Shown here one piece after another: positions 1 through 64,000 of a stretch of 64,000 nucleotides of DNA. The translations under genes and the position numbers were made by a program. Numbering within the stretch: position 1 is the first letter of the stretch; each line of letters opens with the position of its first letter. This DNA is from an uncultured Flavobacteriales bacterium (GTDB lineage Bacteria > Bacteroidota > Bacteroidia > Flavobacteriales > BACL11), in contig CAJQJY010000003.1 in NCBI GenBank assembly GCA_905478765.1, forward strand, positions 10,488-74,487, given 5' to 3'. The notes below the pieces were generated by a model that saw nothing but the letters and a program-made list of their open reading frames with translations, was not told the DNA's origin and made no database searches.

Positions 1-828
1 AATTGTTTTTACATCTTTTGCTCCATATTTTTCCAATGAAATGTAAAACCTATTTAAGTTTCTTTCATTGGAAACTAAGGAGCTAAACCATAGGCAGTTT
101 TCAGTATAGTTTACACTTTCAATAATCATATTCTGTATAAACTGTTTTTCTCCTCCCTCACAAATCATTTCATCTGCCATTCCAGAAAAGTTAAGCTGTA
201 CTTTTTTTAATTTTTTACCTGTAAGATTTCTTACTTTTCGCATACTTCCTTTTTCTGCACCTTTTTTTGAAGCATGGAATGGAGGGTTGCAAATTGTTAT
301 GTCAATTTTATCATCTTCATTAATAATACCTTTAAAGATTTGGTTTTTATTTTCTTGAAAACGAAAATCAACTTTGTCTTTTAAGCTAGAATTTGAGCTT
401 ACTATTTTTTTAGCAGTTGCAATTGATTTCCTGTCAATATCTGATGCAATAAAATTCCAATTGTATTCACTTACTCCTAATATAGGGTAAATGCAACTTG
501 CTCCTACACCAATATCCAAACAAGTTATATTATCATTATTACCAAATAAATCAGCCATATAGTGTATGTAATCTGCTCTACCTGGGATAGGTGGGCAAAG
601 GTTAGTGTCAGGAAATTTCCAAAATTGAATTCCGTAATAATGATTCAACAATGATTTGTTAAGTAGTTTTACGGCAATAGGATTAGTAAAGTCAATAGTA
701 TCTATTCCAAGCTTATTAGTTTTTATATACTTTGCTAAATCCGGATTAAATTTTACTAAAGCCTTTAAATCGTACTGACCTTTGTTTTTGTTTCTAGGGT
801 GTAGTGTTGGTTTTTTACTTTCGGGCAT
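1..828 (-). CDS. rlmF: 23S rRNA (adenine1618-N6)-methyltransferase RlmF, partial (C-terminus runs off the window start)
   Basis: Absent from the supplied ORF track because it has no stop inside the window. Manual reverse translation from the ATG at 828-826 gives MPESKKPTLHPRNKNKGQYDL...CPPIPGRADYIHYMADL...DITICNPPFHASKKGAEKG...WFSSLVSNERNL. The frame stays open to position 1 (276 codons). The LHPRN, PGRADYIH and NPPFH motifs match RlmF/YbiN. Confidence 0.85.
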   Translation of the reverse strand, partial: MPESKKPTLHPRNKNKGQYDLKALVKFNPDLAKYIKTNKLGIDTIDFTNPIAVKLLNKSLLNHYYGIQFWKFPDTNLCPPIPGRADYIHYMADLFGNNDNITCLDIGVGASCIYPILGVSEYNWNFIASDIDRKSIATAKKIVSSNSSLKDKVDFRFQENKNQIFKGIINEDDKIDITICNPPFHASKKGAEKGSMRKVRNLTGKKLKKVQLNFSGMADEMICEGGEKQFIQNMIIESVNYTENCLWFSSLVSNERNLNRFYISLEKYGAKDVKTI

Positions 829-829
829 A

Positions 830-1171
830 TTAACCTTTCTTTACAAATTCTGATTTCAGTTGCATTGAACCAAATCCATCAATTTTACAATTGATATTAT
901 GTTCTCCTTTACTTAGGCGGATATTTTTTACTTTAGTACCTGATTTTACTGGTTTAGGAGCACCTTTTACAGGAAGGTTTTTGATAACAATAACGCTATC
1001 ACCAGTTTGTAAACGATTTCCATTGCTGTCCAATACGACTATTACTCCTTCCATTTCGACTTCCTTAGGACTCCATTCATTTGAACATTCTGGGCATGTG
1101 TAGGAATCATCACCTGTAGAATATCCATAAGGAGATTCACATATTGGGCAGGCTTTCATTTCTTCTGACAT
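830..1171 (-). CDS. yjdM: PhnA/YjdM family zinc-ribbon protein
   Basis: 113 aa. N-terminal CPIC...CPEC zinc ribbon followed by a PhnA-type C-terminal domain (GDSVIVIKNLPVKG...IRL). Its stop lies one nt from the rlmF start. Confidence 0.85.
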   Translation of the reverse strand: MSEEMKACPICESPYGYSTGDDSYTCPECSNEWSPKEVEMEGVIVVLDSNGNRLQTGDSVIVIKNLPVKGAPKPVKSGTKVKNIRLSKGEHNINCKIDGFGSMQLKSEFVKKG

Positions 1172-1176
1172 AGTTT

Positions 1177-2871
1177 TTATATTTTCAAATTCGTAATTTT
1201 CATAATCTCATCTTCCAAAGCACAAGCATCATTAACTAATTGTTGTCCTCTATCTAAAATATCAGCTACAAAGTCTTTGTCCTCACAATCGCCACAGTTA
1301 ATTTTAACATTCAGGAAAGCACCAATTACAGCAGTTCTAGCACACAATGCACCAACCCCAGCATCTGTCACCGAATTAGGATTTCCAAATTCAGCCATAG
1401 CCTTCATTACCTCCATTGAGTTGTAAGCTGTTTTCATAACCTTGAAAGGAGTGAGGATAGCATATTGGGTTGCTAATTGTATTGCCTCTTGTCTTTTTGC
1501 TTTTGTTGCTTCAGTATCTTTTGGTAAACGGAAAGCATCCATAATTTTATTAAATGCAATAGTATCTTCATCTACTAAATCTAATAAAATTCTTTGATAA
1601 GCCATTCCTTTTTCTGCCCATTCTGAGAATTCTTCCCATCTATCATCCCAACCTCTTTTATGTGCAGAAAGGTTCGCAACCATTGTCCCTAATGAAATTC
1701 CCATCGCTCCACAATAGGCAGCAATAGAACCACCACCTGGAGCAGGACTTTCACTTGCTGTTTCGTTTGCAAAACCAGTAAGGCTCATGTTTACAAGTGG
1801 CTTGTTGGCATCACTTTCCAACATGTATTCTATTATTCTTTCTTCAGGGTTAAAAGGAGCTAACTCATCTAATCCTAAAGTTTTAATTGCAATTTTTATG
1901 ATTTCATTTTCATTAATTCCTGTTGAGCGTTCTTGTTTTTTAAGGAAGTGTTTTCCTGCATCAATCAATACTTTTTTAGGTACTAAACCAATTAATTCTG
2001 ATCCAGTTACTCTCATCCCTCTAGCGATTGCACGCTCACAAGTTTTGTCGAATACTTCATGTAAAGGAGAGATGTTAATGTCAGTTAAGTTGTACGAAAT
2101 TTGTGCAATTCCATATTCTTCAATATACCAGCCAATTCCTTTTACTGCTTTAAAAAGTCCTGGAGTTTTTAAAGGATTTCCATCAGCATCTTTCATTATT
2201 TTTCCTGATAGAGTTCCTCCTTCTCTTTTTATTCTTCCTCCTTCACGAATGTCAAAAGCTACTGCATTTGCTCTTCTGGTTGAAGTAGTATTTAAATTCA
2301 CATTATAAGCGACTAAAAAGTCACGAGCCGAAATACCTGTTGCTCCTGATTTCTCAACTGTTTTGTTAAATTCAGAAGGACCAAAATCTGGCTTCCAATC
2401 CGCATCCACTAATTTTTTGGATAAGCCTTCATATTCTCCTTGACGACAGTTTGCAAGGTTTACTCTTTTTTCTTCTTTTGCTGCTGCTTCATAATGGTAA
2501 ACAGGAATTCCTAACTCTGTCCCTACTCTTTTTCCTAGTTTATGTGCCCATTTAGCAGTTTCTTTCATGCTAATATTTGCAATAGGTACTAGAGGACAAA
2601 CATCAGTAGCTCCCATTCTTGGGTGTTCTCCTGAGTGTTTGCTCATATCAATTAGTTCCTGTGCTTTTTGTATCAAAAGGAAAGCTGCATCAATTACTTG
2701 TTGTGGTTCTCCAACAAAGGTAATTACCGTACGGTTAGTTGCTTTTCCCGGGTCAACATTTAGGAGTTTCACACCATCAACTTCTTCCACTATTTGTGAG
2801 ATAATTCTTATTTTATCTTCATCTCTTCCTTCTGAAATATTAGGTACACATTCTATAATTTTCTTACTCAT
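1177..2871 (-). CDS. ftcD: Bifunctional glutamate formiminotransferase / formimidoyltetrahydrofolate cyclodeaminase
   Basis: 564 aa. The N-terminus IECVPNISEGRD is typical of formiminotransferase, and the helical C-terminal third is cyclodeaminase-like. This matches the FTCD fusion architecture. Confidence 0.85.
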   Translation of the reverse strand: MSKKIIECVPNISEGRDEDKIRIISQIVEEVDGVKLLNVDPGKATNRTVITFVGEPQQVIDAAFLLIQKAQELIDMSKHSGEHPRMGATDVCPLVPIANISMKETAKWAHKLGKRVGTELGIPVYHYEAAAKEEKRVNLANCRQGEYEGLSKKLVDADWKPDFGPSEFNKTVEKSGATGISARDFLVAYNVNLNTTSTRRANAVAFDIREGGRIKREGGTLSGKIMKDADGNPLKTPGLFKAVKGIGWYIEEYGIAQISYNLTDINISPLHEVFDKTCERAIARGMRVTGSELIGLVPKKVLIDAGKHFLKKQERSTGINENEIIKIAIKTLGLDELAPFNPEERIIEYMLESDANKPLVNMSLTGFANETASESPAPGGGSIAAYCGAMGISLGTMVANLSAHKRGWDDRWEEFSEWAEKGMAYQRILLDLVDEDTIAFNKIMDAFRLPKDTEATKAKRQEAIQLATQYAILTPFKVMKTAYNSMEVMKAMAEFGNPNSVTDAGVGALCARTAVIGAFLNVKINCGDCEDKDFVADILDRGQQLVNDACALEDEIMKITNLKI

Positions 2872-2892
2872 CTGTCTTTAAATTTATTTTGA

Positions 2893-2900
2893 CAAATATA
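2893..2900 (-). promoter_or_regulatory. Putative -7 promoter box for ftcD
   Basis: TATATTTG on the - strand matches the Bacteroidetes sigma-A -7 consensus TAnnTTTG, 21 nt upstream of the ftcD ATG. Confidence 0.4.
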
Positions 2901-2903
2901 GCT

Positions 2904-2938
2904 GTTAGTTACTAGTTGTTAGTTGACAGTTACTAGTT
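2904..2938. repeat. Five tandem heptamers GTTAGTT ACTAGTT GTTAGTT GACAGTT ACTAGTT
   Basis: Read directly from the sequence. Exact 7-bp phase, followed by a T run. Lies in the ftcD/queE divergent intergenic region. Confidence 0.9.
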
Positions 2939-2994
2939 TTTTTTCCTTATCCGAAATAAGCACATTATCTAATTATCACATTAACAAATTAAGT

Positions 2995-3002
2995 TACTTT
3001 TG
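2995..3002 (+). promoter_or_regulatory. Putative -7 promoter box for queE
   Basis: TACTTTTG matches TAnnTTTG and lies only 4 nt (taaa) before the ATG at 3007. Confidence 0.4.
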
Positions 3003-3006
3003 TAAA

Positions 3007-3636
3007 ATGGATAAATCGACAAAATCATTAGTAGATAAAGGAGAAATGCTCCCATTAATGGAAGCTTTTTACACAGTACAAGGGGAAGGATATTTCTCAG
3101 GTACTGCAGCTTATTTTTTGCGAATTGGTGGTTGTGATGTTGGTTGCCATTGGTGTGATGTAAAAGAAAGTTGGAATGCTGATTTGCATCCTCCAACCAC
3201 CATTGCTGATATACTTAAGGGCATTGCTGAATACCCTGTGAATACAGTTGTAATTACAGGTGGGGAGCCTTTAATGTGGGACATGTCAAAACTTACTACT
3301 GCCTTAAAAAATGAAGGGTATAAGGTTCATTTAGAAACCTCTGGTGCTTATCCTTATAGTGGTGATTTTGATTGGGTGTGTTTATCTCCTAAAAAGATGC
3401 AAGCTCCTTTAGATGCAATAAAACCTCTTGCCAATGAGTTAAAAGTTATAGTGAATAATAAACATGACTTTATTTGGGCAGAGGAGCAAAGAGCTTTGCT
3501 AGATGATTGTAAGTTATATTTGCAAGCTGAGTGGAGTAAGCGTGAGCAAGTTATCCCAATGATTATTGATTTTGTAAAAGAAAATAAAGATTGGACAATA
3601 TCCTTGCAAAGCCATAAATACATGAATATACCTTAA
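3007..3636 (+). CDS. queE: 7-carboxy-7-deazaguanine synthase (radical SAM)
   Basis: Radical-SAM cluster motif CDVGCHWCD and QueE-like length. I prefer the ATG at 3007 over the track start at 2923 (TTG). The extra 28 residues are translated from the heptamer array, and a -7 box lies at 2995-3002. Confidence 0.8.
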   Translation: MDKSTKSLVDKGEMLPLMEAFYTVQGEGYFSGTAAYFLRIGGCDVGCHWCDVKESWNADLHPPTTIADILKGIAEYPVNTVVITGGEPLMWDMSKLTTALKNEGYKVHLETSGAYPYSGDFDWVCLSPKKMQAPLDAIKPLANELKVIVNNKHDFIWAEEQRALLDDCKLYLQAEWSKREQVIPMIIDFVKENKDWTISLQSHKYMNIP

Positions 3637-5246
3637 TGAGAATTTTTATTCTGTTATTATTTTTATTACCTACCATTTCCTTTGCACAAAAGAAGGATTA
3701 TAAAACATATGATAAAGCAGTAAAATATTATAATGAAGGAAATAATGAAAAAGCAAAGAAATTAGCTTTTAAATTACTTGATAAAAGTGCTGAGTGGAAC
3801 AAACCAAACTTATTGCTAGCAAGTATTTTTGCTTCTGAAAAAAACATTGAAAAAGCAGCTGAATTTTTGCTGAATGTGTATTCTGAGGATAATCCTGATG
3901 ATGTGAAAGGAATTGAGGTGGTCGCTGATTTATATTACACTAATGGCTATTACACTGATGCTCTTTACTATCTTGCAAGCACCTTAAATCATGGTGATGA
4001 TAATTATCAAATTGTTTCAATGGCTACTTCATTAAAAATGAAAAGTTGCAAGTTTGCAATTGAGGCAATTAAAAACCCAACTGATATTGAGTTTAATAAT
4101 ATTGGGGCACTTATTAATTCTGAGATGAGTGAGTATGTAAATGCTATTTCTGTTGATGGAGAGAAATTGCTGTTTACCAGAAGAATTGAAGCTAATAAAG
4201 AAAGAGATCAAGAAGACTTATTTCTATATGATATAAGCGAACAATCAGTAAGTTCATTACCTTTTAATACTGAATATAATGAGGGTGCAATTACGGTTTC
4301 TGCTGATGGTAGTATGTATGTATATACTGCTTGTGATAGAGTTAATTCTATTGGGGGTTGTGATTTATACATTAGGCAATATTCTGATGAAAATGGCTGG
4401 ACAAAGGAATATAATTTAGGTAAAAATGTGAATTCAAAAATGTGGGAATCACAAGCTTGTTTTTCTCCTGATGGAAAATATTTGTACTTTATAAGTAGTA
4501 GAAATGAAGGGGAGGGACAAGAAGATATTTGGCGATCAGAAATCACAAAAGAAGGTTTCTTAAAAGCAGAAAATCTAGGTAGTAGTATCAATACTTCTAA
4601 ATCAGAAATGTCTCCTTTTTTACACCCTGATAACTTAACACTTTACTTTGCATCAGAAGGGCATGTAGGTATGGGTAGTGATGATTTATTTCTAAGCAGA
4701 AGAACGAAAACTGATGAGCAATGGAATACTCCTAAAAACATGGGCTTTCCAATAAATACTCATAATTCTGAGAATTCCTTAATAGTTGCAAGTGATGGGA
4801 AAACTGCTTATTATACTTCTGATAAATCTGGACATGGGCAAGAAGATATTTTTGTTTTTGAGTTACCAAAACAGGTTCAAGCTGAACAGATTTCTAACTT
4901 AGAAAAAGAAATTATTTCTCAAAAAGCAGGAGAGGAGGTCGTCTTAAAAAATGTAAGTTTTGAATCTAATTCAGCTGAGATAAATTCATCATCATATATT
5001 GAGCTTGATAATCTTATTGACTACCTTATAAAGAACCCTAATCTTAAAATTGAAATACAAGGACATACTGATGATGTTGGTAGTGAATTTGACAATCAAA
5101 GACTATCAGAAAAAAGAGCCAAAGTAGTGTTTGAATATCTGAGTTCAAAAGTTGCAAATACTCTAATTTTTAAAGGTTATGGAGAGATTCAACCTTTAGG
5201 AGAAAATAAGGCAGAAAACAGAAGGTCTTCTTTTGTTATTCAATAA
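3636..5246 (+). CDS. OmpA family protein with TPR-like and TolB/PD40-type beta-propeller repeats
   Basis: Signal peptide. Repeated SPDGKYLYF / ASDGKTAYY type PD40 motifs. C-terminal OmpA/MotB peptidoglycan-binding domain (GHTDDVGSEFDNQRLSEKRA). Its start overlaps the queE stop (TAATG). Confidence 0.8.
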   Translation: MRIFILLLFLLPTISFAQKKDYKTYDKAVKYYNEGNNEKAKKLAFKLLDKSAEWNKPNLLLASIFASEKNIEKAAEFLLNVYSEDNPDDVKGIEVVADLYYTNGYYTDALYYLASTLNHGDDNYQIVSMATSLKMKSCKFAIEAIKNPTDIEFNNIGALINSEMSEYVNAISVDGEKLLFTRRIEANKERDQEDLFLYDISEQSVSSLPFNTEYNEGAITVSADGSMYVYTACDRVNSIGGCDLYIRQYSDENGWTKEYNLGKNVNSKMWESQACFSPDGKYLYFISSRNEGEGQEDIWRSEITKEGFLKAENLGSSINTSKSEMSPFLHPDNLTLYFASEGHVGMGSDDLFLSRRTKTDEQWNTPKNMGFPINTHNSENSLIVASDGKTAYYTSDKSGHGQEDIFVFELPKQVQAEQISNLEKEIISQKAGEEVVLKNVSFESNSAEINSSSYIELDNLIDYLIKNPNLKIEIQGHTDDVGSEFDNQRLSEKRAKVVFEYLSSKVANTLIFKGYGEIQPLGENKAENRRSSFVIQ

Positions 5247-6729
5247 AAATATCCTTCTTGCATTTTGGCTGTTCACTTCCCCTCCAGTTAAATCCTTTTA
5301 AGTAGCGGTTCTTTTCTTCTACATCTTGGTAAGGTGTAGTTACTGAGTTGGGTTTTACTTCATAGTTTACAGCATCTAATTTACTGTCCTTAAAATAGAG
5401 TATTAAATCAGTGCACTCAGTATAATTGAGTCCCATTTTATCTTTTGTCTCCTCATCAGTTACTATAAAAATACTTTGTCCGTTTCCTTCTACATCCATT
5501 CTCCTCATTTTATTATCATTAAAATAAGCAGTCATATTTTTCCCTTTTATCTGATTGTAATCCAAAGAATCTTCTTGTGCTATTATCATTGGGCTAGGGT
5601 GGAGGAACATCCTACTAATCTTTCCTTTGTTGGCTAAGAACTGTATGCTGTCAGCAGTTATTTGAAATTCACTACTCCATAATATTGGCTCTTTGTACAT
5701 CTCAACTACTGAGTCTGTAAAATTATAGGTTAATGAATCGCATTTCCCTTGAAAATCAGTTTTAAAGAACTTTACTTTATTGTAAGCGAGTACCTTTTTA
5801 TCTTCTATCTTCTGCTGAGAAACAAATTGCTTAGCATGCATAAATACGGTGTCCTCTTCAAACAGCAACTTTAACATAGGTTTTTCACTGATGATTACTT
5901 TTTCTTCTGCTTCAAAGTATTCAGCAATCTCTCCAGATACAGTCATGTTTTCAACTGTATCAATAAGCTCAACATTACTGAATGCTTTTCCGTATTGCTT
6001 ATTTTTATTATAGTATAGACTATCTCCTTTTAGAAGGTAGTTGTCAGTAGTTATGTAAGAATTTTTTCTGAACTGTGCTATGTTAGTTTTGGTATTGTAC
6101 CAACCGTTTTCACAATAAATAGTTTTGGTGTCCGAAATGATAAAGGAAGGACCAAAAAAGTAAGTAACCTCACTGTTAGAATTATAGTGCATATTATCAG
6201 TAATTATTTTGTAATCTTTAGCCAAAACAACTACTGAATCTTTAAAAAGAAACTTATGAATATTGGAATGATAAGCACCTCTTTTTGAATTGATAGTTTT
6301 TTTATTATCAATAATAGTTCCTTTGCTAGGATAGGAGGCAATATTCGTGCTTAAATTGTAAAATACTTGCTCGGTATTTAAGGTCATATGCTTGTCAATA
6401 AGCATTACATCTCCTTTTATGTCAGCTTTGTTCTCTTTCCCAAAATAAGTAAGCATCTCTCCTGTAAGGGTAATGCTATCTCCTTGGTTGATTTTAATTT
6501 TCCCAAAGGCTTCCATTTTATTTTCAGTAATATAATGGTAAGCTGAATCGCATGTCATTATTGCATCATTATGCTTAAAGGACACATTCCCAATTAAACG
6601 CCAATAATCAGGATGAATATTAGCATTAGCATAAGTATTGTCAGCATTTAATATTTCAATTCTTTTACTGTTCTGAGCAATAGTGCTGATACTCAGAAGA
6701 AGCAGTAAAATATGAAAAAGAAGTTTCAA
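5236..6729 (-). CDS. OstA-like (LptD N-terminal-like) secreted protein
   Basis: 497 aa with a signal peptide and repetitive beta-rich sequence typical of Bacteroidetes OstA-like proteins. The function call is tentative. Confidence 0.6.
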   Translation of the reverse strand: MKLLFHILLLLLSISTIAQNSKRIEILNADNTYANANIHPDYWRLIGNVSFKHNDAIMTCDSAYHYITENKMEAFGKIKINQGDSITLTGEMLTYFGKENKADIKGDVMLIDKHMTLNTEQVFYNLSTNIASYPSKGTIIDNKKTINSKRGAYHSNIHKFLFKDSVVVLAKDYKIITDNMHYNSNSEVTYFFGPSFIISDTKTIYCENGWYNTKTNIAQFRKNSYITTDNYLLKGDSLYYNKNKQYGKAFSNVELIDTVENMTVSGEIAEYFEAEEKVIISEKPMLKLLFEEDTVFMHAKQFVSQQKIEDKKVLAYNKVKFFKTDFQGKCDSLTYNFTDSVVEMYKEPILWSSEFQITADSIQFLANKGKISRMFLHPSPMIIAQEDSLDYNQIKGKNMTAYFNDNKMRRMDVEGNGQSIFIVTDEETKDKMGLNYTECTDLILYFKDSKLDAVNYEVKPNSVTTPYQDVEEKNRYLKGFNWRGSEQPKCKKDIFIE

Positions 6730-6731
6730 AT

Positions 6732-7991
6732 TTATCTGAAAAGAGTTTGTTTTCTATCTGGCCCTACTGATACAATTGAGATTGGTGTTTCCAATACATC
6801 CTCCAACCAAGCAATATAATCATGCACTGCTTTGGGTGCTTCTGATAAATTTTCTAATTGCATTAGGTCCATATCCCATCCTTCAAGTTCTTTGTAAAAA
6901 GGTGTAAGTCCTTCATTATCTTCAAATGGCAAGTAATCAATTTGCTCTCCATTTAATTCGTAATGTGTACAGGCTTTAATATTGTCAATTCCTGATAAAA
7001 CATCAGCTTTCATCATCATTAATTGAGTCACACCATTTATACTGATTGCGTATTTTAGTGCAGGAATATCAATCCAACCACATCTTCTTGGTCGACCAGT
7101 AGTTGCGCCAAATTCATTCCCAATTTTAGCTAATCTTGCTCCAACTTCATCAATTAGTTCTGATGGAAATGGCCCGCTACCAACTCTGGTACAATAAGCT
7201 TTAAAGATACCAAAAACTTCTCCAATTTTATTAGGAGCAATTCCAAGTCCTGTACACGCACCAGCGGTAATTGTGTTTGATGATGTAACAAAAGGGTAAG
7301 ATCCAAAATCAATATCTAATAATGTTCCTTGAGCCCCCTCAGCTAAAATCTTCTTTCCTTCTCTCATGGCATTATGTATGTAATGCTCACTTTCAATGTG
7401 CTTGTATTTTTTAAGAGTTGCTAAACTAGAAAACCATGCAGTTTCTAATTCTTCTAATTCATATTCAAAGTCGTAAAAGTTAAGAATCTGAATGTGTTTT
7501 CTTTTTAATTTTTTGTATTTTTCTTTAAAATTAGGTGCTGATATATCTCCAACTCTAAGTCCGTTACGACCAGTTTTATCCATATAAGTTGGTCCAATGC
7601 CTTTAAGTGTTGAGCCAATCTTCTCTTTCCCTTTTGCTTTTTCTGATGCTGCATCAATCAGTTTATGTGTAGGTAAAATTAGATGTGCTTTTTTAGAAAT
7701 TAAAAGCTCAGACATTTCAATATCTAACTTAGATATTCCAATAATTTCGTTCTGAAAAATAACAGGGTCAATTACAACTCCATTTCCAATAAGATTAATA
7801 ACTCCTGGATGAAAAATTCCTGAAGGAATAGTATGCAAAACATGTTTTATTCCATCAAATTCTAAGGTATGGCCAGCATTAGGTCCACCTTGAAATCTTG
7901 CAATTATATCATATTTGGATGTTAAAACATCAACAATTTTCCCCTTTCCTTCATCTCCCCATTGGAGTCCTAATAATACATCTGCTTTCAT
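6732..7991 (-). CDS. purA: Adenylosuccinate synthase
   Basis: 419 aa. QWGDEGKGK P-loop, GIGPTY and GTTGRPRRCGW motifs. Confidence 0.95.
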   Translation of the reverse strand: MKADVLLGLQWGDEGKGKIVDVLTSKYDIIARFQGGPNAGHTLEFDGIKHVLHTIPSGIFHPGVINLIGNGVVIDPVIFQNEIIGISKLDIEMSELLISKKAHLILPTHKLIDAASEKAKGKEKIGSTLKGIGPTYMDKTGRNGLRVGDISAPNFKEKYKKLKRKHIQILNFYDFEYELEELETAWFSSLATLKKYKHIESEHYIHNAMREGKKILAEGAQGTLLDIDFGSYPFVTSSNTITAGACTGLGIAPNKIGEVFGIFKAYCTRVGSGPFPSELIDEVGARLAKIGNEFGATTGRPRRCGWIDIPALKYAISINGVTQLMMMKADVLSGIDNIKACTHYELNGEQIDYLPFEDNEGLTPFYKELEGWDMDLMQLENLSEAPKAVHDYIAWLEDVLETPISIVSVGPDRKQTLFR

Positions 7992-8006
7992 TATTTATTG
8001 AAATTT

Positions 8007-8465
8007 CTAATTAGTTATTTTGTCTTGACATTCTTGGCAAATTCCGTATAAATTTAATGCATGCCTATTTATTTTAAACTTCATACTTTCTTCAATTACA
8101 TTCTTAATTCCTTGTATTCTAGGGTCACAAAACTCTATTACTTTATCACAACTTGTGCAAATTAAATGGTCGTGCTGTTTGTTAGAATATGCTTTTTCGT
8201 ATTGAGCTTGTGCTTTCCCAAATTGATGCTTTCTTACTAAGTGGCAATCCAATAATAGATCGACAGTATTGTAAAGTGTTGCTCTACTTACACGGTAGTT
8301 TTTATTTTTCATCTGAATGTACATTGATTCTATATCAAAATGACCTTCAAATTCGTAAATTTCGTTGAGGATTGCAAAACGCTCAGGGGTTTTCCTGTGC
8401 TTATTAATAACTAAATATTCTGTGAATATTTCAGTTACAGTTTCAATTATTTTCTTATTTAACAC
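8007..8465 (-). CDS. fur: Fur family transcriptional regulator
   Basis: 152 aa. Winged-helix N-terminus, [12 protein letters not shown]...CQEC metal-binding cysteines. Apparent GTG start. Confidence 0.85.
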
Positions 8466-8543
8466 TTTTGCGCATTGAATTACAAAACTATAAAAAATCC
8501 TTATTTGGTATCAATAAAAACACAATAAAGATATACTAATTTT

Positions 8544-10739
8544 CTAGTGTTTATAAGTTCTTGTAATTGATGTAATTGCTTCAACTTTACGAAGTTTATC
8601 AGTTAGTTCTTTTAAGAATGTTACATTATGCACTTTAAGGGTAATAATACCTTCAAATATACCATCATAACTACTGATGTTAATACTTTTAATATTTACA
8701 TTCATTTGGTTGGAAATAATTTGAGTAACATTGTTCATAAGTCCGACTTTGTCGATTCCTTTAATATTGATTGTTGCAATAAAGTCAATTTCATTTTTAT
8801 TTACCCATTTTGCTTTTAGTATTCTATATGCGTAATTGGCTCTAAGCCGAATTGCATTAGGACAGTCTGATCTATGAATTTTTATTCCATCTACTACTGT
8901 TAAAAATCCAAAAATCACATCTCCTGGTATTGGATTACAACACTTAGCCATCTCATAGTCTAGTACTTCTCCATCTTCATTAAAGACAATTAATTTTTCA
9001 ACTTTTATAGCTGATTTTTTAGCTTTAGGATTATAAATTTTATTTTTGATTGTTTGATACCAACCACTGTTTTTCACTTTTACATATTCCTTAATTTCAG
9101 TATTGGAAATAGCCCCAGTACCAAAACGAAAATAAAGTTCTAATGAAGTTCCTGTATCAAAATACTTGATGAGTTCAGTTTCAGTATTTATATTGAATTT
9201 AAGTTTTAAATGTTTTAGTTTTCTTTCAGCAATCTCTTTTCCAACTCCAGAAATTCTTTTTTTATCTTCTTTTAATGCACCCTTTATTTTTGATTTTGCC
9301 CTTGATGTAATTACAAAGCGCAACCAATCTTTTCTTGGTCTTTGTTTTTTAGATGTGATAACTTCAACTTGATCGCCACTGCCTAATTGATGGCTTAATG
9401 AGACCAATTTCCCATTTACTTTTACTCCCATACATTTGAGTCCAACATCAGTATGAATTGAAAAAGCAAAATCAAGTGCAGTAGCTTTTTTAGGTAATGT
9501 TTTTAATTCTCCATTTGGTGTGAAAACATAAATCTCTCCCGCATAAAGATTAAGTTTAAAATCATCAATAAAATCAAGTGCGTTAGATTCAGGGTTTTCT
9601 AATAACTCACGGATATTATTGATCCATTCATCAAGTGAGTTTTCTTTACTTCCTTCTTGTTTGTATTTCCAATGTGCAGCATACCCTTTTTCTGCAATAT
9701 CATCCATTCTTTTACTTCTGATTTGTACTTCAACCCATTTACCATCATCACCCATTACAGTAGTGTGTAAGGACTCATATCCATTGGCTTTTGGAGTTGA
9801 AACCCAATCTCTCAATCTATCAGGATTTGGTTTGTAAAAATCAGTAACTATTGAATAGATCTTCCAGCAATCTGATTTCTCATTCTCTTGTGATGATTCG
9901 ACAATAATTCTGATTGCAAATTTGTCAAATACATTATCAAAATTAACACCCTTATTAACCATTTTATGTCTAATAGAAAAGATTGATTTTGGCCTTCCTT
10001 TTATAGAGCAATAAAGTTCATTTTCTTTTAATTTAGTTCTAAGTGGTTTACAAAATTTTGTGATGTATTTATTTCTTTCTTCTTTTGTAGCTTGTAGTCC
10101 TTCAGCAATTGCTTTATATACTTCTGGTTTTGTGAATTTAAGCCCTAAGTCTTCTAATTCAGTTTTGATAGCATAGAGCCCTAATCTGTGAGCGAGAGGT
10201 GCATATAAGTAAAGAGTTTCTGATGCTATTTTAAGTTGTTTTGGCTTTTTCATCGCATCCAAAGTTCTCATATTATGCAGTCTATCAGCAAGCTTGATTA
10301 ATATTACTCTTACATCATCAGAAAGAGTAAGGAGCATCTTTCTAAAATTCTCAGCTTGCATGGATACATTCTTATCAAATACGTCATGGATTTTAGTTAA
10401 TCCATCAATAATTTTAGATACTTTTTTACCAAATAACTTTTCAACATCTTTAAGAGTAAAGTCCGTATCTTCAACTACATCATGCAGTAAAGCACATATA
10501 ATAGAGGTAGTTCCTAGGCCAATCTCTTTTGCAGCAATATGAGCAACAGCAATAGGGTGATATATATAGGGTTCTCCTGATTTTCTTCTCTGATTTTTAT
10601 GGGCTTCAACTGCTAAATCAAAAGCTTTTCGAATCTCTTTTTTATCTGCTTTATCTGTTTTGTCAGCACATGCACGCAACAATGATTTATACTTATTAAG
10701 TATGTCTTTTTTTTCTTGTTCTAAATCTATTTGTTGCAT
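8544..10739 (-). CDS. rel: Bifunctional (p)ppGpp synthetase/hydrolase, RelA/SpoT family
   Basis: 731 aa. HD hydrolase motif (LLHDVVEDT), a RelA/SpoT synthetase core, and TGS and ACT-like C-terminal domains. Confidence 0.9.
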   Translation of the reverse strand: MQQIDLEQEKKDILNKYKSLLRACADKTDKADKKEIRKAFDLAVEAHKNQRRKSGEPYIYHPIAVAHIAAKEIGLGTTSIICALLHDVVEDTDFTLKDVEKLFGKKVSKIIDGLTKIHDVFDKNVSMQAENFRKMLLTLSDDVRVILIKLADRLHNMRTLDAMKKPKQLKIASETLYLYAPLAHRLGLYAIKTELEDLGLKFTKPEVYKAIAEGLQATKEERNKYITKFCKPLRTKLKENELYCSIKGRPKSIFSIRHKMVNKGVNFDNVFDKFAIRIIVESSQENEKSDCWKIYSIVTDFYKPNPDRLRDWVSTPKANGYESLHTTVMGDDGKWVEVQIRSKRMDDIAEKGYAAHWKYKQEGSKENSLDEWINNIRELLENPESNALDFIDDFKLNLYAGEIYVFTPNGELKTLPKKATALDFAFSIHTDVGLKCMGVKVNGKLVSLSHQLGSGDQVEVITSKKQRPRKDWLRFVITSRAKSKIKGALKEDKKRISGVGKEIAERKLKHLKLKFNINTETELIKYFDTGTSLELYFRFGTGAISNTEIKEYVKVKNSGWYQTIKNKIYNPKAKKSAIKVEKLIVFNEDGEVLDYEMAKCCNPIPGDVIFGFLTVVDGIKIHRSDCPNAIRLRANYAYRILKAKWVNKNEIDFIATINIKGIDKVGLMNNVTQIISNQMNVNIKSINISSYDGIFEGIITLKVHNVTFLKELTDKLRKVEAITSITRTYKH

Positions 10740-10747
10740 ATAGTAAT

Positions 10748-12019
10748 TTAAGCAAAAATTGGGTAAGTAGACATTAATTTATTTACTTCTTTTCTTACTT
10801 CAGACAATATACTTTCATCTTCATAATTCATGATTACTTTATCAATTAGATCAACAATAGTAGGTATTGTATTTTCTTTTATACCTCTTGTAGTTATTGC
10901 TGGTGTTCCAAATCTTATTCCGGAAGTTATAAATGGTGATTGAGTGTCAAAAGGAACCATGTTTTTGTTTGCAGTTATATCTGCTTTTACAAGTGCATTT
11001 TCAGCATCTTTACCAGTTATGTTTTTATTTCTTAAATCAATAAGCATACAGTGATTTTCTGTGCCTCCAGAAATAATTCTATACCCTTTTTTAACAAATT
11101 CTTCAGCCATTAGTTTTGAGTTTTTTATTACTTGCTTTCCATAGGTCTTGAATTCAGGTCTTAATGCTTCACCAAAAGCAATTGCTTTACTAGCTATTAC
11201 ATGCTCTAATGGTCCTCCTTGTGAGCCTGGGAATACACCTGAATTTAATATTGCTGACATCATTCTATTCTTTCCTTTTGGAGTTTTTAGTCCCCAAGGG
11301 TTTTCAAAGTTTTTTCCCATCATAATCATTCCACCTCTTGGACCTCTTAAGGTCTTGTGAGTAGTGGTAGTTAAAATATGGCAATGTGGAGCAGGGTCAT
11401 TTAATAATTTTGCAGCAATTAATCCTGCTGGATGAGCAATATCAGCCATCAATAACGCATTAACTTTATCTGCAATTTTTCTAAAACGAGCATAATCCCA
11501 GTCTTGCGAGTAGGCAGAGCCTCCACAAATAATTAATTTTGGCTGTTCTGAAATAGCAGTTTTTTCTAATTTATCATAATCAACTTTACCAGTTGATTCT
11601 TCAACATTATAAAATGAAGTTTTATATAGCTTTCCTGAAAAATTTACTGGTGATCCGTGAGTTAAATGCCCACCGTGTGAGAGGTTAAATCCTAAAATTT
11701 TATCTCCAGGATTAAGGCAGGCTAACATTACGGCTGCATTTGCTTGTGATCCAGAGTGAGGTTGTACATTAACATACTCAACACCAAATAATTCTTTTGC
11801 TCTATCAATTGCTAACTGTTCTACTTTATCAACAACTTCACATCCTCCATAATATCTTTTTCTAGGGTATCCCTCAGCATATTTGTTTGTTAAGCATGAG
11901 CCCATTGCTTGCATTACTTCATTACTTACAAAGTTTTCTGATGCAATTAATTCAATTCCATTCCTTTGTCTTTGATCTTCCTTATTTATTAAATCAAAAA
12001 TTATTTCATCTTTTTTCAT
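10748..12019 (-). CDS. glyA: Serine hydroxymethyltransferase
   Basis: 423 aa. ELIASENF, the PLP-lysine region [14 protein letters not shown], full length. Confidence 0.95.
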
Positions 12020-12074
12020 CTGATATTATTTTAAAATTTTTATTTTCGTAAACGCAACAAATGTATATAAATTT

Positions 12075-13019
12075 ATGAATAGAATTAAGGAACTTTTTGG
12101 AATAAAATATCCAATTATACAGGGGGGCATGATATGGTGTAGTGGTTGGGAATTGGCCTCTGCCGTAAGTAATGCGGGTGGATTGGGTTTAATTGGTTCA
12201 GGTTCAATGTATCCTGAAGTTCTAAGAGAACATATTAAGAAATGTAAGAAAGCAACTGACAAGCCTTTTGGAGTAAATATTCCTTTAATTTATCCGAATA
12301 TTGAAAAGCATATTCAAATCATTATTGATGAAGGAGTGAAGATTGTTTTCTCATCCGCAGGAAACCCTAATAAATACACCTCTTATTTACAAGAAAATGG
12401 AATAATTGTAGTGCATGTCATTGCAAATACTAATTTTGCTTTAAAGTCAGTTGATGCAGGAGTTAACGCAATAGTTGCTGAAGGATTTGAAGCTGGAGGG
12501 CATAATGGAAAAGATGAAATTACAACTATGTGCTTAATTCCTAAAATAACAGATGAAGTAAATATTCCTATAATTGCTGCAGGAGGTATTGGTGATGGGC
12601 GTGCAATGTTAGCTGCTATGTGCTTGGGTGCTGATGGCGTGCAAATTGGTAGTAGATTTGCTGTTTGTAAAGAAAGTTCTGCTCATGAAAACTTTAAAAA
12701 TTATGTTTTTGATGCAAAAGATGGTGCAACAGATTTAACTTTAAAGGAAATTACAGCTGTAAGATTATTGAAAAATAAGTTTTACCAAAACATACAAGAG
12801 GCATATACAGCAAAAGCAACAATTAAGGAATTAAAAGATTTGTTAGGAAGAGGAAGGGCTAAAAAAGGGATGTTTGAAGGTAATTTAACAGAAGGAGAAT
12901 TGGAAATCGGACAAGTATCCTCAATGATTAATAAAATGCAGACTTCCAAAGAAATTATTGATGAAATTATTGATGATTTCAATATTGCAAAAAGTGATCT
13001 ACACACTTTTAATGTATAA
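12075..13019 (+). CDS. Nitronate monooxygenase / FabK-like FMN oxidoreductase
   Basis: 314 aa. YPIIQGGM...SNAGGLGLIG and AAGGIGDGR motifs of the NMO (2-nitropropane dioxygenase) family. Confidence 0.8.
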   Translation: MNRIKELFGIKYPIIQGGMIWCSGWELASAVSNAGGLGLIGSGSMYPEVLREHIKKCKKATDKPFGVNIPLIYPNIEKHIQIIIDEGVKIVFSSAGNPNKYTSYLQENGIIVVHVIANTNFALKSVDAGVNAIVAEGFEAGGHNGKDEITTMCLIPKITDEVNIPIIAAGGIGDGRAMLAAMCLGADGVQIGSRFAVCKESSAHENFKNYVFDAKDGATDLTLKEITAVRLLKNKFYQNIQEAYTAKATIKELKDLLGRGRAKKGMFEGNLTEGELEIGQVSSMINKMQTSKEIIDEIIDDFNIAKSDLHTFNV

Positions 13020-13068
13020 GGTTTTTTTAAGCAAGTATTATCTTTAGTACTATGTTGACTTTTTTTTA

Positions 13069-13076
13069 TAAATTTG
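13069..13076 (+). promoter_or_regulatory. Putative -7 promoter box
   Basis: TAAATTTG matches TAnnTTTG, 20 nt upstream of the ATG at 13097. This supports that start over 13052. Confidence 0.4.
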
Positions 13077-13096
13077 TAAATATTATAAAATACATT

Positions 13097-16000
13097 ATGA
13101 AAAAGTTATTATTATTACTATTTGTTGTCTTATTAAATTTTTCTTCTCAAGCATCTCACTTTATTGGTGGTGAAATTACTTGGGAATGCGATAAGGATCC
13201 ATTAAGTCCAAATTATGGGAAGTATACGTTTTTTATGACAATTTATCAAGATTGCGATGGTATAGATTTTAGCACAACTAGTTATAGTATAGACGTTCAT
13301 AACCATCCGTCATTATTCTCAATTAATTTACCTTTCGTCTCTTCAGTAGATATTTCTCCAACTGGCATTCCAGGATCTATTCCTTGCTATGACTGTAATA
13401 ATCAGCCATTTGGAACATTTGGTGCTGTAAAACAATGGAATTATGCTTCAGTTCCCACGACAATTACAGGAAGTCCTCCTGCTGACGGATGGCATTTTAC
13501 TTGGGGTTCATGTTGTAGAAGTGGAAATATAACAAATGTTGGTACTCCGGGTAGTATGGATTGGACTGTTCGATCTGTGATGTATCCTTATACTGACCCT
13601 AGTGGAACGATATTCCCTAGTAGTAATGAGTGTTATGAAAATTCTCCAATTTTTAAAGAAGAGCCTAAAACAATTATATGTTCTGGTTATCCTTTTTCGT
13701 ATAGTCATCTTGCTTTTGATGTTGAGCTTGATTCCTTAAGTTATAGTTGGGCTGAACCTTTGAATATCGCATCTTCATATAATTATACAAATCCTAGCAT
13801 ACAGGCAATACCGTATATTGGAGGTTATACAGTTACATCTCCAATTCCAGGCAATCCTACTCTAGATAGTGAAAACGGAGAGATATCTTTCTTCTCAATG
13901 ACTAATGGTGTTTTTGTTACAGTTGTAAAAGTAGCAGCATTTAAATGTGGACAATTAGTTGCTGAAGTATACAGGGATGTAAATGTAGCTCTCTTAGGCT
14001 GTGGAACCTTGCCAAATGGTGCTCAAAATTCTCCACCTCTTATTACAGCTCCAGTTGGAAGTCAGAATTGGATTACGACTTTAAACCCTTCAACAGGCTT
14101 ACCATCATATGAAACTACAATTATGGCTGGTGAATTGGTCAATTTTTCGGTAGTTGCAACTGACAGTGATATTAATTCAACTGGAAATATGCAAGATTTA
14201 TCATTAGAGGTAGTGGGTGGCCAATTAGATCCATTGTTGGCACTTAGTAATCCTGCAACCTTTACAGTAACATCTTCATCACCAGGAAATATTTCAGGAG
14301 ATTTTGAATGGTTATCTAATTGTGACCATATGCAAGATTATGGATGTGGTAGGCAGGGAGGCGCTTATACGTTTAACATTAAATCTTATGATGACTTTTG
14401 TCCAGCAAATGGAATTAAAATGGCTACCATAACAATAAACGTAATCCCACCTCAACCCGACTTAAGATGCTTAGCTGTTGATCCAAATGGAGGAGTTGAC
14501 TTATTTTTTTCTTTTCCTGCTGGAGTTATTGATACAAATATTAAATATGATATATATCATTCTAAACAAATTTCAGGACCTTATTCAATAATTGATAGTA
14601 TTTTTTATCCTGATACAACTTTTTATCATTCAGGATCAGACGCTAATACATCAAAAAGTTATTATTATCTTTTAGGAAGCGTTACTTGTGGAACTAACAT
14701 TGGGGGAGGAAGTGATTCACTATTATATTCTGACACATTAAGCACTATTTTAATGAATTCTACAGCAGTTAACATGGGAATAACTGCAGATTTAAACTGG
14801 AATCCTACTCATAAACCTTTAATACCCTCTTCTTCTACAGATTATGATCTACATTATATAAATGCAGCTAATGTTGATGTAATTCTTTCTGTGCAACCTG
14901 ATACTTTTGCTCAAATGGATGGTGATAGATGTGACTATAATCCACAGTTTTATGTAGAAATACCTGATATTAGTGGATGTGTCTCAAAATCTTCTATTAG
15001 TTCAATAAATTTACTAGATACATTATCTCCTGTTACTCCAATTATTGAAGATATTTCAGTTGATGTTAATGGAAAATCAGTTGTAAGTTGGAGTGTCTCT
15101 GCTAATAGTGATTTTTACATTATTTACATACAAGATAATAATGGCGCTTGGATTACTTTAGATACAGTTTTGTTTGGAACTAATAGTTATCAGTTTGTTA
15201 ACTCAAATGCAACAATTAATTCTGAAAATTTTACTGTTAGAGCTATTGATAGTTGTGGAAATACAAGAGCAAGATCTGAAATACACAATTCTATTTATTT
15301 GCTACAACTAGTTGATGAATGTGATAATTCGGTAAAGTTAAATTGGAATGATTATATTAATTGGAGTGGTGGTACTCATCATTATAATTTATTCATAAAT
15401 GAGATTGATGAGAATGGAGTAGTGATTTCTGATGTAATTACAGTAACAAATTCTACTGAGTATTTGTTAGATGGTTTAACTTCATCCTCTCAGTATGAAA
15501 TATATGTTGAAGCTTATAATTTTGACGCTTCTTTTGTTGCGATTTCTAATCAATTAGATTTTAATATATCATTGGCAGCTAAGCCTAAGTTTCATTACAT
15601 TGAGTATGTCACTGTAAATCCTGAAAATGGTTTTATTGAGTTAAATTGTTATGTTGATAATCAAGGGGTGATTGATCATTATGATATTTATAGAAGTAAA
15701 ATTGTTAATGGAGTTGGGATTGGTTTAGATCTTATTGATAATGTAACTTTCAACGGAACATCATCTATTTATTATATTGATAATGAGGCTTCTACTTCTA
15801 ATTACTCCTATTTATACAAAACTTACCCTGTAGATACTTGCGGTATTACATTAAATGTACCGCCAGTTGATGATCCAGCCTATGCTAATGATATTTCATA
15901 TGCTCAATCAATATTGCTAGAAGTAGAAGTTAATAAAGATTATTCTAATTTACCTAGCTTAGAAAGTGATTACACAAATACAATTACTTTTAATGAGTAT

Positions 16001-16537
16001 GATAAATGGTTAGGAGATGTTTCAAAATATGAATTATTTAGATCTATTAATAATGAACCTTTTGTAATGTTGCCTATCAAAACTTGGGATATGAATAATA
16101 ATTCAAATCAAGAATTAGTTTTTATTGATAAGGTGACAGAATTTGGAGAAACAAATGGAAAATTCTGTTATTACATAAAGGCTACTGAAGGTATTAATAA
16201 CCCTTACGGGTCAGTTCCTGAAGGAAGTTTATCTAATATTGTATGCATTAGCCAAACCCCAAATATTTTTGTTCCAAATACTTTTACTCCTAATGGAGAT
16301 GAACACAATGAGGTTTTTATGCCAGTTGCGTATTTTGTTTCTGAGGATGGTTATTCCTTTTCTATTTATAATGCTAATGGAAGTGAGATATTTTCTACTA
16401 ATGAACCATCAAAAGGGTGGGATGGAACATATAAAGGAAGTAATGTACAGAATGATAATTATGTATATCATCTACAATACATAAATTCAGATGGAGAGTT
16501 AACACATAAAACAGATGCTTTTAGCCTAGTAAGATAA
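13097..16537 (+). CDS. Large secreted adhesin-like protein with a T9SS type B (gliding motility-associated) C-terminal sorting domain
   Basis: Signal peptide MKKLLLLLFVVLL, an N-terminal SHFIGGEITWEC module and many Ig/FN3-like segments. The C-terminus (IFVPNTFTPNGDEHNEVFMP...FSIYNANGSEIFST...GWDGTYKG) is typical of type B CTDs. Confidence 0.8.
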   Translation: MKKLLLLLFVVLLNFSSQASHFIGGEITWECDKDPLSPNYGKYTFFMTIYQDCDGIDFSTTSYSIDVHNHPSLFSINLPFVSSVDISPTGIPGSIPCYDCNNQPFGTFGAVKQWNYASVPTTITGSPPADGWHFTWGSCCRSGNITNVGTPGSMDWTVRSVMYPYTDPSGTIFPSSNECYENSPIFKEEPKTIICSGYPFSYSHLAFDVELDSLSYSWAEPLNIASSYNYTNPSIQAIPYIGGYTVTSPIPGNPTLDSENGEISFFSMTNGVFVTVVKVAAFKCGQLVAEVYRDVNVALLGCGTLPNGAQNSPPLITAPVGSQNWITTLNPSTGLPSYETTIMAGELVNFSVVATDSDINSTGNMQDLSLEVVGGQLDPLLALSNPATFTVTSSSPGNISGDFEWLSNCDHMQDYGCGRQGGAYTFNIKSYDDFCPANGIKMATITINVIPPQPDLRCLAVDPNGGVDLFFSFPAGVIDTNIKYDIYHSKQISGPYSIIDSIFYPDTTFYHSGSDANTSKSYYYLLGSVTCGTNIGGGSDSLLYSDTLSTILMNSTAVNMGITADLNWNPTHKPLIPSSSTDYDLHYINAANVDVILSVQPDTFAQMDGDRCDYNPQFYVEIPDISGCVSKSSISSINLLDTLSPVTPIIEDISVDVNGKSVVSWSVSANSDFYIIYIQDNNGAWITLDTVLFGTNSYQFVNSNATINSENFTVRAIDSCGNTRARSEIHNSIYLLQLVDECDNSVKLNWNDYINWSGGTHHYNLFINEIDENGVVISDVITVTNSTEYLLDGLTSSSQYEIYVEAYNFDASFVAISNQLDFNISLAAKPKFHYIEYVTVNPENGFIELNCYVDNQGVIDHYDIYRSKIVNGVGIGLDLIDNVTFNGTSSIYYIDNEASTSNYSYLYKTYPVDTCGITLNVPPVDDPAYANDISYAQSILLEVEVNKDYSNLPSLESDYTNTITFNEYDKWLGDVSKYELFRSINNEPFVMLPIKTWDMNNNSNQELVFIDKVTEFGETNGKFCYYIKATEGINNPYGSVPEGSLSNIVCISQTPNIFVPNTFTPNGDEHNEVFMPVAYFVSEDGYSFSIYNANGSEIFSTNEPSKGWDGTYKGSNVQNDNYVYHLQYINSDGELTHKTDAFSLVR

Positions 16538-16559
16538 TTAAAGCTTAAAATAATAAAAA

Positions 16560-16586
16560 TAGTCCCTTTTTAAGGGACTATTTTAG
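16560..16586 (+). terminator. Rho-independent terminator
   Basis: 9-bp stem TAGTCCCTT / AAGGGACTA with a 3-nt loop, followed by TTTT. Confidence 0.75.
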
Positions 16587-16628
16587 TATATAAATTGTTA
16601 ATTTTGCATAATTTTTAAAATAGTAATT

Positions 16629-18089
16629 ATGAGTAATAAAGTATTGAAGGAGGGTTTAACTTATGATGATGTTTTAGTTGTTCCTGCTTATTCGGAAGTA
16701 TTACCTCATATGGTAAGTACAGCTACTAATTTCACTAAAAATATAACGCTAAATATTCCAATAGTATCTGCTGCTATGGATACTGTTACTGAATCAAAAA
16801 TGGCGATTGCTATTGCACAGGAAGGTGGAATTGGAGTGCTTCATAAAAATATGAGTATTGAGAGTCAAGCGTTTGAAGTTCGCAAAGTAAAAAGATCAGA
16901 AAGTGGCATGATTTTAGATCCTATTACTCTAACCTTAAATGCAAATGTTGGTGATGCTTTTAGAATGATGCATGAAAATAAAATTGGTGGTATTCCTATT
17001 GTAGATGAAAATATTAATCTACTAGGAATTGTTACTAATAGAGATTTACGCTTTGAAAAAGATATGACACTTTCTATTAATGAAGTAATGACATCAGAAG
17101 GAATTATTACTACTGAATTAAATGACCTTGAAAATGCTGAGGATATCTTAAAAGAAAATAAAATTGAAAAATTACCTATTGTTAATGCTGAAAATAAATT
17201 AGTTGGACTTATAACTTTCAAGGATATTATTAAAAACAGAATGCGACCAAATGCTTGTAAAGATAAGTATGGTAGATTAAGAGTTGCTGCTGCTGTTGGC
17301 GTTACTAATGATGTTCTTGAAAGAGTAAAAGCCTTAAAAAATGCTGCAGTTGATGCAATTATAATTGATACAGCGCACGGGCATACTAAAGGAGTAGCTA
17401 ATGTTTTAAAGAAAGTAAAATCAACTTACCCTGATTTAGATGTTGTAGTTGGAAACATTGCAACTGCTTCTGCTGCTCAGGCTTTAATTGAAGCAGGTGC
17501 TGATGCTGTAAAAGTAGGAATCGGACCTGGTTCAATTTGTACAACAAGAATTGTAGCAGGCATTGGTGTTCCACAATTGACAGCTGTAATGGATGTTGCT
17601 GAGGTAACTAAGAAAAATAATATTCCTTTAATTGCAGATGGCGGTATAAGGTATTCAGGCGATATTGTTAAAGCTTTAGCGGGTGGCGCAAATACTGTTA
17701 TGTTAGGTTCGATTATTGCTGGAGTTGAAGAAGCACCAGGAGAAACAATTATCTTTGAAGGGAGAAAGTTTAAATCTTACAGAGGAATGGGGTCTATTGA
17801 TGCTATGGAAAAAGGATCAAAAGATAGGTATTTTCAAAGTGGAGAAGTTGATGCTAAGAAGTTAGTCCCTGAAGGAGTTGTCGGTAGAGTAGCTTATAAA
17901 GGGACTTTAGGTGAAGTTATTCATCAGATGATTGGTGGGTTAAGAGCTGGAATGGGTTATACTGGCTCGTCATCTATAGAAGAGTTGAGTAAAGCATATT
18001 TTTTAAAAATAACGACTGCAGGTGTTACTGAAAGTCATCCCCATGATGTGACAATAACGAGAGAAGCACCAAACTATAGTAGAAAATAA
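16629..18089 (+). CDS. guaB: IMP dehydrogenase
   Basis: 486 aa. CBS pair insert, catalytic loop [11 protein letters not shown], full length. Confidence 0.95.
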
Positions 18090-18105
18090 TAAACTAAAAA
18101 TAAAA

Positions 18106-20028
18106 ATGATGAAAAAAGTAGGATTAAGTATAATGTTAGCTGCATTTGTTTTAATTTCAAGTGCACAAGATGTATTAACTATTGCAGATGATAACATCTC
18201 ATTAAAGGAATTTAAAAATGTGTTTTATAAGAATAATCATAATGCTGATATTTCAGAAGATTACTTAAATGAGTATATGGAATTATTTGTGAAATTCAAA
18301 TTAAAAGTAAGAGAAGCGCAAGAATTAGGACTGGATACTATGACATCATATGTTAATGAGCTTGATGGTTATAGAAAGCAATTGGCTAAACCTTATTTGA
18401 AGAATGAAGAGTTTGATGAAAACATGCTTACTGAAGCTTATGAAAGAATTAGTTTTGATGTAAATGCAAGTCATATTTTAATTGCAGTTGATGAAAAAGC
18501 AACTGATGATGAAGTAAAAGTTGCTGAGCAAAAAGCAATTACAATAAAGAAGGATATTATAGATGGAAAGTTGTCATTTGGTGATGCTGCTAAGCTAAAC
18601 TCTGATGATAAATCTGCTGTTAGTAATATGGGTAAATTAGGATTTTTCACTGCTTTTATGATGGTTTATGATTTTGAAACTGCAGCTTATAATACTAAAA
18701 TTGGAGAGATTTCAAATCCTGTTAGAACAAAGTATGGCTTTCATTTAATAAAAGTAAATGATAAAAGAAAAGCTGTTGGGCAAGTAAAAGTAGCTCATAT
18801 CATGTTTAAAACAGGGCTGGGAGCTGATGAGAATAAATTAAATCAAGCAAATGAGAAAATTAATAAAGCGCTTCAGTTGTTAAATAAAGGAGAGGATTTT
18901 GCTGATGTTGCTGAAAGATTTTCTGAAGATAGATCAACTGCTGTAAAAGGAGGTGAGTTACCAGCTTTTGGAGTTGGAAAAATGGTTCCTGAATTTGAAA
19001 ATAATGCATTCGAACTTAAAAGTATTGGAGATATTTCTGTTCCATTCAGAACAGAATATGGATGGCATATCATCAAACTTATAGGAAAAGAGGAAATGCT
19101 TTCATTTGATGAGTTGAAAGTAGAATTGAAAAGAAAAATTGAAAAAGATAGTAGAGGTGATTTAAGTAAAAAAGCACTTTATGAAAAATTGAATGATACT
19201 TATAAAGTAATAAATAAGCCAGCTGTTTATGCTTCTTTTAGAAAAGGAGCTGTAAATTCAGTTGCATCAGCAACTTTTGAGAAAGTAAATAATAATCAAA
19301 CTTTAGCTACTATTGATGGAAAGAGTGTATCTGTTAATAAATTCTCAGAATATATTCTGGCTTATCAATCATTAGGAAGTGATATTGATGATATGTATAT
19401 TGATTTTGTAAATGAGGAGTTACTGGCTTATGAAGAAAGTAAATTAGAGGAGAAATACCCTGATTATAAAGCGTTATTACAAGAATATAGAGAAGGGATA
19501 TTACTATTTGATTTAACAAATAAGAAAGTATGGGCTAAAGCTGTTGAAGACACACTTGGTTTACAAGCATTTTATGATGCTAATAAATCTAATTATACAT
19601 GGGGAAAAAGATTGGATGCTACAATCTATAGCTGTATTGACTTAACAACTGCAAAGAAAGTGAAAAGAGAAATCTACAAAAAAAATAGGGGAACAATAAC
19701 TAATGCAGATATTTTAGTTAAAATTAATAAAGATGATGCTTTGAGTTTACAAATTGAAAGTAATAAATTTGTAAAAGGTGCTAATAAAAATGTTGATGCT
19801 ATTAAATGGAAAACAGGAATATCAAAAGATATAGTGTTAGAAAACGGATCGTATATTATTATTGATGTTCATGAGGTCTTAGAATCTGGAGCAAAGGAAT
19901 TGTCTGAATCTAGAGGAAAGGTTATCTCTGATTATCAGACAGCTTTAGAAAATGACTGGATAGCTTCACTAAAAGCAAAATATGCGGTTACTATTCATAC
20001 AGAGGTTCTTCATTCACTTGTTAAATAG
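18106..20028 (+). CDS. Periplasmic peptidyl-prolyl isomerase (PpiC/parvulin type, two rotamase domains)
   Basis: Signal peptide. Two parvulin domains (ASHILI...YGFHLIKV and VAHIMF...YGWHIIKL). Confidence 0.85.
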   Translation: MMKKVGLSIMLAAFVLISSAQDVLTIADDNISLKEFKNVFYKNNHNADISEDYLNEYMELFVKFKLKVREAQELGLDTMTSYVNELDGYRKQLAKPYLKNEEFDENMLTEAYERISFDVNASHILIAVDEKATDDEVKVAEQKAITIKKDIIDGKLSFGDAAKLNSDDKSAVSNMGKLGFFTAFMMVYDFETAAYNTKIGEISNPVRTKYGFHLIKVNDKRKAVGQVKVAHIMFKTGLGADENKLNQANEKINKALQLLNKGEDFADVAERFSEDRSTAVKGGELPAFGVGKMVPEFENNAFELKSIGDISVPFRTEYGWHIIKLIGKEEMLSFDELKVELKRKIEKDSRGDLSKKALYEKLNDTYKVINKPAVYASFRKGAVNSVASATFEKVNNNQTLATIDGKSVSVNKFSEYILAYQSLGSDIDDMYIDFVNEELLAYEESKLEEKYPDYKALLQEYREGILLFDLTNKKVWAKAVEDTLGLQAFYDANKSNYTWGKRLDATIYSCIDLTTAKKVKREIYKKNRGTITNADILVKINKDDALSLQIESNKFVKGANKNVDAIKWKTGISKDIVLENGSYIIIDVHEVLESGAKELSESRGKVISDYQTALENDWIASLKAKYAVTIHTEVLHSLVK

Positions 20029-20865
20029 ATGAATATTAAGCAATTATTTTTTTTTTCTGCAGTAGTTTTATTACTTAGTTCTTGTTTTAATAACAATCAG
20101 GGACGAATAATTGCTAGTGTTAATGAGAAGGATTTAATGCTTGAAGAAGTGTTAAAAGAAATGCCTATACAAATTGAAGATTCTTCCTTTTTTGTTGAGA
20201 GATACATGAATGATTGGATTCGTAAACAATTGATGATTTATCACGCTGAAATAAATTTAAGTTCAGATATTATGAATTATGAGAAACAGATAAAGGACTA
20301 TAGAGCTTCTTTATTAGTATACGCATATCAACAAGAGTTAATTAATCATAACTTTGATACTTCTATTTCTTTAAAACAAGTTACAAATTATTACAACCAA
20401 TATAAGGATGAATTTAAGCTAAGTAAAAACATTTTTAAAGGTAGGTTTATTGTGGTTGATAGATCAGCTCCCAAATTAACTAAACTTAATAAATGGTATA
20501 AATCTAATAAGAAAAGTAACTTAGAGGAGTTGAATGATTATTGCCAACAATTTGCTAAAGAATATTACTTAGAGGATGATAAGTGGCAATATTTCTCAAT
20601 TTTCAATCAGAAATTACCAGAGTATATTCTACAGGAATCTTATTTTTTAAAAAACACAAAAGGAGTTGTATTTGAAGATGATAATTTAAGATATTATGTT
20701 TTTATCAAGGATTACCTATTAAATGGCAGTATTAGTCCGTTAGAGATGGAGCACGAGAAAATAAAAAATGTATTATTAAACAAAAATAAAATTGAATATT
20801 TGAAGCAATTGGAAGATGATTTGTATCAGAATGGTTTAGCTTTGAAAAAAATTAAAATTTACTAA
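20029..20865 (+). CDS. Lipoprotein, chaperone-like (no rotamase domain)
   Basis: Lipobox LLLSSC. 278 aa, helical and Lys/Tyr rich. Its start immediately follows the preceding stop, so it is embedded in the PPIase operon. Confidence 0.6.
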   Translation: MNIKQLFFFSAVVLLLSSCFNNNQGRIIASVNEKDLMLEEVLKEMPIQIEDSSFFVERYMNDWIRKQLMIYHAEINLSSDIMNYEKQIKDYRASLLVYAYQQELINHNFDTSISLKQVTNYYNQYKDEFKLSKNIFKGRFIVVDRSAPKLTKLNKWYKSNKKSNLEELNDYCQQFAKEYYLEDDKWQYFSIFNQKLPEYILQESYFLKNTKGVVFEDDNLRYYVFIKDYLLNGSISPLEMEHEKIKNVLLNKNKIEYLKQLEDDLYQNGLALKKIKIY

Positions 20866-22191
20866 ATGAAAATATTTAAAAACCTGTTATTAATTTCACT
20901 TTTTGCTATTGGAGCACATGCTCAATCAATTGATAAAGTTGAGGCGATTATTGGTGATGAAATTGTGCTTACTTCAGAAATAGAATCACAATATTTACAG
21001 TATTTGTCACAAGGAAATTTAAAGTCAGATGCAATAAAATGTGAAATTATTGAAGACTTATTATTTCAAAAACTATTAATAAATCAAGCAAAATTAGACA
21101 GTGTAGTTGTAACTGATGAAGAGGTTGATACTGAGATCACAAAAAGGTTAACATACTTTGAGAATCAATTAGGTTCTGTTAAAAAAGTGGAGGAGTATTT
21201 TGGTAAATTAATAGTAGAAATCGAATTAGAGTTAGGCAAGGTTATTAAGGATCAGTTTTTAGCAGAGAGAGTCCAAAGAGGAATTTCATCTGATGTAAAA
21301 GTAACTCCTACAGAAGTCCGTGAGTTTTTTAATCATCAAAATGATACTGACATTCCTATTGTTCCTGCTAAAGTTGAGGTTGCTCAAGTTGTTATTAAGC
21401 CTGAAATATCAGAAGAACAAAAAGATAAACTAAGAGATAAGTTGAACTCATTTAGAGAGCGTGTTTACAAAGGAGAAGATTTTAAGATGTTAGCTACTTT
21501 ATATTCTGATGACCCTGGCTCGGCAACTATAGGGGGTGAGCTTGGTTTTGTGAATAGAGGTGATTTAGTTCCTGAGTTCGAAAGAGCAGCTTTTCGTTTG
21601 AAAGAAGGTGAAATTTCTGAGGTTGTTGAATCTCAATTTGGTTTTCATATTGTACAACTAATTGAAAGGAGAGGAGAGCAAATTAATGTCCGTCATATTT
21701 TGCTAAAAAGTAAGGTGAATTCTACTGCACTTTATTATGCAAAATTAAAAATTGAAGAAGTAGAAAAGGAATTAAGAGAAGGCAAGATTACTTTTGATGA
21801 GGCAGTTGATAAATACAGTGATGATGAAAGTAAGAATAATAATGGTTTGCTGCTAAATACTAATAATATGTCAACTTTACATGTAATAGACGAGATGTCT
21901 CCAACTTTAAAGTTTGAAGTAGTAAACTTGAAAGAAGAAATGTTTAGTTCTCCTGTTCTCACTCAAATGCCTGATGAAACTAAAGCATACAGATTGTTAA
22001 AGTTAAATAAAAGAATTGAAGAGCATAAAGCAAATCTAGTTGATGATTTTTCAATGATTAAGGATTTTGCAATTAATATAAAAAAGCAAGAGGAGGTAAT
22101 GAAGTGGATTGCAAAAACAATCTCAAATACATACATTAAAATTAATGATGATATTTCTGCTTGTGAATTTAAAAATAAATGGGTAAAATAA
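20866..22191 (+). CDS. surA: SurA-like peptidyl-prolyl isomerase
   Basis: Signal peptide, a SurA N-terminal chaperone region and one parvulin domain (FGFHIVQLIERRG...VRHILL). Confidence 0.8.
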   Translation: MKIFKNLLLISLFAIGAHAQSIDKVEAIIGDEIVLTSEIESQYLQYLSQGNLKSDAIKCEIIEDLLFQKLLINQAKLDSVVVTDEEVDTEITKRLTYFENQLGSVKKVEEYFGKLIVEIELELGKVIKDQFLAERVQRGISSDVKVTPTEVREFFNHQNDTDIPIVPAKVEVAQVVIKPEISEEQKDKLRDKLNSFRERVYKGEDFKMLATLYSDDPGSATIGGELGFVNRGDLVPEFERAAFRLKEGEISEVVESQFGFHIVQLIERRGEQINVRHILLKSKVNSTALYYAKLKIEEVEKELREGKITFDEAVDKYSDDESKNNNGLLLNTNNMSTLHVIDEMSPTLKFEVVNLKEEMFSSPVLTQMPDETKAYRLLKLNKRIEEHKANLVDDFSMIKDFAINIKKQEEVMKWIAKTISNTYIKINDDISACEFKNKWVK

Positions 22192-22192
22192 T

Positions 22193-23149
22193 ATGAGTAA
22201 TGAAGTACAATCAGTAAATGAATTTATTGTAGTATACAATGAGTTTAAAAATGAAATTGCAAAAGTTATTGTTGGTCAAGAAGAAGTCGTTCAGCAAGTT
22301 TTAATTTCAATTTTTTGTAACGGACATTGCCTTTTAGTAGGTGTGCCTGGATTGGCTAAAACCTTACTAGTGCAAACTATTGCTGATTCTTTAGGGCTTA
22401 ATTTTAATCGTATTCAGTTTACGCCAGACTTAATGCCTTCTGATATTGTTGGTGCTGAAATACTAGATGAGAATAGAAACTTCAAATTTGTGAAAGGACC
22501 TTTATTTTCTAATATTATTTTGGCAGATGAAATTAACCGTACGCCTCCTAAAACCCAATCTGCTTTATTAGAGGCAATGCAAGAGCGATCCGTTACTAAT
22601 GCGGGTACTTGTTATGCTTTAGATAAACCTTTCTTTGTATTGGCAACTCAAAATCCTATTGAGCAAGAAGGAACCTATCCTTTGCCTGAAGCGCAATTAG
22701 ATAGGTTTATGTTCAATGTACTTCTAGATTACCCTAGCTATGAAGAGGAATTAAAAATTGTAAAACAAACTACAGTTAAAAATAATGTAATTTTAAATAC
22801 AATTATGTCGGCTGAACAAATTATGAAATATCAAGAGTTAATTACAAAATTACCAGTTACTGATAATGTTTTGCAATATGCTGTAACTTTAGTGGCTAAA
22901 ACAAGACCAGATTCTGATAAAGCTGCTGATGTAGTAAAACAATATATTGAATGGGGTGCTGGTCCAAGGGCATCACAGTTTATGTTGATGGCTGCTAAGT
23001 GTCATGCTGCAATAAATGGAAAATATGCTCCAGATATTGAGGATGTAAAAGCAGTTGCAAAACCTATTTTAAGACACCGATTGGTAAAGAATTACAAAGC
23101 AGAAGCAGAAGGAATGAGTATAGATCAAATTATTGAATCAATTTTATAA
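22193..23149 (+). CDS. MoxR family AAA+ ATPase
   Basis: 318 aa. Walker A GVPGLAKT, Walker B ILADEINR, and the FxVLATQNPIEQEGTYPLPEAQLDRF block typical of MoxR/AAA_3. Confidence 0.9.
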   Translation: MSNEVQSVNEFIVVYNEFKNEIAKVIVGQEEVVQQVLISIFCNGHCLLVGVPGLAKTLLVQTIADSLGLNFNRIQFTPDLMPSDIVGAEILDENRNFKFVKGPLFSNIILADEINRTPPKTQSALLEAMQERSVTNAGTCYALDKPFFVLATQNPIEQEGTYPLPEAQLDRFMFNVLLDYPSYEEELKIVKQTTVKNNVILNTIMSAEQIMKYQELITKLPVTDNVLQYAVTLVAKTRPDSDKAADVVKQYIEWGAGPRASQFMLMAAKCHAAINGKYAPDIEDVKAVAKPILRHRLVKNYKAEAEGMSIDQIIESIL

Positions 23150-23706
23150 TGATATTACCAATAGTTGCTTTTGGAGCGCCAATTTTAAGAGAAAAGTGTG
23201 TAGATATTACACCTGAATATTTTGAATTAGAAACCCTTTTAACTAATATGTGGGAAACTATGTATGAGGCTAGTGGAGTAGGAATTGCTGCACCTCAAAT
23301 TAATAAAGCAATTCGTTTGTTCTTAATTGACACCACTCCTTTTGTTGAGGATGAAGAAACAGATGAGGTTATTGTCAAACAGACATTTATTAATGCTAGG
23401 ATTATTGAAGAAACAGGAGAGGTTTGGGACTTTAAAGAAGGATGTTTGTCTATACCAGATATAAGGGAAGATGTAAGTAGAAAATCAACTATTAAGATTG
23501 AATATTTTGATGAGAATTTTAAAAAACATACTGACACTTATGATGGCTTAACTGCCCGTGTTATTCAGCATGAGTATGACCATGTAAACGGAATATTATT
23601 TATAGATAAGATTTCTGCTTTACGTAAAAGAATAATAAAAGGAAAATTAATAGATATAAGCAAAGGTAAAGTAAATGCATCTTATAAAATGAGGTTTGAA
23701 AGGTAG
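23149..23706 (+). CDS. def: Peptide deformylase
   Basis: GVGIAAPQ, EGCLS and QHEYDH motifs. Its start overlaps the MoxR stop (TAATG). Confidence 0.95.
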   Translation: MILPIVAFGAPILREKCVDITPEYFELETLLTNMWETMYEASGVGIAAPQINKAIRLFLIDTTPFVEDEETDEVIVKQTFINARIIEETGEVWDFKEGCLSIPDIREDVSRKSTIKIEYFDENFKKHTDTYDGLTARVIQHEYDHVNGILFIDKISALRKRIIKGKLIDISKGKVNASYKMRFER

Positions 23707-23707
23707 G

Positions 23708-24319
23708 TTATTTAATAACTACCTTAAACATTTCTTGTTCTTCTATAAAGCCTTTTAACTCATCTCCAACTTTTACTGACCCAACTCCCTCAGGAGTTCC
23801 AGTATAAATTAAGTCCCCAATTTTTAAGGTAAAGAATTTTGAAATATGAGCAATAATAGTATCAAAATTAAAGCACATGTCTTTACTGTTTCCTAGCTGT
23901 ACTTGCTTTCCATTTTTTTGTAAACTAAAAATAATATTGTTTAAATTCAAATTAGATTTATCAATAAAAGTTCTACTAATTTGTGCTGAACCATCAAAGC
24001 CTTTTGCTTTTTCCCAAGGTAAGCCATTAGCTTTGCATTCCTGTTGAATATCTCTTGCAGTAAAATCAATTCCTAAGCCAATTTGAGAATAGTATGTGTG
24101 TGCAAATCTTTTTTCAATATGTTTTCCTGTCTTGTTTATTCGAATCACTAATTCCACCTCATAGTGAATGTCATTAGAAAAGTGAGGGATAAAGAAGGGG
24201 TGACCTTTTGGTTGTATGGCTGTATCAGGTTTTAGGAAAAATAAAGGTTCACTCGCAATAGCATTTCCTAATTCCTTAGCATGATTTACATAATTACGAC
24301 CAATACAAATTATTTTCAT
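23708..24319 (-). CDS. Fumarylacetoacetate hydrolase family protein
   Basis: 203 aa. KIICIGRNY...HYEVEL...GTPEGVG pattern of the FAH / 2-keto-4-pentenoate hydratase family. Confidence 0.8.
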   Translation of the reverse strand: MKIICIGRNYVNHAKELGNAIASEPLFFLKPDTAIQPKGHPFFIPHFSNDIHYEVELVIRINKTGKHIEKRFAHTYYSQIGLGIDFTARDIQQECKANGLPWEKAKGFDGSAQISRTFIDKSNLNLNNIIFSLQKNGKQVQLGNSKDMCFNFDTIIAHISKFFTLKIGDLIYTGTPEGVGSVKVGDELKGFIEEQEMFKVVIK

Positions 24320-24322
24320 GTG

Positions 24323-24685
24323 TTAACTTTTTAATCTGTTTCCTTCTTTATCAAAGAACTTAGTTATTTCAATTTCAGTTTTCCATATACTTAATCCAAG
24401 AGAAATAATAAGAAAACCATAACTTACTAGAAGAAAATCTCCACTATTATAGCTTAAAATTATTCCTGAAAGTTGAAATATAATTGTAGCTAAAGAAGCT
24501 ATAGTCATATGCTTTGAACTTATTTTATTTGCAAATTTCCAAATATCATTATTGGATATACTTCTTGTTGTTCTGTATACATAAATAGTACTGATTTCTT
24601 TAGGTTGGTATTTTGAGTAAATAAAACTAAAAAATAAGATTAAGGGTCCACATGCGAGCTGCCCTGCAATTAAATCAGATGACAT
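24323..24685 (-). CDS. Small integral membrane protein (SdpI/YhfL-like)
   Basis: 120 aa with three or four hydrophobic helices. Its start overlaps the stop of the upstream exonuclease gene. Confidence 0.55.
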   Translation of the reverse strand: MSSDLIAGQLACGPLILFFSFIYSKYQPKEISTIYVYRTTRSISNNDIWKFANKISSKHMTIASLATIIFQLSGIILSYNSGDFLLVSYGFLIISLGLSIWKTEIEITKFFDKEGNRLKS

Positions 24686-25470
24686 TAGTTCTTAAACTTT
24701 TTCTCTAACTTCATTTTTGTTGCAAAATTACGCATTACATTTTTGGTATATAAAGGGAAGTCTGCTTGATTAATCCAAGAGAAATATCCAGGATTATCTT
24801 TCCAGATTTGAGCTAAAGTTATATCACGGTATTTCCCAAAACTAAGCACCTCTTCACCTTTATCATTAAAACGAACAAAGCCTGCCATATCAGCAAACTT
24901 TCCATCCCTTTGTGAAAAATCTGCAAGGAAATCAACATTATTTTCTAACTCCTCATATTTATCAAGTTGAGAGAGCAGAACTTCATAAGTTGCAGTTGTA
25001 TCAGCTTCAGCTGAATGAGCATTTGTTAAATCTTTATCGCAATAAAACTTATAAGCTGCTACTAGTGTCCTTTGTTCCATTTTATGAAAGATATTCTGAA
25101 TATCAACCGCCTTTCTGTTAGTCATGTCAAAATCAATTCCAACTCTTAAAAACTCTTCAGCTAATAATGGAATATCAAATTTATTAGAGTTGAAGCCAGC
25201 TAAATCACAATTATGAATAAGTGTAGATATTTCATTAGCAAGTTCTTTAAAAGTAGGTTCGTTTGCTACTTTTTCATCAGATATTCCGTGTATTGCAGTT
25301 GTTGCTTCAGGAATTGGAATAGTAGGATTTACAATCCAAGTTTTACTTTCTTTATTTCCATTTGGAAAAACTTTCAGAATGGCAATTTCTACAATTCTAT
25401 CTTCTGCTACTTTCACTCCTGTTGTTTCTAAATCAAAAAAGACAATTGGTTTTTCTAGTTTTAAATTCAT
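24685..25470 (-). CDS. DEDDh 3'-5' exonuclease (DnaQ/epsilon-like domain protein)
   Basis: FFDLETTG (ExoI), GFNSNKFDIPLL (ExoII) and HSAEADT (ExoIII) motifs. Confidence 0.8.
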   Translation of the reverse strand: MNLKLEKPIVFFDLETTGVKVAEDRIVEIAILKVFPNGNKESKTWIVNPTIPIPEATTAIHGISDEKVANEPTFKELANEISTLIHNCDLAGFNSNKFDIPLLAEEFLRVGIDFDMTNRKAVDIQNIFHKMEQRTLVAAYKFYCDKDLTNAHSAEADTTATYEVLLSQLDKYEELENNVDFLADFSQRDGKFADMAGFVRFNDKGEEVLSFGKYRDITLAQIWKDNPGYFSWINQADFPLYTKNVMRNFATKMKLEKKFKN

Positions 25471-25485
25471 AATGCTAAAATACTT

Positions 25486-25520
25486 TTTTTAGTTATAAGT
25501 AATAGTGACAAGTAACTAGT
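25486..25520. repeat. Degenerate heptamer array (- strand: ACTAGTT ACTTGTC ACTATTA CTTATAA CTAAAAA)
   Basis: Read directly from the sequence. The first three units are ACT-phased. It abuts a near-consensus -7 box TATTTTAG (25475-25482) that lies 4 nt from the exonuclease ATG. Confidence 0.6.
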
Positions 25521-25530
25521 TTTTGAACAT

Positions 25531-25556
25531 AAAAAAAGGAAGCATTGCTTCCTTTT
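25531..25556 (-). terminator. Rho-independent terminator downstream of the E2 gene
   Basis: GGAAGC att GCTTCC hairpin flanked by an A run and a T run. On the - strand it is followed by TTTTTTT. Confidence 0.7.
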
Positions 25557-25602
25557 CTAAATTAACTTAAGAAACTATAACTAGTACGTAGAAACTATAT
25601 GG

Positions 25603-26910
25603 TTAAACCTCTTGAGTAGTATCGAATTGTTCTAAGTAATCTTTTACTTTACTTACAAATTGTCCTCCTAAAGCACCATCAACAACTCTATGATCGTATG
25701 ATAATGATAAGAACATCATATGACGAATTGCAATTACATCACCTTCATTAGTCTCTAAAACAACAGGTTTCTTTTTAATAACACCACAAGCCATAATAGC
25801 TACTTGAGGCTGATTGATAATTGGAGTTCCCATTAGGTTTCCGAAAGTACCAACATTTGTCATTGTAATTGTGCCACCTTGAATATCGTCTGGCTTTAAT
25901 TGTCCACCTCTAGCTCTAGTAGCTAAATCATTTACTGATTTAGTAATACCAATAAGGTTTTTGTTTTGAGATTCTTTTATAACAGGAACAATTAAGTTTC
26001 CATCAGGTAAAGCAGCAGCCATACCAATATTTACATTTTTATGAATGTGGATGTTAGTTCCATCAACAGAAACATTAATCATAGGGAAATCTTTGACGGC
26101 CTTTGCCATTGCTTCAATAATAATAGGAGTGAAGGTAATATTTTGTCCCTCTCTCTTTTTAAAGTCAGCTTTTACTGAATTTCTCCAGTTTACAATATTT
26201 GTCATATCTGCTTCAACAAAAGAAGTAATATGTGCTGAAGTTTGTTTTGACATAGTCATGTGAGCAGAAATTAGTTTTCTCATTCTATCCATTTGAACAA
26301 TCTCAGTACGACCCGTGTTAGGAATATTTACTGATGTATGTTCTGGTGCAGCTGTTTTATGTGCAGGAGTAGTCTTTTTAGTTTCAGTTTTAATTGGAGC
26401 TGTAGCAGATGTTGATCCTTTAGTTTTTAAATAAGAAACCATGTCCGACTTTGTTACTCTCCCTTCTTTTCCACTTCCAGTAATAGATTCTAATTCAGTC
26501 ATTTCTATTCCTTCTTCACTAGCCATGTTTCTTACTAATGGAGAATAGAACCTTTCTCCAGTATTTGTTATCGTAGTCGCTTCAACAACTTTAGTTACTT
26601 CATCCTCAACAACTTTAGTAACAGTAGGTGCTGGTGGAGCATTATTTAAATCAGGAATATCATCGCTACCTTCAGTTTCCAAAATCGCGAAAGGCTCACC
26701 AACTTGAACAACATCATCTGCCTCATGTAACATTTCGACTAGTTTCCCTTCATGTGTTGAGGGTACTTCAGAATCTACTTTGTCAGTTGCAATCTCTACA
26801 ATAGTTTCATCAAGTTCAACTATATCACCAATATTTTTACTCCAAGTAATAATAGTTGCTTCAGAAACACTCTCACCCATTTTGGGCATTATCAATTCTA
26901 CTCTTGCCAT
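25603..26910 (-). CDS. 2-oxo acid dehydrogenase E2 component (dihydrolipoamide acyltransferase)
   Basis: Lipoyl domain (EIATDKVDSEVPS), a peripheral subunit-binding domain (SPLVRNMASEEGI) and a catalytic domain with SYDHRVVDG. Confidence 0.9.
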   Translation of the reverse strand: MARVELIMPKMGESVSEATIITWSKNIGDIVELDETIVEIATDKVDSEVPSTHEGKLVEMLHEADDVVQVGEPFAILETEGSDDIPDLNNAPPAPTVTKVVEDEVTKVVEATTITNTGERFYSPLVRNMASEEGIEMTELESITGSGKEGRVTKSDMVSYLKTKGSTSATAPIKTETKKTTPAHKTAAPEHTSVNIPNTGRTEIVQMDRMRKLISAHMTMSKQTSAHITSFVEADMTNIVNWRNSVKADFKKREGQNITFTPIIIEAMAKAVKDFPMINVSVDGTNIHIHKNVNIGMAAALPDGNLIVPVIKESQNKNLIGITKSVNDLATRARGGQLKPDDIQGGTITMTNVGTFGNLMGTPIINQPQVAIMACGVIKKKPVVLETNEGDVIAIRHMMFLSLSYDHRVVDGALGGQFVSKVKDYLEQFDTTQEV

Positions 26911-26926
26911 AGTTAAAAATTTTTCG

Positions 26927-26934
26927 CAAAATTA
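26927..26934 (-). promoter_or_regulatory. Putative -7 promoter box for the E2 gene
   Basis: TAATTTTG on the - strand, 16 nt upstream of the ATG at 26910. Confidence 0.4.
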
Positions 26935-26973
26935 ACAAAAGTAAGGATATTTATTCCTTTTTGGAGCTGAGTT

Positions 26974-27001
26974 TTTAGTTACAGGTTGTTAGTATTGTAA
27001 C
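26974..27001. repeat. Degenerate heptamer array TTTAGTT ACAGGTT GTTAGTA TTGTAAC
   Basis: Read directly from the sequence. It shares TTAGTTAC.(A/G)GTTGTTAGT with the 2904-2938 array and ends at the recR stop codon. Confidence 0.55.
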
Positions 27002-27607
27002 TTACTCAGAATAAGGCATTCTGCTTGATATAGCAGTCCCAAGTGTTATTTCATCTGTATATTCAAGTTCATCACCAATAGCAATTCCTCTTGCAATTGA
27101 TGATATTTTAATGCCACTATCTTTTAGTCTTCTGAAAAGATAATAATTAGTTGTATCACCCTCCATAGTGGTACTTAGTGCAAAAATAACTTCCCGTACA
27201 TTTTCGTTTTCTATCTTATTAATGAGTTCTTCTACTCGAATATCAGTTGGGCCAATACCATCCATAGGAGAGATTAAACCTCCAAGAATATGATAAACTC
27301 CTTTATACTGCATTGTATTTTCAATAGCCATCATTACACGAATATCCTCTACAACACATATTGTTTGTTTGTCCCTTTTTGGGTTACCACACACCTCACA
27401 AAGTTCAGTTTCTGAAATACTGTAACACCTTGTGCAGTAATTAATTCTGTTAATTAGCTGAATGAAAGAATCACCAAACTTCTCCACTGCTAATTTGTCC
27501 TTCTTTAGCATATGTAACACTAACCTGAGGGCAGATTTCCTGCCAATGCCTGGAAGGCTTGATAGTTGTTCTACCGCGTTTTTAACAAGATTTGATGGAA
27601 AATTCAT
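27002..27607 (-). CDS. recR: Recombination protein RecR
   Basis: 201 aa. HhH N-terminus, C4 zinc finger CTRC...CEVC, Toprim domain. Confidence 0.95.
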   Translation of the reverse strand: MNFPSNLVKNAVEQLSSLPGIGRKSALRLVLHMLKKDKLAVEKFGDSFIQLINRINYCTRCYSISETELCEVCGNPKRDKQTICVVEDIRVMMAIENTMQYKGVYHILGGLISPMDGIGPTDIRVEELINKIENENVREVIFALSTTMEGDTTNYYLFRRLKDSGIKISSIARGIAIGDELEYTDEITLGTAISSRMPYSE

Positions 27608-27612
27608 AATTG

Positions 27613-27620
27613 CAAATATA
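27613..27620 (-). promoter_or_regulatory. Putative -7 promoter box for recR
   Basis: TATATTTG on the - strand, only 5 nt (caatt) before the ATG. Confidence 0.4.
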
Positions 27621-27665
27621 GATGTATTATCAATAATTCTGATAGTTTTGTAAAAAACAAAATTT

Positions 27666-29087
27666 ATGCAATTGAGCTTATCTCCATCATTAATTATTGG
27701 TGTAATAGTAACCTACTTTTTAGTATTGATACTAATATCCTACCTGACGGGAAAATCAGATAGTAATGCTTCCTTTTTTATAGGAGATAAATCATCACCA
27801 TGGTATGTAGTAGCTTTTGGAATGTTAGGAGCATCATTATCAGGAGTTACATTTATATCTGTTCCAGGTTGGGTAGCTACAAGTGAGTTTTCTTATATGC
27901 AAATGGTATTGGGTTATCTGCTAGGTTACTTCGTAATTGCAACTGTACTTATGCCTATGTATTATAGAATGAATTTAACCTCAATATACGGCTATCTGAA
28001 GGAAAGATTTGGAAACTCATCATACAAAATAGGAGCTAGTTTCTTTTTATTGAGTAGGGTAATTGGAGCATCCTTTAGATTGTATTTAGTGGCTAATGTA
28101 TTGCAGTATGCAATATTCGATAATTTTGGGATTCCTTTTGAACTAACAGTAGTAGCAACTATACTATTAATATGGGTGTATACTTTTAGGAGTGGAATAA
28201 AAACTATTATATGGACAGATACTCTACAGACTTTATTTATGTTAATTGCAGTGGGAATGAGTGTGTATTTGATATCAGTAGATATGAATTTGAACTTTAG
28301 TGCTTTGATTAGTACAGTAAAGCAATCAGATTACTCGCAAATATTTTTTTGGGAAGGGAAGCAACACTTTGTTAGTCAGTTTTTAGCAGGTGCATTTATG
28401 GCTATTGTAATGACAGGGCTTGACCAGGACATGATGCAAAAGAACTTGAGTTGTAAGAGTTTAGGTGATGCACAAAAAAATATGTTTTGGTTTAGTATCG
28501 TATTAGTGTTTGTTAATCTATTGTTTTTATCATTAGGAGCATTGCTTTATATGTATGCTGCAAATAATGGTATAACCTTTAATAAGGCAGACGACTTGTT
28601 TGCTGCTGTAGCTTTGAGTGGTAATTTAGGAGTAGGAGTTGGGGTGCTTTTTATATTAGGATTGATTGCTGCTGCTTACTCTAGTGCTGATTCTGCACTT
28701 ACATCACTTACAACTTCATTTTGCATTGATATTTTAGGTTTTGATGATAATGCAAGTGTTAAGCAGGTACAACAAAGGAAATGGGTTCATTTGGGTTTTT
28801 CCGCATTGTTGGTAGTAGTTATTGTTATTTTTAAAGAAATAAATGATGACAGTGTAATTTCATCCTTATTTAAGGTTGCTGGATACACTTACGGACCATT
28901 GCTTGGGATGTATGCTTTTGGGCTTTTTACTAAGCTAAACGTAAAAGATAATTTAGTGCCCCTAGTTGCAGTTCTTTCTCCTGTAATTGCTTATATATTG
29001 CAATTGTTTATTCCTTTTGGTTTTGAATTGCTAATTGTGAATGGCACACTTACTTTTGTTGGTTTGTTAATTATTATTAGAAATTAA
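27666..29087 (+). CDS. Sodium:solute symporter family transporter
   Basis: 473 aa, about 12-13 TM helices, SSF-like sequence. A TAGTTTTG -7 box lies 17 nt upstream. Confidence 0.85.
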   Translation: MQLSLSPSLIIGVIVTYFLVLILISYLTGKSDSNASFFIGDKSSPWYVVAFGMLGASLSGVTFISVPGWVATSEFSYMQMVLGYLLGYFVIATVLMPMYYRMNLTSIYGYLKERFGNSSYKIGASFFLLSRVIGASFRLYLVANVLQYAIFDNFGIPFELTVVATILLIWVYTFRSGIKTIIWTDTLQTLFMLIAVGMSVYLISVDMNLNFSALISTVKQSDYSQIFFWEGKQHFVSQFLAGAFMAIVMTGLDQDMMQKNLSCKSLGDAQKNMFWFSIVLVFVNLLFLSLGALLYMYAANNGITFNKADDLFAAVALSGNLGVGVGVLFILGLIAAAYSSADSALTSLTTSFCIDILGFDDNASVKQVQQRKWVHLGFSALLVVVIVIFKEINDDSVISSLFKVAGYTYGPLLGMYAFGLFTKLNVKDNLVPLVAVLSPVIAYILQLFIPFGFELLIVNGTLTFVGLLIIIRN

Positions 29088-29232
29088 AAAGGGGAGTCTT
29101 TAGTTCCTCTTTTTAAAGCTAAACAAATAAAAAACTTAAAATTTCTAACTGCAACTAACACAATAATATCCACTTATTATCTTAAAATAAGCAGTAAAGT
29201 AGCAGTTTGATAAAAAATTATACACCAACAAA

Positions 29233-30381
29233 TTAAATAGCCTTTTTGCCTTTATAAAGCAAAGTTAGCCCAATAATAGCTGTAAGAATCAAACTAAAAG
29301 AGATGATTTCAGCTTGAGTAATACCTCCCAAAATATTGTATTCAGTGTTAATTCTTATCTTTTCAATAAAGAAACGCTCCACACCATTAAATATTAAATA
29401 AATAAAGAACAAAGCTCCTGGAACTTTAATGTGCTTACGCATAGCCCATAGAATACCAAAAATTGTAAGAGACATAATCACCTCATAAAAGGCAGTAGGC
29501 CATACAGGGTTAGCTAATTCCATACAGAATTTTCCAGTACAGCCTTCAATCGGAACACCTGCATTAATTACATTATGAGGAAAAGTGTAGCTCCACATCC
29601 AATCAGGTAAAAAGCTCATCCATTCTGGTTTAGGAGAAATATTATCAATACCCCAATCCCCATCACCTGACATTTGACAACCAATTCGCCCAACTCCATA
29701 AGCTAACATTAAAGCTGGGGCAGCACTATCAATTAAGTGTTTGGTGTTAATCTTATATTTATTAGCATACCATATTACTGACACAGCTCCTGCAATAAGT
29801 CCACCATAAAAAGTAAGTCCACTAAATGATATTAACTGCCCAATAGGATCTGATAAAAATGCATCTATATTTTCTAAGTTATGGAATATTTTAGCACCAA
29901 TAATACCTGAAACAGCTGCTATCATTGTCATATTTCCTACTAACTCAAATGGGTGAACTGTTTTTTTAATGGTTTTAGGGGTACTGAGTTTCTGTGCTTT
30001 GTTTTCTCTCCATTTTAGGACGTAGGCAATAGCTGCTATTATTAAACCTCCTAAGAGATGCCCTCTTGTAGATAGTATGAAGGCCTGTGGATTATTTACT
30101 AATTCAGCATAATTAAATAACGCTTCTATTCCTTTAAATCCGATAATAAAACCAGTAATTATAGAGCTGATAATTTCGTTAGGAGTTAAGCTAAGTCCAA
30201 TTTGTTCTTTTATTATAATGGAAGATAAAAGACCTTCTTTTTCTTTTCTTTTTAGTTCAGAAGAGATTACCCAAGAAGCTGCAATAAATGCAATGGCAAC
30301 CCAAAAACCAAAAGTTTGTATAGGAAGTGGAATGTTAATTCCAAATAAATCAAAAAGTAAATGACTAATTGTAGGGTACAT
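29233..30381 (-). CDS. lgt: Prolipoprotein diacylglyceryl transferase
   Basis: 382 aa polytopic membrane protein with Lgt-family layout (YGVGRIGCQ region) and a long Bacteroidetes-type periplasmic insert. Confidence 0.75.
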   Translation of the reverse strand: MYPTISHLLFDLFGINIPLPIQTFGFWVAIAFIAASWVISSELKRKEKEGLLSSIIIKEQIGLSLTPNEIISSIITGFIIGFKGIEALFNYAELVNNPQAFILSTRGHLLGGLIIAAIAYVLKWRENKAQKLSTPKTIKKTVHPFELVGNMTMIAAVSGIIGAKIFHNLENIDAFLSDPIGQLISFSGLTFYGGLIAGAVSVIWYANKYKINTKHLIDSAAPALMLAYGVGRIGCQMSGDGDWGIDNISPKPEWMSFLPDWMWSYTFPHNVINAGVPIEGCTGKFCMELANPVWPTAFYEVIMSLTIFGILWAMRKHIKVPGALFFIYLIFNGVERFFIEKIRINTEYNILGGITQAEIISFSLILTAIIGLTLLYKGKKAI

Positions 30382-30384
30382 AGT

Positions 30385-31692
30385 TTAGTTTTTGGTTGTT
30401 AGCAATCGAGATTTCATTATACCATCTGTATCAATTTCTAAAAGCTTAATTCTTTTTTTTGTTCTGCAGATATCTGAGTTAAACGGAAGTTTTACTTTTA
30501 TATAATTGTCAGTAAATCCGTAAATCATTCCATCTCTATTGTCTTGCTCGAAAAGTGCAGTATGTTCTGTATTTATATATTTTTGATAAAATGCTCTTTG
30601 CAATTTGTTAGATAGTATTCTAAGTTGTTTACTTCTATCAGCTCTGGTTTGTTTACTAACTACACCCTCAAAATTAATAGCAGCAGTGTTTTCTCTTTCA
30701 GAATAAGAGAAAACATGCAAGTAAGAGATTGGTAAGTCTTTTATAAAGTTGAGCGTTTTATTAAATTCTTCATCTGTCTCACCAGGGAAACCTACAATTA
30801 CATCAGCACCTATGCATACATCATCAATTTTATTTACAATAGTGTTGATTTTGTTGCGGTATAATTTGGTTTGATATCTTCTCTTCATTTTTGCTAGTAT
30901 TAGATCAGAACCTGATTGCATTGGGATGTGAAAATGGGGCATGAATTTGTTGGAATGCTTTACAGTGTTAATAATCTCATCAGTAATTAAATTTGGCTCT
31001 ATTGATGAAATTCTGTAGCGTTCAATACCCTTTACTTGTTCTAGTTCAATAATGAGTTCTCCAAATTTTTTGTTATTCTTATCTTTAAATTCTCCAATAT
31101 TAACACCTGTAATTACTATTTCCTTAATATTATTAGCTGCAATATCATCAGCACTTTTAATAATATTTTCTATACTATCGCATCTGCTTTTTCCTCTAGC
31201 TAGTGGAATAGTGCAATAAGTACATGGGTAATCACAACCATCCTGTATTTTAAGGAATGATCTGGTTCTGTCATTTAAAGAGTAGGAAGTAAAATAATCT
31301 AGCTTCTCAATTTCACAGCCATGTATTTCAGTTTCTTCAACCGTCTTTAAATTGGTTAAAAGTTTAGGTAAATTGAACTTTTCATTTGCACCAAGTACCA
31401 TATCTACCCCTTCAATGTCTGATATTTCTTTTGGTTTAAGTTGCGCAAAGCAACCTGTTACCACTATAAATGCAGTAGGCGAGTTCTTTTTAGCTTTTCT
31501 TATTATTCTCCGGCATTCTCTATTGGCATTTTCAGTAACTGAACAGGTATTAATTACATATAAATCAGCTACATCTTCAAACTCGGTTTTAATAAAGCCA
31601 ATTTTCTCTAATTGCCTGCCAATAGTTGAAGTCTCTGAAAAATTGAGTTTGCATCCCAAAGTATAGAATGCTGCTTTTTTACCTTTAAACAT
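30385..31692 (-). CDS. mtaB: tRNA t6A37 methylthiotransferase MtaB (radical SAM MTTase)
   Basis: UPF0004 N-domain (FYTLGCKLNFSE...NTCSVT), radical SAM CDYPCTYC and a TRAM-like C-terminus. I prefer the ATG at 31692 (MFKGKK...) because a -7 box lies inside the longer ORF. Confidence 0.8.
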   Translation of the reverse strand: MFKGKKAAFYTLGCKLNFSETSTIGRQLEKIGFIKTEFEDVADLYVINTCSVTENANRECRRIIRKAKKNSPTAFIVVTGCFAQLKPKEISDIEGVDMVLGANEKFNLPKLLTNLKTVEETEIHGCEIEKLDYFTSYSLNDRTRSFLKIQDGCDYPCTYCTIPLARGKSRCDSIENIIKSADDIAANNIKEIVITGVNIGEFKDKNNKKFGELIIELEQVKGIERYRISSIEPNLITDEIINTVKHSNKFMPHFHIPMQSGSDLILAKMKRRYQTKLYRNKINTIVNKIDDVCIGADVIVGFPGETDEEFNKTLNFIKDLPISYLHVFSYSERENTAAINFEGVVSKQTRADRSKQLRILSNKLQRAFYQKYINTEHTALFEQDNRDGMIYGFTDNYIKVKLPFNSDICRTKKRIKLLEIDTDGIMKSRLLTTKN

Positions 31693-31696
31693 AGTG

Positions 31697-31704
31697 CAAA
31701 AATA
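31697..31704 (-). promoter_or_regulatory. Putative -7 promoter box for mtaB
   Basis: TATTTTTG on the - strand, 4 nt (cact) before the ATG at 31692. Confidence 0.4.
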
Positions 31705-31805
31705 AAGAAACACAAATGGATATTAGTTTTTGCAACCAATTTTATTTTATAGCCGTAATATAATGTAAGTTCTCCAAAACTTATGTTTGATTAAACCTTA
31801 TCACT

Positions 31806-32197
31806 ATGACCACATTATTACTGTTTATTTTTTTAAAAAGAAATCTTAGCTTAAAAATAGCTAGACAATGCAAATACCTTTTCCTAGTCCTAATAGCTAT
31901 GCTTGTATCCTTTAGTGCAACCCCAAAAGCAACTGCTTATTTTACGACAAGCACAGCAACATCAGGATGTGGCATGCTAGCAGTAGTGTTTGTTGATTTA
32001 TCTACTGGCAGCCCAGCATCATGGTTATGGGATTTTGGAAATGGCAATACTTCTAATCTTAAATATCCTGTTGCTATATTCTTAACTTCTTGAGTTTTTG
32101 CAATTAGTTAAAAGTTATAGATGGTATTATTACAAATATTAAGTCAACGGCTTCATATATAATAGTGTTATCTGTCGTTAATGATGCGTTATGGTGA
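31806..32197 (+). pseudogene. Decayed PKD-domain secreted protein (signal peptide plus one PKD domain, interrupted)
   Basis: The ORF encodes ...FVDLSTGSPASWLWDFGNGNTSNLKYPVAIF, a PKD signature, then hits TGA at 32091. The domain continues as VFAIS in frame. After a 1-nt deletion in the T run at 32108-32109 it continues as LKVIDGIITNIKSTASYIIV, ending at the TGA at 32195-32197. There is no downstream domain or sorting signal. Confidence 0.55.
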
Positions 32198-32329
32198 AAT
32201 TGTAAATAATGGCAAATACCTTTACATTTAGTTCTTTTTAATTATAATGGATTACTTTGGCTTTATAATGGCTATCAAAAACTTATGTGGTAATAATATT
32301 TACCTAAATTAGCCACTTAAAACTTAATT

Positions 32330-33895
32330 ATGAAGTGGAGAGTTAGCTTTTTTATTTTATTACTTTTTTTTGCAGCTTGTGGAATTGATGTTGATGATTC
32401 TGACAAGAAGATATTTAGGTATAATGAATCGGCAGGAATACATACTTTGGATCCTGCATTTTCTAAGGATCAAGCAACAATCTGGGCAACTAATCAACTC
32501 TTTAATGGTTTAGTTCAGTTGGATCATGAATTAAATGTTAAGCCATCTATTTCAAAAAGTTGGGATATTTCTTCTGATGCTCTAAGTTATACTTTTAATT
32601 TGCGTAATGATGTCTTTTTTCATGACCATGAGTTGTTTGAAAATGGAAAAGGAAGAAAGGTAACTGCTGCTGATTTTGAGTATTCATTTAAAAGGCTTTT
32701 AGATAAAGATTTTGCTGCTCCAGGAGCTTGGGTTTTAGGAAATGTAATTTCTTCTTCTGCTTTAAATGATAGCATCTTTATAATCAAATTGCAAAAACCT
32801 TTTCCTGCATTTTTATCATTATTGAGTATGCAATACTGCTCAGTAGTTCCTAAAGAAATTATTGATGGTACTGATTTTAATAGAAATCCTATAGGAACAG
32901 GTCCTTTTAAGTTTCAATTATGGGAAGATGGAGTAAAGTTAGTATTTAGAAAGAACCCTTCTTACTTTGAAAAAGAAGGAGAAGATCAATTACCCTATCT
33001 GGATGCAGTAGCTATTACATTTATACAAGATAAGCAATCAGCATTCTTGCAATTTATTCAAGGTAATTTAGATTTTATATCAGGAATTGATGCTTCTTAT
33101 AAAGATGAGATACTTACTAAAACTGGTGAATTGCAAACTAAGTATATAGACATTGTCAATTTACAATCTCAGCCGTATTTAAATACAGAATATTTAGGTT
33201 TTTTGATGGATAATAATCCTTTACCCTTAGAGATTAGGAAGGCTATTAATTATGGTTTTGATAGGGTAAAAATGCTTAAATACTTAAGGAATAATATTGG
33301 TACTCCTGCAATTTATGGATTTGTACCTATGGGCTTACCTTCCTTTAATACAAATGTAGTTGGATATAATTATAATCCTGAAAAAGCAAAAGAGTTGATT
33401 TCGGATAGTAATTTTGATACTAAACAGGAAATTGTACTTTCCACTACATCTACTTATCTAGATTTATGCGAGTACATCCAAAATAGTTTGCAAGAAATTG
33501 GTTTGAATATTAGGGTTGAGGTTAATCCGCCATCTACTCATAGGCAAATGGTTGCTACTTCCAAACTTAACTTTTTCAGGGGAAGTTGGATTGCTGACTA
33601 TCCTAATGCAGAAAATTATTTTTCTCTATTTTACAGTAAGAACTTTTGCCCTAAAGGACCCAACTACACTCATTTCAAAAGTATAGAATTTGATGCATTT
33701 TATGAGCGTTCTTTATCTGAAACTAATTTAGGTGTTAGATGGGAATTGTATAATAAAATGGATAAAATACTTGTAGATAATGCGGTTATTGTTCCTTTAT
33801 ATTATGATAAATTATTGCGTTTCTCACTTAAAAACATTGTAGATTTTAAAAGTAATGCTATGAATTTACTAGAGCTGAAAAGAGTTAGGAAGTAA
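32330..33895 (+). CDS. ABC transporter substrate-binding protein, family 5 (peptide/nickel type)
   Basis: 521 aa, lipoprotein-type signal (FFAAC), SBP_bac_5-like sequence (LDPA..., FKFQLWEDGVKLVFRKNPSYF). Confidence 0.85.
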   Translation: MKWRVSFFILLLFFAACGIDVDDSDKKIFRYNESAGIHTLDPAFSKDQATIWATNQLFNGLVQLDHELNVKPSISKSWDISSDALSYTFNLRNDVFFHDHELFENGKGRKVTAADFEYSFKRLLDKDFAAPGAWVLGNVISSSALNDSIFIIKLQKPFPAFLSLLSMQYCSVVPKEIIDGTDFNRNPIGTGPFKFQLWEDGVKLVFRKNPSYFEKEGEDQLPYLDAVAITFIQDKQSAFLQFIQGNLDFISGIDASYKDEILTKTGELQTKYIDIVNLQSQPYLNTEYLGFLMDNNPLPLEIRKAINYGFDRVKMLKYLRNNIGTPAIYGFVPMGLPSFNTNVVGYNYNPEKAKELISDSNFDTKQEIVLSTTSTYLDLCEYIQNSLQEIGLNIRVEVNPPSTHRQMVATSKLNFFRGSWIADYPNAENYFSLFYSKNFCPKGPNYTHFKSIEFDAFYERSLSETNLGVRWELYNKMDKILVDNAVIVPLYYDKLLRFSLKNIVDFKSNAMNLLELKRVRK

Positions 33896-33918
33896 GATAT
33901 TTACAAAATCATTATGAA

Positions 33919-33945
33919 GGTGGTTAAAAACTATTTTAGAGTAGG
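33919..33945 (+). promoter_or_regulatory. Orphan copy of the conserved GAAAAC-N-TAGAGTAGG element
   Basis: GGTGGTTAAAAACTATTTTAGAGTAGG matches 21/27 positions of the copy at 35900-35928. The next 11 nt match the 34155 copy at 9/11. No gene start follows it. Confidence 0.5.
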
Positions 33946-34133
33946 TATTTATAAACTAAGTATTATTAGTTTAAGCTGTTGCATTATCTGTAATTGCTTG
34001 TAGCAAATGTATTGATTTTACAAATTATCATCAAGGACTAACTTTTTTATTTATCGAAATAAAATATATTATTAATTTTATTACTGTTATAAAAAGTTAT
34101 TAAAAAAATAGTTGTTAAGTGTTTTTTTATTTT

Positions 34134-34141
34134 TAAGTTTG
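34134..34141 (+). promoter_or_regulatory. Putative -7 promoter box
   Basis: TAAGTTTG matches TAnnTTTG, 63 nt upstream of the ATG at 34205. Confidence 0.4.
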
Positions 34142-34154
34142 TTGAGAATTAAAT

Positions 34155-34184
34155 GGGTTAGCTGAAAACCATAAATAGAGTAGG
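34155..34184 (+). promoter_or_regulatory. Conserved leader element, copy B
   Basis: GGGTTAGCTGAAAACCATAAATAGAGTAGG ends exactly 20 nt before the ATG at 34205. Confidence 0.55.
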
Positions 34185-34204
34185 CATTTATACAATAAAA
34201 TAAA

Positions 34205-35254
34205 ATGAAAAAAATTCTATATTTATTAGTGTTGTTAATAATTACATCATGCGGAACTACGAAAGTAGTGCCTGTTGTTGAAGAAGTAAAGGGTTGTAAA
34301 GATAAAAATGCTATAAATTACAATTCGCAAGCTACTATTAATGATGGTAGTTGTAAATATGATAAAGTTGTTACTGATTATAATATATCAGTAAATGATT
34401 TAATGACCCTAGAAAAGGGCATGACAAAAAATGAGGTTCTAGTTGTAACAAAATTATTCCCTTATGAAATCTATCATAATGTAGATAATTGTGAAATTCA
34501 TGTTTACAATTACAGTAATCTTTTAAGAGAATTTGAAGCCGATATTGAGCATAAAAAAGCTGGGTTAAAAACAGGGGAAGATGTCTATAGTAATGAAAGA
34601 AAGCAAGTTCTTCTATATTACAGAAATGGATTATTAGATAATATTATAACTGAGCAAGCAAAATCAGCTCTTGTAAATGATATTTTGTGCTTTAATGAAA
34701 CTATATTAAGCTCATGTTCTACTGATGAAACTTATATAAAGTGCTTAGGATGTACAGATAAAGAAGCTCTTAATTATAATGCTTTAGCTAATTTAGATGA
34801 TGAATCATGTAAATATCCAATTATTAAAGGGTGTACAGATTCAGAGGCTTTAAATTACAATAAAGATGCAGTGGAAGATAATGGTAGCTGCAATTACTGT
34901 CCATGTGATTACAAACCAAACCCTGATTATGATCCTATAAGAAATTGTGGTGAAAAATGTATTCCAGAATTCGATTTCATTTCAGGATGCATGGATGAAG
35001 GAGCTATAAACTATAATCCTGAAGCAACTAAGGATGACAAATCTTGTCAGTACTGTCCTTGTGATACCGAAAACTACTATTATGTCTTAAATAAAAATAA
35101 AAATTGTGAAGGTGATCCTTGTGTTAAAGTGCAAAGGGTAAAAGAGAAAGAGTTAGCTAAAGAGAAAGATTGTTCATTATGCGATTTTATAGATCTTAAT
35201 GGTAAAATTGCTATTGAAGTAAAAACAGAGGGTATAATAACTAATAACGAATAA
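34205..35254 (+). CDS. Cys-rich repeat lipoprotein of unknown function
   Basis: Lipobox LIITSC. Four copies of a 23-aa module GC.D..A.NYN..A..D..SC.Y, a central GMTKNEV (SmpA/OmlA/BamE-like) domain, and two CPCD...NC...C segments. Confidence 0.8.
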   Translation: MKKILYLLVLLIITSCGTTKVVPVVEEVKGCKDKNAINYNSQATINDGSCKYDKVVTDYNISVNDLMTLEKGMTKNEVLVVTKLFPYEIYHNVDNCEIHVYNYSNLLREFEADIEHKKAGLKTGEDVYSNERKQVLLYYRNGLLDNIITEQAKSALVNDILCFNETILSSCSTDETYIKCLGCTDKEALNYNALANLDDESCKYPIIKGCTDSEALNYNKDAVEDNGSCNYCPCDYKPNPDYDPIRNCGEKCIPEFDFISGCMDEGAINYNPEATKDDKSCQYCPCDTENYYYVLNKNKNCEGDPCVKVQRVKEKELAKEKDCSLCDFIDLNGKIAIEVKTEGIITNNE

Positions 35255-35264
35255 AATATAAATT

Positions 35265-35804
35265 ATGAATAAAATAAAAAATATATTAATATTTCTAGGT
35301 GTTTGTTTATGTACTCTTGCTAACGCTCAGAAAATACAGAAAGAACATTTCACAACAATTGATAAATTATTTTATGTTGAAATTGGAATGACTTCAACTG
35401 AAGTTCAATCTACACTAGGAGTAGATCCATTTGATTTTTATCAAAACCTTGCAGAAGGTGAAATGATTGTTGAATACAGGTATTTGCATAAAAAATTACA
35501 AATTAAATCGAAAGATAATAATTATGTAAAATCAAATGGAGAAGATTATTTTACTGATGCATCTTCCATCTATTGTACTTTTGATATGGATAAGAAGTTG
35601 ATAGCTTTTTATACTGATTCTGGCAATGAAAATAGTGAAGATGCTTATATTTGGGAAAACACTATTAAGCAAGTGAGTGCAAATCCAGATTGTAGTAATA
35701 CTTGTGTAATTGTAGTTGAAAAAAAGGATGCAGAATCTAAAGAATTAGTAGAAAAAACTGAAAAAACTGAATCTAAAAAGAAAAAGAAGCTTTTTGGAAA
35801 ATAG
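35265..35804 (+). CDS. Secreted protein, paralog of the central domain of the preceding lipoprotein
   Basis: Signal peptide. IGMTSTEVQSTLGVDPFDFY...GEDYF aligns with KGMTKNEVLVVTKLFPYEIY...GEDVY of the upstream protein. Lys-rich tail. Confidence 0.7.
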   Translation: MNKIKNILIFLGVCLCTLANAQKIQKEHFTTIDKLFYVEIGMTSTEVQSTLGVDPFDFYQNLAEGEMIVEYRYLHKKLQIKSKDNNYVKSNGEDYFTDASSIYCTFDMDKKLIAFYTDSGNENSEDAYIWENTIKQVSANPDCSNTCVIVVEKKDAESKELVEKTEKTESKKKKKLFGK

Positions 35805-35874
35805 TATTTGAACTTTAACATGTTAATATAAAGTTATTATACACTTAGTACTTTATATATCTCTACTAGTGTCT

Positions 35875-35882
35875 TATTTTTG
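35875..35882 (+). promoter_or_regulatory. Putative -7 promoter box
   Basis: TATTTTTG matches TAnnTTTG, 66 nt upstream of the ATG at 35949. Confidence 0.4.
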
Positions 35883-35899
35883 TGATTTTTAAGAATAAA

Positions 35900-35928
35900 G
35901 GGGAAGCCGAAAACCATTTTAGAGTAGG
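35900..35928 (+). promoter_or_regulatory. Conserved leader element, copy C
   Basis: GGGGAAGCCGAAAACCATTTTAGAGTAGG ends exactly 20 nt before the ATG at 35949. Confidence 0.55.
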
Positions 35929-35948
35929 TAAACTAAAAATCATTTATT

Positions 35949-36539
35949 ATGAAGAAAAATTTTACAATTTTATGTGCAATGCTACTAAGTGTAGGTGTAT
36001 TTGCACAAGCACAATTTGGAGCAACGGCAGGTCTTAATATGGCAAATGTAGTAGGAGAAGACATGGAAACTGACATGAAAATGGGTATGCATGTTGGAGT
36101 TTCTGCTGCCTTTGAATTGTCTGATGCTATGACTTTAAAAACTGGAGCGCTTTATTCTACTAAAGGAGCAGTAGACTCTGAAGATGGAATGAAGGTTTCC
36201 TGGAATTTATCTTACATAGAAATTCCGTTAAATCTTTCATTTACTATTTCTGATCAAATGTCTTTAATGGTAGGGCCATATATTGGCTTACTTATGGGTG
36301 CTGAAGTTGAGATATCTGGTACTGACGGATTATTTGATGGAACAATTGATATGAAAGACGATACAAACGCAATGGATTTTGGTGTAAATCTAGGTGCTGG
36401 ATTTGCAGTTACTGAGGCTATTTCTATTAATGCTGGATACCAAATGGGTTTGATGCCTATAGATAGTGAAGGAGATGGTGATGCAAAAAATTCAAATATT
36501 CATATTGGCCTTACTTATAATTTTGGTGGAGGTTATTAA
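35949..36539 (+). CDS. Small outer-membrane beta-barrel protein (porin/OMP_b-brl family)
   Basis: Signal peptide, alternating amphipathic beta strands, C-terminal ...IGLTYNFGGGY aromatic terminus. Confidence 0.8.
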   Translation: MKKNFTILCAMLLSVGVFAQAQFGATAGLNMANVVGEDMETDMKMGMHVGVSAAFELSDAMTLKTGALYSTKGAVDSEDGMKVSWNLSYIEIPLNLSFTISDQMSLMVGPYIGLLMGAEVEISGTDGLFDGTIDMKDDTNAMDFGVNLGAGFAVTEAISINAGYQMGLMPIDSEGDGDAKNSNIHIGLTYNFGGGY

Positions 36540-36560
36540 GAGTAGTAAATGATGTAATAT

Positions 36561-36592
36561 AAAAAAAACCGAGCAAATAGCTCGGTTTTTTT
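36561..36592 (+). terminator. Rho-independent terminator
   Basis: CCGAGC aaata GCTCGG hairpin, preceded by A8 and followed by T7. Confidence 0.85.
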
Positions 36593-36678
36593 ATGTTTAA
36601 AACCTAAATAAGAATTAATGTAAACTAATATGCTATTTTTATACTTTTGTATTTATCATAAAAAAATCTTTGCACTAA

Positions 36679-39102
36679 ATGAAAATATCTTATAACTGGA
36701 TAAAAAATTACTTAAATCTTAATCTTCCTACTGATGAGATTGCTACTCTATTAACTGATACTGGTCTTGAAGTTGAGGGAATAGAGGTTGTAGAAAGTAT
36801 TAAAGGAGGCCTTAAAGGAGTAGTAATTGGTGAAGTACTTACAAAGATACAACACCCAAATGCTGATAGACTAAGCCTTACAACTGTTAATATTGGTGCA
36901 AATGAGCCATTACAAATAGTTTGTGGAGCTCCTAATGTTGCTGTTGGGCAAAAAGTTCCTGTAGCTACAGTGGGTACTTGGCTTTATGATGCCGATAATA
37001 AATTTAAGATAAAAAAAGGAAAAATAAGAGGAGAGGAGTCAGTAGGTATGATTTGCGGAGAAGATGAATTAGGTCTTGGAGAAGATACTGATGGTATTAT
37101 GGTATTAGATATTAAAGCAAAAGTAGGTATGCCTGCTAGTGATTATTTCAAATTAGAATCTGATATAGTTTTTGAAATTGGTTTGACACCGAACCGCTCT
37201 GATGCTATGGGGCATATAGGTGTCGCCCGTGATTTGATGACGGCACTCAATCATAAAGGAAGTAAACTTGAAATGTGCAAGCCTTCAGTAAATGATTTTA
37301 AAGTAGATAATACAAGCAAAACCATTGCTGTTGAAGTAAAAGATAATGAGCTTTGTCCAAGGTACTCTGGAGTGAGTATTAGTGGAGTTAAAGTTGCTGA
37401 TTCTCCTGAGTGGATTCAGAATAAATTAAAAGCAATTGGGATAACGCCAATCAATAATATTGTAGATATTACAAACTATGTTTTGCATGAAATTGGGCAA
37501 CCTTTACATGTTTTTGATATTGCAAAAATTGAGGGCGAAAAAGTAGTTATTGCTACTGTAAATGATAAAACTAAGTTCACTACTTTAGATGATGTAGAAA
37601 GAGAACTTTCATCTGATGATTTGATGATTTCTAATACTAGTAGCCCAATGTGTATTGCTGGTGTATTTGGTGGTGCTGATTCTGGGGTTTCTGAAAGTAC
37701 TACTGATGTGTTTTTAGAATCTGCTTATTTTAATCCTGTAAGCGTTCGTAAAACTGCTAAAAGGCACACGCTTAGCACGGATGCTTCTTTCCGTTTTGAA
37801 AGGGGTTGCGATCCTAATATCACTGTTTATGCTCTTAAGCGTGCAGCACTTTTAATCACAGAGATTTGTGGAGGGGAAATTGCTTCAGAAATCACTGATA
37901 TTTACCCAATTAAAATAGAACATTTTGAAGTTGAATTGACTTACGCTAAGATGGATGCTTTAATAGGTGAAAAAATTGATAGAGAAGTAGTGAAAGCTAT
38001 CCTTACAGATTTAGAAATTGAGATTAAATATACTAATGATAACGGGCTTTCTTTATTAGTTCCTCCTTTCCGTGCTGATGTGCAAAGAGAGGTAGATGTT
38101 ATTGAGGATATTCTGAGAATTTATGGATTTAACACTGTAGCAATTCCTCCTAAATTAAATACTACTATTTCATATTCTGATGGAGTCAATCCTGAAAAAT
38201 TAAGAAATACTATTTCTGATTTACTTTCTAGCACTGGTTTTAATGAGGTTATGAATAACTCCTTAACTAAAACAGAATATACTGTCCTTATTCCTGAAAT
38301 TGATTCAGCACTTAATGTTGAGATTTTAAATCCTCTTTCACTAGATTTAAATGTCATGCGTCAATCATTAATGTTTGCCGGACTAGAGAATATTGCTTAC
38401 AATCAAAACAGAAGAAATGATGATGTTAAGTTTTATGAGTTTGGAAAAACTTATCATAAGATGGAGGAGGGGTATAAAGAAAATCAGCATTTACAACTTT
38501 TAGTTAGTGGTAAGGTTTTAGCTGAAAACTGGAATACAAATTCTGATAAAGCTGATTACTATTTAATTAAAGAAAAAGTAGAACATATTCTTGCTCGATT
38601 GGGAGCAACAAATTTAAAGTCTGAACCTATATCAACTCATGGTTTTTCTGATGGTTTGATGTATAAGTTCAAAAAGAAAAGATTAGTTTGCTTTGGTAAA
38701 CTTGACAAGAAATTATGTAAAGCATTTGGTGTAAAATCGGATATATATGCTGCCGATTTTAATTGGGATTTAGTGTTAGAGCTTGCAGGATTTACAAAAA
38801 TAAAATACAAGGAAGTTTCTAAATTTCCTGAGGTAAGAAGAGATTTATCACTATTAGTTGATAAAGCAGTTTCATTTGATGAGCTGAGTAAAATTGCAAA
38901 ACAAGCAGATAATAAAATTTTAAAATCAGTAAATTTGTTTGATGTTTATGAAGGAGATAAACTACCTGAGGGTAAAAAGTCTTATGCTTTATCATTCACT
39001 TTGGCTGATGAAACTAAAACCTTAACTGATAAATATATAGATAAGGTGATGAAAAAATTAATGAAGTCTTTAGCTGACAAGGCGGGAGCAGAGCTAAGAT
39101 AA
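36679..39102 (+). CDS. pheT: Phenylalanine--tRNA ligase beta subunit
   Basis: 807 aa. tRNA-binding N-domain, B3/4, B5 and FDX-ACB domains, full length. Confidence 0.95.
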   Translation: MKISYNWIKNYLNLNLPTDEIATLLTDTGLEVEGIEVVESIKGGLKGVVIGEVLTKIQHPNADRLSLTTVNIGANEPLQIVCGAPNVAVGQKVPVATVGTWLYDADNKFKIKKGKIRGEESVGMICGEDELGLGEDTDGIMVLDIKAKVGMPASDYFKLESDIVFEIGLTPNRSDAMGHIGVARDLMTALNHKGSKLEMCKPSVNDFKVDNTSKTIAVEVKDNELCPRYSGVSISGVKVADSPEWIQNKLKAIGITPINNIVDITNYVLHEIGQPLHVFDIAKIEGEKVVIATVNDKTKFTTLDDVERELSSDDLMISNTSSPMCIAGVFGGADSGVSESTTDVFLESAYFNPVSVRKTAKRHTLSTDASFRFERGCDPNITVYALKRAALLITEICGGEIASEITDIYPIKIEHFEVELTYAKMDALIGEKIDREVVKAILTDLEIEIKYTNDNGLSLLVPPFRADVQREVDVIEDILRIYGFNTVAIPPKLNTTISYSDGVNPEKLRNTISDLLSSTGFNEVMNNSLTKTEYTVLIPEIDSALNVEILNPLSLDLNVMRQSLMFAGLENIAYNQNRRNDDVKFYEFGKTYHKMEEGYKENQHLQLLVSGKVLAENWNTNSDKADYYLIKEKVEHILARLGATNLKSEPISTHGFSDGLMYKFKKKRLVCFGKLDKKLCKAFGVKSDIYAADFNWDLVLELAGFTKIKYKEVSKFPEVRRDLSLLVDKAVSFDELSKIAKQADNKILKSVNLFDVYEGDKLPEGKKSYALSFTLADETKTLTDKYIDKVMKKLMKSLADKAGAELR

Positions 39103-39103
39103 A

Positions 39104-39784
39104 ATGATAGATCATTTTGTAATACCGCCACTAAGTTCTATTTGGTGGATTGGTATTGTATCTTCTGCTTTATTTATTTTCTTGTTCATTCGTTTGCTTA
39201 AAAATAAGTCAGCAATTGTAAAGTCAAATTTTGCAAGAGGATTGAGTGTAGCTTTTATTCTTACATATGTAATTTCGAATACAATAGCGATTTATAATGG
39301 TTGGTGGAACTTGCAGGATAACCTTCCCTTACATCTTTGTAGAATTTCCTTTTTTATAAGTATGGTAGTTTTATTAACTAGAAAGCAATGGATGTATGAG
39401 TGGGTGTTGTTTTTAGCTATTCCATCAGGAATTCATTCTATGCTTACTCCAGAAATGACAAAAGGCATAAGCACTTGGTTTTATTTTGATTATTATTTTG
39501 TTCATGCAGGATTAATCTTAGTTCCTCTTTACTTAACTATAGTTATGGGAATGAAATCTAGGGCAGATGCTTGGTGGAAAACTATTTTGCGTTTGCAGAT
39601 TCCTGTTGCAATTATATTGCCACTTAATTTTTTATTAGAGTCAAATTATATTTATTTAAGATACAAACCCTTAGTTGATAATCCTTTTTTAATAGGTGAT
39701 TGGCCAATTTACATAGTATTCTTAGAGCTCATTATGTTGGTTCATGTATTTGTAATCCATAAATTAGCACCTAAACATATTTAA
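39104..39784 (+). CDS. Integral membrane protein (TIGR02206/YwaF-like)
   Basis: 226 aa, about 7 TM helices. The family call is from overall resemblance only. Confidence 0.55.
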   Translation: MIDHFVIPPLSSIWWIGIVSSALFIFLFIRLLKNKSAIVKSNFARGLSVAFILTYVISNTIAIYNGWWNLQDNLPLHLCRISFFISMVVLLTRKQWMYEWVLFLAIPSGIHSMLTPEMTKGISTWFYFDYYFVHAGLILVPLYLTIVMGMKSRADAWWKTILRLQIPVAIILPLNFLLESNYIYLRYKPLVDNPFLIGDWPIYIVFLELIMLVHVFVIHKLAPKHI

Positions 39785-39785
39785 G

Positions 39786-41825
39786 ATGAAAAAAATACTT
39801 TTACTATTGCTTATAGTTCCTTTTATTGCTTCTACACAAAATAGTATGAATATGAATTTACTTGGGACTTATGAATATCCAACTACTAATGGAAATGACA
39901 TTTGGGGATGGGTAGATGCAAGTGAAAACGAATTTGCAATTGTAGGGCTTAGAGATGGAGTATCTTGTGTGAATGTTACAAATCCTACAGCTCCTGTAGA
40001 GGAATTTTTTATTCCAGATATCTATTCTATTTGGAGGGATATTAAAACTTTTGGACACTATGCTTATGTTACAACTGAATCGGATGCTGGTTTGTTGATT
40101 ATTGACTTAACTGATATGACAGGTAACACCTTTTGGCATGTAAAGGATTTTATGAATCCAATAACTGGGATTAGCTTGCATTGGGAATCAGCACATGATT
40201 TGTTTATTGATGAAAATGGTATTTGTTATATTTTTGGCGCAGGAAATCCTACAGGTTGGCCACAAGTTCCAACAGGCGCAATCTTTTTGGATGTAGCTAC
40301 AAATCCAATTAGCCCTACTCATTTAGGGCAATGGAATGAGCAATACATACATGATGGAATGGCTAGAGGAGATACTATGTATGTGGGTTGTATTTATGAT
40401 GGTTCTGTACAAATTGTTGATGTGAGTGATAAAGCATATCCATCGACTTTAGGTTCAGCTTATACTCCTGATTTTTTCACACATAATGCTTGGGTAAGTG
40501 ATGATGGAAACTATGTATTTACTACTGACGAAAAACCTGATGGGTATTTAGGAGCCTTTGATATTTCTGATTTAAATAATATACAAGAAGTAGATAGAAT
40601 ACAATCAAACCCTGGATTGAATACGATACCTCATAATACTTTTGTAGATGGTAATTTTTTAATTACATCTTACTATTGTGATGGAACAACTGTGCATGAT
40701 ATTACTCATCCCCATTACATGATAGAAGTGGCTTATTATGATTCTTATATTGGCACAGGGCCTTCTTATGATGGTTGTTGGGGAACTTACCCTTATTTGC
40801 CTTCTGGGAATATTATTTCTTCTGACATCAACAGTAGTTCAACAGGTCAAGGTAGATTACTAATTTATGGCAGAGCATTTCAGCAAGCATGTTATTTGCA
40901 AGGGACTATTACTGACTGTTCTACTAACCAAATTATTTCAAATGCTAATATTGAAATATTAAATACTAATACTTCAGAAAATTCTAATTTAATAGGATTT
41001 TATCAAACTGCAGTGGTTGATTCTGCTTTGTATCAAATTGTATATTCTGCAAGTGGTTATGAAAATGACACTATTATTGCAATTCTTGATAATGGTGTAA
41101 TGCTTACACAAGATGTTGCACTCAGTCCTACTTGCCCTATTCTAATAAATAATTTGAATATCTCTATCTGTATTGGAGATAGTTTTGTAGTTGGAAACAA
41201 CACTTATTCTAGTACTGGAAATTATACTGATGTAATTATTGATGCTTGTAATTGTGATAGTGTTGTAAATACAAACCTTACTGTTAATCCAGTTTATTCA
41301 TATAGTCAGAATATTGATATTTGTCAAGGAAATGTATTTGTTGTTGGCCAATCTGTTTATAATACAAGTGGAGCATATTATGACACTTTAATTAGCTCAA
41401 CTATGTGTGATAGTATAATTGTATCTTATTTGAATGTTGCTGATCTTGTTGGGATTATGAGTGGAAACTTACCTTACTTAGCTGTAGTGGCTAATGGAGG
41501 ATCTCAACCCTATACTTATATTGTAACTGGGCCTTTTGGATTTAATCAGCAGCTTAATTCTGTTGTTGGAGTACAGAATGTAGCACCAACCTATAATGGA
41601 CAGTATCAATTTATTGCAACTGATGCAAACGGGTGTGAATCTATGCCAGTATTTTTTGAAGTTTCTTTTCCTTTAAGTGTTGATGATTTTCGTGAAAATA
41701 GGTTAGTGGTAAAAATAACTGATTTATTAGGTAGAGAGGTTAATATTGATGAAGTGGTAGATAAAACTACTTTTCTTTATATTTATAGTGATGGAACGGT
41801 AGAAAAGAAGATTGATATTGAGTAA
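39786..41825 (+). CDS. Secreted beta-propeller (LVIVD / choice-of-anchor-B-like) protein with a T9SS type A C-terminal sorting domain
   Basis: Signal peptide, N-terminal propeller-like region and a CarboxypepD_reg-like domain. Two 43-aa Cys-bracketed repeats and a SprB repeat (GGSQPYTYIV...ATDANGCES). The C-terminal KITDLLGREV...LYIYSDGTVEKKIDIE is typical of Por/T9SS CTDs. Confidence 0.8.
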   Translation: MKKILLLLLIVPFIASTQNSMNMNLLGTYEYPTTNGNDIWGWVDASENEFAIVGLRDGVSCVNVTNPTAPVEEFFIPDIYSIWRDIKTFGHYAYVTTESDAGLLIIDLTDMTGNTFWHVKDFMNPITGISLHWESAHDLFIDENGICYIFGAGNPTGWPQVPTGAIFLDVATNPISPTHLGQWNEQYIHDGMARGDTMYVGCIYDGSVQIVDVSDKAYPSTLGSAYTPDFFTHNAWVSDDGNYVFTTDEKPDGYLGAFDISDLNNIQEVDRIQSNPGLNTIPHNTFVDGNFLITSYYCDGTTVHDITHPHYMIEVAYYDSYIGTGPSYDGCWGTYPYLPSGNIISSDINSSSTGQGRLLIYGRAFQQACYLQGTITDCSTNQIISNANIEILNTNTSENSNLIGFYQTAVVDSALYQIVYSASGYENDTIIAILDNGVMLTQDVALSPTCPILINNLNISICIGDSFVVGNNTYSSTGNYTDVIIDACNCDSVVNTNLTVNPVYSYSQNIDICQGNVFVVGQSVYNTSGAYYDTLISSTMCDSIIVSYLNVADLVGIMSGNLPYLAVVANGGSQPYTYIVTGPFGFNQQLNSVVGVQNVAPTYNGQYQFIATDANGCESMPVFFEVSFPLSVDDFRENRLVVKITDLLGREVNIDEVVDKTTFLYIYSDGTVEKKIDIE

Positions 41826-41828
41826 CTA

Positions 41829-42509
41829 TTACGTTAAAATAGATTCTCCATTTAAGTTCGTGGTAAGTACTTCACTCATATAATCAAAGAAAGGACGAAC
41901 TGCTTTAAATGAGTTAATTACAGTTGTATGAAAATCCTTTGATAACACTTCTTTGTCCGTAAACTTACGCAATACGATAAAATCCTTTTTCCTAATTAAG
42001 TCAATATTAGGGTGGTTTTTATCAAAACCAGTTGGTGCTACCTTAAGTGAGTTTCTAGTGTAAAAACCATCAAATATTTTTGTAAATTTTTTATCAGAAA
42101 TGATTTTTTCAATATAGGATCTATCTAGTTCAAACTCCTTTCTAATTCTGAATAAATCTTCTTTATTGGGTTGCCAAAAGCCTGCAGCTAAAAAACTTCC
42201 ACCTGGTGTGATTTCTAAATGATAACCTCCTCTTAATGCTTCAGTTGCTCTTTTGTAACTGCAACTTCTGTAGGTTTTGTAAGGTGTTTTATCTTTTGAA
42301 AAACGAATGTCTCTGTATATTCTATAGGCTTTCATTCCTCCTATATGATCTATAGCGGATAATGCCCCCTTTATAGTTGTGAAGAAATGCTTTATTTTTT
42401 TTTCTTCCATAAGATAGTAATCTTTATTTTCTGCAAACCATTTTCTAGTATTATTTTTTTTTAGGTCGTTTAGGAATCTAAAAATGGAAGAGTTAATGAT
42501 TACAGACAT
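41829..42509 (-). CDS. DUF2461 (TIGR02453) family protein
   Basis: 226 aa. FLNDLKKNNTRKWF...YRIYRDIRFSKDKTPYKT signature. Confidence 0.75.
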   Translation of the reverse strand: MSVIINSSIFRFLNDLKKNNTRKWFAENKDYYLMEEKKIKHFFTTIKGALSAIDHIGGMKAYRIYRDIRFSKDKTPYKTYRSCSYKRATEALRGGYHLEITPGGSFLAAGFWQPNKEDLFRIRKEFELDRSYIEKIISDKKFTKIFDGFYTRNSLKVAPTGFDKNHPNIDLIRKKDFIVLRKFTDKEVLSKDFHTTVINSFKAVRPFFDYMSEVLTTNLNGESILT

Positions 42510-42519
42510 TTTATATTTT

Positions 42520-44523
42520 TTACAATTCTAATGAATTAATTAAACTATCATCAGCTGTGTTAGGTATAGTTACTTTTAGTTCAGGATTCATTTTCATTGC
42601 TCTTTTAATCGCAAAGTTTGCTTCTTTATTTCTAGCCCAACTTCTTCTTGACACTCCATTATTGACATCCCAAGAAAGCATTGATTTTAGTCTTCTTTCA
42701 GCTTCAATAGAACCATCTAAAAGTAATCCAAAACCACCATTTATTACTTCACCCCAACCAACTCCACCACCATTGTGTATAGATACCCAAGTAGCACCTC
42801 TAAAGCTATCACCAATTACATTTTGTATTGCCATATCAGCAGTGAATTTTGAGCCATCATAAATGTTTGATGTTTCTCTGTAAGGAGAATCAGTTCCTGA
42901 AACATCATGATGATCACGACCTAAAACTACAGGAGCAGAAAGTTCCCCACTAGCAATAGCATTGTTAAAGGCCTCAGCAATTTTCATTCTACCCTCTGCA
43001 TCAGCATATAAAATACGAGCTTGTGAACCGACAATCATTTTATTTTCTCCAGCTGCTTTTATCCAATTGATATTATCACTCATTTGCAATTTAATTTCAG
43101 CAGGGGAGTGCTGCATAATATCTTCCAATACTTCACATGCAATTCTATCAGTAATTGCTAAATCCTTAGCGTCATTAGATGCGCAAACCCATCTGAAAGG
43201 ACCAAAGCCATAATCGAAACACATAGGTCCCATAATATCCTGTACATAAGATGGATATTTAAATTCTCCATTTGGTTTTAGTATATCTGCTTTAGTACGA
43301 CTTGATTCAAGTAAAAAAGCATTTCCATAATCAAAAAAATACATACCTCTTTCACTTAAAGTATTGATTGCATTAGTATGGCGAACTAAAGTTTTTTGAA
43401 CTTCCTTTTTAAACTGATCAGGATTTTTTACCATCATTTCATTGGCAGTATCATATGAAATTCCAGCAGGATAGTAGCCACCTGCCCAAGGATTGTGTAA
43501 TGATGTTTGGTCAGAGCCAATTTCAATATGAATATTTCGCTCTACAACTCTTTCCCATAAATCAACAATATTACCATCATAAGCAATGGAAACAGCTTCT
43601 TTTTTTTCTCTTGCTGAAATTGCTCTATCTAGTAATTTATCTATATTTGTATAAACTTCATCTACCCAACCTTGTTTTTGTCTTTTGTAAGTTGCTTGAG
43701 GATTTACTTCTGCTACTATACAGATTCCTTTTGCAATTACAGCTGCTTTAGGCTGAGCACCACTCATTCCACCAAGACCTGCAGTAACAAATATTTTACC
43801 ACTTAGATCTTTTGCTTTTGGGTCAATTTTTCGTGCAGCATTCAATACTGTAATTGTTGTTCCATGTACAATTCCTTGAGGTCCAATATACATGAAAGAT
43901 CCTGCAGTCATTTGTCCGTATTGAGTAACACCTAAAGCGTTAAATTTCTCCCAATCATCTGGTTTTGAGTAGTTAGGAATCATCATTCCATTCGTTACTA
44001 CAACTCTAGGCGCTTCCTTGTGTGATGGGAATAAACCCATTGGATGTCCTGAGTAAAGTGCTAGCGTTTGCTCATCATTCATTATGGCTAAATACTGCAT
44101 TGTCAAAAGGTACTGAGCCCAGTTTTGGAATACTGCCCCATTTCCACCATACGTAATTAACTCTTCAGGATGTTGTGCAATAGCATAATCCAAGTTATTG
44201 GAAAGCATCATTTGAATAGCAGCTGCTTGTTTGCTATTGTGAGGAAAATCCTCCAGATGTCTTGCTTTTATCTCATATTCAGGCATGAAACGATACATGT
44301 ATATTCTGCCGTAAGTTTTAAGCTCTTCAGCAAACTCAGGAGCTAATACAGTATGCATGTGCGCAGGGAAATAACGCAAAGCATTACGAATTGCTAATTG
44401 CTTTTCTTCTTTATTAAGATTATCCTTACGCTTAGGCGCATGACTAACGCTGGGGTTAATGTTCTTTTGTGTAGGTATTTCTGAAGGAATCCCTTGTAAA
44501 ATTGCTTGTTTAAGATTTGTCAT
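42520..44523 (-). CDS. hutU: Urocanate hydratase (long form)
   Basis: 667 aa. GGMSGAQP NAD-binding region and GxGWGEV-type C-terminal motifs characteristic of urocanase. Confidence 0.95.
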   Translation of the reverse strand: MTNLKQAILQGIPSEIPTQKNINPSVSHAPKRKDNLNKEEKQLAIRNALRYFPAHMHTVLAPEFAEELKTYGRIYMYRFMPEYEIKARHLEDFPHNSKQAAAIQMMLSNNLDYAIAQHPEELITYGGNGAVFQNWAQYLLTMQYLAIMNDEQTLALYSGHPMGLFPSHKEAPRVVVTNGMMIPNYSKPDDWEKFNALGVTQYGQMTAGSFMYIGPQGIVHGTTITVLNAARKIDPKAKDLSGKIFVTAGLGGMSGAQPKAAVIAKGICIVAEVNPQATYKRQKQGWVDEVYTNIDKLLDRAISAREKKEAVSIAYDGNIVDLWERVVERNIHIEIGSDQTSLHNPWAGGYYPAGISYDTANEMMVKNPDQFKKEVQKTLVRHTNAINTLSERGMYFFDYGNAFLLESSRTKADILKPNGEFKYPSYVQDIMGPMCFDYGFGPFRWVCASNDAKDLAITDRIACEVLEDIMQHSPAEIKLQMSDNINWIKAAGENKMIVGSQARILYADAEGRMKIAEAFNNAIASGELSAPVVLGRDHHDVSGTDSPYRETSNIYDGSKFTADMAIQNVIGDSFRGATWVSIHNGGGVGWGEVINGGFGLLLDGSIEAERRLKSMLSWDVNNGVSRRSWARNKEANFAIKRAMKMNPELKVTIPNTADDSLINSLEL

Positions 44524-44683
44524 TTCTCAGTTTTATTTTTTTTTTATACGGACAATGTTTGCAGTTGTTATTGCAACAATATCCTCTTTTTAAATGGTAT
44601 TTTTCAGTAAAAACAACATAGCCTTCTTTGGAATGATAATACTCATCCTTTTCTAAACTGTCTATTTTTGAAAATCCTTTCAT
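44510..44683 (-). CDS. Small Cys-rich protein (DUF5522-like)
   Basis: MKGFSKIDS...RGYCCNNNCKHCPYKKK. I prefer the ATG at 44683 because a TAAATTTG -7 box (44692-44699) lies inside the longer ORF. Its 3' end overlaps the hutU start by 14 nt. Confidence 0.6.
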   Translation of the reverse strand: MKGFSKIDSLEKDEYYHSKEGYVVFTEKYHLKRGYCCNNNCKHCPYKKKIKLRNDKS

Positions 44684-44691
44684 AGAGTTGG

Positions 44692-44699
44692 CAAATTTA
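44692..44699 (-). promoter_or_regulatory. Putative -7 promoter box for the small Cys-rich gene / hutU
   Basis: TAAATTTG on the - strand, 8 nt before the ATG at 44683. It forms an inverted pair (CAAAT-N7-ATTTG) with GATATTTG at 44701-44708 on the + strand. Confidence 0.4.
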
Positions 44700-44713
44700 C
44701 GATATTTGCACAA

Positions 44714-45598
44714 ATGAAAATAGAAACAGAAGAAATATCAATTCCACTTTTAAAAGAGAAGAAAGTGCGCCTATTTATAAAGCGAATTGATAAGTTGCAC
44801 CCTATTGTTTCTGGCAATAAATGGTTCAAATTAAAGTATAACTTGATTGAAGCTCAAAAGCATGATTTTGAAACGCTACTGACCTTTGGTGGAGCCTACT
44901 CCAATCATATTACTGCTACTGCCTTTGCGGCAAAGGAAAATGGTTTTAAAAGCATAGGGATCATAAGAGGTGAGGAGCACTTGCCTTTAAATCCTACTTT
45001 GCATTTTGCTATGGAGTGTGGTATGGAATTACATTATTTTAGTAGGAGTATTTACCGAGAGAAAACAAATCCTGATTTTTTAGAGCAACTAAAATCACAG
45101 TTTGGGTGTTTTTATTTGATTCCTGAAGGAGGAACAAATGAGTTAGCAATAAAAGGTACAGCTGAGATTTTGGAGGTGAATGATACACAAGATTATATTT
45201 GTTGTGCAGTGGGTACTGGAGGTACAATTGCAGGAATTATTAATGCTTCAAAAGCCAAACAAACTGTAATTGGTTTTCCAGCTATTAAAGGTATTGATTC
45301 CTTAGAAAAGGACATTGAAAATTGGACTAGTGTAACTAATTATAAGTTTATAAATAACTATATTGGAAAAGGTTATGCTAAAGTAAGTGAAAAGTTAGTT
45401 GAGTTTATAAGCGAGTTCAATACTGCATATGATATTCCTTTGGATGCTATCTACACAGGTAAAATGATGATGGGTGTTTTAGATTTGATTAGTAAGAATT
45501 TTTTTCCGAAAGGAAGTAGTATTTTAACTATACATACGGGTGGTTTACAAGGTAATAAAGGAATGGCTGAAAGGTTGGGGATTAAACTTCCCTCATAA
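44714..45598 (+). CDS. PLP-dependent ACC deaminase / D-cysteine desulfhydrase family protein
   Basis: 294 aa. GNKWFKLKYNL (PLP-lysine region), GGAYSNH and a GTGGT glycine loop. Confidence 0.75.
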   Translation: MKIETEEISIPLLKEKKVRLFIKRIDKLHPIVSGNKWFKLKYNLIEAQKHDFETLLTFGGAYSNHITATAFAAKENGFKSIGIIRGEEHLPLNPTLHFAMECGMELHYFSRSIYREKTNPDFLEQLKSQFGCFYLIPEGGTNELAIKGTAEILEVNDTQDYICCAVGTGGTIAGIINASKAKQTVIGFPAIKGIDSLEKDIENWTSVTNYKFINNYIGKGYAKVSEKLVEFISEFNTAYDIPLDAIYTGKMMMGVLDLISKNFFPKGSSILTIHTGGLQGNKGMAERLGIKLPS

Positions 45599-46973
45599 TC
45601 TCTAAAGGGTTTTCTTTTATCCAACTTCCACCTGTAAAATCAGGAACAATAATGGTTTGACTCTTGGCAGCTACCGAAAGTTCAGATAGAGGCGTGATGG
45701 CACTCCAATGAATACTATCGTAAACATTTATATCTAGTGGAATGCCTAAATTTAAACACTTTACTAAACGATAAATCATTACAAAATCCATACCTCCATG
45801 CCCTTGCTTAAAGCCTTGACTAATGGTTTTGAGTTTTTTAATTATTGGGTGTTGGTACTTGCTTTTATATTCGTTATAGGCTTCTTCTTTTAGCCAATTA
45901 TGTCCCCAATATTCAGGTTTTTCTGCTTCAATGTACAGTCTACTTGGGTATCCGTCATGCACTGCTTTAGTACCTACAATTTTATTAATTCTTGAATAAG
46001 GCCTTCCTGTATGCACATCAAATTGCAAGAGGATAGTTTTTCCTTTTTCAGTTTTAATTAGGGTGTTATTCATATCACCACATTTGTAGCTTTGTATAGG
46101 ATGCTTGTATTTTTTTGCGGCAATACTAAGGTTTAGTTCTCTACTACTCATAGAAGAAAGGTAAGAAAAATTATCGCCCCTTCCAATGCCTAAATAAAAG
46201 GCAATTGGTCCTAAAGCGTGTGTTGTGTATAAATTTCCATTTCTTTCAGCATGTTCGTGCAAACGCCATTGTCCTTCATAATAAGTGTCGTGTAGCATCA
46301 ATGCCCTTAAATCATGAAGATAAGCGCCCTCAGTATGTGTTATATCGCCAAATACGCCTTCTTGTATCATATTCAATACCCAAAGTTCTTCTTCATTATA
46401 ATTGCAGTTTTCCATCATCATGCAATGTTTCTGGGTGCATTCAGCCGTTTCAATAATTTTCCAACAATCCTCAATAGTGGAGGCAACTGGCACTTCACTA
46501 CCAACATGTTTTCCGTTTTCCATGCAATAGATTGCCATTGGTGTGTGTAAATCCCAAGGAGTTGCAATAATGACTAAATCAATATCATCCCTTTTGGCTA
46601 ATTTTTCCCATTCCGTTTTTGATTTATGATAAAGGACTGGCTTCTTGCTTTGCCAAACAGCTAATTTTTCTGCTGCTTTAGTTACTTTTTCTTCTGAAAT
46701 ATCTGATAAAGCAATGACTTCAGCCATTTCGTTTTCTACCAAGTACTGAAACATTTCAAGTAGGGTATTTCCTCTGTTCCCCAAGCCAATAATTCCAACT
46801 CTTACCTTACTAATAGGATCTGCAGCAAATCCAAACATAGTCCCCTTAACATCTCTTTTGGTATTGTTTATTAACTCCTGAATGGTAGTGCTATCTTCAC
46901 CCAAAGCAGTGAAGGGTAAACCTAAAAATGCACTTGCCCCTAAAACGGATTGTAGAAAATGTTTTCTTTTCAA
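45582..46973 (-). CDS. Gfo/Idh/MocA-type NAD-dependent glycoside hydrolase, GH109-like (alpha-N-acetylgalactosaminidase family)
   Basis: Tat-like or secretory leader, Rossmann motif IGLGNRG. MENCNY...HDLR...YTTHALGP...GHGGMDF blocks are colinear with GH109 enzymes as I recall them. Confidence 0.7.
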   Translation of the reverse strand: MKRKHFLQSVLGASAFLGLPFTALGEDSTTIQELINNTKRDVKGTMFGFAADPISKVRVGIIGLGNRGNTLLEMFQYLVENEMAEVIALSDISEEKVTKAAEKLAVWQSKKPVLYHKSKTEWEKLAKRDDIDLVIIATPWDLHTPMAIYCMENGKHVGSEVPVASTIEDCWKIIETAECTQKHCMMMENCNYNEEELWVLNMIQEGVFGDITHTEGAYLHDLRALMLHDTYYEGQWRLHEHAERNGNLYTTHALGPIAFYLGIGRGDNFSYLSSMSSRELNLSIAAKKYKHPIQSYKCGDMNNTLIKTEKGKTILLQFDVHTGRPYSRINKIVGTKAVHDGYPSRLYIEAEKPEYWGHNWLKEEAYNEYKSKYQHPIIKKLKTISQGFKQGHGGMDFVMIYRLVKCLNLGIPLDINVYDSIHWSAITPLSELSVAAKSQTIIVPDFTGGSWIKENPLEIMREV

Positions 46974-47053
46974 AATATATTTATTAAAAATTAGTGTTCA
47001 AATATATATTTTTTGAGTGTAAATAGTTTGAATGGCTTTTCTATTTTAGTATC

Positions 47054-47929
47054 ATGAAAAAATGCTTATTAATTCTATTCCTTTTTTCCTCCATTTTAGC
47101 GGTGGCTCAGAATAAAACAGAAGCTTATATAGAAAAATACCGTCAGATTGCTGTTAATGAGATGAATATGTATAATATTCCTGCTTCTATCACTTTGGCG
47201 CAGGGAATACTAGAGAGTGGAAATGGAGAAAGCCGTTTGGCAGTAGATGGTAAAAATCATTTTGGAATTAAATGCCATAACAATTGGAACGGTAAAACGA
47301 TTATTGAGGATGATGACGAAAAAGGAGAGTGTTTCAGAAAGTACAGTAAGGTATCAGAATCATACAGAGATCATTCTCTTTTTTTAACAGAAAGAGGTCG
47401 TTATTCTTTTTTGTTTGAATACAATAAAACAGACTACAAGAAATGGGCTAAAGGATTGAAGAAAGCTGGTTATGCTACTAATCCTAGATATCCAACTTTA
47501 CTTATTGATTTAATAGAAAAATATGATTTGAGTAGGTTTGATAAAGGAACAAAAAGCAAAAAGAATTTATACTTTGCTCATTCTTACGGCTTGCCTTATT
47601 TAACGGGTCTAGGGGCTTATTATTTTAATAAGAAATCATTGTACTTTACTGAGGTAAATACATCATTTTCTTTTAGTGAAGCTAGTATTGGTTATCATTA
47701 TAATTTGATAAACAAATTTTATGTAGGGGCAAAAGCAGGGTGTATATATATACCAACTGAGGAAGTTAGTATAAAACCTTATTTGTCTCCAGAATTTATG
47801 ATTAAAAGGGAAAAGAAAAAATCTGTTTTAATAAGGGGAGGAGTTCAGTTTCCATTAGTAGAAACACAGTGGTTCTCTAAGGAAGTAAAATTATTTCCTT
47901 ATCTAACTTTTACTTATTTGTTGGACTAG
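47054..47929 (+). CDS. Glucosaminidase (mannosyl-glycoprotein endo-beta-N-acetylglucosaminidase) domain protein
   Basis: Signal peptide. ITLAQGILESGNGESRLA...NHFGIKC catalytic region. Beta-rich C-terminal half. Confidence 0.8.
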   Translation: MKKCLLILFLFSSILAVAQNKTEAYIEKYRQIAVNEMNMYNIPASITLAQGILESGNGESRLAVDGKNHFGIKCHNNWNGKTIIEDDDEKGECFRKYSKVSESYRDHSLFLTERGRYSFLFEYNKTDYKKWAKGLKKAGYATNPRYPTLLIDLIEKYDLSRFDKGTKSKKNLYFAHSYGLPYLTGLGAYYFNKKSLYFTEVNTSFSFSEASIGYHYNLINKFYVGAKAGCIYIPTEEVSIKPYLSPEFMIKREKKKSVLIRGGVQFPLVETQWFSKEVKLFPYLTFTYLLD

Positions 47930-50519
47930 TTCCAAGCTCATAATTATAAAGCATCCCGTTTTTGATGTTTAAGATATTTCTCTTGCCATTATTATCAATG
48001 TCAGATATATTAAAGTAGCCATCAGTATCTATTGGAAAACCTTCAAGAATCAAATTAGCTTCCATTAAATACAAGCTATTTTCTGTACTAATAGTAAGTT
48101 TATCTCCAAATCCTTTTAAGAAGATTATCGCTCCATCAAGTGTAATGTTGTTTACTTGAGAATATCTCCCATCCAGAATTAAAAGTTTGTTGTTATTGGA
48201 AATATAAACATGGTTATTATGGAAAAGTATTTGGGAGTTAATATCTAGCTCAGAAATTTCAATAAGTTGAGAATTTCCATTTGTATTTCCTAGCCATAGC
48301 TTACCCTCAGTTGTAATCGCATAAAGCTCTCCTTTATCATTAATCTTAAGCTTATTAGCAAATTCATGAGCATCTTTAAAAGTTACTCTAGCTGATCCGT
48401 TTCTAGCTAATAATTGAGAAGTTGTATTCTTAGTTGCATTTAAAATAAAGTCTTTTCCGTTAACTGTAAAATGAATAGGGTTCTGAGTAATCCTATTTGT
48501 ATTTTTTGAGTATTTCCAGCCCTTTACTTTCTTTCCTTTTTTATCTAGGTTATAGATGATGTTGTCTTCTCCAACAATACAAATTCTGTAATTTCTGTTA
48601 TTGCTGTAATCAAATAATGAGTGGCCAAGCTTTGTAGTTGATGGTAATTCTTTAGGGAATCCTTCTACATTTTCGCCATTTCTATCAACTAAATATAAGT
48701 GTGTAGCCGTATTAAATAGCGCTTGGTATTTACTGTTCTTAAAAGCATCAATATAATTGATTTCTCCAAGTATTTTCCCATTAACTTGAATACTCCAAAG
48801 AGTTTCTCCGCTTGTGTTTAGTGCAAAAAGTTTATTGTTGTAATCTTGTGTTAAAACCATTTCTTCCTTTGTAAAATGATTTTTAACTACTTGAGGATTT
48901 AGCACTAAAATAGTATCAAGAACTACATACCATTCCTCTTTAATATCTTCTTTGTAATCCTCATCATAAAACAAACAAATATTGCATGTTAAAAGGTTTT
49001 TCTTTGCTGACATCTGCAAAGCAAATGCAGTGAATTTAAAAATAGAATCATTGTTAAATGCTAATTGTTTTGCATAACTATTTAAAAAACTATTCTGAAG
49101 AGTTTCAGCAGTTTTCCCAGGATTTATGTAATAATAGAAGTTTGCATCATTAGAAATGTAAGAGCTAAATTTATTGTAAGTTTTACTATTAGAAAGTGTG
49201 TTGTTAGAGCTGTAATTGTCAATAATATATTCTAGAGCAGAAGGGGAGTTCCCGAAAATGAAATAGTCGTTAATTACAGTAAAATATGGATTGTTTACTT
49301 TCAGTAAATCACCAAACAAATTTGCAGTTAAGTAATGGTCAAATAACTTATTAATTTGGTAATTATTGTACTTACTAGATTTTTGAATCATCCCTTGCAT
49401 TAAAGATGAAGTTCTGATAGATTCATTGGCTTTAAAGTAAGTAAAAGTATTTTCACTAATTAACTGTACTGATGTGTTGAATTTACCTGCTTCATCATCA
49501 ATCTCTCCAATAAGCTCATTGTAATTTACATTACAACTATCTTGTATCTTCTTGCGGTTTTTATCCCAACTCCAAAACCTATTTTGGTTTTGAAGAATCT
49601 TGTTCTTGCCATCAAATATATCTTTTGCATCAGAAAAACTTAAAGCTAAAAGCTCAGTTGTATTCTCAGGGATTATTTCAACAATATCAATATTACTGCT
49701 TTTTTGTCCGTTAAAAATATCAGAATAATTAGTAATATTACTATTTATTGAGCTGATACCATTTGCTAAGAGCACTTTGTCTTTTAGTTTAATATCAGTA
49801 GCAGTCCAGTTAGATAAATCGGTTGTAAGGTTTTTGTTTTTTGTAAAGGTATTTGTAAGCTCTATTAGATTGTTTCCATTAAAAATAAGGTTAATAGCAG
49901 CAGATGAACTTAAAGTGTTATATGCTTTAGAAAAACTATCATTAACATATAAATTGTCAGTATTTCTATTTGAAGTTCTTATGGCATCCGTAAGTAGCAT
50001 CTTAGTTGCAGAAAAAAATAAAATATCACCTAAAAATGAGTAATACATTCCAGTTTTATCTAAAAAGAAAATCTCTTGTTTGTCATATTCTGATGTGCTA
50101 TTTCCATTTCCAAATAACTGTATAATGGTCTCGTTATTTAGTGCAGTTACTCTGTTGAAAGTAGTACTGAACAGTGTTCCGCTATTATTTGCACCTACCT
50201 TATGGTAAGACACAAAAAGAGTGTTGCTTTTCAACACTTCCTGGTTTGAAGTAAAAAACTCGCTTATCTCTTTAATTTGAGTGTTGTTAAACTTGACGTG
50301 CTCAATGTAACCTAATTGCTCCCAAAGAGTTGTGAGCTCTAAGGTTCTGCTTAAATTCCTTACATCATTAATTTTTATAATTACTGAAGCATTAGTTGGA
50401 ATCACTGTAATAGGATCTTCAGAAGAATTTAGTGTTTTTTGGTAAGTATTGTACCCAATAAAAAGTATGATTCCAATCAATAAAATTGGAATAGAAATTT
50501 TCAATATTGTTTTGAACAT
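47910..50519 (-). CDS. Large membrane-anchored protein of unknown function (C-terminal beta-propeller-like region)
   Basis: 869 aa with one N-terminal TM helix. Asn/Ser-rich, with a C-terminal half of repeated ~45-aa beta-strand blocks. No catalytic motif recognised. Confidence 0.7.
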   Translation of the reverse strand: MFKTILKISIPILLIGIILFIGYNTYQKTLNSSEDPITVIPTNASVIIKINDVRNLSRTLELTTLWEQLGYIEHVKFNNTQIKEISEFFTSNQEVLKSNTLFVSYHKVGANNSGTLFSTTFNRVTALNNETIIQLFGNGNSTSEYDKQEIFFLDKTGMYYSFLGDILFFSATKMLLTDAIRTSNRNTDNLYVNDSFSKAYNTLSSSAAINLIFNGNNLIELTNTFTKNKNLTTDLSNWTATDIKLKDKVLLANGISSINSNITNYSDIFNGQKSSNIDIVEIIPENTTELLALSFSDAKDIFDGKNKILQNQNRFWSWDKNRKKIQDSCNVNYNELIGEIDDEAGKFNTSVQLISENTFTYFKANESIRTSSLMQGMIQKSSKYNNYQINKLFDHYLTANLFGDLLKVNNPYFTVINDYFIFGNSPSALEYIIDNYSSNNTLSNSKTYNKFSSYISNDANFYYYINPGKTAETLQNSFLNSYAKQLAFNNDSIFKFTAFALQMSAKKNLLTCNICLFYDEDYKEDIKEEWYVVLDTILVLNPQVVKNHFTKEEMVLTQDYNNKLFALNTSGETLWSIQVNGKILGEINYIDAFKNSKYQALFNTATHLYLVDRNGENVEGFPKELPSTTKLGHSLFDYSNNRNYRICIVGEDNIIYNLDKKGKKVKGWKYSKNTNRITQNPIHFTVNGKDFILNATKNTTSQLLARNGSARVTFKDAHEFANKLKINDKGELYAITTEGKLWLGNTNGNSQLIEISELDINSQILFHNNHVYISNNNKLLILDGRYSQVNNITLDGAIIFLKGFGDKLTISTENSLYLMEANLILEGFPIDTDGYFNISDIDNNGKRNILNIKNGMLYNYELGTSPTNK

Positions 50520-50552
50520 ATGACTTAAATGCTAAATAGCAAAATTAGTAAT

Positions 50553-51149
50553 TTATAGAGACAAACTCAGCTGATTAGGAATTAGTTGAAAACTTTTTCT
50601 GTGATGCTTAGTGCTTCCAAATTCTGCTATTGCTTTTCTGTGTTGATTTGTAGGATATCCTTTGTTGTTTTTCCAGAAGTAATTAGGGTGTTTTTTATCT
50701 AGCTCTTTCATAATATCATCACGATAGGTTTTTGCCAAAACTGATGCAGCAGCAATAGATAAATACTTCCCATCACCTTTAATGATACATTCATGATGAG
50801 TATTAGGATAAGGATTAAAACGATTTCCATCAATAATTAAAAGTTCTGGTTTTGTATTTAATTTTTCAATTGCCCTATGCATTGCTAAAAAGGAGGCATT
50901 TAATATATTTATTTTATCAATTTCCTTTGGACTTACAATTCCTACAGTGCATGAAATAGCTTCTTTTTCTATTATTGGCCTGAGTAACTCTCTTTTCTTT
51001 TCTGAAAGGACTTTACTATCGTTAAGTATATTGTTATTAAACTGCTTTGGGAGTATAACAGCAGCTGCAACTACTGGACCAGCTAAACAACCTCTACCTG
51101 CCTCATCACATCCTGCTATAACTAGCTTTGATTGATAGTGTTTTATCAT
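50553..51149 (-). CDS. rnhB: Ribonuclease HII
   Basis: 198 aa. [19 protein letters not shown] and [10 protein letters not shown] motifs. Confidence 0.95.
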
Positions 51150-51153
51150 AAAT

Positions 51154-51188
51154 TAGATGTGAGTATTAAGTATTTATTAGTTAGGTTT
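51154..51188. repeat. Degenerate heptamer array (- strand: AAACCTA ACTAATA AATACTT AATACTC ACATCTA)
   Basis: Read directly from the sequence. It ends 4 nt upstream of the rnhB ATG and shares ACATCTA and AATACTn units with the array upstream of smpB. Confidence 0.55.
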
Positions 51189-51228
51189 TGTCTATTTTCT
51201 ATTGTCAGTAAAAGGAGTGGTCTATTAT

Positions 51229-52113
51229 CTAATTTGGTGTTAGCCCTCTTTTGGGTTTTTTGTATTTTTTTACTTTTGTTTGATTTCTTATATCAACATC
51301 TTGCTCCAACCACCATTTCCCTTTTTTGTAGTTGTAGGAATTAAATGTTCCTTCAGGGATGTAGTATTCATAAAGTCCAGTTAAATCTTTACGGCTAGGC
51401 ACTAAATTGTCAAAAACTATACGTTCTTCTTTCTCATCATAATTAACACTGATTACTGTTTTGGAATCATATTGTAGTACTACTCTTTTCTGACTTTCTT
51501 TTTTTGATTTTTTAAAGATTGGAAGTCCGAATTTAATTTTGTTTTTACCAGAGAAATACATTACATCAATTATCTTTTTCGTACTGTATCCATCATGACC
51601 ATCCCATGATAGTATGGTGTAGTATTTTCTACCGCTTTTTTTGATGTAAATAATATTATAGACTAGACCTCCAAACCAAGTTTTAGCATCTAAATCTTCT
51701 TGTTCTGGGTTTCTAATATTTGCAGAATTATCTATTAAAGGAATTACTTCAAATCGTTTTCTTCTTTTGTTTTGATAATGCACTACACCATAATATTCAT
51801 AAGTACCATTGTCTTTTTTAAGGAGCCAACTAAAGATCCTAAAAGTATTATCTGAGGAGTAAACTCTACCTGTAGTTACTAAAGAGTCGAAAGGGAATTT
51901 AAAAGAATTTTCATATTGCAGTACTTCAGTTAAATTTTCAATAAATGCTGTATTTGCTGTTCTTTTTGCTTCTTCAGTATCAGCATTCATTATGGTGTGA
52001 GCCATCACTTTTAAAGTATCTTCATACTCAGCAAATAGGGTAGCATTTCCTTTTTGGGCGGATGCTGAATAGCATAAAAATACAAGAATGTTAATTAATA
52101 TTAGTTTTTTCAT
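51229..52113 (-). CDS. Secreted protein of unknown function
   Basis: 294 aa, signal peptide (CYSASAQ), Lys/Tyr rich. No motif recognised. Confidence 0.7.
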   Translation of the reverse strand: MKKLILINILVFLCYSASAQKGNATLFAEYEDTLKVMAHTIMNADTEEAKRTANTAFIENLTEVLQYENSFKFPFDSLVTTGRVYSSDNTFRIFSWLLKKDNGTYEYYGVVHYQNKRRKRFEVIPLIDNSANIRNPEQEDLDAKTWFGGLVYNIIYIKKSGRKYYTILSWDGHDGYSTKKIIDVMYFSGKNKIKFGLPIFKKSKKESQKRVVLQYDSKTVISVNYDEKEERIVFDNLVPSRKDLTGLYEYYIPEGTFNSYNYKKGKWWLEQDVDIRNQTKVKKYKKPKRGLTPN

Positions 52114-52161
52114 TTAGTGGATGGTAACAAAAAATTACTTTTGCACAAAGATAATTATTTG

Positions 52162-53166
52162 ATGAATTTACAAGCAAGAATACAGGCATTTACTCATTTA
52201 GGGGAATATTTAAAAACGGAGATACAGCAATATTCAGCAGAGAAATTGTACTCTGCAGAGGTGCTCAACCCTTGGTTTACCAAGGAAAATATTGATAAAG
52301 CCCTAAACGCTTGGCACGAGCAGTTAAAATTAGATATGTTTACGACTTGGCTGAGTCCTTATAAACTAAAGGAGGTAGCGTTCCCAAAAAAGGTACTTAT
52401 TATCATGGCAGGGAATATTCCTTTGGTTGGTTTTCATGATTTTCTTACTGTGCTTATTTCAGGACATAAAGTAGTGATTAAAATGTCAAGTACCGATAAT
52501 GTGCTTTTGAGGTTACTCATTGATAAGCTAATCAGTATTGCCCCTGAATTTAAGGAGCGTATTTCCTTTATTGATGAAGTAAAAAACAGAAAGTTTGATG
52601 CCGTAATTGCTACAGGAAGTGATAATTCTGCTAAGTATTTTGAGTATTATTTTAAAGGGGCTAAAAAGATAATCCGTAAAAACAGAAGGTCAGTTGCTGT
52701 ATTGGACGGTAGTGAATCGGATATGGAATTGCAAGGATTGGCTAATGATGTATTTGCTTATTTTGGATTAGGTTGTCGTAATGTTTCCAAGTTATTTTTA
52801 CCAAAAGGGTTTGACTTGGATAGACTGTTTAAAGCATTTTACAGCTATTCTTATATGGCAAAGCATAAAAAATATGGTAATAATTACGATTATAATAAAG
52901 CCATCTTCCTAATGGGAAATAATAATTTGATTGAAAACGGTTTTCTACTTATGAAAGAGGATAAATCCTTACTTTCACCAGTGGCTATGTTATATTATGA
53001 ATTCTATAAAGATATACATTCTTTAGAGCGGTTTTTAGAAGAAAATGCTGAACAACTTCAATGTGTTGTTTCAAAAAAGGATATTCCATTTGGAAACACT
53101 CAAAAACCTAACCTTTGGGATTATGCTGATGGGGTGGATACTGTAGAATTTTTAAGGGATATATAG
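52162..53166 (+). CDS. LuxC-family acyl-CoA reductase-like protein
   Basis: MAGNIPLVGFHDFLTVLISGHKVVIKMSS block and overall length as in flavobacterial acyl-CoA reductases. I prefer the ATG at 52162 over the GTG at 52117. Confidence 0.65.
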   Translation: MNLQARIQAFTHLGEYLKTEIQQYSAEKLYSAEVLNPWFTKENIDKALNAWHEQLKLDMFTTWLSPYKLKEVAFPKKVLIIMAGNIPLVGFHDFLTVLISGHKVVIKMSSTDNVLLRLLIDKLISIAPEFKERISFIDEVKNRKFDAVIATGSDNSAKYFEYYFKGAKKIIRKNRRSVAVLDGSESDMELQGLANDVFAYFGLGCRNVSKLFLPKGFDLDRLFKAFYSYSYMAKHKKYGNNYDYNKAIFLMGNNNLIENGFLLMKEDKSLLSPVAMLYYEFYKDIHSLERFLEENAEQLQCVVSKKDIPFGNTQKPNLWDYADGVDTVEFLRDI

Positions 53167-54627
53167 TTAATTATATTCATAAGCTCCTATGTCAGGGTTG
53201 CTTCTAGGATTTCCTTGAATGTCAGAACTAAATTCAGTTGAATTGTTGCCAGTATTAATAGCAGGAGAGTTGTCGTTTAAATGAAAGTTATTTTCGTTAG
53301 CATCAATAAATTTTGGCGATTGGTTAATTATTGAATTGATGTAATTTTCATTATCCGTATCAATTGTTGGGTCAAGCTTGATGAGACAATGGTCAAAAGT
53401 ATAATTGAATTCGCCTAGTTCCTGTTCCTGAAAACTCACTTCAGTAGACAGTGAGCCATAAATAATGCAATTAGTAAAATTGACTGCATCCAAATCCCTA
53501 ATATAAATATTTCCATCTGTACCTTCATAAAAGTTATTTAGCTGTATAGATGGCGTGTTTCTGTTGTTATAATCCCAGTAGTTAGCAAAAGTACAATGTG
53601 TAAAGTTATATGTGCCTCCAATATTGCAGGCTACCGTGTACTGTCCGCATTTGCTTACAATTGTATTAGAAGCTGCTATTTTAGCTCCCTGTCCTAAAAT
53701 GCCAATAGATGACATATTTTCTATAATAGTATTATTGATTGTTACGGTTGGGTTGCTGTTGGCTACTGAGTCGGCACGAATAGCAGTTGTTCCATTACTG
53801 ATTATTGCATAGTCAATTGTGTTATTAATGCTTCCTTGTACAAAATGTATTCCATTCCACTGTCCTGGGATATTTTCGTACCAAGAGTCTAATCGGTCAC
53901 CTCTTATAATTACCTCATTTCCTAAACTCCCATTAATTATTAGGGTTCCGTTATTTGTTGGTGTCTCTCCATTCTCACCTATTAAAAGAGGATTTCCAAC
54001 AAACATTCCAGAATTATTATGAAAATAGATTTTAGTTCCTTCTTCAATAGTTAGGGTAGCATTGGGTTCAATTACTACATATCCGTAAATAACATGGGGA
54101 AGGTCATTTGTCCAAGTAGTGTTTTCTGATATGGAGAAATACTTATAATTGATACTATCAGTTCCATCAGTAAAAATGTTGTCATAAGGTAAGTGAAAGT
54201 TCGCATTTCTTGCAGGGGATACTAGCTTAACATCTTGTTTTTTATTTCCTGTAGTAAACTCAATATTACTTGTAAGTAAAAAATCATTACTACTATTTTG
54301 GTTAGGCGTAACTTCTAAGAAAATGAAAATACTATCCTTAGCAGGAATTTCAATTGCGTTATGGTAGTTTCCTGCAACACCATCAACATTCATTCTGAAG
54401 CTACCACCACTTATTAGGTTTAAGGCTATATCAGTAAGAACAGTGAAGTTATTGCGATTATATATAGTAAGTGTTTGAGTAGGAGTTCCTATTGAATGAA
54501 AAGCAGTATCAAAAATGATGGTGTCATTTGAAAAATGCAAAGTAGCACTTTGGTTGCTTTCTAAAACATCTTTTTTACAAGCAAAAAGAATTGTTATAAC
54601 TAGTAAAAGAAGGAATAGTTTTTTCAT
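53167..54627 (-). CDS. Right-handed parallel beta-helix repeat lipoprotein
   Basis: Lipobox ILFAC. Repeated N.I....G-type PbH1 turns (NNTIIENMSSIGILGQGAKIAASNTIV...). Its start overlaps the smpB stop (TAATG). Confidence 0.7.
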   Translation of the reverse strand: MKKLFLLLLVITILFACKKDVLESNQSATLHFSNDTIIFDTAFHSIGTPTQTLTIYNRNNFTVLTDIALNLISGGSFRMNVDGVAGNYHNAIEIPAKDSIFIFLEVTPNQNSSNDFLLTSNIEFTTGNKKQDVKLVSPARNANFHLPYDNIFTDGTDSINYKYFSISENTTWTNDLPHVIYGYVVIEPNATLTIEEGTKIYFHNNSGMFVGNPLLIGENGETPTNNGTLIINGSLGNEVIIRGDRLDSWYENIPGQWNGIHFVQGSINNTIDYAIISNGTTAIRADSVANSNPTVTINNTIIENMSSIGILGQGAKIAASNTIVSKCGQYTVACNIGGTYNFTHCTFANYWDYNNRNTPSIQLNNFYEGTDGNIYIRDLDAVNFTNCIIYGSLSTEVSFQEQELGEFNYTFDHCLIKLDPTIDTDNENYINSIINQSPKFIDANENNFHLNDNSPAINTGNNSTEFSSDIQGNPRSNPDIGAYEYN

Positions 54628-55079
54628 TATCTCATATTTCTTATTCTATCCATATCTCGTTTTTGGTCTTTTTCTTTTATACTTTCTCTTTTATCGTACA
54701 CCTTTTTTCCTTTGGATAAAGCTATTTCTAGTTTTACTCTTCCTTTTTCGTTAATAAAGAGACGAATAGGAATAATAGAATTTCCTTTTTCAGTTACTTT
54801 CCCTAACATTTTGTTTAGTTCTTGTCTGTTAAGTAATAGTTTTCTTTCCCTTTTAGGCTCGTGATTAATGTAGCCACCATTAGGATATTCAGAGATATGC
54901 AAGTTTTTCACAAATAATTCATCACCATTGAAAACGCAATGTGCATCAGAAATATTGGCTTTATTGTTGCGAATAGACTTTATTTCTGTTCCTACTAGAG
55001 ATATTCCTGCAACAAATTTAGCAATAAACTCATATTCAAAGCTTGCTTTACGGTTTTTAATGTTGATTTTAACTGACAT
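54627..55079 (-). CDS. smpB: SsrA-binding protein
   Basis: 150 aa. NRKASFEYEF...GTEIKS...KLLLNRQE signature and a basic C-terminal tail. Confidence 0.95.
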   Translation of the reverse strand: MSVKINIKNRKASFEYEFIAKFVAGISLVGTEIKSIRNNKANISDAHCVFNGDELFVKNLHISEYPNGGYINHEPKRERKLLLNRQELNKMLGKVTEKGNSIIPIRLFINEKGRVKLEIALSKGKKVYDKRESIKEKDQKRDMDRIRNMR

Positions 55080-55084
55080 ATTTG

Positions 55085-55092
55085 CAAAGATA
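55085..55092 (-). promoter_or_regulatory. Putative -7 promoter box for smpB
   Basis: TATCTTTG on the - strand, 5 nt (caaat) before the ATG. Confidence 0.4.
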
Positions 55093-55125
55093 GTATTTAG
55101 ATGTTAGATATTAGAAGTTAGACAA
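55091..55125. repeat. Five TAG-phased heptamers TAGTATT TAGATGT TAGATAT TAGAAGT TAGACAA
   Basis: Read directly from the sequence with exact 7-bp phase. It overlaps the smpB -7 box at one end and the TTAGACA half-site at the other. Confidence 0.9.
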
Positions 55126-55143
55126 AAATGTCTCATGTCTAAA
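55118..55143. promoter_or_regulatory. Split copy of the TTAGACA / CATGTCTAAA metalloregulator-type site
   Basis: TTAGACA-aaaatgtct-CATGTCTAAA. The 10-mer CATGTCTAAA and the 7-mer TTAGACA are identical to the halves of the perfect palindrome at 56723-56738. Confidence 0.4.
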
Positions 55144-55159
55144 TAGTTAATGCTAAAAT

Positions 55160-56026
55160 CTATCCTAATGCTACATCAAGAACCATCATTACAATAAATC
55201 CTGCAATTAGTCCCATTGTAGCTAAATCCGTATTTCCTCCCCTTTGGCTTTCAGGGATTACTTCTTCAACTACAATAAAAATCATTGCTCCTGCTGCAAA
55301 AGACAGAGCATAAGGTAAAATAGGAAGAACTGTCATTACAATAGCAGCTCCAATTACTGCAAAAATTGGCTCAACTATTGCAGATAATTGTCCCCATTTC
55401 CATGATTTCCATCTGCTAACACCTTGTCTTCTAAGTGGCATTGAAACTGCAAATCCTTCAGGGAAATTTTGTATACCTATACCAATTGCTAGTGCAATTG
55501 CTGATCCTATTGTAAATACTGAATGTCCTTCCATTCCTAATATTTCAGGATTAGCCAATGCTCCAAATGCAACTCCAACTGCTAATCCTTCAGGAATATT
55601 ATGTAAAGCAATTGCTAGTACTAAAAGAATAGTTTTACGCCAGTTTGTTTCAACTCCCTCTGCTTCTTCTCTTTTTGCAAATATGTGTAAGTGAGGTATA
55701 ATTTTATCTAACCCAAACAAGAAAGCAGCTCCTAAAAAGAAGCCAATAGCAGGAGCAAGCCATACGGGTGAATCTGACATTCCCATTTCATTTTGCATTT
55801 CAACATAAGCAATTGATGGTGCTAAAAGCGACCAAAAACTAGCAGCAATCATAACTCCTCCAGTAAATCCTAATGAAATATCCAATGCTTTACGGTTACT
55901 TGTTTTGAAAAAGAAAACCAATGCAGCACCAAGAGCAGTTAGTCCCCAAGTAAAAAGTCCTGCATAAAGGGCTTGCAATACAGGTCCTTGTTGAACAAAC
56001 CATTTGTATAATTCGTAATTTTCCAT
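55160..56026 (-). CDS. ZIP family divalent metal transporter
   Basis: 288 aa, about 8 TM helices, HNIPEGLAVG and QNFPEGFAV signature helices. Confidence 0.85.
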   Translation of the reverse strand: MENYELYKWFVQQGPVLQALYAGLFTWGLTALGAALVFFFKTSNRKALDISLGFTGGVMIAASFWSLLAPSIAYVEMQNEMGMSDSPVWLAPAIGFFLGAAFLFGLDKIIPHLHIFAKREEAEGVETNWRKTILLVLAIALHNIPEGLAVGVAFGALANPEILGMEGHSVFTIGSAIALAIGIGIQNFPEGFAVSMPLRRQGVSRWKSWKWGQLSAIVEPIFAVIGAAIVMTVLPILPYALSFAAGAMIFIVVEEVIPESQRGGNTDLATMGLIAGFIVMMVLDVALG

Positions 56027-56028
56027 GT

Positions 56029-56685
56029 CTAATTTGTTTTAATTAAAAGGTGTTTTGCTACATCATTACTGATGTGTTGTTTGGTATTTACTATTTTGAT
56101 ACTGATTGATTGATCAAAAGGTATCTTTTCTAAAAGCTTAATTTCTGTCCCTATGCTGATATTTAACTTTGTTAAGTAATCTAAAAATGGCTTTTCATCT
56201 AATGTTACTCCCATAACCTTTCCATTTGTTCCTTCTGATAATTTATTTAAAGGTATAGTATTTGTTGTTGGGATTTTTCCATCTTTTGCAGGTATAGGCT
56301 CTCCATGGGGGTCAAATTTTGGGCAATCTAAAAAGGTATCTAATCTGTCTACAAGTTCTTCTGATTTTATGTGCTCTAATTGTTCGGCTACATCATGTAC
56401 TTCTCCCCAATCAAAGTTTAAGTTATTCACTAAAAAAGTTTCCCATAATCTATGTTTTCTTATTACTGATGTTGCAAAAGAGTTTCCTTTTTTTGTTAAT
56501 GATACACCTTTGTATTTCTTGTATTTGACAAGTTTTTTGTCTTGCAATTTCTTTAGCATATCTGATACTGATGCTGCAGTTGTTCCAATTTCTCCTGCAA
56601 TTGCATTGGTAGAAACTTTTCCATCAAAATTTAAACTAATGGATAAAATAGCTTTTAAATAATTTTCTTCTGCTAAAGTAATCAT
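56029..56685 (-). CDS. DtxR/MntR family metal-dependent transcriptional regulator
   Basis: 218 aa. N-terminal wHTH (ENYLKAI...VSTNAIAGEIGTTAASVSDMLKKL), a dimerisation/metal-binding domain (HRLWETFL...EQLEH) and a FeoA/SH3-like C-terminus. 2 nt upstream of the ZIP gene. Confidence 0.85.
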   Translation of the reverse strand: MITLAEENYLKAILSISLNFDGKVSTNAIAGEIGTTAASVSDMLKKLQDKKLVKYKKYKGVSLTKKGNSFATSVIRKHRLWETFLVNNLNFDWGEVHDVAEQLEHIKSEELVDRLDTFLDCPKFDPHGEPIPAKDGKIPTTNTIPLNKLSEGTNGKVMGVTLDEKPFLDYLTKLNISIGTEIKLLEKIPFDQSISIKIVNTKQHISNDVAKHLLIKTN

Positions 56686-56689
56686 GTGG

Positions 56690-56697
56690 CAAAAGTA
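56690..56697 (-). promoter_or_regulatory. Putative -7 promoter box for the regulator-ZIP operon
   Basis: TACTTTTG on the - strand, 4 nt (ccac) before the ATG at 56685. Confidence 0.4.
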
Positions 56698-56722
56698 ATA
56701 ATTATATTAATATAAAAAAAAG

Positions 56723-56738
56723 TTTAGACATGTCTAAA
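56723..56738. promoter_or_regulatory. Perfect 16-bp palindrome TTTAGACATGTCTAAA, candidate DtxR/MntR-family operator
   Basis: Read directly from the sequence. It lies centrally in the 99-bp divergent region between the regulator-ZIP operon and the TonB-dependent receptor. Its TTAG...CTAA ends resemble DtxR-type boxes. Confidence 0.6.
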
Positions 56739-56784
56739 AATTAAGATATTTGCCATGCTTAAATGAAATCAAAAAAACTAAAAA

Positions 56785-59082
56785 ATGAATAAAATAATTA
56801 ACCTATTAATAATTGCATTTGTCATATTTTCTTTAACAGCAAATTCGCAGACAATAAAAGGAAAAATAACATCCAAAAATGAAGTTGTACCTTTCGCAAA
56901 CATCATTATTGAAGGAACAAAATTGGGTGTTTCGACTGATGAGAATGGAAGTTATATTATTGAAAATGCACCATTAGGTCATCATCATATTATTGTATCA
57001 GCAGTTGGAATGATAACTAAGAAGTCTTATAATGTTGTTAATAAAGGAATAAATAATATTAATATTATGTTAGTAGCATCTGTATATAATTTGGATCAAG
57101 TTGTAGTTACAGGAACTAAAACATTTAAGAGAAGAACGAAATCTCCAGTAATTGTAAATGTGATGGATAGCAGACAATTAGAAAATGTTCAAGCTTGTAA
57201 TTTGGCAGAAGGTCTTAATTTTCAGCCAGGATTAAGGGTCGAGACTGATTGTCAAACTTGTAATTATACTCAATTGAGAATGAATGGATTGGCTGGGGGT
57301 TATTCTCAAATCCTTATAAACGGAAGGCCAATTTTTAGTCCTTTAACAGGGCTATATGGGATGGAGCAAATCCCTATTAATATGATTGATAGGATTGAAA
57401 TTGTAAGAGGAGGAGGTAGTTCGCTTTACGGCTCATCAGCAATAGGAGGAATAGTAAATGTAATAACTAAATTACCTACTACTAATAATTTTAGTTTTGG
57501 ATATGATTATAGTAGAATCAATAGCTCGGCTGATGATAAGGTTTTTCATGGCAATGCAACTGTTGTATCTGATAATAAAAATTCAGGAGCTACATTTTTT
57601 GTAAACAATCGTGATAGAATGTGGTACGATCATAATGGAGATAATTACTCAGAATTACCTGTTTTAAAAGACAATACTTTTGGGGCTAATTTCTTTTTCG
57701 TACCATCTAAAAATCAAAAAATAGAAGTAAATATGGGTAGTTTGCATGAGTATCGTTTTGGTGGAGAAATGATTACAGGTGCGCCACATTTTGCAATGCA
57801 ATCAGAAGAAAGAGTGCATGATGTGCTTTTAGGAAATATAGATTATCAAATTAATTTTAATGATGGTAACTCATCTCTTGTTACTTATTTAGCAGCACAA
57901 CAAACTAAGCGTGAGCATTATACTGGTATCAGACCAGAGGTTGGGTCTGCTGAAGAGCATTTGGCTAATCCTCCTTATGGAACTTCATTAAACACAACTA
58001 AGCAAGGTGGTTTTCAGTTGAATCATAAGATAAATAAGTTGTTTGGTCCAAATGTATTTACAATTGGTTCTGAGTATGTTTTTGATGATGTAATGGACGA
58101 AATCTCAGCTTATAATTATTTAATTGACCAAAAAGTAATAACTCTTGGTACTTTTGTTCAGTCTGACTGGGATTTGACAGAAAACTTTAATCTACTTTGT
58201 GGGGCAAGATTTGATAAGCATTCGTTATTAGAAAATATGGTGGTTAGTCCTAGGTTGTCATTGCTTTATAAATTAAGGAAAGAAACTCAATTTAGAATAT
58301 CATACAGTACAGGGTTCAGGGCACCACAAGCTTTTGATACTGATTTGCATATGGCATTTGCTGGGGGTGGAATTTCTCGTATTTTTTTGGCTGATGATTT
58401 GAAAGAAGAACGTTCAAAAAGTTTAAGCGCATCTATTAATTATGATAAAGCAACTGAGCATTATGTTTATGGTTTTACTTTTGAGGGTTTTTACACGTAT
58501 TTGAATTATGCATTTTATCAAGATCCATCTGGAGAAGATGAATTTGGAGAGGTTTTTACAAAAAGAAATGGAGCTGGAGCTAATGTAAAAGGTCTTACTA
58601 TGGAATTTAGAGCAAATTTAGAGCAAAAACTGCAGATAGAATCTGGTTTAACTTTGCAAAGATCATTGTACGATGAGGCGGTAAGTTATTCTGATGAGCT
58701 TGAGAGTAGAAAAGAATTTTTAAGAACTCCAAATAAGTACGGTTATGCTACTTTAACTTACTCTCCTACTAACAAATTAAGTTTTTCTGCAAATTTAGTA
58801 CATACAGGCGTTATGGATATATTGCATTTAGCTGGCGCTCCTGAGCAAACTAAGGATGAATTCATAAAATCACCTACATTTAATGTAATTGGACTAAAAG
58901 CAACTTACATACAGCAATTGAGTAGAGTAGGAACTAAATTAGCATACAGTGTTGGGATTAAGAATTTAACTAATGATTATCAGCAAAATCTTGATACTTT
59001 AAAAGACAGAGATAGTAACTTTGTTTATGGACCTAATTTACCAATAACAGTATACTTTGGATTAGTGCTAAAATCTCTTTAA
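56785..59082 (+). CDS. TonB-dependent receptor with an N-terminal CarboxypepD_reg domain
   Basis: 765 aa. Signal peptide, a carboxypeptidase-regulatory-like domain, a plug (DRIEIVRGGGSSLYGSSAIGGIVNVIT) and a 22-strand barrel ending in an aromatic-rich C-terminus. Confidence 0.9.
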   Translation: MNKIINLLIIAFVIFSLTANSQTIKGKITSKNEVVPFANIIIEGTKLGVSTDENGSYIIENAPLGHHHIIVSAVGMITKKSYNVVNKGINNINIMLVASVYNLDQVVVTGTKTFKRRTKSPVIVNVMDSRQLENVQACNLAEGLNFQPGLRVETDCQTCNYTQLRMNGLAGGYSQILINGRPIFSPLTGLYGMEQIPINMIDRIEIVRGGGSSLYGSSAIGGIVNVITKLPTTNNFSFGYDYSRINSSADDKVFHGNATVVSDNKNSGATFFVNNRDRMWYDHNGDNYSELPVLKDNTFGANFFFVPSKNQKIEVNMGSLHEYRFGGEMITGAPHFAMQSEERVHDVLLGNIDYQINFNDGNSSLVTYLAAQQTKREHYTGIRPEVGSAEEHLANPPYGTSLNTTKQGGFQLNHKINKLFGPNVFTIGSEYVFDDVMDEISAYNYLIDQKVITLGTFVQSDWDLTENFNLLCGARFDKHSLLENMVVSPRLSLLYKLRKETQFRISYSTGFRAPQAFDTDLHMAFAGGGISRIFLADDLKEERSKSLSASINYDKATEHYVYGFTFEGFYTYLNYAFYQDPSGEDEFGEVFTKRNGAGANVKGLTMEFRANLEQKLQIESGLTLQRSLYDEAVSYSDELESRKEFLRTPNKYGYATLTYSPTNKLSFSANLVHTGVMDILHLAGAPEQTKDEFIKSPTFNVIGLKATYIQQLSRVGTKLAYSVGIKNLTNDYQQNLDTLKDRDSNFVYGPNLPITVYFGLVLKSL

Positions 59083-59104
59083 TTAGTTACTTAAATATAA
59101 ATTT

Positions 59105-59131
59105 AAAAGCCACTTAATAAGTGGTTTTTTT
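59105..59131 (+). terminator. Rho-independent terminator
   Basis: CCACTT aat AAGTGG hairpin followed by T7. Confidence 0.8.
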
Positions 59132-59357
59132 ATGTAAAAATTAACTTTTGTAAACAAAGTTAGGTATAATTTGATATGAGTTTTTTGTAATTTACAGAAT
59201 TTTTAGTAAGATCAATGTATTATATTTGTTTTCAGTAATTTATAGTATTTATATGTAATGCTTGTTACGTTCTTTTATAAAGAAATCAGAACAATAATAT
59301 TAAAATATAAAAACAAATTTGTAGTTTTGCTGTTAACAATTGTAAATAGTAAAGTAA

Positions 59358-59657
59358 ATGCACGAAAGGCTCAAAAATTGGATGGGAATAGAAAGCTTAA
59401 AATCCTCAGCTTTGGCGGATAGTATTGGCGTGAATCGTGCAACAATCTCGCATATACTTTCTGGTCGAAATAAGCCAAGTATCGACTTTTTAGAAAAGCT
59501 ATTGAATGTGTATCCTAACATAAATGCCAACTGGTTAATTAGCGGAATTGGTTATATGCAGGACAATATGGATCAAAAAGAGGTACTTGTTTCAAAGAAA
59601 ATAGGCAAAGTTGTTGTGTTTTATGATGATAATTCCTTTGAAGAAGTAGGTGAGTAG
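59358..59657 (+). CDS. XRE-type helix-turn-helix protein
   Basis: 99 aa. SALADSIGVNRATISHILSGRNKPS is an HTH_XRE core. A TAGTTTTG -7 box lies 28 nt upstream. Confidence 0.8.
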   Translation: MHERLKNWMGIESLKSSALADSIGVNRATISHILSGRNKPSIDFLEKLLNVYPNINANWLISGIGYMQDNMDQKEVLVSKKIGKVVVFYDDNSFEEVGE

Positions 59658-59719
59658 TTGTTAGTTCCTATTTGTAATCTAATAACTATTAACTCATATC
59701 TTGTATCTTGTATCTATAT
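59650..59719. repeat. Ten tandem heptamers GTGAGTA GTTGTTA GTTCCTA TTTGTAA TCTAATA ACTATTA ACTCATA TCTTGTA TCTTGTA TCTATAT
   Basis: Read directly from the sequence. TA is fixed at unit positions 6-7 in 8 of 10 units. There is one exact tandem duplicate (TCTTGTA x2). Confidence 0.85.
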
Positions 59720-59723
59720 TTTT

Positions 59724-59731
59724 TACATTTG
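59724..59731 (+). promoter_or_regulatory. Putative -7 promoter box for pyrD
   Basis: TACATTTG matches TAnnTTTG, 14 nt upstream of the ATG at 59746. Confidence 0.4.
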
Positions 59732-59745
59732 CGAAAAATATATCT

Positions 59746-60774
59746 ATGTATAGAGTTTTCCGTTTTTTCTTATTCCTTTTTAACCCTGAAGCGATACACC
59801 ATATAACCTTTAAGATGATAAAAATTGCTGGGATGATTCCTGGTAAATTATGGGCTTTTCGTCTGCTGTTTAAAGTAAAGGATGCTAGATTAGAACGAGA
59901 TGTATTCGGATTAAAATTTGACAACCCTGTAGGCTTGGCAGCAGGCTTTGATAAAGATGCAAAACTGTTTGATGAATTAGCATCCTTTGGTTTTGGTTTT
60001 ATTGAAATTGGCACGGTTACTCCTTTCCCTCAAAAGGGAAATCCTAAGCCTAGGTTATTTCGCTTAAATGATGACAGTGGTCTTATCAATAGAATGGGTT
60101 TTAATAATCAAGGGATAGAAGTAGTAGTTGCTCGATTGAGAAGAAGAAAAACTAACATCATTATTGGTGGGAATATTGGGAAAAATAAAGTCACACCAAA
60201 TGAAAAGGCAGTAGATGATTATGAACTCTGCTTTGAGAAATTGTTTCCTTATGTGGATTATTTTGTGGTGAATGTAAGTTCGCCAAATACCCCAGGTTTG
60301 CGTGATTTGCAGGAGAAAGCACCCCTTACTGCTTTATTAAATAGATTACAGGAATTAAATAATGAAAAAGAATCCAGAAAACCAATCTTATTGAAAATAG
60401 CACCTGATTTAATCAATGACCAATTGGATGATATTATAGAAATTATAGCAACAACGAAAATTGATGGCGTGGTAGCAACTAACACAACAATTGATAGAAG
60501 TGGGCTTAAAACAGATACAAACAAGGTTAATGCTATCGGTAAAGGAGGTTTGAGTGGTAAGCCAGTTAGAGTAAGATCCACAGAGGTAATTAAGTACTTG
60601 GCTGATAAATCAAATAAAGCATTCCCAATTATTGGTGTAGGGGGAATACATAGTGCTGAAGACGCATTGGAAAAACTCGATGCAGGTGCAACATTATTGC
60701 AGTTGTATACGGGCTTCATTTATGAAGGACCATCACTTGTAAAAAGGATTAATAAGGCAATGTTAAAGAGATGA
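59746..60774 (+). CDS. pyrD: Dihydroorotate dehydrogenase (quinone), class 2
   Basis: N-terminal membrane-association helix, [27 protein letters not shown] and GGLSG motifs. I prefer the ATG at 59746 over the TTG at 59701, which lies inside the heptamer array. Confidence 0.9.
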
Positions 60775-61607
60775 AAATAATAGAATGTCCTAGAGATGCA
60801 ATGCAGGGTATTAGTGAATTTATTGCTACTGATATTAAGGCTGCATACATCAATCAATTGCTTAAGGTAGGTTTTGATACGATTGATTTTGGTTCATTCG
60901 TTTCGCCAAAGTATATCCCACAATTAAGGGATACGGCACAGGTTTTGGAACAGTTGGATTTAGAAAATACAAACAGTAAATTACTTTCTATTATTGCAAA
61001 TACTAGAGGCGCAACTGATGCTTGCAGTTTTGAAGAAATCAATTATTTAGGTTTTCCACTTTCGGTTTCTGAACAGTTTCAGCTGAGGAATACTAAAAAG
61101 AGCATTGCACAATCATTAAGTACAGTTGAAGAAATACAGAATTTATCCGTTAAAAATAACAAGGAACTGGTTGTGTATTTGTCAATGGCATTTGGGAACC
61201 CTTATGGAGAAAACTATCATACTGATATTGTAGCAGAACTTACTAAAAAATTACAAAAACTAGATATAGGAATAGTTGCTCTATCTGATACTGTTGGGGT
61301 TTCAAGCCCTAAAAATATTGCACCACTTTTTAGTACATTAATAAAAGAATACCAAAGTATAGAATTTGGAGCGCATTTCCATACTATTGCTGATAAATGG
61401 GAAGAGAAATTAGAGTCGGCCTATCAGAATGGTTGCAGAAGATTTGATGCTACCCTTAAAGGATATGGCGGCTGCCCAATGGCAAAGGATGATTTGGTGG
61501 GGAATATGCCAACCGAAAAACTAATCACTTATTTTACTAAGAATTTAGGATTAAGTCCATTAGAGTTAAAAAAGAGTTTAGATTTAAGCACTTTAGTTTT
61601 TAAATAA
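60771..61607 (+). CDS. Hydroxymethylglutaryl-CoA lyase
   Basis: 278 aa. [10 protein letters not shown]-terminus (the RD..Q catalytic region of the HMGL-like TIM barrel), HFH metal ligands. Its start overlaps the pyrD stop (ATGA). Confidence 0.85.
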
Positions 61608-61880
61608 AAAACATTCTTTTTACTTAAGGATAGGATTATTTAGTAGTTGAGAACTGTGAAGAGTAGTTTCGTTTGTATTAAATAGTAAAACTAAAAAGTT
61701 CACTATGACATGTTATTTTCTGAGTTTATGCTCATTAGCCTTTAAGTTATGTTTATCAATTGTTAGTTTGGTTTACCGTTTTATCAGATAGTTTTTATCA
61801 GAAACCTAAGTATATGTTTTTTAAAAATAATTATAAACTAAGTATATTAAATACACATCAATTTATATATTTGCTCCAAG

Positions 61881-62035
61881 TTTAGTACACTATTTTAGTG
61901 TAAAAGGGAATGAGGTGTGAATCCTCAACTTTACCAGAAGCTGTAAAGTCCGTAAATTTTTGGAAACTACATTGCCACTGTTTTAGTTAATGGGAAGGCC
62001 TTTCCAAAAGGACCAAGTCAGAAGACCTGCTAAGC
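61881..62035 (+). promoter_or_regulatory. Cobalamin (B12) riboswitch
   Basis: AAAGGGAATGAGGTGTGAATCCTCA core, GCCACTG...GGGAAGGC, and a B12 box AAGTCAGAAGACCTGC at 62015-62030. About 45 nt upstream of a TonB-dependent receptor gene. Confidence 0.85.
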
Positions 62036-62075
62036 TAAAAAAACTGAATCGTTTCTGGATAAAACGGTAGGCAGA

Positions 62076-63950
62076 ATGAAACAGACTATAGCGCACTTAT
62101 ACCTACTATTGAGTTTTGTAACTAACTTGCAAGGGCAATTGGCTATGGATACCATTCGGCTACCTGAAGTAAAGTTAGAAGATAATCGTTTACAAACTCA
62201 TTCTATAGGAACTCACCTAGTAATACTTAATCCTGAAATTATAGGTGAGTCCTCAAGCCAAAAACTATCTGATTGCCTAGTCAATCATTCATCCGTTTAT
62301 ATAAAACAGTATGGGGCGCTTGCTACTCCAACTTTTAGAGGTACTTCCAGCTCACATACTTTAGTGCTTTGGAATGGTATCCCTTTGAACTCAATTGCTA
62401 ATGGTTTACTTGATTTTTCAATTACTCCCGTACAGGGTTTTGAAAAGATAGCTATCATACATGGAGGAGATGCTTCCGTGTTTGGTTCTGGGGCTATTGG
62501 TGGTAGTATTCATCTTAACTCTATTACTGATTTTAAGCAGGAAAGGGAAATAAAATTAACCAGGGAACAAGGTAGTTATGGTTTATTATGTCAAGGGATA
62601 AAACTAGAACACAGTGCCGATAAATTGGCATTTAATCTGTCGTTTACAAACCTCTCAGATGAAAACAGTTTTATCTATTCAAATACCATAAAAAGGGGGC
62701 GTCCAACCTTAGTGAATGACTATGGTAAGATAGAGTCAAAATCAAGGAAACTAAACCTCACCTACAAATATGATAGTTCAACAAAATTTGCAGTCGCCTA
62801 CTGGAGTTTAGCTAATGACAGGGAAGTGCCGCAAAATATGACAATTTCTTTTTCGGATGCAAAACAATACGATAAGACTAACAACTTACTTTTTTTTACA
62901 ACTCATTTTTTTACAGATGGAGTAATTACCTTGAAAAGGGCTTTTCTTAAAGAAGATTTTCGGTATACTGAATACCTGAAAAATATTGATAGCCATTACC
63001 TAACTAATAGTAAAATTACGGATATAGATGTTAAAATTACTAAAGGTGGTTTCCTTTATAACTTAGGTAGTAGCATTACAAAACAGTCCGTAATCAACAA
63101 TAATTATAGGGATACTAGGCAGATAGAAAAGCAAAGTGCTGTTTTTTCTTGCGTGCAGTACAATTATGATTTCCTGAGTATAAATACAGTATTGCGTAAG
63201 CAGTGGCAAACTACTTTTGAAGTGCCCCTTATTACTAGTATGGCATTATCTGCTGAAGTTACTAAACAGCTAAGAATTCGTTTTAAATACAACAGGAATT
63301 TCCGCTCTCCTTCTTTCAACGATAGATTTTGGGCAGGAGCAGGGGCAAATGGAAATCCTGATTTAATTCCTGAAGATGCATGGAACAAAGAGTTTGGTTT
63401 TGAGATTAACACTGCCAATTTCAAGTTTAAAGCTACTGCTTATAATTTGGATATATCTGACATGATACTCTGGCAACAAATGGATAATGGCAGTTGGATG
63501 CCAAACAACATAAAGCAAGTATGGAGTAGAGGGCTAGAGACAAGATTGAAAGTGCAAACTAAAAATATATGCTTAATTGGGAATTATGCATTTACCAAAT
63601 CTACTAATGAAATAACAACGACTCCTTTGGATGTTTCTGTTGGTAAACAGTTGAGGTATGTTCCTTTGCACAAGGCAGGTATTGCTTTTATAGTTAAAGA
63701 GGATGACTTAACATTTACAATAAATCAGAATTATACTGGGGAAGTTATTACATCTCACAGTGTATTGGAAAACAATACTTTACCTTACTTTATCTTAACT
63801 GAAATTGCTGTTGCTTATTCCCCTGAATTTATTCCTTTTAGCATTGAGGGTAAGGTTAAAAACCTGATGGATAAAAGTTATACTACTTATCAGAATTACC
63901 CTAATCCAGGAAGAGAATTATTATTAACAATAAATTATATTATTAACTAA
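62076..63950 (+). CDS. btuB: TonB-dependent receptor, BtuB-like (vitamin B12 transporter)
   Basis: 624 aa. Plug domain (GGDASVFGSGAIGGSIHL), a short BtuB-size barrel and an immediately upstream cobalamin riboswitch. Confidence 0.85.
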   Translation: MKQTIAHLYLLLSFVTNLQGQLAMDTIRLPEVKLEDNRLQTHSIGTHLVILNPEIIGESSSQKLSDCLVNHSSVYIKQYGALATPTFRGTSSSHTLVLWNGIPLNSIANGLLDFSITPVQGFEKIAIIHGGDASVFGSGAIGGSIHLNSITDFKQEREIKLTREQGSYGLLCQGIKLEHSADKLAFNLSFTNLSDENSFIYSNTIKRGRPTLVNDYGKIESKSRKLNLTYKYDSSTKFAVAYWSLANDREVPQNMTISFSDAKQYDKTNNLLFFTTHFFTDGVITLKRAFLKEDFRYTEYLKNIDSHYLTNSKITDIDVKITKGGFLYNLGSSITKQSVINNNYRDTRQIEKQSAVFSCVQYNYDFLSINTVLRKQWQTTFEVPLITSMALSAEVTKQLRIRFKYNRNFRSPSFNDRFWAGAGANGNPDLIPEDAWNKEFGFEINTANFKFKATAYNLDISDMILWQQMDNGSWMPNNIKQVWSRGLETRLKVQTKNICLIGNYAFTKSTNEITTTPLDVSVGKQLRYVPLHKAGIAFIVKEDDLTFTINQNYTGEVITSHSVLENNTLPYFILTEIAVAYSPEFIPFSIEGKVKNLMDKSYTTYQNYPNPGRELLLTINYIIN

Positions 63951-63979
63951 ATTACATTTAACAAAAACACAAGAAAATT

Positions 63980-64000
63980 ATGAAAAAAAAAATACGAAAA
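63980..64000 (+). CDS. Start of an unidentified gene (partial, 7 codons MKKKIRK)
   Basis: An ATG 30 nt after the btuB-like stop, followed by a Lys-rich, signal-peptide-like beginning. The window ends here. Confidence 0.3.

Follow-up and report, generated by a model that had tools for sequence, protein, structure and literature searches.

A degenerate heptamer tract is conserved upstream of the pyrD promoter in a clade of uncultured marine Flavobacteriales

The spacer between an XRE-family HTH gene and pyrD of an uncultured marine Flavobacteriales bacterium carries a 7-bp periodic tract, which is conserved among relatives, changes in length by whole units and stops just short of a conserved -7 promoter box. 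Sister arrays occur elsewhere in the window, the 64-kb stretch of DNA that was analysed. On its sequence features the tract classes as a degenerate member of the known intergenic heptanucleotide repeats. It is probably functional, and in the clade of the window, which corresponds approximately to a genus, it has probably been kept under purifying selection. We give about an even chance to the more specific reading, in which a worn heptamer repeat has become a fixed, conserved upstream part of the pyrD promoter or regulatory region, used by RNA polymerase or by a putative factor.

The features of the locus, in window coordinates, are the following:
59358 to 59657, + strand: XRE-family HTH gene of 99 amino acids, an open reading frame matching Pfam HTH_3 (PF01381, E 1.4e-8), directly 5' of the spacer
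59650 to 59719, + strand: heptad-periodic tract of 70 bp (lag-7 autocorrelation 0.62, z 5.1)
59655 to 59668, + strand: left sub-array TAGTTGT TAGTTCC, of the same heptad family in the opposite orientation (complement nnAACTA), left arm of a possible hairpin
59676 to 59717, + strand: core of the tract, six units phased on CT, AATCTAA TAACTAT TAACTCA TATCTTG TATCTTG TATCTAT, an exact-period CT run
59697 to 59710, + strand: exact tandem duplicate TATCTTG TATCTTG, seen by TRF, in alignments and in the haplotype table; only the window haplotype has the additional 7 bp
59715 to 59742, + strand: 10-bp A/T inverted repeat TATATTTTTT ... GAAAAATATA, a predicted stem flanking the -7 box on both sides
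59724 to 59731, + strand: -7 box TACATTTG for pyrD, of the Bacteroidetes sigma-A type (consensus TAnnTTTG)
59746 to 60774, + strand: pyrD, dihydroorotate dehydrogenase (Pfam DHO_dh, E 4.5e-90)

The initial annotation had described 59650-59719 as ten heptamers bridging the regulator gene and the pyrD promoter, and its reading of the letters was accurate. The stretch falls into the ten units given, with TA at unit positions 6-7 in 8 of the 10; it begins within the end of the XRE gene (stop codon TAG at 59655-59657) and stops 4 bp before TACATTTG, a perfect TAnnTTTG match 14 nt 5' of the pyrD ATG (59746). In the same register, T occupies unit position 3 and A occupies unit position 7 in nine units each. 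The arms of the A/T inverted repeat around the -7 box, at 59715-24 and 59733-42, do not vary among relatives, so that covariation is uninformative there.

The order HTH-pyrD is conserved at the family level; it is kept in L001-L006, L018 and L026 and in all related metagenome contigs. The PyrD protein of the window is 87% identical to that of the MAG CALSQD01 and 82% identical to that of the Cryomorphaceae BACL11. Exact look-ups of the window HTH protein, of PyrD and of P0001, which is 100% identical to the HTH protein, returned no entries. Coding sequence makes up 94% of the genome, and the intergenic share of the window is 6%.

The robust core of the tract is the set of six CT-phased units, in which CT recurs at 59679, 59686, 59693, 59700, 59707 and 59714 (CT run 59679-59720). 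The first three or four units of the ten-unit register form a separate, reversed sub-array. In relatives the two sub-arrays are 1 bp out of register, and a single ten-unit register is therefore partly peculiar to the window haplotype. The arrangement as two inverted sub-arrays explains the predicted hairpin 59655-64/59679-88. A 12-mer of the left sub-array, TAGTTGTTAGTT, is common to the array upstream of ftcD described below (position 2913, + strand). Exact copies account for only ~2.7 units of the tract, and only two units are identical. TRF reported this exact part alone (59697-59715, TATCTTG x2.7, 100% identity, score 38), and the tandem duplication of TCTTGTA that had been pointed out earlier is real.

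With the sequence TATCTTGT, each TATCTTG copy conforms to the TAnnTTGY variant of the -7 motif (SM5, F. psychrophilum, PMC9723704). With about five fixed bases in AT-rich DNA, the fit could be a chance match.

Shifted against itself by 7, 14 and 21 positions, the 70-mer has a self-similarity of 0.619, 0.55 and 0.43, respectively, and of about 0.3 at the other lags. Dinucleotide shuffles gave 0.323 +/- 0.058 at lag 7 (z 5.1), and the observed value was reached by none of 20,000. Over all lags from 2 to 15 the tract is the strongest 70-bp periodicity of the 64-kb window. A single autocorrelation statistic was nevertheless rejected as genome-wide proof, since it fails multiple-testing correction: when all positions and lags were searched, 27 of 200 block-shuffled windows reached the autocorrelation of the tract (window-wide p ~0.13). 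A class-level test was used instead. Period-7 runs of at least five identical dinucleotides containing C or G were found four times, against 0.45 expected (maximum of 3 in 300 shuffles; p < 0.004), and the 64-kb window contained no such run of at least five units at periods 5, 8, 10 or 11. In the intergenic DNA of the window, lag 7 is the top 3-mer autocorrelation lag, with z 4.1, or 3.1 when the pyrD spacer is left out. Period 7 is the sole non-codon period enriched in the window.

Fifty contigs with the HTH-pyrD spacer were compared. Nine of them came from a DNA-pattern search, in which the neighbouring 27 bp served as the selection criterion; no such selection applied to L001 or to the 40 contigs reached through HTH proteins (the near-identical P0003, P0005, P0015 and P0057). 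The tract was found in three forms:
5-unit form, 41 of 50 contigs: TTGTTAG TTTCCTG TTTGTAA TCTAATA TCTATTA TCTCATA TCTTGTA TCTATAT TTTT, followed by the -7 box
6-unit form (88-bp spacer), 8 of 50 contigs including the window: one identical haplotype
Rearranged form, 1 of 50 contigs (L085): a perfect 14-bp tandem duplication (TTGCTTGTTGTTAG twice), with 24 bp (21+3) missing, spanning three ATCT units

The 6-unit haplotype is set apart by the second TATCTTG, a 1-bp deletion, one G>A and two T>A changes, which always occur together; its eight contigs stem from independent samples, and no intermediates were found among the 50. The three length states are each bound to one haplotype; unit changes are rare and fixed by lineage, and the locus is not hypervariable. 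The 6-unit state is a fixed lineage marker, not a flickering polymorphism. The initial annotation had proposed that the array can grow or shrink by units and that relatives should be compared for length differences in multiples of 7. Growth and shrinkage in whole units were confirmed by the 7 bp that the window has in excess of the 41 contigs, by the 14-bp duplication and the 24-bp (21+3) loss of L085 and by an array upstream of smpB that is exactly 7 bp shorter in L026; such differences are rare. Its suggestion of a slippage-prone dial that tunes the promoter did not hold up, given only two identical units, three length states in 50 contigs and a 6-unit form that comes with four linked point changes.

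Coding explanations of the spacer were tried and rejected. A small open reading frame of 31 codons runs across it from TTG 59658, but in the 5-unit haplotype 1-bp and 7-bp differences bring a TAA after six codons, so that the frame is not conserved. An extension of PyrD by 15 residues from TTG 59701 is unsupported, as all orthologues start with ATG-TAY.

Some relatives have other arrangements. In L026 and L003 the distance from the HTH stop to the -7 box of pyrD is only 15-16 bp and there is no array; L002 and L004 have other spacers between the two genes. Since L026 and L003 keep the -7 box, the array is dispensable for the existence of a pyrD promoter, and since their pyrD promoters look intact without it, any role of the array is lineage-specific. 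The 7-bp periodicity that was to be expected in orthologous pyrD upstream regions is thus present in the closest orthologues and lacking in more distant ones.

Conservation of the tract is strong. Across 25 distinct 5-unit haplotypes the array (60-bp tract) has a pi of 0.008, and its left 28 bp, where the left sub-array shows no variation, have a pi of 0.000. In the flanking HTH and pyrD codons the third positions have a pi of 0.055-0.26, the pyrD values being slightly inflated by the fixed-column method because the leader is 1 bp shorter in a few contigs. The diversity of the array is thus 7- to 30-fold below that of the adjacent third-codon positions, which makes a function of the tract probable. 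On the same contigs, the non-coding DNA 5' of the HTH promoter has a pi of 0.23. Contigs L081, L082 and L083 have identical tracts despite 84% identity of their HTH coding sequences, and L001 is ~90% identical in the tract, as opposed to ~50% in the non-coding DNA 5' of the HTH promoter. HTH and pyrD identities are uncoupled between contigs, which marks the locus as a recombination mosaic, and for this reason the low diversity may in part reflect a swept segment rather than selection site by site. None of mosaic structure, contig selection and the column method can yield a 7- to 30-fold deficit in pi, a measure used here uncorrected for phylogeny.

Arrays with CT phased at 7 bp over at least four units occur three times in the 64 kb (both strands), in the spacers upstream of pyrD, smpB and ftcD. 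Each of the three is intergenic, is on the sense strand with respect to the gene that follows and extends to a perfect TAnnTTTG box. The two sister arrays found by the CT-phase scan are:
55085 to 55123, - strand: smpB array GTCTAAC TTCTAAT ATCTAAC ATCTAAA TAC, immediately 5' of the -7 box TATCTTTG
2893 to 2937, - strand: ftcD array ACTAGTA ACTGTCA ACTAACA ACTAGTA ACTAACA GC, immediately 5' of the -7 box TATATTTG

Weaker ACTnnnn heptads lie 5' of an exonuclease gene, of a 2-oxoacid dehydrogenase E2 gene and of rnhB, and the kinship that had been noticed between the pyrD tract and the ACTnnnA units of the ftcD and exonuclease spacers is real. The three strong and the three weaker arrays are carried by the sense strand of the downstream gene, the exception being the reversed 2-unit left sub-array in the pyrD spacer. 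Pooling the heptads gives the unit YAWCTAn; on their sense strand the arrays are rich in C and poor in G. As the genes that bear arrays have no common functional theme, a pyrimidine-specific signal is unlikely.

The smpB array is absent in L004. The ftcD array is not conserved in L132, whose FtcD is 97% identical and whose spacer holds a different heptad tract; in L130, L131 and L133 ftcD is fused behind hutI without a spacer. Having either no ftcD spacer or a different heptad tract, these relatives offer no orthologous array for comparison, and the lack of conservation in L132 indicates that constraint is not general to such arrays. Heptamer arrays also occur near pyrD in unrelated Bacteroidota: four CTGCTTA units touching the -7 box in L064, six AAGnnnn units in L007 and 15 units in L057. 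Of the 93 TRF arrays in 585 kb of loci, 25 have a period of 7, 14 or 21.

The -7 box is conserved in all pyrD orthologues examined; in L001-L004, L006 and L026 the TAnnTTTG box lies 14-19 nt 5' of the pyrD ATG. In Flavobacterium psychrophilum this box spans -12 to -5 relative to the start site (PMC9723704). Projected onto the window, this position would place the pyrD start site near 59736, with a leader of ~10 nt, and the tract at about -17 to -86.

According to the reading that we prefer, the tract would have been built by successive slipped-strand duplications of 7 or 14 bp between the HTH stop and the pyrD promoter. It would then have decayed from a tandem repeat, whose pooled unit YAWCTAn is close to TAACTGA-type heptamers. 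Lying 5' of the pyrD promoter, at about -17 to -86, it may have become a fixed and conserved element in the clade, one that would most likely give RNA polymerase or a putative DNA-binding factor a place to land or the right spacing. Rare changes in unit number would afterwards have become fixed in each lineage, and the second TATCTTG of the window may be one such event. The analysis brought to light neither a binding factor nor a motif of known function for the tract. A bolder version, in which CT-phased YAWCTAn heptads at -7 boxes form a selected cis-regulatory module of streamlined marine Flavobacteriales with a putative DNA- or RNA-binding reader, is possible, and we put it forward only tentatively.

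An alternative, which we regard as rather unlikely, places the function in RNA. HTH and pyrD would be co-transcribed, and the G-poor tract, with a C every 7 nt, would act as an unstructured site for the ribosome or an RNA-binding protein, or else through a hairpin of the two sub-arrays; S1, a cold-shock protein or a CsrA-like protein would be the candidate binders, at an equally low likelihood. The terminator scan found no intrinsic terminator between 59657 and 59746. Its only hit is the terminator of the TonB-receptor gene at 59110-59124, and the hairpin at 59655-59688 is A/U-rich and, having no adjacent T run, is not terminator-like. The sense-strand position of the main arrays and their C-rich, G-poor composition also fit an RNA element, as does the post-transcriptional role proposed for TAACTGA repeats (PMC4679880). 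The predicted fold of 59650-59745 has a z of -3.3 and two hairpins, and its 10-bp stem (59655-64/59679-88) lies just past the HTH stop codon; in L085 the arms of this stem are retained around a loop reduced from 14-15 nt to 6 nt. Against a structured element, there is no compensatory change in any pair of the predicted stems, the consensus energy is only -3.7 kcal/mol and the majority haplotype has a U-U mismatch in the stem. Rfam covariance models gave no match in 59650-59745, even at E <= 1. A conserved RNA structure was rejected on the missing covariation and the weak consensus energy, and is retained as a rival only. The position of the arrays also speaks against a role in RNA: at ftcD the array is part of the intergenic DNA between divergent genes, 5' of the gene's own -7 box and hence outside the ftcD mRNA, and at pyrD the conserved -7 box stands between array and gene, so that transcripts from that promoter do not contain the array.

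It is similarly improbable that the tract is a functionless residue of slippage that owes its low diversity to conserved neighbours linked to it or to a recombinant segment that swept recently. A neutral residue of this kind would sit poorly with the 7- to 30-fold diversity deficit and with 28 bp that are invariant in 25 haplotypes. In a genome with 94% coding sequence, erosion would be the expected fate of a 60-66 bp spacer that had no use, and the non-coding DNA 5' of the HTH promoter is in fact strongly diverged. What speaks for neutrality is the scatter of heptamer arrays with unrelated units over Bacteroidota intergenic DNA, as a mutational bias predicts (Mrazek et al. 2007, as far as cited in PMC4679880), together with the nearby orthologues that have no array, the entirely different ftcD spacer of L132 and the mosaic nature of the locus.

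Far less probable is a phase-variable promoter repeat, in which frequent gain or loss of units would alter promoter spacing and tune pyrD within populations, on the model of the hmw promoters of Haemophilus or the ctxAB promoter of Vibrio cholerae. In Bacteroides fragilis promoters a -33 TTTG lies 20 bp 5' of the -7 box. The pyrD spacer has no TTTG at the expected -33 distance; in the 6-unit haplotype only, the extra unit sets a CTTG 20 bp 5' of the -7 box, where the TTTG of B. fragilis would sit. A -33 element created by the duplication was not adopted, since the spacing fits but the -33 motif, quoted as TTTG for B. fragilis, is not detectable in Flavobacterium johnsoniae (PMC7366714). The exact tandem duplicate, the indels in multiples of 7 and the placement of this CTTG speak for a phase-variable repeat, but two identical units are too few for high-rate slippage, each of the three length states in 50 contigs has a single haplotype, with the 6-unit state identical in eight contigs down to the same four point changes, and pyrD is a housekeeping gene.

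Control of pyrD by the neighbouring XRE-type regulator through an operator array in the spacer is also very unlikely: the conserved HTH-pyrD order, a conserved palindrome TTWACAATTGTAAA immediately 3' of the HTH gene's own -7 box and a single TTGTAA half-site in the spacer (59672-59677, kept in relatives) would suit it, but TTGTAA/TTACAA occurs 133 times in the window, the HTH-pyrD spacer contains no full palindrome, the heptad unit is unlike TTWACAATTGTAAA and the sister arrays stand at genes away from this regulator, and an HTH operator in the spacer was rejected.

The preferred reading, a worn heptamer repeat retained at the pyrD promoter, can be set against repeats described elsewhere. TAACTGA direct repeats are found in intergenic DNA of Beggiatoaceae, cyanobacteria and five Bacteroidetes, including Gramella, Aequorivita and Elizabethkingia (MacGregor 2015, PMC4679880); strains differ by 7-nt indels, and a post-transcriptional role was proposed for these repeats, which have no established function. 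The arrays of the window resemble them in their head-to-tail 7-nt units, intergenic location, mostly forward orientation to the downstream gene and unrelated housekeeping neighbours, as well as in 7-nt increments between strains and shorter, repeat-free spacers in some close relatives. The units TAACTAT, TAACTCA, TAACTGT and TAACTAA agree with TAACTGA in 5-6 of their 7 bases. No exact TAACTGA tandem occurs in the window, which makes the unit a related heptamer and not the named repeat. Unlike TAACTGA repeats, the pyrD tract is degenerate, with 2.7 exact copies, and the window arrays abut a -7 box, not a start codon. Strong conservation across diverged strains is seen for the pyrD tract, whereas PMC4679880 did not test conservation.

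Heptanucleotides are the commonest long simple repeat, and polymerase slippage is their proposed origin (Mrazek et al. 2007, as cited in PMC4679880). In so far as that citation describes them, the likeness lies in the favoured heptanucleotide, period 7 and its multiples being over-represented in the loci examined here. The difference is that the class consists of longer-than-chance runs of near-identical units, and the pyrD tract, whose exact part has a TRF score of only 38, has decayed below this definition.

The hmw1A and hmw2A promoters of Haemophilus influenzae contain 7-bp repeats that set the expression level. The expression level of the Vibrio cholerae ctxAB promoter is set by TTTTGAT heptads (bioRxiv 10.1101/2021.05.14.444153). 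The pyrD tract has in common with the ctxAB and hmw repeats 7-bp units directly 5' of a core promoter and a copy number that depends on lineage. The ctxAB and hmw arrays consist of perfect copies, have known regulators or high-frequency variation and belong to virulence genes; the pyrD tract, unlike them, is degenerate and stable and has a housekeeping neighbour. In Nostoc PCC 7120, TTTTGAA heptamers lie near promoters or start codons of DNA repair genes, and their deletion altered reporter activity (bioRxiv 10.1101/2022.06.06.494920). Those heptamers are likewise contiguous and close to promoters of housekeeping genes, with no identified binding partner; they differ in phylum and in unit.

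Heptamer repeats 5' of genes are on record for several bacterial phyla, and the pyrD spacer offers a clean natural comparison, related flavobacteria from the sea, all uncultured, having the same pyrD promoter with 0, about 2, 5 or 6 units. Being nearly invariant while neighbouring synonymous sites diverge, the tract is a good test case for a role of heptamer repeats in transcription or translation, and its conservation is the one mildly surprising result at this spacer. By itself the tract leaves the understanding of pyrD regulation unchanged, and it is not a phase-variation switch. If the cis-regulatory module put forward above is real, the pyrD tract with its near-zero diversity would supply the first evidence from evolution that TAACTGA-like heptamers, as known from Bacteroidetes, cyanobacteria and Beggiatoaceae, have a function rather than being slippage debris.

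The small gene encoding an XRE-family helix-turn-helix (HTH) protein lies immediately 5′ of pyrD on the same strand in the window (59358-60774) and in eight orthologous loci (L001-L006, L018, L026), an adjacency that spans a family-level range of Flavobacteriales. The small XRE protein encoded upstream of pyrD carries the conserved C-terminal motif VVFYDDNSFEE. Two features were located 5′ of the HTH gene:

Window 59110-59130: clean intrinsic terminator 3′ of the TonB-dependent receptor gene, consisting of GCCACTTAATAAGTGG and a T7 tract after it.
Window 59322-59346: HTH gene promoter, −7 box TAGTTTTG and palindrome.

The terminator interval also gave a sub-threshold match to the Rfam family isrD (24 bits, gathering score 37), which most likely merely reflects the terminator hairpin. 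The −7 box of the HTH gene is directly followed by the near-perfect palindrome TTAACAATTGTAAA, which reads TTTACAATTGTAAA in three of the orthologous loci (L001, L003, L026) and in the related contig L085. Because the palindrome was kept, whereas the DNA farther upstream diverged, it is probably an operator through which the XRE protein would regulate its own gene.

The spacer between the HTH gene and pyrD is approximately 245 bp long in the relative L002 (L002:2756-3000), and contains two kinds of 14-bp repeat, TTAGTATTAAGACT in two copies and GTCTAATATCTATT in 3.4 copies. Homology of the latter to the TCTAATATCTAT core of the degenerate heptamer array occupying the same spacer in the window suggests this core as the ancestral seed. 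Distant Bacteroidota have long or near-perfect heptamer arrays, built of unrelated units, that adjoin pyrD or its neighbours:

L057:4053-4160: GACGTGA, 15 units.
L064:938-967: CTGCTTA, 4 units, touching the pyrD −7 box TACCTTTG.
L007:2951-2992: AAGnnnn, 6 units.
L066:352-383: CTAACCA, 4.6 units.

A sister array of the window abuts the −7 box of ftcD. In contig L132 the spacer 5′ of ftcD (L132:60-157) differs from that of the window, FtcD being 97% identical, and has heptads of its own (GTTTTTG GTTTTTG GTTTCTA GTTATTA); read on the opposite strand, these adjoin the −7 box of a divergent radical-SAM gene. In three further contigs (L130, L131, L133) ftcD follows hutI with zero spacer.

The window as a whole has 32% G+C and is about 94% coding, values typical of a streamlined marine flavobacterium, and nearly every intergenic region has a perfect TAnnTTTG box shortly upstream of a start codon. 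Comparison with related contigs (L081-L089) revealed that the identities of HTH and PyrD to the window proteins are uncoupled from contig to contig; for example, PyrD is 89-91% and HTH 98% identical in L081 and L086, the corresponding values for L082 being 91% and 82%. This uncoupling of the two sequences indicates that homologous recombination is frequent at the HTH-pyrD locus, its breakpoints lying near the spacer.
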